64,000 nt of DNA from Lepidodermella squamata (lineage: Eukaryota; Animalia; Gastrotricha). This document shows, piece by piece, positions 1 to 64,000 of this stretch. Location: NCBI GenBank assembly GCA_047495785.1, contig JBLDXI010000013.1, positions 4,340,001-4,404,000 on the forward strand, in the 5' to 3' direction. The notes under the pieces are model-generated. The model did not search any database, was not told the DNA's origin, and worked only from the letters and a program-made list of their open reading frames with translations. The position numbers and the translations under genes are program-made. How positions within the stretch are numbered: the first letter of the stretch is position 1; each line of letters begins with the position of its first letter.

Positions 1-2292
1 GCCTCTTGAACAATCGCTTCAGACTCAGTATCCAACGCAGACGTGGCTTCGTCGAGCAAGATTATTCTAGGGTTCCGTACAAGGGCACGAGCAATGGCAA
101 CACGCTGCTTCTGCCCGCCACTCAACTGGGCCCCATGCTCGCCGACCATTGTTTCGTAGCCTTGGGGTAGTTTCGTAATAAAATCATGAGCGTTCGCCAA
201 TTTCGCCGCGTTTTCCACATCTTCACGGGTGACATTCGGGTAGCCGTAGCGAATGTTCTCGAAAATCGTTGTGCCGAAAAGGACTGGCTCTTGGCTGACG
301 CTGCCTATCATCGATCGGAACCAGAAAATGTTGTAATCGCGTAAATCACTGCCATCGACGAGAACAGATCCAGACTCGGGATCGTAGAATCGTTGAAGCA
401 ATTGGATAACAGTAGATTTACCGCAACCACTCGCCCCCACCAATGCAACAGTGGTACCCGGCTCTACGGTTAGCGATAACCCTCGCAAGATTTGCACATC
501 AGGACGGGTTGGGTAGCGAAACGAAACGTTCTTGAATTCCATACGGCCTTTGAAATGAGCGTGATCACGCTTGATCCCTCGCTGTGAGAAAGCATCGACC
601 GGCGGAATGCGATCGATAATTTGAAATACGGAGTAAGCTGCCGAGCGGGCAGATGTCAGGGCCTGTAAACCGGTGACCGACATGCCAATCGAAAACGTAC
701 CCACTATAATCGCGAAAAAGGTTGTAGTAACTTTTCCAATTTGGTACCCGCTCTCTTTGTCATTTATCAGCGTGACACCGTAGGAAAACCCTACAGCGTA
801 AGAGCAGAAAATGATGAAAAACGTAAGACCCATCATTGCTCCAGCCAAAGCGCCTTTTTTAGTGCCAACAATTCGAGCGTCGTTCAGATTTGAGGCGTAA
901 CGCTCAACCTCACGAGGCTGGCCCCCGAATGACGCGACAGTACGAATCGAGCCAAGAACTTCCTGCGCTATCGAGCCAGCTTTCGAATAGGCTTCTGTCT
1001 CGTTTTTAGACTGTGTGTAAGTAAATCGAACCATCAGAATGCCAGCGAGGGCAAGCAGAGGCGACAAAGACAGGATGACCAAGCTGAGTTTCCAACCGGT
1101 GATGAAGCCGACAATCATGCCGCCGGCGAAAGATCCGACGGTTTGAATGAACAACGCAACTTTGTCCCCCATGCCTTTCTGCATAGAGACAATGTTCTCG
1201 GCGAATTGAGTTGTCACAGCTCCGCTGGATTGTTGATCGTACCAGGCAATGTCCTGTCGCAGGAGATTTCGAAAAAACGCCTTCCGAATGCGCCGGATTT
1301 GAAACTCGGCGGCAACGTTCCAAGTCGCCGATTGGATGTAGCCGACAAGTAGTGATGCAGAAGCAATTACTGAAGCAGAAGCATTCAGAATAATCAAGCT
1401 GTCTTTCTATTATAAATGAATGAGACTTACTGATGAAATATTTAATTTGCGCGGTCATATTATCCATGAAAGCTGATTTCATTGCATCGGGGTCGGACAT
1501 GTTTCCAATCGGCAGGATGGATGAATTATTAAAACCGCATCCGCCTATTCCGCCATCTTGCTGTATAGAAAAATTAATACAGTTATAATAGGTAAGGAGT
1601 TTCGATGCGAAATTTACAGCTGGTCCTACGAAGCCGTCTATGACATTGCCGAAAACAAGAACCATTAACGGCAAGACGGCGCCATGAACAAGTGCTGCGA
1701 TTGATCCTGTTAAAAGATTCAACCTTAAACAGTGTTGTTCTCATCCTCAGTGGAAAATGCTTACCAATAACGCATAAGAACCGATCCAGTGGTGACGCAA
1801 AGCGAAACTAAGAGTGAAGAAATGTAAGTTCTACAGCAGTTGAAATAATTTTTAAATAATTTACCAATTCCAGCCATCCGACTGTCGGCTTTTCCTCCTT
1901 CTTTTCACCACCGCAACACAAGAATTTCTTCTTCCCATTGGTAGATTCAGCAGTGGAACTATTGCCTGTTTCAACGTCTATATATTTGTACTCCGTTTTC
2001 CCCCGAACGCCAGCGTCCTCGTCGATTTCTGGCGGTAACAGTTTTTCTGGCATTGAAAACATTAAAATTAAATTCACAGAACATTAATCACAGTTAAATG
2101 TTGAGAAAATTACCTGCTCCGATGTGTTTCGGTTTGTTCACGTTTACAACTTCGTCCCGATCGAACGCGCCGTTTTCGTGAACTATTCAGGTGATGAAAG
2201 TGACAACAAAGTTGTGGGGCTATTATATATTATATCCTACCGTGCGGTTTCATGTCAAGCTTCCCATTGAGCCAACCTTTGTCTTGAGCCAT
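1..2292 (-). CDS. ABCB1: ABCB1/MDR1-like P-glycoprotein, 5' half (TMD1 + NBD1); continues off the left edge
   Basis: GT-AG exons 2292-2241, 2182-2114, 2046-1865, 1807-1765, 1706-1431 and 1369-<1 join in frame. The protein shows FRFASPLD, LVHGAVLPLMVLVFG, Walker A GASGCGKST (~416-442), signature LSGGQKQR and Walker B IILLDEATSALD (~30-125). The first two small exons are less certain. Confidence 0.93.
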
Positions 2293-2615
2293 AACCTTAT
2301 CTTTCCGCATTTTTCAGATGCCTGAAGCTCTATATATTAATGTCCTAAGAAACGTAAAAAAATGTATAAACTGAAATACTTATAGGAACATAGGAATCCC
2401 GCTAGTAAGACTGACCATTCTTTAAATACTACTTCTTAGCTAAAGGGTCCGATATCGAAGTTAGAGGCCGAGAAAAGGGCGCAAGGGAGCTTATTTTAAA
2501 CACATTTTCGGATTTCTCCTAAATGAAATAATGCTTCTGGAAGCTATGCTTCAGCCTTATTATGTTTTGGGACGGCTTGGAGTTATTTATAAAAAACGTA
2601 TATATTTTTATACAT

Positions 2616-2655
2616 TGAGAGAGAGAGAGAGAGAGAGAGAGAGTGTGTGTGTGTG
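2616..2655. repeat. Compound (GA)n(GT)n microsatellite
   Basis: Directly visible. Confidence 0.95.
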
Positions 2656-2684
2656 TCACATGTATATACTCCAGTGAGTACTCT

Positions 2685-3128
2685 CGTGAGTGATCTGTCC
2701 ACCGGACAGGTATCACACAGCTACATGTATCGACAATAAATCTCATAAATTGCCATTTAATGTGACTAAAATTTCGTCCCTATGAATAGCCAAGGTGACA
2801 TTATCCGCGTCGAGGAATCCGAATCTGCATTTATTTTTCCGATTTTTTACGGAAAATCGATAAAAAAATCGAAATTTTGAAGAATCGATTTTTCGAATTG
2901 TACATTACTCTTGTAAATTTGATGATAAGATATTCGGATTCCTCGACGTCGATTCCACCTAGTGGTCAACATGGCTATTCGCAGGGAAGACGGTTTATTC
3001 ACATAAAATAGCAATTTATGCTATATATGTTGTCGACTGTCGACTGTAGGTATAGCATATATAAAAGGCGAACATATATATATAGTAGCTAGCTGTGTGA
3101 TACCTGTCCAGTGGACAGATTACTCACG
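2685..3128. mobile_element. Foldback/MITE-like element with long imperfect inverted arms
   Basis: cgtgagtgatctgtccaccggacaggtatcacacagcta (from 2685) is mirrored by tagctgtgtgatacctgtccagtggacagattactcacg (to 3128). Inner arms cgtcgaggaatccgaat / attcggattcctcgacg also pair. Confidence 0.7.
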
Positions 3129-5460
3129 CACTTGTATTTGCGGCAGTTTTTTGCCTCGCATAGGTAATCTCACCATGCTTCTTTTCTTGCACGCCACTCG
3201 CACTCATATCATAAGTTAGAGGCATGCCACGTGTTGAAGTCTGTCCGCTGGACAGATTAAACGCTAATTTTAGTATTTTCTCAAATTAAAAGATGCGACA
3301 CGCTTTGTGTCTTGTCCGTGCGTTCATTCAACATACCTGTACCTTGAAGAAGGGTATATTTTTCTAAAACGTGTTTTACGAGGTGACCGTTTTTCGAACG
3401 TTAAAAATCAGCCTTTGCTCCTAATTTTCTGAAATTTTCACCAAATGCGAGCAAGATGATTCTCAAATTTACTGCAAATTTTGAGAATTTTATCTGATTT
3501 TTGGCAAATTTAAATGTATTTCTAAGCTTGAATTAATTTGAAAAATTTGTAGTGATCAAAATGGGGGGTTCCAGATCAAAGTCAAGTGTCAAAATGATGG
3601 TCTTGACCCCGGCGAACAATTTAGCTTCAAAAAGTTGTTCGATTTCACCTTATATCCAGGTGTGAACAGCTTCAAAGGACGCTGACTTCTCAGTCGCCTA
3701 TCGACTACTTCTGGGAAAATTTGGTATAAAACAACTGGCCCTCTCTCAGTTTAGCGATGAATCAAAGTCCGACACTGGAACCAGCAATTGGAGCTGTATA
3801 GTATTACTCAATTAGAAAACTATTGACGGTTAAACATGCTGAACATCCGAGGAATAAATGATTTTCACAATTTATTTATAGCTTTATAGATTTCATGTAA
3901 TAAATTTTTCGAAGTGTTTCATTTTATAATAAAACTGATTTTACATGCAGTCAATATCCTCGCCTGATTAAAATGATTGTCATGCGCTAGCTGTTATTGC
4001 TCCGATGGCAATTTATGGCATTTACGATGACTGGATGGACGTCGAAAGCTTATCCATTTTCCAAGTCACGAGTTGAACTCAGACAAGAGCTTTCACAACT
4101 TTTGTTAGATTTTACACAGCCAGGACAAGTCATATTCGGTGGACCTGTAGGTATATAATATAACAAGTGAATATGTATGTTAATCGTATTGTTTAAAATA
4201 TTATCTTACGAATGAACAGACGTGGGCGACGTTCCAAATGTAACGATATCTGCCACAGGCTTGAAGGCTTCGCGAGATTGCCCGGCGGTAGCCATTGGTT
4301 ACAATCACTGCCCTATTATGATAAACGTGTAAAGCACCTTCAATAATGAGTGAAATACGCCGACCTACAAAATACAACACTGATTCTTGTCCGGTGAACA
4401 GATTAATTTAAAAATATAATTTTCACGTACTCATCAATAATTAATCGCTTCATATTTCACGCTGCATTTGCGTTAAAAGCATAGGCTCATCGCGACATAA
4501 TCTGTCCGGTGGACAGAACGCAATTTTTTCTGTTTTTTCACGCACAAACTGCTGCTAACATCAGACGAAGCCGGCATGCCGTATATCAAATTGAATAACG
4601 TGCTGGCAACCGTTTCATGACAATGCGTCATTTTCAGGTTGCCGCTGGTGCAAAATTTTGAAATCCCTCCATCGATTGAATTTCTCAAAGAAATTGAACT
4701 TTTATTATTTGTTTTTTTTTCCTCATTTTTTGAAGCGGATTTGTCAAGAAAATTGTAAAATAGTAACCCCATCGTACAATTACAGAACGGATTTTTGCAT
4801 AAAGGACCAGGACCTCCTATTTGAAGCAATCAATTATAGGATAATTAAATGAAATTGAATAAAATAAAAAATAATTCCAAGGTTGTAAGAAGTGTGTTGA
4901 ATTAAAAATTGCCGGCGGTTGAATTTATGAGCGGATCAATCCCTAAATTCCCAACAACTTTGAAACGCAGTATATTTCTGTGCATTCGAAACTGCGTGTA
5001 TTGAATGACAGGTATTATCCGGAAAATCGACGGAAAACGATATAGGTGAAAATGTCAAAAAAAACAGTCGGTCAAATTGTCACATTAAAATCCAAATTTG
5101 CGCCTGGTTTTAACACCGGATCGTCTTCGAAATGCTATAGACCCCAGGCAATAAAACTCTGTTTCGATGAAGAAGCCGCTTATCAAGTTTAATTAACCTT
5201 AACCTTGAAGTTAACCTTGAACCTTGAATTTACGTCTTCTTTCAATGTTACAATGTAAGTCGCATTTTTGATGTTTCAAATTCGTGTCACGCGACCGGAT
5301 CGTGCGACGAACGTGTGCGCAAAAGAAACCAACGTAAAAACGTCAAAACAATAATCACTTCAAATTCAAATTCACTCGCAATTGATAGCAGACATTTTTC
5401 AAACTTCATTATATCCAGCAAAATATCTCAATTTTTAACACCTATTTCTAATTTTTAAAG

Positions 5461-8400
5461 ATGTTGCGGTTAAATTTTCTGTTATTTATTGCAATCACCG
5501 CAAGTTTTTCCAACTTGATCAATGGCAACATTTTCGAAGATGACGAGGAGGACTTTTATGGCAATGTCATGCCATCAGATGGCTGTTGCTCCCCCGACTT
5601 CATCTTCGTAATCGACATCACAGATAAAATCGGCTTCAGTCCTTACGACTGCGAGGCGCATGTTCGAACTTTCCTAACCGAAATCGTGAAGAAAGCCTCG
5701 CCGAATCACTGCAGCCAAGTCCGCATCGCCATTGTCGAATACGGCACTCAGGCTCGGATTAAATACGATTTCCGGAAATACTCAACTCGTGAGGCAGTTC
5801 TATCAGCTGTTAAGAAATACACAACCGGCTCGAGTTTGGGCGGTTTCAGCAATGCTAAGGCTGGGTTTACCGGCGCACATTTGCTGCTCACCAAACCGGA
5901 ACGAGGTCGCAGATCAGCGAATTCCGCCTTCGTTTTCTGGCTCGTTCATTCGACGCCGTACGATGCTAAAGCCGTTCAGCATTACGTCGATGAATACGTC
6001 AAGCCGGATGCTCACGTTGTCGTAGTCGCTGTTGGTTCAGGGGTGGACTACTTCGCCGTCAGCCCGGTTTCGACTTCTTACCTGTACTTTTTCGAGGTTT
6101 CGCGCATTTTGAGTAGTCAATTTCGAAGAAATAATTCTTAGCTATTTTTTAAGGTGGAAGATATTGTCGATTTGGTGAAAAAATGTTCGGAATTCAGGAT
6201 TAATTACTGCCCGATCACTACAACTACCGCGTATTTTCTCCGAGTTTTTTTCGAATTTTTTCGCGATTTTAATATGTTTCAAGGCCAACTACGACCACAG
6301 CTAGGTCAACTTTTGCGCAGAATACATCTCCGACAACGACAAGGTTTGATACTTGAAAAATTATTGGAATTCTTTTTTGAGAAATGTGTTGGAAAGGACG
6401 ACGACTACGACTACCAGGCCAACTACAACAACCACCACAACGTATAAAAACAAAAAATTTCATTGAATCTCAGTAAATTTTTGGATATCTTATGTCATCA
6501 AACTAGGCGGCCAACAACTACGACCAGGTGAATTTATTTGCGATTTCTGATCATGCTGGTCATTTTTTGCAAATTAGAACTACGACGACGACTACACGGC
6601 CAACTACCACGTTCGTTTTCAAATTCGCCCGCCTGGCAGAAAAATTTGTCATTAAATGCGTTTGATCCAATGCGTTTGAATTTTCAGGACGACAACTCGG
6701 CCGACCACGACCAGTACTACAACGACTACGACAAGGTAAAATTTGAAAATTTCACTTTGTAAGCATCGCAATAGAGCTCAGAATTCGACGGTCGGAAAAT
6801 CGACATTTCACTCGAAAAATAGCTGGAAAATGGAAGTGGGAAATTTCCCAAATTTATTAGAAATTGATTTATTCTAAATTTTAATTGTAATGCCTATTTT
6901 CGTGAATTCTACCATCTACCATAAAAAAAATTGCTAAAATTGTTTTATTTTGTTTTAGGCCAACTACGACAACAACTACCAGGTATTTTTTGCCTTTACA
7001 CGGATATCTTGAAGCGGAACCGATTTGCAATTTGCAATTTTAAGGGCTACAACGACGACCTCCACTACAACTCGACCGACTACGACTACGACTCGTCCAA
7101 CTACCACTACAACGACTACTCGGCCAACTACCACCACGACTACGACCCGTCCTACGACAACAACGACGACAACTCGCCCCACCACCACTACGACGTCAAC
7201 CAGGTTGTCAAGCCAGACTTTATTATCGAGTAGTTTATGTTGAACCTGTTCAATTCTTATTTATATAGGCCTACTACTACTACGACGTCCACTACAACGA
7301 GGTTCGTGATAGAAAATTCCTATATTTGATTGATCAATCATTTTTGTTGATTTTCAGAACTACTCCCACCACGACTGCAAGGTCTTTACTCCATTTTTGA
7401 AATTTTCGGAAAAAACATAAAACATTTCCCCTGCAGCACCCCAACAACTACCACGACCCGAGCACCCACTACGTAAAATTGAGGCTGATAATTTTAAATT
7501 ATTTATTAATGAAATTCCCTGATTTACAGCAGGACAACTACCACGAGAACGACAAGGTAACTACTACATTTCAGAAAATGAATAAAATATAAAATTAAGG
7601 ACTGCCAATTTTATCTAACAGGACAACGACCCCTCGAACTACGTATAATCTTAGTCCCAAAAAGTTGAATAATTTCTTAATATCTTATGCAGGCGAACAA
7701 CCACACCGAGAACGACCAGGTAACATGGTTTTTTAGTCTTGGTTATTCTGGAATTTAATTATTTCTTTAAACGGACTACAACTACAAGAACAACTCGAAC
7801 TACAACGACTAGAACCAGGTTATATAATTTCGGAATCTTTCCTCGTCGATTTTTAATCTAATTATTAAAGGCGTACGACTTCGGCCCGGGACACAGGGTC
7901 TACGCTGCCGAACCCGCCCGTTCCGGCCACTGATTTTTGTTTCGGTTGCCGAAGCCGGCGAAACCACAAGGACCTGTACGCTGACCCTGACGAGTGCCAC
8001 CACTACTATCAGTGCTTCTACTTCAACGAGACCTATGCTATTGGCATTCGTCGCCAATGTCCGGAAGAAACATTTTGGCACGACGAGGCAAGAATTATTT
8101 ACCATAAAAAATTGTTTGAACAAAACAGATGTTTTTAAGAATTTTCAGAAAAATCCTTCTTTGACCTCTTTGATTTGACCCATTTTCTGACAGGTTCTAT
8201 CGTGCATGCCTGAGGGTGATGTACCCTGCGTCGATCGATGCCAATCAGACCCGACTGTCAAGAATTGCTACGCTGGCTCTGGCTGCCGGCAATTCTTCGT
8301 CTGCGCCAACACGGCTTCCTACGGCATGTGCTGCCCTGAAGGTACCCAATTCAACGAAACTTCATGCAGCTGTGAGTCATCGGAAACCTGCGAAGATGCT

Positions 8401-9728
8401 TGCACTCAGGTAAAATCGCGTAAACTCCCAAAGTGGAAGAATTTGCTTGCAATTTTTAAGATTTGTAGAATTAAGAAATAATTTTTTTTAAATGATCAAG
8501 TAACATTTCATTTTAAAATTGATTTATAATTGAAACAATTTCAAGTTTTTGAAATTTTAAAATTTTGATTTCGGATTGGCTCCGTAAAAGCAGGTTTGAT
8601 GCAGCAGAAACCCGCGAAGAAATACGGAATAATTGCGAGAACTTAGCTTGGGAACAATTTTTGCCATTTTTTAGAGTTTTTAATTACATGAAAATTTCAC
8701 TTAATTTAAAAAAAATTGAACTTTTCGAAATAGGCATGATTTTGAGCTTCGATTTATTTTCAGCAAGGTCCCCGGGTTGCCACCACGATTCTGCCAGCTG
8801 TTCAAATCAACTCAACGGTCTGCTTCGATTCTTATGGAACCCACATTTCGATCTCAACCAGCGAAGCTAACGCCTATTACCTCATCGATGAAGACGGCCA
8901 GGCCACCGAGAAGCAATACTGCCCTGACGGCGTCAATTTCGACCTCACAGCTTGCCGATGTGACATTTTCTTCGACGGCGCCGTTGCTCCAATCACCGTC
9001 GTCCGCCGCGCCATATTCTGGGCACCCTTTGACGCTGACACTTACGACCATTCCGTCCACAAATTCTCGACATTTTTATACGACGATATATCACGTGACT
9101 CGTCAGTCGCAGCTCACGGCGGTGGTTCTCTCAGGTGCAACTACGGCCATCTTTCTATCCCAGGCCTCAAGACCTTCGACATGCGTAGCCACGGTTCATG
9201 GTGTTCGTTTTTCCGATGTGAAGATGGCCCTGGGTACCAATGTGGTACCAGCGGCGGTATTTTGTCGAATAACAAGGACGATAGACAGTTTGAGTTCACC
9301 GTCATTCTTGCCAGTGTTGGGAATAACAATTTCACGGGATATTTACACTTCTATCAACCGACTGGGACTCAAGTTGTCACTTCGACCGTCACGGTTCCAT
9401 CAGATGGCTGGAACCATGTCTGCGTCACGTATGACGAAATGGCGATTCGTCTCTACCTTAACGGGGTAAAAAAGATGAATTATTTTAATTTTAATTTTAT
9501 TTATTTTTAATTTTTCAGGTGATCACTGATACTCAATATGTTGGCGGTTATTTGGCGATCGGTCATTGCCCGTACGTGATTGGCCATGATCAACGGTACG
9601 GCTACTTCAAGGGTCACATCGATGATGTCCTGATTACGCCGTTCGCTATGACCTTGGATGAAGTTGAAGCTCATCGACGCGGTGATCGCAACTTCCTGGT
9701 GCAACGCGGCTTTTGGATCGAAAAGTAG
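5461..9728 (+). CDS. Secreted VWA + Thr/Arg/Pro mucin linker + chitin-binding type-2 domains (2 + 1 degenerate) + laminin-G/ConA-like domain protein (Pif/BMSP-like), paralog A
   Basis: 20 exons: 5461-6096, 6154-6230, 6284-6343, 6397-6441, 6507-6527, 6578-6610, 6688-6735, 6959-6982, 7045-7203, 7269-7301, 7358-7381, 7437-7472, 7530-7556, 7622-7642, 7693-7719, 7789(or 7774)-7818, 7871-8087 (GC donor), 8194-8409, 8764-9465, 9519-9728. Signal peptide; VWA DFIFVID..RIAIVEYG; CBM14-like ADPDECHHYYQC..CPEETFW; LamG WNHVCVTYD..LYLNG..FKGHIDD. Collinear with paralog B. Confidence 0.88.
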
Positions 9729-10985
9729 AGCTTCTTCAGCTCAATCTTCGAACTTTCTACTATTGCATTAAAATGTGTCTATTTATCGATTTAGTTATAT
9801 TATCAAAGATCTACCTACTATTAAAGAGTTCGTTAATTTTGATTGCATAATTACTGTTTCAATAAAATTGAAGGTTTCATGTCTCCGTGAATTTTTCTGC
9901 CTGCAATTTTTTCATATGATCCTGATTGGATTCATATACTAGATCCCGGAATCCAAGTTCGGCATGAAAAACAGGAAGCCAAAAAATACACATTTTCCAT
10001 TTGCATTCTGCCGCGGCACAATTGCATTTTGCCGTTCTAATTTTAGGCATGAACTTGTACACGTGAATGATGGCTGTTATTTTTTGCGTCTTCTTCATCG
10101 TCGTATTCCACTTCTATGGCAATGATGGTAACGAATGAATTTTATTGCTCTTGGCACTGGGTAGAGGCAAACAATAAATAATCTACAATTCGCATTTGAA
10201 ATTATTATTTTACAAAGATGCAACAATGTCTTAACAAAAAATGACCTAACGATTTATTTCAGCTATTAAAGATTAGCGGCACAGATTACAACAAACCGCA
10301 TTGAGTAAATTTCTCATCAAGACAACGTGACATAGCTCTGTTCTCATGCAAAATACTAGAGTTGCGTTTTTTATGGTGTCCGCGGGCTAATTATGGCAAT
10401 TAAGACCAGATGACACACATAACTTAGCTTATGCTTTTCAAAGCAATCGTTCAACTTTAAATTCAGAAATATTGAACTACGGATTTTTTGACAAGTTTGG
10501 ATTCAAAATAATCGTCATTTGACAGTTAAAATTGAGAATTTTCGGTAAATTTCGAAAAATTTCAAAAAATCAATATTTCTCTCGATTTTCGCGGATCGTG
10601 CCGACGAAATAAAAAAGGCTTTCCCACGACGTTTGGCTAAAAACTGACGGTATGGCACGTCGTCATAAATTAACGAGGGTCAGATGGCGCTATGTCGTAA
10701 ATTAATTACAACCATGTCTCGATTTGTCAAGGCTTAATCTAATCAAGTCGGGGCGTGATTAGTCTTAGCTGTTTGTCTCTCGAGCTCGGATAGCTCCAGT
10801 CTAATTATTTGATTGTTAGTTCTGTGTTGCGGAGGTGTCCAAAATATTGATCACAGCGTTGAACAATAGCTTCTTGGACACCATAAAAAACGCAACTTAG
10901 GTAGTGAGAGAGAGAGAGATTGGCGTTAACTGTCTTCATGTGAAATGTCATGGTATGCTGTACAGCTCGGATATAAGAAATACTC

Positions 10986-11543
10986 TCACGATTGAAGAGA
11001 AATTACGATTTCACGAGCTTTGTAGTCCAAAACGACCTTACATTGTGCCTTTTCTAAAAACTCGCCTCCTAAGATATTCATATCAGCGAAATGCGAGTTC
11101 AAGGGCGATAAGTAAACCGGGGTTTTTCTGCCCTGAATTGTCAGCATCGTTTGTTCAGGGATATAGCCATCAGATCCCAACACTGCTTCGAGTGCTCGCT
11201 TGCACATATATGTAAATGGCGAGCCGCTATCGACAAAAAAGAAAACATTCTTCTTCACTTTCCTTTCAACAATCAGTGGTACTAAAGGTCGGCGATATGA
11301 GCCCCAAATCATTCCATTCACTTCTTGTTTTGGTTCTTGAAATGTTTCAGAGAGATACTGAATGCCGAACTCTTTCGCAATGTTAGTCTCCAAGTCGCTC
11401 TCATGCAAATCTGTGAGCAAGACATCAAAGTGATTAGGATCGATGAAGTCAATCGGCTCAATGGGAGCGCTACAAAATCACAGTTTTACCTATAGATTAA
11501 AATGCAATTCAAAAGTTTACCTAATAGAGCTTAGATTAGCCAT
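10986..11543 (-). CDS. Stand-alone retropepsin-like (clan AA) aspartic protease
   Basis: Exons 11543-11521 and 11469-10986 with a 51-nt GT-AG intron, ~168 aa. Motifs FFVDSGSPFTY and NILGGEFL. No flanking gag or RT seen. Confidence 0.78.
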
Positions 11544-11851
11544 GATGGTTTTGCGTTCTGACGACAGATAAACAACAGGAGTCAATTTTGAAATAGGATG
11601 TAGTGTAAAAACGCGCGTTGCCTTTGAATGTAAAAACTGGAATAGACAGCTGCCACGCAAATGAAGAAACATGGTTTCTAGAAAAACAACAGCATTAAAA
11701 ATAACATGGCAACGCCAAAAATATGGTAATCGATAACTAGAAGGCGCTAGTTGTAACATGATTCACCAACGAGGCAACGAAACGATTAGAGCACTGCTTC
11801 TAATTTTACAATGCAAATCGCACGATTTCTAATTTTGAGGTTTTCCACTTA

Positions 11852-13209
11852 GGGTGTTTTTTTTTATTCGACCCGACTTGCCCGCGCCCGCACTGCCCGC
11901 ACACGTTCATTAATTCCACCCAGACCGCCCGTACATCCACGGGCGCCCGAACAAATTTTTTTATCCGCCCGGCTTGCCCGCACTCTACACATCGCCCATA
12001 TATGCGTTTTTTTTATTGACCCCGGAATTTCGGGAAGCTCAGGTGTAGGCACCGGAAGACAGATTTTTCGATGTAAACGCCAGAGGTTTTCAGGCAATGA
12101 AGTCTTCTACACAGCTCCAAATTTTCATTTCAAGATGAGCTTCAGAAGTGGGCGACCCGAAAATTCGGGGTGAATAAAAAAACACACCCTATCGCCCGGC
12201 CTCTCAAGACCGGGCAGCTGCGGGAAAAATGATCACGCACGCGATTCGCAGCAGCAAAAAATTGCAAAAACAATAAATACAAGTGATAAAGCAGTGCTAT
12301 TGATTTTATTTCTGCTGCTGAATAATAATTCAGAAAATTATAAAAATAAATGCAAAATAATTATGCTCAATAAGAAGTACGGTGAAATCGCAGCGATTGA
12401 CAAGCGATATCGGGTGGGTACTTCACCTCAATTTATCTCAAATGGTCCCACATTGGATTTGCTTTACATTATTTTTGCTTCGCGGTATAGAACTGAGAGA
12501 TGCGAAGTTCGGATATAGCCACGGGTATCGAATCACAATAGCAGTGGTAGAAAACTACTGAACGTCTAAAACCATATCAATTATCCAATTTTAATAATGC
12601 TTCATTAAACAGCCGTTAATGAATATTATATCACATCTAAATAATTTAATCATTCATCGATTATTATCTTCATCTTTTTCTGATTTTGGAGCTGCGTTTC
12701 AAAACAGGTCTGCCTAAAAAACCACGGACATTTTCGCAAAATTCGCAAATTTTGAATTCAAGATTCCAGCCTCCGTTAAAAATGGGAAATTGCGATAAGA
12801 AATATCATATGAAATCAAACACTATTTGGTCACATTTCAGGCTGTAGGCTGGAATATGCGAATAACATTTTCCCTTGGTTTGTGAGCATAGGCATGAATC
12901 AGCTATCGCAGTAGAAAATCGCGAAAATAAAGTTATATTAGCTCTAGAGCCCGATTACGTTTTTTTACTCGCCCGTATTTCCCAGCTCGCCCGCGTAGAA
13001 GTTGTTTTGATAAAAAAACGTTTTCGGACCGCCCGCACAGCCCGGATTTTTTTATTCATGTCGCCCGTGATGCCCAACTCGCCGCCCGGACGAAAAATCC
13101 GGGGAATAAAAAAATGTACACGCGCCCGCAAAGCCCGTATTTTTTTATTGCTCGCCCGTACAATCCGCCGGATCTCCCCGGGCGCAGTGGGGAATAAAAA
13201 AAAACACCC
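11852..13209. mobile_element. Non-autonomous PIF/Harbinger-type DNA element
   Basis: TIRs GGGTGTTTTTTTTTATTC / GAATAAAAAAAAACACCC, flanked by TTA on both sides (11849-11851, 13210-13212). Subterminal GCCCG arrays; a second right-end copy at ~12172-12189. Confidence 0.72.
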
Positions 13210-13464
13210 TTAGAACACGTGCGTTGTTCTAATTAGCGAAGATTACACGCACGTTTTTTATTGCGCGTAATTGCTCATTCATAAAACAGCAACGCATTTT
13301 TACGCACAGCAATCATTTTATTTCTATTGCACACAAAATACGCTGTTAATAACCGAGACGATAGCCGAGGTTACCAAAGGCGAGCGCAGCGATGCCATCA
13401 AAATAAAGCGAGGCGAAGCCGAGTCTAGTCGTGGAAGGCGAGAGTAGCGAGCCTGGATGAGACG

Positions 13465-13548
13465 TTTCAATCCAATAGCCGCGTTGCACCAGGAAGTCGC
13501 GATCACCGCGTCGATGAGCTTCAACTTCATCCAAGGTCATGGCGAACG
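13465..13548 (-). pseudogene. Inverted fragment of the last coding exon of paralog A
   Basis: Reverse complement matches 9640-9723 at 80/84 nt (FAMTLDEVEAHRRGDRDFLVQRGYWIE). Confidence 0.92.
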
Positions 13549-13984
13549 ATCTCACGTGATCTAAACCGACCCAAACCGGAGAAACCGGAGTATTTGCTAA
13601 GTATTCAAAGTTCAAAGTCTTAGGATATAATGGGGAAATCAAGGTGAAAAGGCTGTCCCATGTCAACATCATTATTTCATCAGCTCTCGTTAATCCATCG
13701 TATTTTATTCTAATTTCAATCAACACCAATTGCCATGAAATTTGAGTAATAAAATATCTCTGAGTCACACTTCACACGTGAATCTATTTGTTCGCGGGTT
13801 TAACAGCCATCACGCGATCACTTAATTACGCAATAAACCAATTGGCTGCGCTAGCCGCACGCGTTCAATTTTTCGAATGAAACAAAAGCACGCGAAAAAT
13901 CGCCGTGTCACCTCATCTCAAAATCTACTTTTTATTTTATCTCATTCATTTAAATTTTATTTTACCCGAAAAAAATCACGTTAA

Positions 13985-16900
13985 ATGGTGAGATTTGTTC
14001 AATGGATCTTCGGCCTAGTTCTGGCCATTTCCGCCTCCGCCTGGGCCAACAAGCCGTGCTGCTCGCCTGATTTCGTCTTCATCATCGATATCACGGAAAA
14101 GGTCGGCTTCAGCCACCGAGCTGGCGAGACGCATGTTCGCAATTTCCTCGAAGAAATCGTCTTCAAAAACTCGCGACGCGACTGCGATGAAGTCCGAGCG
14201 GCTATCATCGAGTACGGCTCCCAGGCCCGCATTAAATTCGACTTTGCCAAGTACCCGACCAACAAGCAGATCCGCGAGCACATCGCCAGCTACAAGCCGG
14301 GCAAGAGCCTAGGCGGTACCTCGAACCCGAAGGGCGCTTTCACTGGTTTGAAGAAGCTGCTGGAAGACGCGACTCGCGGCCGTCGTGCCTCGAACCCGCT
14401 CACCGTTTTCTGGCTCGTCAAGTCGAACCCGGCTGATGTTGCCGCTCTCGAGTACGTCGTCGATGAGATCAAGGCTGCGAATCCTTCGATTCAGATCGTC
14501 GTCCTCGCGGTTGGCGATAATGTCGACACCAAGGACATCAAGTTCGTGGCGACGTCGTCCAAGATTTTCTACCATGTGAGTATTGATGTAATTGCGAGCT
14601 TTGTGAGCTTTCGGGTGCCGCTAGGGTACATCGAAGGCTAATCGTCACTTTTTTCGAACTAGTTCTGCCGAGTGCGCGAAAATAGAGCAGATCAAGGTCA
14701 GAGACCTATACCTTATTCTATACCTTAGTAGAGCAAGATTCGGTCATTTCATTTTCATCTCTTATCACGAATATAAGAAGGTATAGAAGGCCACGGGAAA
14801 TTACTCAGGCTATGTGGGTTAAGTCGATTTTCCAAAAATTGGTGAATATTCAGATAATTCAGCAAATATTCAGCAATATGTAGTCCCAAACTATAATTTT
14901 CGAGGGAAAATAATTACTAGGAAAAATAGTAAATAATCTGGATATTTCTCAGCTTGAAAACGTATTATTTAGAGTTTTTTGAGAAGATTCGTTTTTTGCT
15001 AATAAAAAAATTGAAAAATTAAGACATAGCAGAAAGTTGAATACAAGCTTTGAGGATACCAGCTAGCTTAATTATTGGACGCTATTTTTTAGCAGAATAC
15101 CAGAATACATTATAGCGGAACCATATTTGCATATTGCGGAACGTATTTTAGATAGGCAAAAGGTCGATTTTCGAATATTTCTACGAAATAAGGCAATGTA
15201 GGAATTCTATAGTGAAGAATGCGTCTTTTACGGAAGTTTACGCTGAATTAAAAGGTGATTCCTTTAAAATTACGCTTATCAATCACGGCATCCTTGAAAG
15301 TTTCGAAAAATGGTTTGAGGCCCATTGAAAATTCCAAAATTTGGTTCCGCTAGAAGTAAGACCCTTTTCCCTTTTTGTTGGAACTTGGAACGCAATAAGG
15401 CTCAAATTGTAGGCGTGAATAGTGAATAATATGAAAGAATTTTACTGTTAAAAAAACTAGCTCTACCCTGAATACTCACGGAAAGATTTTTCTTCGATTC
15501 TAATCTCTCTAATCTCTGATCTCTGATCTCTCTAATCGATTTTCCTCTTATCTGCGATCTTCTTCAGCCTAACTTTATGAATCCTTTTTTTCCTATCACA
15601 GATCGATAATGATCATGGTCTCGCGAAAGCTGGTGCTTCTGTCAAGATCGAATACTGCCACTCTAGCGGTAAGACTACAACCACCGTTCGCACCACGACA
15701 CAAGACCCGGCCACTTCTGATCGCGCCACGACCGCCAGGAACCCGGGTACAACCCCTCGTGCTACGACCCGTCGCGCTACAACGACCCCGACCCGTGCGA
15801 CTACCCGCCTGAACGACGCTACTACGGCGTCTTTCCCCGAGTCGATCCCAGCCGATGATTTCTGCTTCTCAAGCCGTGCTAGCCGCAACTCGAAGGACGT
15901 GTTCGCCGACCCGAACGAGTGCCACCACTACTACCAGTGCTTCTACATGAACGAGACGACAGCGTTCGGCATCCGCCGCGTGTGCCCGGTTGGCACCTTC
16001 TGGCGCGAGGCCATCCTCGCGTGCCTGCCCGAGCCCGACGCGGCCCGCCCGTGCTTCGACCCGTGCGTTGACGATGCGCTGCGCTGCTACCCAGGCAACC
16101 AGGGCTGCCGGTCGTTCTACAAGTGCTCCAACACTGCCTCGTACGGCATGTGCTGCCCGGAAGGTAAGATGAGTTCAGAATTCAGAATACATAACGCCTT
16201 AATGACAGCCCTGTGCCAAGAAAATTTCAAGCCATACCCTAAATTTAGGGCTCCAGCAGTATATTTTCACGAAATATGATTGTTCAATTTTGCGCCTTTC
16301 CAAAAATCATGCCAAACCCATTAATTCAACCTGCGTAGGCGATATCGATTCCAAGTATCGATTTTACAAATCAGTGATTTTTCCGATATCGGAAGTGGCG
16401 GAATCTAACATTGGAAATTTTTGTGCACAGCTGACGGTACCGGATAGCTAAAGTAAAAAAAACCAGGGTCATGGGCATAGCAATATTGATCGAGAAAAGA
16501 AAAACCGATATCGCAAAAATTAAAAATTTTTAGTGTTCGGGCTCCCAATTTTAGTGGTGCAAATATTTTGCCTCTTTTTACTACCATTTGATCTCAGAAT
16601 CAGCTTGCAGGTGCTATATCGATTTTACAAATCAGTGATTTTCCGAATTTCCGGCCTAGGCGTAGGCAATCAAGGAAAATTGACTCTGGGGCCCATCTAG
16701 GGTTACCAGGTAGCTAGAATAAAAAGGTCATAAGATCCATTATTATCGGAAAAAAAAATAAAATAAAAATCACAAAATACCTATAATTAGTTATCAATTA
16801 AGCGCTGGAACCTAAAATATAGTGTTACAGTTAGTAGTAGGACCGGAGTAAACCGTAACGGTTTTTCTGGATTCAAAATTCAAAAATATTCCCACGGTCG

Positions 16901-19128
16901 ATTATCGCTCCGAAACAGCCCTAATCATAACTCTAGCCAAACTAAGGTCGTTTGAATTTTTGCGCGACATTGGGTTAGGGTTAGGGTTATTTTGGCGCGA
17001 AAATCGACCGTGGGAATATTGAATCCAGAAAAACCGTTACGGTTCACTCCGGTCCTACTACTAAAATTATGTATTCCCAATTTCTTCTGATCGTTCCGCC
17101 TCGTCATTCCCACACCAGTGGAAAATAATATTTTTTTTTAAATTCCAGGTACCGTTTATAACGATGCTACTTGCGGCTGTGATGAATCGGCGACCTGCAC
17201 GGACAACTGCGTGCAACGCGGCCCGGCCGTTCCGACTACCGTGGCGCCGTCGACCAGCTACAACGCGACCGTGTGCCGCGACTCGTGGGGCACCTACATC
17301 TCATCGGTCGCCGGCCAGGCCAACGCCTTCCGCCTCATCGACGTCGAGGGCAACCCGACTGACCTGCAGTTCTGCCCGAACGGCGTTGATTTCGACCTCG
17401 CCTCGTGCTCGTGCTCGTCCTACAACGACAACGCCGTCGCGCCCGACGCCACCGTGTCGCGCCGCGCCCTCATCTGGCTGCCGTTCGATAACGATGATAA
17501 GGATTATTCCATCAACAAGTTCGCCACCTTCCGCTACGACGGAGCTGAGGTCGACACGACCGTCAGCGCGTTCGGTGGTGGTTCGCTCTTCGTCAACAAC
17601 GGCCACTTGTCGATTCCTGGCCTCAAGACCTACGACTTCCAAGCCGCTGGCAGCTGGTGCGCTCATTTCCGGTTTGTTCGCCTTTTTCAATGATTTTCTC
17701 AGGGAATAATTCATTTTAGATTTTGAATAGAACGCAAAATAGATGTGCCAATGTTGCTTCCGAATTATTCCGAAGGGTTTCACCGACTATAACTCTGGAT
17801 TTTCCCGAAATTCGAAATTCGAAATAAAGTTCAAAATAGATTCGGTTAAATATTCGCAATAATTGCTCAAATTTCGAAATTTTCATTTTTTCAGAAACAA
17901 AATTCCAATTTTATTTTGTACAGAATAAGAAAAATAGCGAAGATGTTGTTTCGATATTTTTTGATCGTTCAAGATTCAAAATTCAAGATACTACAACGGG
18001 TTCTAAATTTGGGCCATTTTAGCTTTGGTCCCAACTATCCTTATCATAAGTAGAGAAAATAAACGAAAAAAGGTTCAGAAACTGTAAAATGTCACATCTC
18101 ATGACCAGAAAATTTTTAGAAAAATTCAAAAAGTCACGAGAATAGTAATCAAGTATGTCACTTGTTAATGTGATTAAAAACCCCGGAGATATTTGGTCTA
18201 ACCGGGGTTAAATTCCGAAAATTACCGAACCAGTTACCATCGGGATTTTCCTGGTATTCTCGGGTTAATTTTTTTTAAATTCTTCGGTTATAGCGCGGAT
18301 GAAAGATCAAATATTCTCGCGGTAGGTTTGGAAAATTAGTTGAATTTCATACACAAAAATAAAAAATAAATAAAAATATATGTATAACTCTGGGACACTA
18401 TGTAGATTTTTTTCGATTATTTTTCAAAGCTCAAAGTGAGCTCAAAATTTCTCAACTTGTACATGCCGATCCAGAGGCTTCGGGCCAAGGGTTGGCATTT
18501 TTCCTAAATTTGCAAGCTTCATTAAACCTGCATTTTCGTGGAATAAATCGTTTAGAGTGTTTACTAAGGCTAACCTTCTCTTTTCTTTGCACAGATGCGA
18601 ATCCGGCAACGGTTTCAGCTGCTCGAGCAACGGTGGTATCATCTCGAACAACAAGGATTCTGCCTCGAGCGAATACACCGTCATCATCGGCACCTCATCT
18701 GCCAACGCTGTTTCGGGCCGTCTCCGCTTCTGGCACACCAACAGCGTCCAGACTGTTCAAGCTTCGATTGCTACCCCTAGCAACGGCTGGAACCACGTTT
18801 GCATCACTTACGATGGCAATACTGTCAATCTCTACCTCAACGGCGTAAGTAAACAAAATCATTTGTATATATATTTTAAATTCTTAATTTCTTTGAAAAT
18901 TGTTTAATAATTTTGTTTTCGCAGGTTGTTGCCGATAGCGAGAATGTAGCCGGCTACCTGTCGATCGCCCACAGCCCGTACGTCATCGGTAACGACCAGA
19001 ACTTGGGCTACTTCACCGGCCACATCGATGAAGTCATCTTCACGTCGTTCGCCATGACCGCGGCTGAAGTCAACTACGCCCGTCTCGGCAACTACGCTGA
19101 ACTTCGCAACCTTGGTTTCTGGAATTGA
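13985..19128 (+). CDS. Secreted VWA + Thr-rich linker + chitin-binding + laminin-G protein (Pif/BMSP-like), paralog B
   Basis: Exons 13985-14575, 15602-16163, 17149-17671, 18595-18844 and 18925-19128, all GT-AG and in frame. Shares CCSPDF, ADPNECHHYYQCFY, NTASYGMCCPEG, GHLSIPGLKT, GWNHVC and GHID with paralog A. Confidence 0.92.
16232..16650. repeat. Dispersed intronic repeat family, copy 1
   Basis: Core caagtatcgattttacaaatcagtgatttttccgatatc recurs at ~16350, ~16620, ~31568, ~61300 and, inverted, ~63215-63265. Confidence 0.8.
16832..17063. mobile_element. Palindromic MITE with central telomere-like TTAGGG repeats
   Basis: Arms tagtagtaggaccggagtaaaccgtaacggtttttctggattcaa / ttgaatccagaaaaaccgttacggttcactccggtcctactacta. 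The centre contains gggttagggttagggtt; ends are TA. Confidence 0.85.
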
Positions 19129-20242
19129 ACAACCAACCTATGAACTTAGCCAAATTTATTCGAATATTCTTTTCTTATATTGTATCAGTGTCAATTATTG
19201 AAGCTTCGAAAGCTTCGAACAAACTGGCGTGATTGAATTCTATAGCGACTTATTTTTTTTCGCTATGAAGTAAAAACTTGACAACTCTGCATTTTTACGT
19301 CTCGAGTTACATTAATTTCAAAACCGAATGGTACAAGGTAGCTAAAAGATGACCACAAGGAGCATTATCGTCGATCAACTGAAGTGCAAAACATCGGAAA
19401 ACCGGGTGCCACCTGGTGGAAAAATAGTAAAATAGCCGATTACCTTAATACTCGAGTTTTACGAGCTCGAGGCAGGGTTAAAAAGCATTAGGGACAATCG
19501 ATTTAACGCTTAACAGCCGTTATTTCTCGATTCTCGATCGATCAGGTTGTGCAATATGAAAAATTTAGAGGTACCAAATAGCGCTTCAAATGGTGAACAC
19601 CACTATTATTATTTCGAAATTTTCAGAGCAACTTTGTAAAGCAGTGAAATCAGGATAAACAATTTCTTGATTCTAAATAAATATCAAATTAACTAATAAT
19701 TAAATCGAAATTGAAGCATATTAGTTGGGTAATTCTGATCAAGCTCTACATTTTGATGATTGGAGCGAGTATGCACGATTTTTCCCTGATTTTCTAAAAT
19801 TTTATCAATTATTCCGCTTGGATTTTTACATTATAAAAATCGAGATTGCCCGTCGGACCTTTGTTGACAGAACGTGCGCCGCGTGGTAGTGGCGTGGCTG
19901 TTGAATTGAGTCCGGAGCTGGATCAGCGGTCGAATTTAGTGAAAAACCAGTCATTCAACGAATCAATGAAAAATTTCCAGAAAATCAGAAAAAATTCGTC
20001 CAAGTATCGAAGAATCCAAGCTTATCAAACTCACTGTCCCCTGATGCGCAGAATGCACCGACGGCTCACGCCAGTTGACCAGTTGACGTAAAACCACCTG
20101 CTCAGCCTGCCATACATTTTTCGCAACGCACAAATTAATGAAGAACGGATTATGAAACGGAATTGGAACGGAACTTCGAGACACTTGTGATATTCACTTT
20201 TTCTCCCATTATCATTCCTCGATTATCTAATTGTTTGCCATC

Positions 20243-20354
20243 CTACCTAGAGAGTTAGTTCAAGCATGGCTTCAACTGCAAACTGTAACTTGAATTCAAC
20301 TACCGTAAACTACCGTTTGCCTCGTTCAACTTAAATGGGACAATGATAGCGCAA
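20243..20354 (+). pseudogene. Truncated, frameshifted duplicate of the 5' end of the trypsin-fold gene at 22148
   Basis: ttcaagcatggcttcaactgcaaac...tttgcctcgttcaact...gggacaatgatagcgcaaa matches 22120-22239 with indels. Confidence 0.85.
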
Positions 20355-21185
20355 AAATACATTGTTTATCAGATAGGAAAATATAACCTAACTGGCTGTT
20401 CCCGATGATAAAGTGATTGAAATAATCAAACCCAAAACAAACAGATAGTTCGAAGCTGTCACTGAATTCGCTGTTACGCTAATTAAAAAATAATAAAAAA
20501 TCCACCTTAATAAATCGCTAATTGAAAATCTTTGTTTTTCTTTGTTTCTTTTATTACTTTTTTGCGCCGTTTTTCCCAACGTTGTTACATTTTGTCACCT
20601 TTACAGTCATCATTCGGTAAGTTTTTCGATCAACAATTTGTAACGTAGTTCATCGAATTTTGCATGTTATTCGACGCATTGCGGCTCGTATTATCAAAAC
20701 AGGAGTCACTTTGCCTGCTTATTACTTCAGCTTGGTCTTGACAGTGGAGTATTAACAGGCAAAATTTCTCTTACTCGGAATCATTCTGATCGGATTTTTA
20801 GTTTTCATTGGTCTTGACTTTGTAAATAAAAATCGGGCGAGAATGATTGCGAGCGTGATAATGAGCTAAAATTGCGTTAATCCAGAGAAATTCGATTAAC
20901 TATCGTGCTTTGCGGTAACTGGGTTTCCTTTGAATTTTGCAGAAATTTTCATTTTTATGGCCGAACACCTCAACCGAAGCACATTTCCGAGTAAAACTAT
21001 GTGCAATAAGAAATGTGAAAGCTCGAACTAAAGATGTCATTAGGGGTTATTTTCGAAGCTGTCTTTATGATAAAGTCGACGATAAAACCCCCATTGATTC
21101 AAAAAACTGGGATGATTACCCACAAAATGTTCAAACTCAACTGAAATATTTACACAAATTAGCGTATTAATTGTTCTTTTTTTAG

Positions 21186-21649
21186 ATTTATTAAAATGTC
21201 TCGTGAAAAACGCGATATAAATCTCGTTTCCAACTGGGAATACCTGCGAGAAAGATTAGGAGATGATGAGATCTCCCGTCATTACTATTGCGAATCTTGC
21301 AAATCTGCAATAGCCTTACCGGCAATTCTTTTTGGGGCGGATATCTACGCGAAAATTCCCGTTTTGAGGCAGAATTCAACATTCACAAGCGTGAGTAATT
21401 ATTTTCATCTAAAAAACATGAATGAATGTTCTCACCCCGACTTAGTGTGGAAACTGTGATGGAATGAAATCCCCGGATAGTTTTCAAGAGGCACTGAAAG
21501 CTGGCGACAAATCGAAGGTGACGAAGAAGGGGATCGACGGATCGGCTGCTTCCGCGGAACCGCCGATCGCTGAGATTTCGATGCTGAACGGGTCTGAAGT
21601 CGAAAACGACGACGACGACGACGACAGTGAAGATGAGGATGAAAATTGA
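21186..21649 (+). CDS. Small hypothetical protein with CxxC...CxxC and an acidic tail; 5' end uncertain
   Basis: A 55-nt GT-AG intron (21391-21445) joins YYCESCK..FTS to CGNCDG..DDDDDSEDEDEN. The upstream exon is ambiguous (donor 21129 or 21164). Confidence 0.45.
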
Positions 21650-22147
21650 ACGAAAAGTACTATTCCTGACTGTTTCTTGAACTGTTTCTTGACACGTTTC
21701 TTCAACTCTGTCTGACTTGAGCTGAAATGATTCGTTAAATCCGTGCTATGTGCCTATTTGCTACATTACCTTTTTGCTAACTCGACTCTCCCTCTGTTAT
21801 TGACTTAACTCTCCTGCTCTATCTCTCCGAGTTGAACTCGTTACGGAATATTTTGTTTACTTTACCTTCAAGCGCTGATCAGCTGGCCATCTCGCGCCCA
21901 AGGCGTAGCACCCGTTTCTCGTGAGTAAGCCAGTCTATAGTAGATTATGGCTATGGTTAATACGCTCAATACGCTGGGACTAATGCCCAATGATGAAATA
22001 TCAATCGTTCCAATTTTTCTTATTCCTATAAAAACTTGGAGGAAACGCTAAGTTTTGCTTCTGATGATAGTTGTATTTCTCCGAATACGCCCATGGTTTA
22101 AATTAAAATCGTTTGTTTTCCTAACCTAGTGAGTTGTTTTTTCAAGC

Positions 22148-23119
22148 ATGGCTTCAACTGCAAACAATGACTTGAATTCAACTTGTGACTACCGTGAATT
22201 TTGCCTCGTTCAACTCAAGTGGGACAATGATAGCGCAAATGGATTCCACTATGGTGGCGGATGGATTGTTACCAATTCCTGTGTTGTTGGTGAAAACGCA
22301 TCTCGTCTTCCTCGTATGAAGATTTCATACCGTTTGCCATCTGGCGTTACTAAAGAGCTACAGCCCATTCCTAATAGACTCTGCTTCTTCAAAAAAGCCG
22401 TAAGCGGAGTTACAGATGTCATTGACAACCAAGTTCCTGACATTGCCATATTTCGTCTGGAAGATTTTGAACTGCCGTTCCCCACTGCTATCAGCGACCA
22501 AGCACTCACACCTTTAGCTGTTAACTTGTCTGGCGACTATTCGTTGAATGCTGGTGACAAAACGTTTACGTTGTGGTATGACAAGTTCGGCGAATTGCAC
22601 CGTTCAGAAGAAGAAGGTGTTACTTTCAAAGGAGTATGTTCTCGCATGACTTATGTTATATATTTGCTAAATATCTGTCTTTTATAGGGACTCTTTTATC
22701 GCACTATCGGCAGTCTCAAGCCAAGCTCGTCTGGAGCTCCAGTTTATTCAGAAGCTTCCCGCCATTTAGTTGGTGTTCATTTTGCCTGCGACAGAGACAG
22801 ATCTATCGCTGTGTCTTTCAGTCTGGCATTTAGAATTCTTTCTGGACAAGTTCCTTGTATCAGTAATGCTCAAGTCGTCATTACGATGCTTCTTAATCCG
22901 AATCTCCCGCAAGTGGCTCGCTCCATCGTTCAAGAAATTGTGACTTGTCGTGCTAATGGTCGTGAGCATTCCGCATCTAAACGTTTTCTTCAATTGGCAT
23001 GTGATCCAGCTGCTGACAGTGATGATGTTCGCTTTTTAATTGAATGTACTGTACGTATGTGTGAGTGTCTCAAACATGGAATTGTCCCTGTTGTTCCTCC
23101 ACTCGGATATACTATCTGA
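22148..23119 (+). CDS. Trypsin-fold (V8/Trypsin_2-like) protease homologue, probably catalytically altered
   Basis: Exons 22148-22633 and 22688-23119 (54-nt intron). Motifs NGFHYGGGWIVTNSCVV, PDIAIF and PSSSGAPVY..LVGVHF. Confidence 0.65.
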
Positions 23120-24270
23120 ATACTTCGTAGATGTTATCGCGCTACATTGCTTGAAAAATGAAACGATTAATAAAAATTGAATGAAAGCTATTCAAGCATT
23201 GTGACGCCAAAATTGCGTCTCAAGAAAAATCTAAAAATTAAAAATTGTCGTTCTTGCGGCAAAACCGGCTCATTTTTCGCCTACTGTCCTCATTTACGAA
23301 ACCCTCCTCGAATACAAAAATTCAGCATAGGTCGTAATTTTAAAAATCGGTGAAATACGGTGGACAATTTTTTCTTTTCACGGTAGGTAAGAGGTAAGGT
23401 ACTGTAGTTAATTATAAAATCAAGTATCAGATTGCCTAAAGACCCGGGTATTTACATTTAAACACTTATTTGTTGTACAGGTGGTTATTAATTATTTTGC
23501 ATTAGTCCTTGATTACTTAGACGAAAATGTCAGGTAGGATTGATTGGGGCAGGTTGAACTTTTTGATGAATTCACGGAAGAATTTCGGGATTCCGACGCG
23601 GGCACCAACGAGCAACCCGATAGAAAACAAGTATAGAAAACATAATTTCGGTGTTTTAAATAAAAGGAATTAATTTTAATAATTAGTCTAAATTGAACCA
23701 GTTTCTGCATGATCCAGATAGGTGGAATTTAGATCTACATTCTGATACTTTGGAGCGAACTTGGATGATTTTTTCTGGAAATTTTAAAGAAATCCGCCCA
23801 GAAAAAACAACACGAAACTAACCGGGCATTCAAGTTCATCGCTTGAAATATCAAAACTTAGCTTTCGCTGTGATCTACCGGGATCTACCGGTGATCTACA
23901 CGGGAAAAGCTCAGAAACTCTAAAATGAGAGACGACGACACAAGGCCTGATCCAGAGGTGACCCTTACTTTTGTCGGATTTCAAATTTCGCAAATGCCGA
24001 TATTTCACTAGATGTTATTGAAGAGACAATTGTCAATTGCGGTAATTCAGTATAGTTAAAGTCACTCCAAGAAATCTAACTGATATTTTCCCACGAAGGA
24101 CTAAAGTACTTATACGTTGAAGATGACTTGCTTCTCCCACACTATTCTCTGATGAGTAAGACGAAAAGCCCGAGCTTCTATCAAAACGAGTTGCTTTATT
24201 CCGTATCAAATCAATGAGCTGTGCAACAAAAAGCGCATCAGTTATGCAGTATGGTAAAAAATCTTGGCGA

Positions 24271-24879
24271 TCAACCACTTTTCGTTTTGCCGCCCTTGCC
24301 CTTGCCCTTGCCGCCTTTGGGACGATTCTTCGAGTGGCAGCACTCGTTGACAGTGTTGTGCTTCGAGCAGTCGATATTGATGTTGCAGTTGATCGACGGG
24401 ACATTGCCGCGGATGACAGCGCCATCGTCCGTCAGCTCGACACTGTATTTCGGATTGCGGCACTTGTAAGTGTTGCCGCGAACCAGGCAGCAAACTTGTT
24501 GCGAACAATCGCCGTGGCGCTTGCAGGCTCCGTTCGACGGCTTCGCACCACGAGATTCCCAGCCAGTAGCTTCAGCATCAGCCTCAGCAAGATCGCCTTC
24601 GCCATCGGCTTCCGCGTCCTCGAGAGTTGTGAAGAAAGACCCGTCGCCGCAGAGAGCGCCGCCGACGAACCCTGAGAAATCGTTGTCTTCGTCTGACAAC
24701 AGGTTGGTCAGGATTGGCTTGCCGACGTAGTTCCACAGCTTGCCCCAGATCGAGCGTTCAGTGCTTGAAAACGTTCCGCGTTCGTCGCCAGTGTCGCCGC
24801 GAGCATTTTCCTGGTCTTCTTCCTCCAACGCCGATGAGGTTACGATGCAAAGAGCAAGCAGCAAAATAGTAGCTTTCAT
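24271..24879 (-). CDS. Secreted single-exon precursor: acidic propieces, amphipathic peptide, two C-C-CC Cys modules, Lys/Gly tail (toxin/AMP-like)
   Basis: 202-aa ORF with signal peptide MKATILLLALCIVTSSA. TATA-like CAATAAAA at ~24960-24967 and AATAAA ~70 nt after the stop. Confidence 0.85.
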   Translation of the reverse strand: MKATILLLALCIVTSSALEEEDQENARGDTGDERGTFSSTERSIWGKLWNYVGKPILTNLLSDEDNDFSGFVGGALCGDGSFFTTLEDAEADGEGDLAEADAEATGWESRGAKPSNGACKRHGDCSQQVCCLVRGNTYKCRNPKYSVELTDDGAVIRGNVPSINCNINIDCSKHNTVNECCHSKNRPKGGKGKGKGGKTKSG

Positions 24880-26507
24880 TGTGTGTTTGTAATAAGGTGA
24901 TAGTGAATTGAGTTGTACTGAAAGCTAGTGAGTGTACTAGGGTTTGTTAAATCGTTGGGTTTTATTGACGGCGAAGATAAATGGTGACACAGGTGGCTGG
25001 CGCCAAGAGAAGTCCATCTCGCGTGGTACCATTTTCGTAGCCTGATGCTTTACGTTTATTGCGAGAAGCAGATGGTGGCCTCGAGCTCAGTTTCAAGACC
25101 CGTCAGTAGCCGAATTTCGCGTTTTTATTCGCGATGTTTTTAAAAGTACCTAGGTGAAATTTAGAGGGAAGAAATAATTACACCCTGATCAGAAGAGGTC
25201 AGCTAGAAAATGATTTTGCTCATCTAAAAGATAACAAGACTCTGAATGGCAAGCAGATTTAGCGCATCTCTTCATAATAGGCCATAAATCGGTCTTTCGG
25301 AAGCTTGGATAGCTTCAAGGCACTTTGGTCACCCTAGACCCTGGCAGTTCTTATGACTTTTGCCAATCAAAAATCAAACCAGGCGAGGTGAGTTCGATGA
25401 AACTGGAAACGTGCCATTCCTTTAGATCATACAGTTTCCGTTAGGAATAACCAACATTTAACGAAAGTTCCAACCGGTATCTCAATTTCACTTGTAAGGC
25501 ACTGCCTATAGGCCATAAGGAAGCCAAAGTGACCCCTCGGTATAAAGGTCGCCTGATTTTTCGAGCTCATGTTGCCACTTAATTCTCCAAGTCAAATTTT
25601 CTCGGCTATTTTCTCTGTTCAATTTCAGCACTATTCCATCTATTTTTACGTTGGATATCAACGTCAACATTATCCGCCTTTTTCGTAAAATAAACTCTCA
25701 TAAATTGATGAAAAATAGTGTGTTCTGATCTCATTTTTATTCAGTTTTATCGTTACAATATACATCGGAGGGTAGTGAAGACAACGATGGTTCTATTAGC
25801 CATCAATAACACTAGTGCCTATTATCCGAAACGGCATTCAGTGCTATCGATGCGTTCTTTTATCAAACAAAAGGTTGGCGGTGAATCAAGGTTATACGCA
25901 ACCTCCTGTGCATCGCCCATTGTGAAGCACCTACACTGTACTACACTGGCACCTACACTGGCGATATTCCGCAAGCTCGATTTTGCGATTTTTCACAAAT
26001 CGCAAATTGTTGTGCGAGCAGTGAGGGTTGAACCAGCGACCTTTCGATCAGCATTGGCAAAGCTTTCCTCTTCTACCGCGCACTTGAGGATCTCGGCGGA
26101 AACAACTTCGGTCCCGCCGCGTTGGGCAGCGACGCCGAGTTCGCTGCGAGGACCGTTGATGAAAGCAAACTTCAGCATCGCGTCGAAGCCCGCTTCTGCA
26201 GCGCCCATTTGCCATTTGCCAATCTGCCAACCAATTTTAACCCGTGTCTTGAACTCTTGAAGTCAAAAGACCACCAAATTAACACAACTCAACGATTACT
26301 TTTTGGTGTTTAAAAAAGCCTCATATATTATCATGTAGCATGCTCCAAAACGACGATATCAAAAGATGAATAGATGATCAATAGATGAATGTCGTTGCTT
26401 GGCTTGTCTTTGGTCCTTCAATACCTATTAAACCAATATTGGGTCGATTCTGAGCGAAAAAGAGGAGATTTACTGCACCCTCATCTCCACTGGGAGAGAG
26501 GTATTAA

Positions 26508-28901
26508 ATGCTTACCACTAGCTCAACCAAGAGACATTGCACGATAGGAAAGCTATGCATCGTTATTATACCTTTCGTATCTCTTCTCGAGCTTGTGATA
26601 CTGCTTTTCGGCAACCAACTTCTGGTTCGTCTGTCGGCAAATCAACTCTACTTTCAGAAATTCTCGGCCCTGACGGCTAGGCCATCTACTTTGAAACACA
26701 AATCTGAAACGAAAGTCGATAATTATATTAGGATTACGCTGTCTTATGAGCCGCGACTTCCAATCGCCGATAATTTCACAATGCCCTTAGATCCAGGGAA
26801 GCGTATCGCTTTGATTATTAAGGTCGACGAGTCGTTCGCCGGTGACAGTTCGAAACCTATTTTGCAAGCTCAGCAAATAGTAATATCCCATCCTGGGGTG
26901 TCCTGCGCGTTGTATGTACCATTCGACCGAAGATTTGTCTGGCGAAATGCTTGGCTGGAGGACAACGTCAGAGCTGAAGTTATTTCAGTAGGCAATGATT
27001 TGGAATTAGCACCACGGTGCAAAATCGGCGAAAAGTCGAATGCAATCGGAGATTTTTCTCACGTTATTTCGATTGATTATCCTCAAGGGTATGGCACTCA
27101 CCTGCAAACAGCTATTCTGCAGCTTTCGAGGCCAAGTAATTTGATCAAAGGTTTAGTCGCTTTTGAGGATGAAATCATCGAAGAGGATTGCTTCAATAAT
27201 GCTGACAACATCAGTTTCGACAAATTCTCAAGCTGCTACAAAGGAATTTTGTTGCATAGAGGTTGTTATGGCTCTAAATCTGCTAATCAGAAGAGACCGG
27301 GCCAAGTGCTGCCAGTGGAACCTTTATCAATCGATTCTTTTCCGTCCAGCACGAAGCAAAATTTCAAGTATGCTGCATCGATTGTTGCTGGTTCGGCTGA
27401 TCACTTTCAACTCATGTGCCAAAGTTTAAGCGACTGCGGTTTTACCAGCCAGTGTGTTAATCACTATTTGCGAGAAGTCGAAGAACCAAAGCAAGTAATA
27501 TCATCCAATGACACTTCAGCGCCTTATTACGGCGATCTTTCAGCGACAAACAGGTGCGTTGAAGTCACGCGCGCTCTCGCTGTTTCAAGAAGACGATTCC
27601 AGTTAGCTAAACTCATCGCCATAAAAATACAACAGTCATACTTTCGCAATGTTACTAGATGGCTCCGAGAGGCCAAGAATAATTCTTCGTTTCTGGCTAG
27701 AAAATTTCTTGTTTACACTTGCGAAGATTGGATGGTTTGTGGAGGTAATTCGTAATTTTTTCCTTCTCCCTTATAATATCTGTGGATTATTTACACAGGG
27801 TTAGGCGATCGGTTGCGAGGAGTAGCCTCTCTTTATGTAGCAATAGTTTCTGGCCGAATCTTCCATTTAGATTGGGAAAAGCCGCTCCACGTCGACAAAT
27901 ATTTTGCTATAAATGATGAGTGGTACATCGACCCTGATCTCGGCGTCACGAAGACGATTTACAGCCATCAGCGCTCGCTGAGTAGAGCCCACCGGCATTG
28001 GTGGTGGCCGGTAGATGGATTAAGCGAGACGCTTCTAGCTGAGCTGAAAAATGAGACATTCAACGAGGAGCACGAGCAGCATTGGTCTTACGATATGACT
28101 TGCAACCGACTGACCCCATTGGTGCCAACTTTTCACAACGCAGCTTTTCAACAAGTGCTGAAAGAGATTTTTCCTGAAATTTTGGAATTATCCACAGAAA
28201 AATCGGCCTTTGACATAGACCTATCGATAATCATCTCAGCTGCGTATCAAGCCATGTTATCGAATCCGCAGCCTAAGCTGATTCAACTGATGAAAGAAAT
28301 CGTTCTGAACTCAACTGGAATACCGTCTTGGAGGCAATGGTTGAATGGCAACAATGGGAAATTCGTAAAAATTGGCATGCAAATCAGGATGGAACAATCG
28401 AATTGGCAAGAAGGTGGAAATCGAGTGAAAGATGAGCAAATACAATGCTTCGCAGCTATGGCGACCAATTTGTTGGAAATTTTTCGAAAAACAAGGCCGA
28501 CTCCTGAACTTAAAAACGTGTTCATTTACATCACCTCAGATTCGCCAAACGCAACTGCAATGATTATAGATTTACTGCCGAAATCAAGCGATGGCAAATT
28601 TATTGTTTTCGATACCGACTCTGCCTTTGTATCGCTTAACGTTTCGTTGAAACATCTGGATAGATCTGGGGTCTCGAAAGATCCGGAAATGGCGTGGCTG
28701 GAAATCGCGAGAGTCTACATGGATTGGCTGCTGCTGACTCAGATGGACTTTCTTCTAATAAGCCGTTCAGGTTTCGGTGAGACTGCCTCGCTCTACTCCT
28801 TGGCGCCTACTTGGCGACTGATGCATGGCGAAGTGACCGAAAAGAAAAAATGCCCGTTTGTCGAATTTAGCCGGGCACAAACGGATTTCGAATTTCGCTA
28901 G
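26508..28901 (+). CDS. Type II membrane GT-B fucosyltransferase-like protein (GT11/GT23/GT37-type motifs)
   Basis: Exons 26508-27744 and 27799-28901 (54-nt intron) restore CGGLGDRLRG. Also IGMQIRM, IYITSDS and LISRSGFG, plus an N-terminal TM helix. Confidence 0.8.
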
Positions 28902-29534
28902 TCATATTTGTATGATATAACATGAGAAGAAATCTATATTTGAGTGAAGCACGAAATAAAGATCGAGTAAAACAAATGAAACGAGTGAAATCGAGGCGGA
29001 ACGAGCGAAACGAGTGAAATTTCACGGTAATTTCGCTCTCCATGCAGTAGGGTGTTGTATCAGGACAAATGCTGGAAGCCGGCGACCCAGCGCATACCGC
29101 CGTTTTGTTGTGGCATTGAAACAAGCGAATTCCGGAAGTTTTGCCATGCTCAAGGTTGCTTTTTGTGCGAAATTCATCTTTTGAATCAAATGAATTGCAC
29201 TGTTCTCCTGAAAAGAAATTGAAAGTGTTTCAGGGCGAAAATCACGAATATAAATCAATGTAGTTGCAGCAGCCATTCATGTCACCCGTATTATTCACGT
29301 GCCAACAATCATCCAAGTTGGCAATGCAAACTTGATGAGGATAATCAGTTGCAGCAGTCCATTTTAGCTGAGGAAGAAAAAATTGCAAAACGAGAATTTT
29401 TAATAAAAAATCACGGACAGCATTTTCGTCATCAACTTTTTCTATCGAACCCTATTCCAACGAAAATTTGAGGACTGTTTACCGCAGACTAGATCTATCG
29501 ATTGGTGAAAATTGCTTCATAAACATCCTCATGG

Positions 29535-29912
29535 CATAGAGAATAGAGTTATCAGAGATGAAACTCCTATTGGAAACTTGAAGTTTTAATTCTTTTGCCG
29601 ATTTTCGTAAGAACCCCCAAAAAGTGACCTTCGGGAAAAACGCTATGACGTCAAATCCATTCGTTTCCGTACGGATTCCTTCGAACTGGTTATAGTTAAA
29701 ACCAATCCCCATCGATTAAAATAAAAAAATCGGAATTCCATGATGGGGGATAGTGGGTATAGCGCGTGGAAAAACACCCTTTTTTACGTGTAAACATGTG
29801 TGCTTAAGTTTCAAAAAGATCCGCCATATTGAAATTTTACGAAAATCGGCAAAAGAATTAAAACTTCAAGTTTCCAATAGGAGTTTCATCTCTGGTAACT
29901 CTATTCTCTATG
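29535..29912. mobile_element. hAT-type MITE
   Basis: ~76-bp TIRs beginning CATAGAGAATAGAGTT, with a perfect 8-bp TSD CCTCATGG (29527-29534, 29913-29920). Confidence 0.92.
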
Positions 29913-30333
29913 CCTCATGGTTATGAAGTTATTGAAAAAAATGCGATGCAAGAAAATATTACCCATACCAACTTTATTTGCTGACCTTAGAATTTCAAGG
30001 CCCAGAATTTTGTTGATAGACAAAACAGCGCTTCATTTTCAACAATATGTTTTATTTTACTTGCATGAAAACAAGAAAGCTTTGACGCGCATGAAAAAAT
30101 TGTCTCAGCATTGGAATTGCGCGTCTTGACGTCGCATACCTCAAAATCAAGCAGATTTTATTATTAGCACAAAAATAACAGCAAAATGTGTCTTCATTCA
30201 TTCAAGTTGCGTGATTGACAACGAATTTGTTCACCAATATCATACATTATATGACTTATAGCAATAATACAAAATTATTCTCCATTAATTCAGTCCAGGA
30301 ATAAAATTACGATAAAAAACGCGTTCATTTATT

Positions 30334-33300
30334 TCAAGTCGGATTGCTGTTTGTTGAATTGCTTCGCAATTTCCAGAGTGGATCCAATCCACCCAATGGA
30401 TCATCTTTCGCCTCAGCCTCAACCTTTTCGGCAGAAACCAACCCAGCATCGATGTCGGACTGGCGTTTCAAAAACGCTGCCTTCGAAATTTTCTGCTTCG
30501 CTTTTTTCGACAACTCCCCCGAGTCATCCATCGAAAACAGATTCGGGTCAACTAAGACCGATGCGATAGGCGATGCTGATAAATTGATAGCCGGGGCTGG
30601 TTTCGCCTCATTTTTGTTCCCATTATTGCCGTTAGAATGTGAATTGGCCTCATTTCGGACAGTTTTCGGTTCATTCGTTATAGCAATCGGTTCTGATTTC
30701 GATTTATCGATTTTTTCCGATTTTTCAGCTTTCGACCCCTCCGAGCTACGCCTCGACTCGTCCTTCGCCTTATTCGACGGCGTGAACGTCAACCCAGACA
30801 GCAGATTCTCAATGTCCGAAATAGTCGCAGTCGCGGCTAAAACTTCAGCCGTAACCGAGTTCGATTTCGCTGAATTTGGTTGGTTGGCATTGTTAGCCGT
30901 TCGAATAATCGCCGGGACGTCGGTTATGTGCGACGTCTCCACTACGGCGTCGCCGATGACGTGGTGCAGCGCGGTGGAGAACACGTCGTAGAGGTGGCGA
31001 AGGTGCTGGCGTTCTTGCACGCAGCCGCGGCGTTGAGATCGCAAGCGACGGACGATGCAGAGCAGATCGAAGGGCGACAAACTCGAGGCTGGCATCGGCC
31101 AATCATTGCCTTTCCGAGATGCTTGTTCGATTTCCTAAGAAAATAAAAAATGAAAAATAAAGCAATCAAGTCTTACGGAGTAGAAATCGAAACTAATTTA
31201 CACATTTTATAACCAATCCAGATCAAGAATATAACGAATGGGTGTGCCAAGTACGCACCCCAAATTTAGCGCTAAATTTCCCTCAAATTTCCCTGATTTT
31301 TCGTGTCTTTTAGAGAATCGTTGCGTGGTCAGTATACGAGTTAGGTTAAATCTGCAAAAAACTGCAGACTTTGGAAGTGAACTTTATCGAAGGCTGAAGC
31401 TTGCGGGATGCCATTCTTTGGCCAGTAGGGTGTCTTCACCCTCGAACTGCATGGCTCCAAAAGGAAATCTTGTAAAAGCTCCTCATTTCCCATAAATTAA
31501 AAAACTGCGTCAGAAATTTCTTTGCAAATTTGGGGCACTTTACCATATACTTCAGAATCCAGATTGCAAGTATCGATTTTACAAATCAGTGATTTTTCCT
31601 ATATCAGCCGTTCGGGAAACCAACATCGATAATTTTTTACGTAGCTTAGGGCGCCAGGTAGCTAAAATAAACACTCCTAGTTTCAGGGAGGGCATTAGTA
31701 TCGATCAAACACTAGTATCGATCAAAACGCCGAAATCGCAAAGAATCAAAGATAAATTTAGGGCAAGGACGCTTTTGAAGATTCGACAGCGAATTTGTGC
31801 ATAAATAACTTTTCAGCATTTTCGAGAAAATAACTGCAAAATAATTTAACAATCGAAAATATTCCAAAATTTCTTTAAAAAGAAATATTCAAAAAGAAGA
31901 ATCAAGATTTTGGGTTTATTTTATTATAATTCATTTTAGGGCATATTTTAAAATAAAATTCAGTATTTTTACTTAGAATTAAATATTTAAATTTAGAAAA
32001 AATATGAAAGACCGGTCATACCGATAGCAAGCAGAAAGCGGCCAAAAACACGCCAGTCCAGCCCGAGCCATTCGAACAGTGAAGCAGCACACTGTGACCC
32101 TGTCGATTGCGCTGAAGCGCCCAGGCGTAACGCACCGCATGAACGAACTCAACGACCAAGCGCGAATTCGCCGCAGCCGGGTTCAATTTCAACCCGGGCC
32201 ACAGGCAGAATTGCAGATGCAAAATGACGCGAGTCGCTCGAGGCGGCGTCATACAAGTCACGCTAAGGACTCGTTCGCGCCAAAACAACTGCGAACTGCC
32301 GTCCTTCTGACTTGGATAGTCTTTGACAGTTTTCAGCTGAATTTCAAAATCACCACATCGCAACGGCGTCGATTGGTGTGATGGCCAAAATTGAACCAGG
32401 CTCAGCGTTGAAAATGCGTCCAAATCTAATAGGGTGACCAATGTTTCGCACTGTTCGTTCCAAATCATTCGCCAAAATTTGACCAAAGTATGGCTAGTCG
32501 GGCCCTGGGCTGCGATAAATCTCGGGCAATGAGCCGCGTCCAAGCCCTGAAATTCAACCCGACTAGCGTTGATATAATCGTCTTCCAGCTCGGCGTTCGA
32601 ACTGTTATTCGTAACTCGCGTTGGTGTTCCGATAAAACTTGGTTTCGCTTGGCTGATCAGTTTCACGCGGTTGAAATCATAGGGCAAGCAGTCGTTTGAT
32701 AGATTTTGGTTAACCGGGGCACATTTCGCCACTGAGCATGTCAAACGGGCGCATTCGCGTTCTTGGTGTTCGAGTAGGATTTTCAGGTCTTTGTCGAGTA
32801 GCGTGGGTGATTGGTCGAGGGCGGCGACTATCGAGTCGATTCGCATGGCCTCGGATCGCAAGTGCTGCATTAGCTTCTCATTAGAACGCACTTTGGTCCA
32901 TTTCCACTGAAAAAGCGATAAAAAATAATTAGCAAAATTTTCGTGGTTCCCCGTTCTTATTACACGCACTTAGGCCAGATTCAAACTTTCCAATATATTT
33001 TTGAAATTCGATTATTTAGAAGCAGAAAATCACCAACATTTTTATTTCCACTAGTTTCAATAAAATAACCGAAAAATTTCGAATTACAAATTAAAAAGAA
33101 TACTTAATCTCATGCGCAAATTTTGAAAATTATTATAAAATCTGAAATCAATAAATAACTGGAAATAAAATAGTAACTCTTATTAGGAAATTTTTTCAAG
33201 AATCAAATCGATTACAATATCTAGCTTTTACCTCGCTTTCGAATGACGGCGACGACTTGGACTCGCCATTGCTAGCGCTCGTTTGGCTCGGGGACGGCGC

Positions 33301-36300
33301 CGGGCTGTCTTTCGTCAAATCCTTATAGGGCTGAACCAAAGCCACATTTTTCACGCCATTAGTCGCAACGCCATTCGGCTGTTTTTGGACATCAACCACC
33401 GGGTTTGTGGGAGCCGATTGCTTCTCAGGTTCTTGCTGTTTTTGTTGTTTGACAACAGGCTCAGGGGCTGGGGCGACTAGCTCCTCAGCAACAGGTGGTT
33501 TTGGCTGGTTCGATAACGCGAGAAGTGGCGGAGGCCCGGCGTCTGATGAAATCGGCTCATCCAACAGGTCAAAAGCCGGTTTTGAAGCTGGTTTGACCAC
33601 AGGCTGAGGGGCGAACTGGCCAGCCTGATTGGTGGTATAGCCCATCTGATTTTGACCCTGATTCGGCTGCAATTGCATTCCCGTTGGCAAAATCTGCGGA
33701 TTTTGAGCAGCGATTTGCCCTGGATTGTTGGAATTTGACCAATTATTTGTCGCATAAGATGGCTGGTTTTGAATTGGATTAGGTTTCGCTGGACCTTGAG
33801 GCTGATTTTGGACTGGCAAGTTGGCGAAGTTGTTCGGATTCGGCGCAGTTGTAATCCCGGTCGGAAATTGCTGAGAAACCGGCCCCGAAACCGGTACTGA
33901 ACTAAGCTGTTGAGAATTTACCGAGTGAGCCTGGGTTTGAGGCTGAAATTGGGCTGGATTTGATCCCTGCGGCTGATTTTGGCTCTGTTGATAATTCTGC
34001 CCCGTTTGACTGGTCAAAATTGGCAAGTGCTGATTTGATTGATTCATTAAACCCGGCCCAGTTTGAATACCAGGAGCCATCGATGAGACCGGGTATTGCC
34101 CTGAAGTTGTCACTGGGTTCATTTGCTGGGGATATCCCGACTGAATCTGGTTCTGGGGCTGAAACTGGGCTGAATTCGACCCTTGCGGCTGATTTTGACC
34201 TGGAATAGGGCCCTGCTGGTATGTCACCCCAGTTTGATGTGAAATACCCGGAAATTGGATATTCGATTGGGTAATCAAGCCCGGCACACCCTGACCGCCG
34301 GCTGCCATCGATGAGTTAGGATATTGTTGAGAATTTCCTGTTTGGAGCTGGTTTTGAGACTGATTTGTCGGTAACTGAGTCAAATTAGGTCCTTGAGGTG
34401 CGCCCTGTTGTTGATATACCGGATATCCTTGTTGAACGGGATTTGATATACCACCAAATCCTGAATTTTGGGCTTGAACAGGCTGGCCCGGAGTGGATGG
34501 CCTTGGCATGTTCTGCTGGACAGGCAACGGGCTTGGGCTCTGTCGATAGGCCAAATTTCCAGGTTGATTAGTCATAGGTTGAAAGTTTTGAGGAGCCATC
34601 GCTTGAGTTGGAACAGGCTGTTGGTTCAAATACGACTGGCTTTGGGCTTGATAATTTGTCGTATTATAGCCTTGATTGGCAAACTGGTTTTGGGCCTGAT
34701 TTTGAATATTTGAACCACCCTGGACTTGGCCGAAATTCTGCTGATTTGCGGGTGGAACTGGGCTAGGATTCATTCTAGTTTGATTTTGAAGGTTTATACC
34801 ACCAAATTGTTGGTTTCCAGCTTGCTGGTACTGAATGCCGCCTTGAAGCTGAGAAAATGACTGGTTGGCCGGCGGAACCGAGCTATGATTCATTTGAGCT
34901 TGGTTTTGAACGGTTTGACCTGCAAATTGAGAATTTCCAACTTGCGGATTCTGGAATGCACTGATTTGACCCTGAGGACCTTGTTGCGAATGATTCGGTA
35001 CAAATTGTTGTTCTGCAAACTGTCGGTTTTGCCCAAACTGTCCCATTTGGCTCGATTGACTTGTCGGCGGTGGATTGGCTACGTTTGGCTGATATTGCTG
35101 CGGATTTGGACCAGGCATTGCAAACTGGTTTTGAGCCGAAGGTTGCGAAGTTTGGACAGGTGCCGGTTGACCTCGGTAGCCAGGGTTTTGAGCCTGGTAT
35201 TGACCCTGTTGGTTGGGTTGCCCACCAAAATTGCCAGGGTTCTGCTGACCAGGTTGGTTAAACTGGTTTTGGGTATGACCTTGACCCTGATTACCCATTT
35301 GACCAGGATATTGCTGGAAATTTTGAGCAGGGACCTGAGTCGGAATTTGACCTTGATATTGCTGATTTTGGGTATTCTGAGGGACTGCTTGTTGCGGATA
35401 TTGGTTTTGCCCAACGTTACCAGCCGAACCCGATTGATTCGATACAAATCGATTGAGTTGATCGGGCATAACCTGATTTTGCACACCCTGGTACGCCGCG
35501 GCCGGTGCAACATAAGCATTCGTATCATTAGCCGGCATTTGTTGGGTAGCTCCAGGACCCTGGGCACCCGGTTGGTACTGATGATTCGGGTACTGATGAG
35601 CCCCGGGCTGATTCATGCCCGGAATCGAACTTTGACCCGGTGTCATTTGGGCAGCCTGATAGTAAGGATTCGGGACACCCGGCGCCACATGGGTCCTACT
35701 GACCTGAGGCACTGCCTGGTAACCCTGGGGCGAGTTGATTTGACCCCCTGTAGCCACAAAACTAGCCGGCACTTGGGTCTGCCTCATCGCCCGCCTCTCA
35801 GCTCTAGCGCCACTATTGCCAAACGACTTGGGCTTAAGAAACGGCAGCAAATCTTTCAAAGTCACCCCTTCAGTCGCACTGAAATCACCCAGCTCACCCA
35901 TAGCCCCGATTTCGTCGTCATCAACTTTGATCGGCTCAGTTTTCCGACGATTCACCCGCTCCAACTGCTCGTCTTTCGCCTTTTTCAGCCTATCCAGTTC
36001 TTCCCTAGCCGCTGCTTGCGCCTTTCTAACATCAGCGAGTAGATTTTCGGCTAAATCGTTCAATTTCTTGTAGAAACCAACACCCTTGTTGGCTTTGGTC
36101 ATCAATTCTTCAGTTGTCTGGCGCGAATCCAGCAAAACTTTGATTTGCGACTGTCGCCTTTCGGTCATCATCTGAATCGACGTCCTCAACTCGGCAAAAT
36201 TCGCATTCGCATCAGTTAGCGCTGATAGAATATTAGGCTGAGCCGCTAAATTTTGATGAATTAGATCGACGGTTGGGTCGAATTTCGCAAGTTCTTTCTT

Positions 36301-38319
36301 GAAAAGCTCCTGCAATTTCACGGGTTCGGATGACAGCGCGACCACTTTGCTCGTGATATCATCATTCGCCATCATTTGGCGCAGCTGAGCCTCGAGATTG
36401 ACACGTTGTTGCCGCATTTCTTCAACTTTGCCAACTACGTATCGCACTCGATCGACGATTGTTCGGTCGCAGGCATCTAAAGCAAAGAAAGCACACAAAT
36501 ATCAACCAAAAATACATTTGAATCAAAATTTTGATTAGACCATTTCTTTGCGTATTGTTCAAGAGATTCTCATCTGGAATAATTTGAAAAATTCACTCAC
36601 CAACTGCTGCTTGGACACTGGGCAATGCACGCCTGACGTCGTCAATCGGCTTAGACATCAACTCGAAATAATCCCTCTGCAGTGCCATGGCTCGGTGCAG
36701 CTCAGTATTCGAAACAGTGGCCATTTCATGCGCAGTTTTCAGTCTGGAAAGCGGCTCGTTAACGGACGCAGCTTGGGCAACAACCGCCTCCGAAACGCCT
36801 TCAGCCTTGGTAACCTCGTCAATAATCGCCGCAATATCATCGATTTTGTCCATAAAATCATTCGACATGCTTGACAACTGCTTCATGAGCCCGATTAATT
36901 TCGCCGAAATTGTTTTATCAACACTGAGAGAGGCGCATAGTTCTATAAGTTCGGGTGGCAAATTGTCCAAATTTGTCGAGTCGAAAACTTGGAGATCAGG
37001 AGTGACGGCAGCTAGAAAATCGTCCAATTCCTTCGTTTTAACCTCAATTTGCGCTGTAATTTCACGCAAAATCTTCGCTTTGTCTTCACTGTAGACTGAG
37101 GCTGACGTTGTCACCGTAAGAGGGACAAGAGTAGAAAAAAGGTCAGGACCGGAAAGTTCCGGGTCGGTTAGATCGAAATTGATAGCTTTAACGAGACAAG
37201 CGCCTTTAACAGGCTCCAGGCTGTCGTAATTGGGCATGCGTTCATGGTAAATGTGCTCGTTGTCACGATTCGCGCCGTTGAATAGACCTTGAGCGACGTC
37301 GAGAGTGAAGGATAACGCATCTTTATAACCCCAATCCCGCTGAAAAAGACCATAGCTCGTGAAATTTTAACAATATTCTTTTCGATACTTACGTCCATAA
37401 TTTTGTGGCATTTCTCTAAACGCTGAACTGCAGCTTGGAAAACAGAAACAGCTTCGCCGTAACGCTGCGAGTCGTTAGACGATCGTCCACGCTCAATTAT
37501 GGCGATTGCCTCGTAATAAATTTGCAAAAACTGTAGGCGAGACGGTCGTAAAACCGGATTCACGCTGCTGCTGTAAAGCTTAGATCCATTGTATTGACTC
37601 ATCAGGCGATCACATTGCGCGTAATATTCCGAGATTTGAACTGCGATTTTAGCAACAGCAACCGAATTTCGGTGGTCGAGGAATGATTTTTCCAAAATAC
37701 ATTGTTGAGCTTGGGCAAGCATCAGCAATTGCAAGATTTGAAGGGCGTCATATGAAATCGGCGAGTTAGCAGCGCCGACAGTTTCGCTGATTGCCTGGAA
37801 ACACCAAGCCGCACATAAGTAATGCGTACAGGCAATTTTTAGACTGTCAGCTGTAGTTCGCTCCTCTTGAGCACCTAATGACGAGTACAACGCGCCGGTG
37901 TTGTAGAATACAACAGCCATTTCAAACTCAATTTCCGATGAGTTATATTTCTGTTTGGAGACAGGATTAGTCCACGTAAATTCAAGAGGAAAAGTTTCGT
38001 CAGGGCTTATGTTTTCTTGCTTGAAGCGCCCACGAAGAAAGTTCAGTTGGCATAGGTATTGTTTAAGTAACCCCGGCGAATTGATAGTCGTGACGGCATT
38101 TCGGCGCATCTCGTTCAGAGCTGTAACAGATCGAGCGAACTGCGAGAAATCCATTTCGTAGTAACGGGTAACCAACTATAAAATGTTTTATCGTCATTTC
38201 TTGCTCTGCTTCTTCACCGAAAACGGAAAACTTACCACTTCTAGAGCCTCCGAGAAGTCACACGGCTCGGATGCGTACGGAGTAATGACTGCCAACGGAA
38301 TTCTAGGGCAGCCTTCCAT
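30334..38319 (-). CDS. PTPN23: HD-PTP / tyrosine-protein phosphatase non-receptor type 23 (Bro1, V domain, low-complexity region, PTP-like domain)
   Basis: Exons 38319-38236, 38175-37393, 37339-36601, 36476-33232, 32906-32022 and 31134-30334 join in frame. N-terminus MEGCPRIP; Bro1 MLAQAQQCILEKS and DNEHIYHE; PTP LPYDFNRV, DYINAS, IAAQGP and HCSNGSGWTG. Confidence 0.93.
31540..31800. repeat. Dispersed intronic repeat family, copy in PTPN23 intron
   Basis: Extended similarity to 61290-61500 and to the reverse complement of 63110-63265. Confidence 0.8.
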
Positions 38320-38463
38320 GTTGTTTGCAAATAAATATTCAATATGACCTATAATTTCAAACAAATAGAGTGAATATAGGTACTAGGTACTAATAGGTAT
38401 CAAAACCTCCATCACAAAGTAGGCAAGCTTTGTGGATAGTTGCACAATTTCTATGGTTAGCCT

Positions 38464-38882
38464 TTTTCTGCCTTTAAATTAGGCAGAATTTTCCGCTATA
38501 GCTTTTTCTGCCTAAAATGGTAAGTAGGCGCTTGAATCGCGTAAAACCCCACAAAATGCCTTAAAAATTGAATTTTCTAGTCTGTCTTGCAATAATAACT
38601 AGCCTAAACAGCTCAACCCGTGAATAATTCAGCATTGGCGCCCATAATAAGGTGGTAACACGTAAAACGTAAAGCGTAGTACTTCGCCTGTCTTAGCACA
38701 GCATCTTATATCATTATCTTTCTATCTTTGATTTTTTTTAATTATAATACGTTTTTGAAAAATAAATGGATTAATACAATTAAAATGATCATTGGCATCG
38801 TTTCTGGGGCTTTCCGCTACATAGCGAAATTTTAGGCAGAAAAAGCTATAGCGGTAAATTCTGCCTAATTTTTGGCAGAAAA
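38464..38882. repeat. Inverted repeat (~55-bp arms) just upstream of PTPN23, MITE-like
   Basis: ttttctgcctttaaattaggcagaattttccgctatagctttttctgcctaaaat pairs with attttaggcagaaaaagctatagcggtaaattctgcctaatttttggcagaaaa. Confidence 0.75.
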
Positions 38883-39968
38883 CATTTTTCGATTTTCTAT
38901 CGGTATACAACGCTCTAGCCGATCTTGCTTGGAAGCGACGCTTCCAAAAGATGAATAGCTCAAGGGGTTTACGGCTGAAATGAATCAAGCCTAAAGCCAA
39001 AGGTTCCAGAAGGGTCGATGACCGTTGGCAGCAGCTCGGCAAAAATCCTAAGGGAAAGTTCGGGTCGCGATAAACCCGCCAAAATGATTCATTGTTTTTT
39101 GTGACGTTTATACAATTTAAAATCTTTAGTTATGTTTTTTATTTCTACATATTATTAAACTGATAAAAAATAAAAATTTTGATTTTTTGGCGCGCTTATT
39201 AGTGCCCGCGAGATCGGCTCAAAAGTTGCGATGAATGTCTCGTCCGCTGACATCCGGCCACCTCGTATCTCGTATCTCGTTTCCCCCATACGGAATCTCT
39301 GTTCGCGTTTCATTGGCCAATATGCTGGCTTTATTTTGTCGTTGTATTCAATTTTAATTCCAGACCTGCAAAATTAAACAAAACACGTCAGAAACTGCGT
39401 CAGTCATAAACGTGAGGCGTATCTAACCTTTGAACGAATGTTGAAATTTCAAATCCTGAACCCTGACGATGAAAGTTAGAGCGAAGACATTGGTGAGCGG
39501 AATGTAAAATTCAATGATTTATTCGAATAATTTATAATTTTTCCGCATGAACATTCGTCGCTCACTCGGGAAGTTCATATCTCAAATTCATAGGGTTGGA
39601 ATTTGAATCAAATACGATACAGGCTCTCGGCTAATTACAAAATGCAGACTATTACTCCGAGTGTTGCCTGGGTTTCATTTTACAAAAATTCTCACGTCAT
39701 CGAAAATTTTCCCATTTCCCATGAATAGGTTAACTCTGACTTGACTGCTGCCGCCAGAAGTTGAATTACAAATTAATCTCATGGCAATTTTCTTAAGCCA
39801 TTTCGATTAGTTTCTGATATTACTTTGCTGGTTGCTTTTACATTGCGCATTTCAAAGTTTATAAACTGCTCAAAGATTGAATTTTGAGACTTGAAAGTAT
39901 CAACTATGTTCATTTTTTAGAGGTATCAATCAAAATTGTTGCTTATTCAATAAAACTAAGCGATTGGC

Positions 39969-42345
39969 ATGGCAGCACTTTGCTATCGCTGTGCCTTTTG
40001 CGGGCGCGAGTTTTCCAACGCTCATGCTGCCATGTTCCTGGATCACATGCGAGCGTGTAGCAATGGCGGAGCTCCTCCTGCGAAAACCCAAGAATCTTCG
40101 TCGAGCTCCGATGAAGAAACCACAACTGCAACCGATAATTTTGCAATGGAAACCGACACTCGATCTGAATCGTCTAGCGTACCTCGTAAGCGTGGCAGGC
40201 CTTCTCGAGCTGAGATGATGCTACGTCAGCAGATGGAGATCCAGCGGAGGAATCAGCCAAAAGCTAAGCCGGTGACGGTATTCCTGAATCGTAGCCAGAC
40301 TAAACCGAAAGAACCTAAGCCTGTTAAAACACCTGCTGCGCCAAAAGTCGCCCTTTCTACTACTTCAACAAATCGAGGGCGCGGTTCAGCATCCCCTGAA
40401 CTCACCGATGCATTAATATCTCAACTAAAAGAGGAAATCCTCACGGGTTTGTTGCTGTTAATTGCTTTATTCCGGACTTCAACTCCATCTTAATTTAGGT
40501 GATCGCGTAAGCGTTGTTCGAATCGAAAATGATGCCGATACTGTTAGGTTGATTAATGAGTGTTCTTCATCCGGTTCTGCTAAACTACCAGCAAAGCATC
40601 TTCCTAAAACCTCTACTAACAAGCCGAAATTCAAAAACGTGAAAGGCTTTACACCCGGCCATGCCATCGCTCCAGTCAATTTACTATGCAAGTATTGCGG
40701 AGAAACAGGGTTCGAATCTGATGCCGAATTAACCGCTCACGTTCGATTTTGTCTGAACGACGGTAATTACGGCCAAGGTCGTCCTGGTCGGCGGCGTTGT
40801 CTCGACGAAAGTGACGAAGACTTTCGGCCGAGCAGTCGTGGCAAGACCAGCGAATTGAGTCGAGCACCCGACATACCTTCCGATCTTCAATTCTGCGAAT
40901 TTTGCCGTAAGAAATTCGAACATTGGTCGCGAATGAAGCGGCATTTATTACAAAATTGCGGCGAAAGGAGAAGAGCTCTTAAAGAAGGCCTTAAGCCCGA
41001 AAACGACCAGTTAACTTTTGTTGAAGAGGAGTTAAAAAAGAAAAAGGCACACCCGAAGGCTTACATGGCGCAATTAAGCAACGATCATTCGATTCTTGAC
41101 CAAAGTTCGACTTCACTCCATGCTAGTTCTGTCATCAATTGGGACTGCGAATACTGCCAATTCCGAGGCAGTGACAAGAACGAATTGATGGCTCATTTAC
41201 GCAAATGCGAACGGCGGCTTGAGTTGCTTGAGGAGGACGAATTATTAGCACATGAAGATCAATTGAATCGCGTGAAGAAAATGCCGAATTCTAAGGTGAA
41301 AGTCGGCGTTTCTGCGCCATCAGCCTCGCCCGTTAATGGACCTCAAGTTCCGACATCGAGTCGGAGAAGAGAGCGACCGAATAAAGTTCCGGATAACGTT
41401 ACAGTTTGCCACGGTTGCGATAAGTCTTTCCCTACTAATTACCAATTACGCTGCCACGTTCCGAAATGTCGAAAAATTCGTGAGAAGAACGAAACTCCGT
41501 CGAAGTTGGTCGAAAAACCGGAATTAGTTGAAGAATTATCAACTCCACGAGAAACACGGCAAAATTCGCAGATTAAAACGGAAGAAAAGCGGCGAAAAAT
41601 CGAGGTTAAATGCGACAGTTGTCCATCGATCTTCGATCCAGATCGCGGCCATCAATGCCTACCTCAACCTGTTGCATTAGAAGGGTATCAAGGCGAAGAT
41701 AATTTGTACCTGGATGACGGGGGCGACGATCCGGTTGATAGAGCGAAAAATCCGATGGATTTACTCGAGGAACTCGCTGGAATTTCGCCACTTGGTCAAG
41801 ACTTATTCGAAAAAGCGGTAACTGGTCAAAAATTAGAGCTGGGACCCCCTCCTGTTATTTTACCTCCCGGAGTTCATGTTGCCTCGGTTTACGACGCGAA
41901 TAACTGCGTTTTTCAGGTGCCTTACGATACGAGATTAGGCCCGCAGCAGGCGTTAGTTGGCGTTATTTCTACCCTGAATAAACAACGGTCGAAATCAGCG
42001 ATAAGCCCGGTAAAACCAGGCGCTCAGTTGCCGCGGCCGAAGAGTTCTACCCCAGAGCCGATTCGGCCAAAAGTTGCACCGAATTATTGTGAAGTTTCAG
42101 AATCTGATGACGATAATGTATCGATTTCGAGTGAAATTGCGGCGGCGATGGAGCCGGAAGATCCGAACGCGCCCCCTCTGCCGCTATTTCGCAAATTTTC
42201 TGCCGAAAAAACGTTGACGCAACTGGCGCCGAAAGATGCGAACGAAGACTTCATAGCGTCGGCCGACTGGATCAGGCGGCAAAATGCGGCAAGGCAAGCT
42301 AGCGGAGCGAGGCGCGTCAAGGCCTCGTCTCGGTATATCGAGTAA
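39969..42345 (+). CDS. Protein with ~6 dispersed C2HC zinc fingers and an AT-hook-like motif
   Basis: Exons 39969-40446 and 40499-42345 (52-nt intron). Fingers CAFC..HMRAC, CKYC..HVRFC, CEFC..HLLQNC, CEYC..HLRKC, CHGC..HVPKC and CDSC..HQC; RKRGRP. Confidence 0.85.
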
Positions 42346-42722
42346 TAATGCCATGCTTTCCCGATGATTGTTTGTTTGAGCCTACTCTTCATGTTGGAAT
42401 TTACGGTCCGGATTTTGCGAAAAAATTTCCAACATACACAAAATTATTTGAATAGAAATAGGAGAAAATGAAATATAATGCCATTTCCCTCGCTTAATTT
42501 GTTGAATTTTTCTTGAAAAATCCGGATTGTAATGAAACACTCGCTTGTTCTCTTATCTCTATCTCTAAAACTCGTCGTCTCCAATTTACATTCACACATC
42601 AATTTTTGTACATTTGAAATTAAAATTTCAAAGTTGGAATGAAAAAGAAAAAGGAAGAATCGATCAAAATAAAATGATAAAACTGCAAAATTTCTCGTTT
42701 TAGATTTTTTCACCTGTAAATA

Positions 42723-45700
42723 ATGAGTTGGTCGTTGAGTAATGCCGGCCAACCGCGTGACCTGTACATGGCGCCATCGTTCGACGACCTGCAAAAACTG
42801 ACCGAATTCCGATCGCCCTCAGTTGATAAAGTCGAGGGTACGTTGCTAGAACTTGAGAAACGCGCAAATATGGCGCGGTTAGACGGCGATCACGAGATGG
42901 CCTACATCTATCTGATGCGTTACGTAAAAATAGCGATGGATTTTCGGAAGCGCATCAAAATCGATGAGCCAAATCTGCGGAAAATGTTTGAATTGGCTGA
43001 AACACTGGACAATTCACTGCGAGAACGTTATAAAATCAAAAATTCTTCTCCGCCCGTGGTTGAAACTGCGATAATCGAGGAGAAGATCGAAAAACCACCT
43101 GTTGAATCGAAAATTCCTGAAAACAATAAGGAAAATCAGAAGAAATCGAACGAATTATGGATTGATACGAAATCTTTGTATCAATTGATGAAATCGGGGC
43201 GAAATGTTGAAAATCTGTTGATTATCGATTGCCGGTCGAGTGAAGACTACGAATCGGGTCACATTGATTTCCCGGGTATTTTGAATGTCCCTTGTGATTG
43301 GCTGAAGCCTGGCACGGCGTGTGCGACTATCGACCGGGCTCTTTTAGCTCTCGACAAGCGTGGTCATTTGTTTTCGAAGAGGAAAATTGCGAAAAATGTG
43401 GTTCTTGTTGACTGGGAGACGGGCGAAGATGGAAGGCCACTGCCGGATTTGAAATCGCCGATATACTGCTTGTTTTTGGCGCTGACTCGGTGGAATGACG
43501 AGCCATTGCCGGGCGAGTTGAAGCTGCTGAGGAAGGGATACAACGATTTTTTGCTCAGATATCCCCAACTAACATCTAGTCGCAATAAGGTGAGTCGTAT
43601 TTTTCAGAATTATTGAAAAATGATATCGGGCGGCAAAGATTCAATCCGATTTGTATCTTGAAAAGGAGGCAAAAATCATTATTTCCTATTTCAATTTCCA
43701 AGGTAGATTTTGCTAATATCATCCAATATTTTAGGATGCAATTAAAGCTGTCAATCAAAAGCTGCAAAATCAAGCCGAGGAAATATTCCGTCGGCCGCTC
43801 GAACAGCGCACTGACTATCCAGACCTGGACGAGATCATGGGTATTAAACCCAAACCGGCGCCTGGGGTCCCGCAGAGACCGCCGAAACCCGCGCAAAATC
43901 TGCCGAGATCGGCGGAAAATAGCAGCAATAATCAGCTGCCTGTTTCATCTCCACTATCCCAAATGTCGATTCCAGCGGTTGATAGATCGAAAAAGCCGAG
44001 TGTTTTAGCTCAAGCTAATCGTATTTTACAGCCTCAAGTCCCAACTCAACAAAATAGTAACTTAAATCCAGTATTGACAACAACTACTACCACGCCAGAA
44101 CCACTAGTTGTAACTAAACCGAAAGAAATGGACTCAGAAGTATCGGATATGATAGATTTGAAGGCTAAAGATGCGTTAAAGGCAGAACTTCGCGAGTTGG
44201 ATGAGAGGAAGAAGCAGCAATTGAAGGAATTAGCCGATATTATGAGGCAAAGGCGTAATATTGAAAAAACCGCTGAGCCACCTAAAGATTCAACGCCGAA
44301 ATTGATTGAAATAAACGAGGAAAAGCCGGCGAAAATCGAGGTTGCGCCAAAGCCTGAACCTCGAGTGCGAGCTAGGTCGGTTTCGCCGAAGAATGACCGC
44401 AAAGTTCATTTCGAAAAACCGCAGCCTAACGTTGATCGGACAAAAAAGCCAGTTGTAAGTGAACAACCAGTGGCACCAACAATAGCTAGCGTAGTTACGA
44501 ATGAGAGTACGAATAATTTGACGAAAATTCCAGCGATTCCACCGAAACCACCTGTTGAGCGAAAATCTAGCTTCCCACCACCTGTTGCTCAGTTGGTTCA
44601 ACTGTCGTTCGTCGACGATTCGGCTGATCCAACGCCGCTTCAGCCTATATTCGGGCCAACTCCTAGTGGAACGGCCGGGTTGAGAAACATGGGCAATACT
44701 TGCTTCCTAGCGTCGATTGTGCAATGCCTTGCTGCGTCTCCGGCGTTTTCTGACTACTACATATTTTCAGCTTATAAAGCTCAGGTCTGTGATTCTTATT
44801 TTTCAAGAGCGATTTCCTTTATTTGAATGAGTTGAGATGGGTCTTACTTTCAGCCGAATATTAAAAATGTGGGGACTTCATGATTTAAAAAATTGAAAAA
44901 ATGTCAATATAATGTTGGAAAATTCGTTCTAATTTTAATCTATTCAATTTGTTAGGTTCAGCGCCGTCAGAAAATGCTGCTTTCTACGCCCGGTTTCGAC
45001 CCAGCCAAATACCGAGAACCGCTGGCCACAATCGAAATGGCGCGGCTTCTCAAAGGCATGCTATCCGCCCAATACCGGTCGTTAGCTCCCCGCGATCTAA
45101 AAGCCGTGATCGGGTCGAAAAATTCGACATTCGCGACTTATAAACAGCAAGATGCGCAAGAATTTCTAGCCGAATTGCTAGACACTCTGCATGAAGAACT
45201 GAATTGCGGCATGAAATCGCTGTCTAAAGCCGACGATGCAGAACCGACGGAGATGGACGCGGCTTGGGAGTTGCATCGAAAATTGCAGAGTTCAATACTC
45301 GTCGACCTGTTCCACGGCCTGCTCAGGTCGACTGTCACGTGCCTAGGGTGCCAGAAATCTTTCCCGAAATTCGATGCATTCGTGTATTTGACGCTGCCTG
45401 TGCCGACCGGTGGCAGGAATAGCCATCAGAAATTGACGATTCACGACTGCCTAGCGAGTTACGTCTATCCGGAATTCATCGATGGGTGGCGGTGTTCAAA
45501 CTGGTAATTTAATTTTTGTAAAATTCAAGTGAGAGTATTCACCAAAATTTGGTTTCAACGGATTAAACCATTTTTACGAATCTCCTCGGTAGTTTGGCAC
45601 AGGGCATACCTAGGGCCCTTTTCAATTATCTCTATCGCCGATACAAGGATGTCTTTGAGATCGGATTTTTTCGCGCTATATTAGTCAAATTAAACAACCT

Positions 45701-47573
45701 CCATTACATCGCCTGGTAGTTTTAAAACGATGTGAGGGAGTTACATGAGATTTTCAACTCAGAACATGAGAAGTCACTTTCGCAGTCATTATTAAATCTC
45801 TACTGGCGCATGTAACGGTTATCTTTAGCGCGAGTGGCTTTTTCGCTCCATCATCGGCCGGAAACTCTTCAAGGAGTGCATTGGTAAAATTAGCATAGCT
45901 CAAGTCGACGCCATCCATCTTGAAGGGAAAAATTAGCGCGGTTGTGTACTCTTTTTCCCGATAATTTACCACACCTGGCAAGGTGGACTTGGTCATTAAG
46001 TTTTCCTAGGCAGTAGGCAATACATAAATAATAGGATTTATTGGGTGAGACCTCATTGGGCCAGATCGGATTTCAGTCAGAATAATATTGCAGATGGAAA
46101 GTTGCTCTTTTTCTGCGGCTGGGTCAGCAACCAATCTTCGAGCGACCAACAATTCGGCGGTCATTGGACCCCATGTTTCCGGGCCCTCAGCAGCTTTCTG
46201 TCCGAGGTAGCGGTCTACCGTCTTCTCAATTCGTTTCCCCCCAGCCTCTTCCGTTCCCACTTGACGAAAACTGTCGTAGACTGTAACTTTGAGATCGCCA
46301 TATTCGGCATTTTCCGGCTAGAGAGCGAAGGAAAAAGTCACGTCGTTGACAGGGCATTTTAAATAGCCCACATATTGGAAGATTTCTCGTTGATGAAGCA
46401 ACGGTTAATGATAGGCTGTACGTTTGGCATTCTTTCGCAATATTTATCAATCAACGCCCTCCACGCCTACCACGTCGAGCACGACTTGCTCGGCCAGCAG
46501 CACGACTGCGCTTCGCAACGCGACCAGAATTGCCTCATGATTGATTTTTCATGCTTGCGTTCATGTTTAACGTGCAGGTGACCGTAACTTCCATGCCTGT
46601 AGTAGACGGTATTTTTCAGCCCTTTAAACGAATAAAACAAAGGAAGTTCGAGGCTTCTGATGTCGCGGTCAATAGCTTCGAAGACATAGTCCGATATCAT
46701 CGGGGCTTCATCTCAAATGAGAAGTGAAGTCTGTAGTATAGTGTCGTTTCTTTTTCTTGTCAAAAGGTGCGCATAGGAAAATTTGCTCGCGAAAGAGCTA
46801 CGTAGAACATACCTCATACTATGCTAACATTTCATATAAACGCTTCAATTTCTCATTCCACGCTTTCGCTTTTGAGCTTCTGAGAATTGACGCATTCGCT
46901 CGAGATCACGTTACGAAGCCTGTTGGTCCACGGAAACGTTGATTTCGCAACGGGGCGAAAAAAGTTAGCCGGAACGAAATTATAACCATACTTCAACTCG
47001 TGTCCCGATCGGAGCCCGAGTGATCCGATGAGGGCAATGATTCCGTGGGAAAGCTTTTATTTCTTGGTTATCACATAAAAAGATTCTGATTATTAATTCA
47101 TAATTAATGCAAGATGAAATTTGTAGCTCATTTTGCTGTTCTCTAATTTTAGCAAACGGCCAAGCCGCGTGACGAAAAAACTCGACATCGTAAAACCGCC
47201 GCCGCTACTCATCGTTCATCTAAATCGATTCGCATGGTCGGGCGAATGGCGGGCGAAAATCACGGACCCGGTTCATTTCGAAATCGAAAACTTCCGACTC
47301 GGCTCTCGATCGTACTCACTATTCGCGATTTGCAATCACTTTGGAACGCTTGAAGCTGGCCATTACACAGCTACGACACGCCCGGCTGCCTCGCTTTCAC
47401 GTCATGGCTCGACTTTTTTCAAATACGACGATGCCGAGGTGTCATCGGTATCGGCTCATTCGCTAGTGGCCGATGAACGGCACTCGAGTTCGGCCTATTT
47501 GTTATTTTACGCCGCGAACGACATCGACTGGTCGCAGTATCGCAACAGCATGATGCGCCAGTCAAAATTATGA
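42723..47573 (+). CDS. USP8: Ubiquitin C-terminal hydrolase 8 (MIT, rhodanese, USP domains)
   Basis: Exons 42723-43589, 43735-44784, 44956-45503 and 47153-47573. Motifs GDHEMAYIYLMRY, LLIIDCRSSEDYESGHI, Cys box GLRNMGNTCF, QQDAQEFL, His box NHFGTLEAGHYTA and KYDD. Confidence 0.93.
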
Positions 47574-48392
47574 GAAATTTTCAACTAAATGAGAAATATT
47601 TTTTTGTTCCAGTGTCTTTCTTTTTATGTGTCATTCTGGTTATAATCTAGAAAATTCGGAAAAATATCGCACGAGGAAACGTTCCATGAAAATTTTGGTG
47701 TCTCATCGGTTTTTTTACCTATGTTATTTCTTGCGCTGAATAAAATGCTTCATGCTTGTCGACAAATTTTGCGTGCATTGAAATTAATCACTCGGATCAA
47801 AGATATGATTATATTATGCGAATAAACTCGAAATTTTTGGCTACAATGAAGGATTTTTGTAACTTGACTAAAATTTGAGCTTTTATTTTAGGCAATAGTG
47901 TTAAATTGAAATTTCAAGGATCGCGTCGAGAATGTTTCCTGACTCAAGGTCGAGATTTCGACAATTTAAGTTTTTACCTGTTTTCCAAGGTTTTTCAATT
48001 CCTGCCTTTTCTTCGTGAAATTCATTTTCTTTATAAGTATCGATTATTCTTCCATAAGGATTTGTGCGATCCGAATAATATAATTTTGAGTCAAAAGTTT
48101 CGACCGAATCCTGACCCTGTTACTGAGAATTTCGAGTTCAATTTCGGACTTCACGTTTGCCTTTTATCGATATTTTCACATTTGGCTAGTTTTTTGGCCC
48201 TTTATCAGTTAATTAAACTTAATCGACATAGAAACAGCCAGAATCTAGAATAATTTTCACACCATCTGTTGTCAACAAAATTAGTTTAAATTAGTTTTTT
48301 AGGGCGTATCTTTATAGCATTTTACTTGTTGTTTTCTAGGCTATTTTTCAAACAATAGTCTTTGACGCATTTCCGTAAATTCAGCCTATTGC

Positions 48393-51300
48393 ATGCCGCC
48401 AACGCCATCACCGCGCCAACCAGACATGGCGTTGCGCCCGCTGATCCGGCTCAGTGCAACCCCGAGCCTATCTCTTCATCGCTCAACCTCAAATCGCGCT
48501 AAATTGAGACGTGTGCTATTCGCGGCGCCTAGCAGTAAGCTGATCCGCCAGATTTTGGCCATTCTCGCCTTCGGGTCTCTGCTACTCGGCGGATTATTCA
48601 TCTACAATTCAGCGTCGAAAAAGGAGCATCATGCTCCGGGTTCGAATGAATTTCTGGAAATAGCGGCTGGCAATGATGCTTCTCTACCGGTCGTTTTTAG
48701 CTGGCAACAGGTAAACATTCGGGATTTCATTTTTTCATGTATTTTATGCAAAATGTGAAATTGGCAAAATTTTTAATAATTCAATAATTCAATTTTATCT
48801 TAGCGAAAACAAATAGACGTTGCTGACGAATTGCCCAATAGAAGACGCCGATATACTTAACCCAGACACTAGAATTCAGCTTGAGCAGTAATTAAGGTTT
48901 CGGCTCACAAGGCTCCGAGGCTCAAGGCTCAAGGCTCAAATCTCACTGATCCAGAGACTCCCAAGGCATTTTTGGATCTGTCAAAGAGGAAGAGAACAAA
49001 AAAACCTGTGAAACAGAAGAAAGGAGGCAAGGTTAGATAAATCTAATTCTCACGATTGTTACCAGCTTCCCTGTGTAAAAAACGACGGAACCACGGATTA
49101 AGTTGGATTAATTTCGCAAACCTCATCCGCGTGATACACCCCGGTGAATTCTAACCAGTTGCGCAAGGTGGTTGTGCAAGGCGTTGTTTTTACCTGAGCT
49201 AAGTGACGAATGTTCAAAGACATCTTGCTAATCAGTTCGAAGCTGTCTTAGTTGCCACTCGCCTATATGCCGACTCGTATTCCAGCAACCCTAGTCTCAT
49301 GCAAGCCTTGAAAGTGGCATACGCGACTCCGTCAACGGTTCGCACGTCTTCGTAGCTTTGAGAGCCAGGAACCAGGAACATGATAGATCAGCATTCTCAA
49401 ATAGAGCAGTTCGCCTTGCTGAGGGGAGACTTGAAAAACTCGGCCGACACTCAAGCCTTGTGTACGCGGATGCCATTTATTATCCCGAAACACGTGAGCT
49501 TGAGGAAATTATGGGTAAAGAACCTTGGTAGCATGCCGATTCTTTGAGCACAGCATAGCGAGTCGCGACCGCTGCAGCCGCCAGATCGGCGACGGCTTCA
49601 GCGCCCGCCTTGATTTAGGTCAATTCCGCCCGTAGAGCAGTTGCGTTAAGTTTCCTCGCGACTCACTAACGATCTGATCAAATAATTAGCATCGTTATCA
49701 CCACGAGGCACTAAGACCTATAGACTTCGGCCATAACTTAATGCGAAAATATCCAGTACTTACGAACGCCCTGATGAGTTGCGGGTGTAAGCGGGCTGGG
49801 GAGTCTGCGGTAATACCGCATTTGTCGGAACACTGTAAAACATCTCTGGCTATATAGCAGTTGGTATTTAGCCACTTTGGGTAATTACTGTTTCACAATT
49901 TCGAATAAAATAGGATAAATAGCCAAATATATTTAACTTTGAGAGGAATCCAATTAATGTTCCATATTTTGCTTTAATGATAATTACAGGATGAAACATA
50001 CCCATTTAATATGGGACTGCGATAGCTTTTCTTTCAAGAGTGAGAAAAGAAACGTTGCGCAAAACAGCAGCCTTGCTCATTTTAAAATACAAATTGTTCG
50101 TTAATTACCCAAAATAATTTCATTTGGGTAAATAGCCCGCGTAAAATAATTTGAAGGGCTAAATAGGAGTTCTATGGGGGGTTTTTATCCAAACAACTAT
50201 ATGGGCTCGAGTGGCTAATTAGCGGATATATAGCCAGAGATTTTTTCAGTGAAGCTAATCGGACCATTTCCGTGTGTATGGACGTTCATGACTCCGCGAT
50301 CAAGTTAACCACCGTCTAATACGAGGCCTGCTGGCGTTTGCCCGTTTTCGTAAAAGTTTGCTCGCCATTTCGCAGCCAATTCTTCCACAGCCGCGAAAGA
50401 GCTATGCCTTGAACGGGCGATTTATAACCACGTCAAGCGGCTGCAGCAGCGGTATCCTTCCGCCAGGAATTACGACTTTGGCCATGCGGCATTTTGTCAG
50501 TATAATACTTAGTATGATAGCATGAACTGGTGCATCCAGAGGAGCCGTTTCAACGTTAGGTTTAGGGTTTGAAATTGAAATGGAATTTATTTCGAAATTT
50601 CCCCCATCATTAGAAGAAGTCAATTCTGTTTTAGTCACCACGATTTGACTGCGTGAAATAAGCTACTTTTTCTATTTTAGGTAGCAAAGTTGGTTGATTC
50701 ATTCGTCTGCGATAAATTCAAGCCGCACCGAAATGCGTCCGGCCATGAAATTCCTCCCCGGGAGAAGAACTGCCAAGCCCCGTTGGAGCCATTCGACACT
50801 TCAGCATTTCTACACCGCCCATCCGGAACCGAATTGCTGCCATTCTCTCGAATGCTTCTGCTAGTCCTATTCAACCACCCTCATGCCGAAACAATTCCAT
50901 TCGTCGAAATGCTGTACCGGCCATTTTTCCCGCATATCGTCTATTGCCTGCCTGATCGAGCTGATGACCCAGAAAAATTGGCGAAATCTGCGCAAAAACC
51001 AGTGTTCGACCGAACGTCGCACAATTTACCGCTATTTCGCGTGTTAGGGTCGACTTTTTTCATGGATGTTGACATTGTGACGTACTCTCAGCCGTTTATG
51101 AACAGAATGGCTGGTGAGAATAACTACGCTTGCTTTGTCGAGGTCGCACGGCGGTTGTTGTTAGCTCCGACTGAAAAACCGACATCGAAAATGTCGCTGA
51201 AAACCGATCAATTGAAAGCGTCTGATTTTGACGGAATTCTAGTCTCAGCCGATGATTTATTGGTGCATGTGTGGAATCTGGCGAAACCGGGTTATGATAT

Positions 51301-54300
51301 CGCTAAGCCTTGGTTGATGGATAGGCCCATTCGGGTGTACGATGTCAGGGCCGAGAAGGAGTGTTCGGTGGACGAGCCGCCCCAGGATGTGTTGACGAGT
51401 CAGTATGTCGGTTTCGATCAACAGGTGGCGGCGAATTGTGACCAGGATGTTGATTGGCAGTGGTTTCGATTATATGCCGTTGAAATGGGTAAGTATTAAC
51501 ACCACCTGACAATTATAACCAAGACTTATGACCTGGAAATTCCACATTTGAGCGGTTATAAAATTATTTCTGATTTTCATATTAATTTGTGGGCCGATAA
51601 TTTTTTTCGCGGCAAATATTAAGAATGAATAAGAAACTGTTTTATTGCTACAAGCGAGTATCAGTGTTCATTTTCGGCCAAGGTCCTTGTAGTGACCGCA
51701 AACATTCAGCAACTGCACAGTCTTTTTTCGTCTTGGCGTAGAATTTTTGAACTCGATTACAAGCTTTCGGACGCGTTCGATCGCTTTTTTGCTATCTCAA
51801 GGCAAGCCAGGCTTGGCGGAAAAGGGTCGATGGTAGTTTTGGTTCCTCGGCGAATTCGCGCTCGCTTTCTCGTACAAACCCACAAGTTCATTTTGAGTAA
51901 CCTCCTGAATAAAAATCAGTATAATTGATTGTTTGAAAAAGAATTGGTACCTCGATAGCTATTGACCGCAAGTAAAACGTTCCGCAGTTTAACTCTGCGT
52001 TTAGCCGGGAGTTGCAGAGAGATGACAGTTTGCGATAACTCAGTCATGAGTTGCTCGTCGGTCATTGCGGCAGCTGCCCCAGAATCAACTTTACGCTGCT
52101 TACCGGTTACCTGGGTGACTGTGCGCTATTGGAAGCCATGATTAGAGAAAATTGGAAAAAATCGAGTCAAGTCATTTTGTTTCCTGTCAATCAAGTCAAG
52201 TCAAGTCAAGTCAAAGTCGACTTAACAGCCATAATCCATCGATAATTGATCAGAATGACTTTTCTTATCCAAAAATACCAATATTTACTGAGTATAGCAG
52301 CATGAAACTGAACGACATGTTAGCATTGGGTAGCTTCAAGGCCTTGACTTCATCCTATGTTGGCGAAAATTTGGTGGAATTTGACCGGTCTAAAAGGTAC
52401 GGCCCTTCATCGTATTCGAAACAGCGTGGCCAATTGTCGTTCAGTGGGTTAATTTATGGCTGATGGCATATCACCTGAGCCGGCATAGAATGCAGCGGCG
52501 TATACGGCGGAAGTTTGGTGTTGCATAGTTAGCCTTGTGCTGTTCGTATAGGTGATTTTAGCGAACCATTTCGCCACCTCGACCATCGCGATAACCACGG
52601 TTATGGAAGTTACGGTTAAATGAAGACATCAAGCAGTTTTTACAAAAAGAATCTAAAAACTAAGGTACAATCAATTGTAGCACTGGTACCTAATTCCCTT
52701 TAACGGCCCCGTTGTTTTCATGGTAGTACTACCTAAGTACCGCACGGGCAAGATCAGTTAGGATTTTTCTTTAGATTTATTACAGACGAGCTGTAAACCG
52801 GAAATATAGAAAAAGCGCTATCCTGTGCGCATGATTGAAAAAAATGAAATCCTTGCTCGAAATTAATTCGTAATAAGGAATAAAGGAAGGGAAAACCTGA
52901 CAGCGGCACCCATAGGTGAAACAATATTCGATTAGAACTCCGTTTCTCGTTATCATCAATGGGTGAGGGTTTTCGGATTCAGCATCGTCTTTTGATCCGT
53001 TCAAATCAACCCGCTGCAGCTGAAAGCCCGTTCAGATGCCGCTGGCGTTTGAAGCAGCCAAATCGCCACGCATGCGAGTGTTGACAAGACTTTCAGTCGC
53101 TCGCCTCGCCTATTCAGTCCGTCTTTCACGGAACCGATGGGAACAATCAAGGCGTTGTACTCGTCCCTCTCTTGTTTTCTGGTGAAAGTCCGATGGCTCA
53201 GGATGACATCAGGCAGATACGTATCTATCAAAAAATCGTCATCACCACACCCGCGGGAATTTTCTTGCTTGAAGGTTTGGAAACGCAAGGCCAACCCTCC
53301 GTTGGCAAAAGTCCAGTTTTGCCATTGCTGCAGCCTGTCTTCAGTCGTTTGAAAGCGGTGGGAATCCCAGGCCAACCTCGCGTTAGGGTTGAGATACGTC
53401 GTGATTCAGTGAAGTTCGTGCACAGTAAACTTATTGGAAAATGAAGCCGTACCAACCCGGGAATCGGAAATGTAGAGCTATAGACTTGAATTAATCTTTC
53501 GAATTGTTTTGGCTTTTGGAACATTTTTTATAAACCTTCAATTCATGACATCTTACATTCATTATTTTTAGGCGAATTCGCGAATGAAATGGAACGATTT
53601 GCTCTTGAATCGCGCCTATTCGGCGACTGCCATCATCGGCTTCGCGAAGCTCTCGGCGGTTCCACCCGGCGGTTTGTTGGAAACGGCGGTGCTGGAGATT
53701 TCTACTACGTGCCTTCCGCTTTGCTGCTGCAGTCCCACGATGTGCTGTCTCTCATGGCCGCTCACAATATTTTTGGTAAGCCGCTTTGTTCTATATCATT
53801 GGTTTTGTCAAAATATGTGGAATGTGAATTTTTTATAATTGCTAAAAGATCGTAAAATCCTAAATTGAAGGCACTGCCTTATCTGGTTCTCAACCTCCAC
53901 CTTGAATACCCTTTTCGAATTCGGTCGTATGACATTTTTGCCCACGACTTTTCAGGCCTGACTTTTAAGTCCTGTCAATTGAGCCAGAAGACAATTCAGC
54001 GAGCGACAGAGTGGTTATCAGCAATTTTTACGAAAATAAGGCTGTATAATGTCAACATCGCTGTTGTTTCACCGGGCTTGAATGTGAATGTGGATGTTGG
54101 TTGATACCAGTTGTGGAAATCCTTCATTTTCGGCGAGTTCCGATCCAGAGTCTGAATTGCCACCATCCTGTAGTCTCAGCTTGATGGTTTCCATTGAGAA
54201 GTCATATCTTTGTTCGGATAATTATAAATATAGGGGGAATTTAGCCTGATATATACGCCGCCTACAGAGAGGGCATTGCGAGTTGACATCGCTTTCGCCC

Positions 54301-56888
54301 AGCACAGTTCGAACCCAGCAGCTTTTGGCAGCTTTTGCAATAAATATGCCCGCAAATTAGCAGTGTGGGATGCCTTGCGGCGGACGAGGCATTCCAGGAA
54401 CGGTCGGAGATCTTGGGCTTCTTAGGCGCTTTGAGCGGTAGTCCCATTGGTCACAAAGGGTTGCGCGCTAACGCCATTTACTCGCACAGTGGCTATGCTA
54501 TCCCTATATAATGCCTTGATGTTATCGATAAATTGTGAGAATCTCGTGTCCACGTCGCAGTCAGGTCCGTCCCATCAAAACATGTGAAGCCTGTTCATAC
54601 TTTCAGCCGCGGCCACAAAAGAAATTTCGCCGGCATTTATCGACAAATTTTTCCGACTTTCGATCAACTACTAATAATTTTTATTATTAAGCCAATGCTA
54701 TGTTTTGATATAAATGCATTAAGTAACAGTAGTGAGTGGCGATGGTGCAAGGCGAGGAGCAGCTTGAAATAGAACGACTTTCTTATTAGGATTACCTGCC
54801 ATACACGCGTAGAAAATGTACAGTTACAGCAGTTATATTGGTCAACGAACTTCAGCAACACTACGAGCCTCTTCGATACAGCTCAGTTTAGTAAATTTGG
54901 TGAACTTGGGACACTCCCGTTCGAAAATTTGCTGTGATAATCTTTTCTCGGCCATGCGATGAGAAGCTAATTTTGCAGCGGAGAAAGATATATTTTGATA
55001 ATTATAAAATTCTTTCCTCTTCGTAGGACAAAGCTCACTTTCTAGACGCATACTCCAAAGAACCCTAGCAGAACCAACAATTCAATTCAGATATTATAAC
55101 ATTTCTCAATTGAGATACGGTTTCCATATCAGCTATTGGCGAGAAAGTTAATTGAACTATGCGTCCGTCTGCTTCCGTCACCAGCCTGGCCAACGGTAGC
55201 CTTGGCGATCCAGCGGAAGTCTTTCTCAGATGGAATAATAGGCCGACTAACATCGAACTGCTAGTTTTTATGTGACATGTTGGGATTAGATTCCCGCTTT
55301 CCGCAATTGCAAATTTAGCCGTCTCAGAGTATTGTAGCCATAGATCACTCCGTTCTCTAAGATTGTAGCCATCCTGAGGAACAGGCATTTGGTCTATTTG
55401 ACTCGGACAAGAGTCAGGATAAAGGCGTGCGTGCGTCGCTTGGTTGATTAGCCGATAGCGAACTTGAAATGCAGCGGCCAGAGCTGGACAACCTAGGAGC
55501 GAGGTGGCTTCATCGTAAACGACTTCAACCTTCGCCTTCTCAGGACCTCAACTGGCTCGAGGCGCGGTTGGGGCGCAGGAAACTTTCTCTTAACAGCTAC
55601 GACGGTTTCGGATAAGTTCTCAGCTGCATTCAACATGACGGCAGGCATGTGTGCACATTCGAAGGTTGTCGAAGGAAAACTTGATAACGTAGCAATCTTT
55701 AATCGAGTATGATGACAATACTTTGGCATTGACGCTGCCGCGATCAAACTCGATAACTTTGCCATCCTTAACAAATCTCCGATTATGTATCAACCATCCT
55801 TCCTAGCTGACTGCTTCATCATCGGAAAGCGCCTCAGCCCAGCGTAACGGAACTGGGCGGTCGCGTGATGTCATTAAATTGGTTGGGCAATAGCAAAAGT
55901 ATAAAATTAACGTCCAGAATATCCACGCAACCAAGCTGAACTATAGCGGTTGCCAGATAGGTGTTCGTATCGGGACGCTCTGCTCTCTGTCGTGACTGAG
56001 CTACTTGTAAATCGCATGAAGCTTCATTAGCGCCATGATACAGTCTGTCATTTTTCAAACTGTGGGTGACAGACACTAAGAGAATAAATTAACCGGCCTG
56101 AGGTTCGCTAGTCGAGTTCGGCAACGATTTGGCAAACTCGCAGATAGCCTTGATTTCGCCATTATGGCGATCAAGGAAGGCTCAATAGCAGAGCTGAAAG
56201 TAGAACATTAAACCTGCCAGGAATTGAGCTAAAAGTGGTTACAAATTTGGCGCTCGCTCGCGCGTATTAAAGTAGAGAACAAGGAAAGATTTTGACTAAA
56301 CTGACGTCCCTTCATCGGCTATGACCGATACATCCAGTTGGTGGCGTTGAAGACACGACCTTTCTCGGTATTTACACTGATTCAAGAGCTTGTGCAAATA
56401 CTTTTCGCCATATTTTAACTCATTGAAATCGAACTTATGGGCTATAAATTTGTCGGACATCAAATCCGGGTGACTAACTCGAGAGCTGAAACAATTCAAA
56501 TTTGTGAGTCAATTTTTTTATTTATATTAATTTAAATTTTTTAGTTGAAATTGCTGTTCCGACGGCTATCCGATGCCTGGTCGCCAATTCGAGTACCGAT
56601 GTTGTCCACGTCCAAGGCGAGGGCATGAACTGGGCCTACGCTCGTTCACGTGACCGGCCCTGGTCGGCCTACTCGGCCGCGTCCTCACTCTTACTGCCTT
56701 ACTACCACCCGTTGAAAGTCGCCGAGCTGTTGATGCCACCGCCCGCCAATCAAAGCCCGTCATCGGCGATTCGAGCCAATGATCTGGCGTGTTTTGTCTG
56801 CCAGACGATTTTGCCAAAATTCGACTGGTTTCGGCAGTATGTTGCTGCGAATAACACGCCGCCTTTAGCTAAACCACCATGGTTGTGA
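48393..56888 (+). CDS. Type II membrane DUF288/STELLO-like putative glycosyltransferase
   Basis: Exons 48393-48710, 50681-51488, 53572-53775 and 56545-56888 join in frame. TM helix; LLLVLFNHPH..LYRPFFPHIVYC, SADD, DFYYVP, FVEIAVPT and YHPLK. Family assigned from remembered motifs. Confidence 0.72.
49200..49560 (-). mobile_element. Degenerate Helitron Rep/helicase fragment
   Basis: Minus strand reads, with frameshifts, KWHPR..VGRVFQVSPQQGELLYLRMLIYHVPG..SYEDVRTVDGVAYATFKACMRLGLLE. This is the conserved segment between Rep and Pif1 in Helitrons. Confidence 0.8.
49831..50251. mobile_element. Non-autonomous DNA element with CACTG termini (EnSpm/CACTA-like)
   Basis: CACTGTAAAACATCTCTGGCTATATA / TATATAGCCAGAGATTTTTTCAGTG, flanked by AA on both sides (2-bp TSD). 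Confidence 0.65.
50300..50560 (-). mobile_element. pogo/Tigger DDE transposase fragment
   Basis: VVIPGGRIPLLQPLDVVINRPFKA, followed by a stop. Confidence 0.8.
52190..52214. repeat. (TCAAG)n short tandem repeat
   Basis: Directly visible. Confidence 0.85.
53001..53375 (-). mobile_element. hAT transposase C-terminal dimerisation domain remnant
   Basis: LKVLSTLACVAIWLLQTPAASERAFSCSGLI resembles the hATC motif P.L..LA..LL..PA.S..ERxFS. Confidence 0.7.
54250..54400 (-). pseudogene. Frameshifted RING-finger (C3HC4) remnant in an intron
   Basis: Across frames: FLECLVR.. / PTLLICGHIYCKSC / SQCPLCRR. Confidence 0.6.
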
Positions 56889-59149
56889 AAATTTTCCATT
56901 TTATAGTTTCATTATTTAATATTTTACTGAAATAAGCTCATTTACTTAACTTCAAACCATACTGGCAAAAAGTTGTGAAAATGTTGAATTATTTTTCTTT
57001 GTCTTCCAAATCTAAATTGCAGCCGATTCGTCTCCGAAATAGGTGCTAAAATCTAAAATTTTTAAACTTGAAATCACGTTTTCACTCTCCTTAATTTGGA
57101 TTCGCCATTTACTGCTTTGCTTTACGGTGTTTTTATATCTGCTCAGCCGTTATTGTTGTCTTTTTTACCTGTTTTTAATGTTTTTCTCAGAGCAATAAAA
57201 TGCGAAGAATTTTTGCAAAGAATATATGGTAGATATAAGCTTGAATGCAAAAATCAGGGTTCCGTTGTGATAGCTTATGGGCAGAGCAGGTCGGGGTGAT
57301 ATTATGGGTTGGGGTGGATTTAAGCGACCAACGCAGCGATTGTAATTCTTGCATGCTAACCTGCATGATCTAATTTCCCAAATTAGTGGATAGCGAATAG
57401 TGGACAGTGGATAAACACTAGTATTCTGACAGAATTGAAAAACTTCCCAAGCCTGTTTTAGGCAAAGAAGTCATCATTTTTCCAATGTAGATCGTGCGAC
57501 AAGACAAATTGATTAGATTGAGACGCAAAATCCGAAGATGCTTGTAGAATGGGCTCACACCGTTCGTTGCCAAATCTGAAAGAATTTGAGTGGTTTCTAT
57601 CAAATTCGGGTCTTTCTCGAGATTTTATGTCATTTTCATAACAGTGTCAGTCAATACACAAAACAGCACTGTGAATACTACTTGATAATCTCACCAAACA
57701 TGGCCGGGATGTAATGCTTCCGGTAGAATTTAATCAAAATATCCATGTTCGCAGCCCATAGATCATTACGAGATACTTGGATGACGAGCCAGTCGACGTC
57801 ACATACCAAAAGATTGTGTTTCCTACCAGTCAACCAACCAGTCCTACCAGTCCTACCAGTTTCGACCAGTACAATACAGTTGGCTCTGTACTTGACGAAT
57901 ATTGCACTTCGGGACTCTTCACAAGACAAGATAGTCGATAGATCTCTTTACTCTCTTTCCGTCAATAAGAACTTCGCCACAAACAGTCGCAGGTTTCGAA
58001 TTGTCGATTAGACGTAAAATGGAATGGCCGTGTGAGGCTGGTCTCGTTATTGTTAAAAGACAATTATTCGTATTGTATCAAATTTTATTTAAGTATCAGG
58101 TTGAAATATAAAACAACCTATCATTAGTAATAAGGGTTATCAAGCTGTGATTAAAGATAGGTGGCGTAGATGGTAATGATAGAGAGGCGGCGTTCTGACC
58201 AGCATAGGCTAATTGCAGTAATGTGATGGGGCGACGACCCGGTTTATAAGGTCGATGAACAATCGGGTTAGCACACACAGGTAAGCCTGCGTTTCGGCGC
58301 GAATAGCTATGTGCCTAAAGAATTGAATGTATTTCATTTTATAATATTTACGAATGAAAGACGGTTCGAGTTGCGCCTTACAGGCCGCGCATGAGATCCG
58401 GAAGATGATTTGTTGTTCTATCTTTTATTATCGTCTCCAGCTCGCGCTTATGGAAGATGACTTGCAGTCTCGTCAGCCTCTCTTCAATACTTCTTCTTCT
58501 TCCCCTGCAGATGTAACTGTAGATGGAGATGGAGAATGGTGTTCTCTAATTGCATGATTGCAGCCAGGACTTTGGCACGTAAAGACCGTTTGTGCCATGC
58601 ATTAACAATCGATTTTCGTATCGAAAAGTTCAAAGCAAAGTTCATCTTTTTGAAGACCGTTAAATTTCCAATGTGTACGCATAACATAGTATGCTTTGTT
58701 ATTCGGCGTACCACCCAAAGCCTCATATAGACGCCTCGTTGGTAGACGGTCTACAAGGCCTACAATGAAAACACTGACTGTTCACAATCTTGTAAGTACA
58801 GCTGCAAGGTCATCTCGATCATAAATTGTTGGCCAGGCAAGAAAAAAACCGTATTCCTTGAACCTTGAAACCTACGACGCGGGCACTGAACTAAAATCAC
58901 CCTGACTTGTGAGGATGTGTCTTTGACCGCCCGAATACCGTCGTATGCCATTGAATTATAAACTTGGCCATAAGCTTGGTTTGGGATGCTCGAAGTTTTT
59001 GCACTAAGCGCCCAAGAGCTCGAGCTTGACACCCCTTGTGCATCAATGATTTGCAACGGCAGGCAACTCTCTAAGCGGTACCATTGTCATATAGTGCATA
59101 GCACCAGTATAATCAGTTGATCATAGTTTCCAGTATCGAAACGGTGATG

Positions 59150-59262
59150 GGGCGCATATCTCAAAAATTGCATGATATGCCGAGCTTTCTAACACAGCCA
59201 GCCATAGCCAAGAATTGGCAATCACCTCGTCTTGGGTTGTCAATGATTTCCAGGTTGTTTAT
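59150..59262 (-). pseudogene. Possible degenerate OTU cysteine-protease fragment
   Basis: LEIIDNPRRGDCQFLAMA resembles the OTU catalytic loop (DGNCxFxA). Surrounded by stops. Confidence 0.3.
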
Positions 59263-59556
59263 GCGGGCAGCAGCACGTAACTAGTCCTGGTTGCAAGGGA
59301 TGGGGAATGTTTGAAACTTGACAAAGAGAATTAAGAAATCCTGATAAATTGGCCCTGCCGGGTATAATAATACCGAAAATTACCAAGCCATTTACATTTT
59401 TTCCGGGTTTTCTTTGGTAACTCAGCTGAGAATGCAACGAGAATTAGTGGTATGGAGATAGTAACTATCCTATTTGTTACCTTATTTTCTTAGATGGTTA
59501 TGGAACTTTAAATGTTGACGTTATGCCGATATTTGACCAGAACAACTCGTTCCATA

Positions 59557-60535
59557 ATGTCTGATTGCGCGAATAAGCGGCCGGTGAGATATCGCCATCT
59601 TTAATGAAATTGCCTAACATATATTCTCCGTTGGCAGATGTCTACTGAAGCAGATGTGGCCGCAGTCGATAAACCTGTTCAAAAGAAGTCAAAGCCAGCT
59701 CCGAAACCGCCAAAAACTGAAACAATAACTGCTGAAGAGCTAAACGACGCTGAACCTTACGTTGAAAATGGTTATTATTCAATTATAATTACTGTGTTCA
59801 GCTTCCAATTTTTTGTCCGTATGTAGGCTTGCGGAAAGTTCGACCCTATTTCTATACGTTTCAAGTCTATGTGAAAGAGCGCTGGTTTGGTAAGAAGTTG
59901 ATTGATGTCATGACGACTGAGTTCCGGACAGATTTGTTCTATAACCATGTAAGGAAAATGTGTACCAATTACTTTGAGCATTCACCAATTTTGCGTTTAT
60001 TCAGCGTACTTCAATCGAATCTGGACGACTTACTGTAAACCGGAAAAGCGCCTCGCCTGATTACATTTTGAAAAATGGCGATGTCATTCACCACCGTGTT
60101 CATAGGTTTTGATTGTTACGCATGGCTATTCGCATCTTTAATTTTTGCGTGATTATTCTTTTAGACACGAGTGTCCAATTTTAGCCGATCCCATTGAAGT
60201 TATTGCGAATACTGACGATTTGGTTGTGATTAACAAGCCGTGCTCGATTCCGGCGCACCCTTGCGGCAGATATCGCCACAATTCCGTCACATTTATGATG
60301 GGCAAAGAACACGGAATGACCAATTTGCGAAGTAAGTGTTATGATTAACGCTATGGAAATCATCGCTACTCTGAAAAAATGGCCATCTTTCAGTTTTGTA
60401 TCGCCTTGATCGGCTTACTTCTGGCCTTATGATGTTCGCGAAAAGCTACGCGACTGCGGAAAAAATGCATGGCCTCATGGTGGATCGAGCTTTCAGGAAA
60501 ACTTACGTTTGCAGAGTTGCTGGCCGAGTCAATTG
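59557..60535 (+). CDS. RPUSD2: RluA-family pseudouridine synthase, 5' part (remaining exons beyond the window)
   Basis: Exons 59557-59583, 59638-59770, 59827-59948, 60005-60105, 60165-60331 and 60394-60535. Motifs ENGLRKVRPY, KERW, HRHE, VVINKPCSIPAHPCGRYRHNSV and YRLDRLTSG. Confidence 0.88.
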
Positions 60536-61069
60536 GTAACTATATTTAGTATTTCGTTCAAATATAAGGAAATTCTTCGAATAGCCCATTGAGATGTCTC
60601 ATAGGCAACTAATAGCCGCACGTAGAGTTAGTCTCTATTGCGCAATCGATATGGATTTCGAAGTTCCACCTATTCAGGAGTCTTTATTTAAACTAAGCAC
60701 TTGGATAAATTTCATTTTTAATCCATCGTCGGACCTAGAGGCGATGATATATGTCGCAATTGTCGAAATTCCGCGGATTTCGATAAAATTGCCTCCAATC
60801 TCATTCCACCAAATTGTTTCTCATTTCCCGTAGGAAATCGGATTTCCTCTTGTCTAGAGGGATTTTAATTTGTTCATTTGTTCTTTTTCTGTGAATTCTT
60901 CTGTGCCCTCATTCGGCTTGGGAGAGGTCTAATGCGAATCTCGAAACCTTCTCATTTCTAACTTTCGAGGATCATTTCATTTTAGGCTAACATTTATATA
61001 GGTGATCAAAAATAAGATTCTTAGTATCTTGAAAATTTATTCATGGCCAATAGTTCAGAAAAATAGATG

Positions 61070-61500
61070 AACATTGATCTGATAATAAAAACGCCAAGCG
61101 ACACCCTAAATTTAAAGTTCCAGCACTAAATTTCCCATGAATATGATTTTTCGAGTTTCTGCTCTACACTAGGATCTCACATTTTTTGTTATACATAATA
61201 TCTAACTGATAGACCTTCATATTTTACGCGTAATTCACGCTATGAGCGAGCGGTCAGTTTATACGATTTATACTTCATCCTATAGAGCCGGTATCGATTC
61301 CAAGTATCGATTTTACAAATCAGTGGTTTTTCCGATATCAGTCGTGTGACCCAACATCGATAATTTTTCTACGTAGCTTAGGGCTTGTGTCGCTAAAACA
61401 AAAAGCCTAGGTTCATAGAGAGCATCGGTATCGATCAAAAAAACGAAAACACTGAAATCGCAAAGAATCTTGAATATTTAGCGTCAGGACGCCAGAACCT
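61070..61500. repeat. Dispersed intronic repeat family, copy in RPUSD2 intron
   Basis: Same core as the copies at 16350 and 31568. Confidence 0.8.
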
Positions 61501-61952
61501 CGTGGGGCAAATTTGTTGACAAAATAAGAATTATTTGAAAAAGCCCTGTTTTGCATAAATTTTAGACAAGTAATTGATTTTTCGACGCCGTTGAAATAAT
61601 TGCCAAATGCCGTATTTGTTTCAATTTTCAATAGTAGCCCAGCTTATAATTGCCCATTCCTAATGCATGGTAAATTTGAGGGACCAAGCTGGCTCGAAAA
61701 CATAAAATGAAATATTTACGAAAAATGTTTAACATTTTCAAAATTTCAAGGTAGAAGTAGCCTGAGCTGCTATTCGAAGAAATACGGTAATTACGGTAAT
61801 TAGGAAGTGATAGATTCACCCATCTACTCGAAGAGTGAAAACTGTAAGGCATCGGGAAAGTCGTAGGTTAGGTCTTTCAAATTTAAATATCACAGAAAGA
61901 AAGGTCGAGTTATTATCATCTGAATCTTAAACTGGGCTCTTGCTAGCCGGAT

Positions 61953-63983
61953 TCAAGCCTCCGGTAGCGCAAACAGCAAAACGTTGGCATCGGCATCACC
62001 GGGCTCGCTCGACCTGTAACGATACGTCGCCGGTCTGTGAAGGACAGAGCAGATGAGATTATAGCTATTTTTGTTATTTTCATGCATACCCTCCCGTGCA
62101 AGTGAAGCAAGTCTGACCAGCATCTATGAAAGTACCATTAGCGACAACGCTCATCCACCAGCCACCTCCCAAAAATGTCGAGACAGTGAAAGCGGTATAA
62201 TAGCTGTAGGTTCCAGCAAGGACGGTACTGTACTGGGAAGGCAGGCACGATGCCTGCGAAAATACAACTCGGCATGAATTTGAAATTTGATGCAAGAAAA
62301 TTGTTTCATACATCGTTATAGTTCTGCACGCATATCTTATATTTGTTAGCTTCATTGCTGATGAAACCGTTGTAGTAAAGAGCTTGATAAGAGCCAGCAG
62401 ATCTGATTTGCTTGAAAAAATTCCATCGCTCTGTAGGACAACATTAATTTTCAAAGCTTTCATGCTAGTTGGCATTACGCATTATTTGAGTCCACGTTGT
62501 TACGGCTGTAGAAGATGGCGCTAAAGCCTGAACAGCCATGTTAGCCGTCAGTGATCCAGTGTAGGTCCAGTAGAGCAACGGCTCCGTGCTAACTGGTGGG
62601 TTGTAAACCTCGATCACCGCTGAAGTAAGGCTATCGAATCGAAACTATAATAGAACAAATGCTTTCCTATTTCGAATAGCTGGGTTATCTATAAAAACGT
62701 TGCCTTCTTCAAGCCGGGGGTATTGCAGCCGCAAAGAATCAGTTTTTCGCTGGTTGGATCTTTGCAGACGCAAGTCGATCGTCGAGCGATCATCAATTGC
62801 CCAGCGCGATGCGTGAAAGTGGCACATCTCGTGCTTGAGGTTTCGCTTTTTAAAACCAGCTGAGTCACGGAGCCACTCGCCATCAGTTGCACGCACCAAG
62901 TTGAAGAGACAATGAGCGCGAAATCTGCGAAATCGTAATAAATAGGATTTGTTGCTTTTTACTTCGGAGGGGATATTCGTACTTGAACGGCTTTCCGGTT
63001 ACGTAATATTTGAAATTTTTTGGCCATAATAATGACTCCAAATATTTGAACCACTAAAACTGAGGTTTCAGCACTAAATTGTTCATAGTCTTTGAGATTC
63101 CAGCATTTTCGTTTTTTGATCGATACTGATGCCCTCCCTCCCCGAACCTAGGATTTAACTACCTGGTCCCCTAAGCTACGTAGAAAAAATATCGATGTTG
63201 GGTTCCGAAGTGGCTGATATCGGAAAAATCACTGATTTGTAAAATCGATACTTGGAATCGATATCGACTCTGCAGGCGGAAGTATAACTCGTAAATAGAC
63301 CATTTTTTGCGCAAAATTCCCGAACATGAAGAACTAGCAATTAGGCATGATAACAAAAAAAATCGAGATTCCAGAGAAGACATGAAACTCGAAAAAGCAT
63401 ATTTCAGAGAAATCTAGCTCTGGAATCTCAAATTTGGTGCTGATGGAACTATAAAATTAGAGTGCGCACTTAGCTTACCCTATTATAATCTGATTTTCAA
63501 ACCGAATAAGATTCCTATCAAAGAGGCTGATATCATGATCAAATTTGCTGGCAAAAACCTGAAATTTTAGGGAAGGATACCTGAAAGGCCCCGAACCTTC
63601 CTTATAACACAATTTTTGAAAATAGCGACTGACTCCTGTTTTGCCGGCAAACTTGATTAGACCAAAAGTTATTTTATCCCAGTTTTATACGTGTGAGATA
63701 TGATTCTTGCTCAGTTTTCTCAGAATATAACGTAAACCGGAAGCCGTTCAAGTAAGAATATTAAAAAATGAGAAAACCCTTTTTACTTACCTCCTGATGT
63801 CAGCTGGTTACCGATGTCTAAGCCAATAAATTTAGTCGCATTAGTCTTCGACGCGAAACCTGATACATAACGGAAGAATTGTTGGTAAAAAATACTAAAA
63901 CCAGTTTTAATGTGACCCTGTTTGTAATCCTGCCAGTCCATGCTCGAAAAATCCAAATCGGCATACGCTAAATACCGATAGAT
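61953..63983 (-). CDS. Divergent fibrinogen-related domain (FReD) gene, 3' part, antisense within the RPUSD2 intron
   Basis: Exons 63983(or 63967)-63917, 63859-63791, 62924-62704 (GC donor), 62644-62479, 62430-62312, 62253-62090 and 62034-61953 join in frame. Motifs DFSSMDWQDYKQGF..FIGLDIGNQLTSG, ALYYNGFISNEANKYKICVQNY and GGGWW. Confidence 0.68.
62973..63762. mobile_element. Non-autonomous element with imperfect ~38-bp TIRs, containing an inverted copy of the dispersed repeat
   Basis: atattcgtacttgaacggctttccggttacgtaatatt / aatataacgtaaaccggaagccgttcaagtaagaatat. Fills most of FReD intron 62925-63790. Confidence 0.6.
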
Positions 63984-64000
63984 CTACTTCAACTTAGTCA

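Follow-up and report, generated by a model that had tools for sequence, protein, structure and literature searches.

The molluscan matrix protein PifN carries a poly-threonine insert between its VWA and chitin-binding domains, together with a complete LamG domain (Shimizu et al. 2024, PMC11291548). The word 'intron' is absent from the main text of PMC11291548, and in the literature that we searched, an incomplete set, we found no micro-exon linkers in Pif/BMSP-type genes. In the schistosome MEGs, whose definitions we take from PMC4671649 and PMC4015677, small symmetric exons follow one another in runs. MEG products are secreted, and the exon runs encode a Thr-rich disordered region (PMC4671649); they are small proteins with coding sequences made up mostly of micro-exons (up to 75%), and skipping variants have been shown (PMC4015677). 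In CD45, splicing of exons 4-6 tunes an O-glycosylated spacer (PMC4379584). Tandem duplication is often the source of symmetric exons in disordered regions, and copying a repeat unit together with its intron gives symmetry by construction (Schad et al. 2013, PMC3632108). Newly gained introns have been described at protosplice sites (10.1101/051292; PMC4202315), and new introns are reported to have stronger protosplice character (10.1101/051292).

Here we describe gene A, which lies in the window, the whole stretch of 64,000 nucleotides that we analysed. Pfam and database searches were run exon by exon, and joined models were used for alignment and trees. The encoded domain order is signal peptide-VWA-Thr/Arg/Pro linker-CBM14 × 2-Cys-rich module-LamG3. 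Gene A has several features of the Pif/BMSP family (a signal peptide and VWA, CBM14 after the VWA, and a C-terminal laminin G domain), and one of PifN (a long poly-Thr insert between the VWA and chitin-binding domains, with a complete LamG). It resembles PifN in having a single VWA domain, and differs in its host, probably a non-mineralising microscopic spiralian, and in lacking an acidic Pif80-type insert (D+E content is 9%). Judged on its predicted domains, gene A may be called Pif-like by architecture only, and we set it beside molluscan Pif/BMSP by domain order alone. Searches with gene A exons returned no molluscan sequences, and the PifN-style insert is probably convergent. A sequence-only reading of this DNA had proposed a Pif/BMSP-like architecture with a mucin-like spacer, which the Pfam domains and the Thr-rich composition support. 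It had also found the architecture unfamiliar from Pif/BMSP-type genes; this applies to the micro-exon coding, for which we found no precedent, but not to the poly-Thr insert, already present in PifN.

The MIDAS motif of the VWA domain is degenerate (D-I-T-D-K). Hydrophobicity is greatest at the N-terminus and a strong transmembrane span is absent; the product would be secreted. The linker of about 220 residues is 65% Thr, the rest including Arg and Pro. From this composition it is predicted to be O-glycosylated and extended, and it is probably disordered. Mucin stalks extend roughly 0.25 nm per residue, which would make the spacer some 50 nm long. The CBM14 domains are predicted to bind chitin, and a putative role of the protein is to cross-link cuticle or a secreted matrix.

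Most of the linker is split among 14 exons, every one a multiple of 3 in length and together 588 nt, or 196 residues (Table 1). All 15 array introns are GT-AG and phase 2. They are 50-77 nt long, apart from one of 223 nt, with a GC content of 23-39%. The animal genome around them is compact, and its introns are short and rich in AT. About 0.6 kb of coding sequence is cut by 15 introns, an unusually high local density; the neighbourhood is otherwise poor in introns. Exons end in AG at ten of these introns, in AC at four and in GC at one, and the junction codon is always Thr, Arg, Ser or Ala, whatever exons are joined. The 2^14 exon combinations give 183 distinct lengths, all in frame and stop-free. 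The sequence-only reading had listed these exon lengths, the 15 phase-2 introns and the freedom to skip any exon, with the linker varying by up to ~196 residues; we recovered every exon and intron, and the computation came out as claimed.

Two details needed revision. The array had been described as 14 micro-exons, a term that suits the ten that are 36 nt or shorter; the remaining exons are larger. Its last exon had been given as 30 (or 45) nt: the 30-nt form stands, and we rejected the 45-nt form because it requires a non-AG acceptor and does not match the RNA. An exon-like stub of Thr codons (7774-7788) lies behind this non-AG 'acceptor', where the intron that follows exon 15 ends, and its last 9 nt are the same as those that close the presumed exon 15 allele in the RNA. 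The stub may be what remains of a longer exon 16 whose 5' part has decayed, or else a direct repeat such as staggered-break intron gain leaves behind. At array exon 13, a tandem CAG-CAG acceptor permits a 24-nt form. We also considered whether the array is a single exon with frameshifts, an artefact, and rejected this: retained introns give in-frame stops in 13 of 15 cases and shift the frame in 2 of 15, and the RNA removes introns. Most, not all, of the junctions also came out of a de novo Viterbi gene model, which is not counted as evidence.

Table 1. Coordinates of gene A, its exons and paralog B in the window.
Feature	Position	Strand	Remarks
Gene A	5461..9728	+	20 exons, 881 aa, open spliced frame; Pfam by exon; RNA joints
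Exon 1	5461..6096	+	Signal peptide and VWA; PF00092 E 4.9e-13; joint 6096/6154 in RNA
Exon 2	6154..6230	+	VWA end, linker start; phase 0 to 2
Array exon 3	6284..6343	+	60 nt; both junctions in RNA; unused internal donor at 6305
Array exon 4	6397..6441	+	45 nt; 5' junction in RNA, coverage ends before 3' end
Array exon 5	6507..6527	+	21 nt; from sequence, outside placed RNA
Array exon 6	6578..6610	+	33 nt; 3' junction in RNA
Array exon 7	6688..6735	+	48 nt; both junctions in RNA
Array exon 8	6959..6982	+	24 nt; both junctions in RNA
Array exon 9	7045..7203	+	159 nt; internal ~27-nt repeat; internal Arg codons all CGN
Array exon 10	7269..7301	+	33 nt; both junctions in RNA
Array exon 11	7358..7381	+	24 nt; both junctions in RNA
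Array exon 12	7437..7472	+	36 nt; 5' junction in RNA
Array exon 13	7530..7556	+	27 nt; binned RNA depth compatible with coverage
Array exon 14	7622..7642	+	21 nt; RNA contig departs from genome at 7643
Array exon 15	7693..7719	+	27 nt; RNA letters differ, peptide identical
Array exon 16	7789..7818	+	30 nt; 3' junction in RNA
Exon 17	7871..8087	+	Linker end, first CBM14; PF01607 E 1.7e-5 (above cut-off)
Exon 18	8194..8409	+	Second CBM14-like domain; PF01607 E 0.004, below curated cut-off
Exon 19	8764..9465	+	Cys-rich module and LamG3; PF13385 E 4.2e-9
Exon 20	9519..9728	+	LamG3 end, stop
Paralog B	13985..19128	+	5 exons, 709 aa, same domains as gene A

Skipping of the array exons could be used and regulated, generating a ladder of spacer lengths as do CD45 exons 4-6 or the MEGs. 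The in-frame, stop-free exon combinations favour this explanation, as do the precedents themselves (PMC4379584 for CD45, PMC4015677 for MEGs). RNA bears on it directly. Two public runs cover the locus; judged by their placement on 5380-9900, X1 has the character of RNA and X2 that of DNA. In the X1 contigs, introns are spliced out where the model puts them after exons 1, 2, 3, 6, 7, 8, 9, 10 and 11, and further after exons 16, 17, 18 and 19. The RNA confirmation is exact for 9 of the 15 array introns; transcripts thus do use these junctions, as the sequence-only reading had supposed. One contig of 335 nt consists of part of exon 1, exons 2 and 3 and part of exon 4, with exact length bookkeeping. 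Another, of 339 nt, consists of the six consecutive exons 6-11 plus 15 unplaced letters; these end in AG and would fit exon 5 better than exon 4. Past exon 14, the RNA shows 17 letters that are absent from the window and then matches from 7780; translated, it gives the peptide of window exons 15-16, and the 17-letter segment is most simply an exon 15 allele with synonymous changes.

Among the joints listed for X1, which are all but five, none skips an array exon; these joints come from a single run assembled as contigs, which lose minor isoforms, and breaks within the array could hide branches. For most junctions, and in this one RNA run, the dominant mRNA includes the array exons in order. 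The uninterrupted run of six exons and the lack of a skip among the joints listed count against regulated skipping.

The symmetry of the array is also explicable without selection. Naively, 14 matching phases have a chance of P 2e-7. In a Thr/Arg/Pro sequence, however, AG is nearly confined to AGR/AGY codons and AC to Thr codons: of the dinucleotides in the spliced linker, 17 of the 20 AG and 142 of the 146 AC occupy codon positions 1-2, and the uniform phase 2 is therefore largely forced. Conditional on the observed exon-end dinucleotides, the probability of an all-phase-2 array is about 0.06, still on the low side. Introns occupy 10 of the 20 AG sites of the linker (Fisher P 2e-13), a placement that is the ordinary exon-end or protosplice preference. 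Since codon composition or unit duplication yields symmetry, it is weak evidence for selection on skipping.

The donor sites tell a similar story. Our background is a small set of 19 hand-read introns from genes A and B and three neighbouring genes. At +3 to +6 the array donors have 1.67 of 4 consensus matches, against 2.5 and 3.2 in the background (P 0.001), and these weak intronic halves speak for regulated skipping. At -3 to -1 they have 2.4 of 3, against 1.9 and 1.5 (P 0.02). The exon side compensates the weak intronic halves, and total donor match does not differ between array and background (P 0.25), which speaks against it. The sequence-only description of the donors as weak is thus right for the intronic half only. 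The protosplice-heavy character of the array donors suggests younger introns.

Relatives of gene A provide a further comparison. The exon 19 search identified a family of CBM14-LamG and VWA-CBM14-LamG proteins, including four homologues from one metagenome sample, on contigs with animal-type genes. The best match to gene A is L002 (52% for the VWA, 57% for the C-terminal part). In the tree, L002 groups with A (89/94; 84/91, not starred) and B with L007 (90/96). L002 and gene A have their first and last intron positions in common, and a phase-2 LamG intron that is present in B, L005 and L007 is absent from both. By these sequence comparisons, L002 is a probable ortholog of gene A. Its linker is at least 182 residues long and 73% Thr, and no intron interrupts the 547 nt that precede a scaffold gap at its 3' end; seven AGR codons lie within it. 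The linkers of B, L005 and L007 are also without introns and are 29-77 residues long; that of B, about 65 residues, lies within exon 2 (15602-16163), confirming the single-exon linker claimed for this paralog. Linker introns were found in no paralog or homolog examined. The comparison of probable orthologs indicates that the long Thr spacer is conserved but the micro-exon layout is not.

Some further observations on the family are worth recording. The GC-AG intron of gene A after exon 17 (8088-8193, 106 nt) is RNA-supported and is absent from B and L002. In L007, the probable B ortholog, the linker (2670-2880) consists of repeated K-P-W-x-S-T-T units and is not plain poly-Thr. A distant, intron-poor VWA-CBM14-LamG gene (L008, 1135-4403) adjoins a bestrophin gene. 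Searches for further VWA orthologs found none, a blank result that is uninformative on longer kin. RNA depth of 600-1000 over 7947-8400 (the CBM14 exons) comes from paralogous contigs, so other, more abundant family members exist.

How does gene A compare with genes in which such arrays are spliced alternatively? We took the Thr/Ser/Pro-rich MEG-4, -8, -14 and -32 as the MEG comparison set, with SmVAL6 as the domain-bearing case. Like these, gene A has symmetric array exons (14 of 14) and a signal peptide in a long 5' exon. Unlike them, it has only 10% of its 2.6-kb coding sequence in exons of 36 nt or less, and it encodes 881 residues with folded domains. The MEG analogy drawn by the sequence-only reading fails on this share of the coding sequence and on protein size; as to skipping, the X1 joints listed include none. 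Gene A is not a MEG, and homology to MEGs is not expected. In CD45 the regulated exons number three and are large, and the protein is a membrane receptor; regulation is proven in CD45, not in gene A. Since the splice-tuned O-glycosylated stalk of CD45 is known, splice tuning in gene A would be a variation on an established principle. The absence of the array from L002 also weighs against regulated skipping, which we now regard as unlikely. The proposal that the array works as a molecular ruler, tuning spacer length by splicing, is not supported by these data: the RNA shows consecutive inclusion, and L002 has a long linker without micro-exons.

Where, then, did the introns come from? The array resembles tandem-duplicated symmetric-exon proteins and new introns in having symmetric exons in a disordered region and AG/G-rich exon ends; it differs in its very high local intron density and in having no surviving duplication signature. 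The lack of obvious mutual similarity among the array introns, noted from the sequence alone, was upheld, with none beyond chance. A recent origin of the exon-intron units by tandem duplication found no support: among 105 intron pairs, 8 reached p<0.05, and lag-2 periodicity was absent. A two-exon cassette, prompted by the alternating AC/AG ends, failed a permutation test. Among the array exons there is no excess of shared synonymous Thr codons, and at the array intron borders there are no direct repeats longer than 2-3 nt (the signature of staggered breaks), save for a partial match after exon 15. Without mutual intron similarity or a synonymous-codon excess, the route of intron origin cannot be read from the sequence.

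Of the exonic substitutions listed between the sequenced haplotypes, 13 of 16 are synonymous, and frame-breaking indels are intronic, except for a compensated -1/+1 pair at 7174-7177 on a contig that is probably mislaid. Together these indicate purifying selection on gene A as modelled. A single clear exonic indel is seen, in both runs: an in-frame +6 nt in exon 9, behind 7076, so spacer length varies at the DNA level. The X2 DNA contains two strongly diverged haplotypes, at 7232-7776 and across gene A; in one arm, a stretch of about 250 nt shows 29 differences and 7 gaps, and the depths are about 29 versus 38-50. The X1 RNA is a mixture of shared and private gene A alleles. The pattern reflects high heterozygosity, pooling or polyploidy.

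An old, ancestral and possibly functional array, erased in the L002 relative by cDNA-mediated loss of internal introns, would fit the retention by L002 of only the first and last of gene A's introns. The paralogs in the L002 sample are without the introns common to A and B, and on this comparison other family members in L002's animal appear to have undergone intron loss; gain here versus loss in the L002 lineage is therefore not fixed. The mutual dissimilarity of the array introns is compatible with age, but needs no great age, because intron sequence already differs markedly between haplotypes. We nevertheless think an ancestral array improbable, given that the other family members examined have no linker introns and that the protosplice-heavy donors suggest younger ones.

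Our preferred explanation, which we consider reasonably probable, is that the array encodes a mostly constitutive mucin-like spacer in which introns accumulated, or units were duplicated, in this lineage as a by-product. The spacer would hold the VWA protein-interaction domain apart from the chitin-binding and LamG domains. Introns would have accumulated in the repetitive linker at AG/G and AC/G sites, and/or been copied along with an R-P-T(n) repeat unit; the two routes are indistinguishable, and either would yield phase-2 symmetric exons almost automatically in Thr/Arg sequence. Because occasional skipping would be harmless, there would be little selection against such introns. Spacer length would also differ between alleles through codon slippage, as in the +6 nt allele observed. 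The array would then be a lineage-specific feature of gene structure, and minor or stage-specific skipping may occur alongside constitutive splicing.

That selection instead keeps the introns because they interrupt a long (ACN)n codon repeat, so that slippage or unequal crossing-over is curbed and spacer length is fixed, is improbable too: the sole exonic haplotype indel does sit in the one long uninterrupted repeat exon, and the linker of L002, which has no introns, is so repetitive that its assembly breaks, but a single indel is anecdotal, L002 retains its long linker without introns, and the ~900-aa low-complexity region of a neighbouring PTPN23-like gene has none either.

The neighbourhood holds other features of note. 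This last gene (30334-38319 (-)), which we take to be PTPN23/HD-PTP-like from its domain layout, encodes its Gln/Pro-rich region in one exon and has a phosphatase loop without the catalytic Arg. An 87-bp inverted copy, 94% identical, of the 3' end of the last exon of gene A (9640-9726) lies just upstream of gene B (13462-13548 (-)) and is possibly a duplication scar. A 144-aa open reading frame (10986-11420 (-)) has a D-S-G-S-P motif like that of retroviral-type aspartic proteases and no Pfam hit. A single-exon secreted open reading frame of 202 aa (24271-24879 (-)) has acidic, Cys-rich and Lys/Gly-rich segments.

With gene A, a PifN-shaped matrix protein is on record from a spiralian that is probably non-mineralising, and the gene requires micro-exon-aware annotation. 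A bolder idea, which we hold to be doubtful, is that the Thr-rich spacers of several secreted matrix proteins here have been repeatedly micro-exonised, with stage- or cell-specific skipping setting spacer length. If true, micro-exonised spacers would be a MEG-like system in a free-living flatworm relative, inside multidomain proteins. Were skipping to be shown in gene A itself, the variation of schistosome MEGs would have its counterpart in a free-living animal, and the array would offer a molecular ruler within a protein of the cuticle or matrix. If our preferred reading of a mostly constitutive spacer holds, codon composition and intron turnover can make a symmetric array that looks like that of a MEG without selection for alternative splicing, and gene A would caution against deducing splicing function from exon symmetry.
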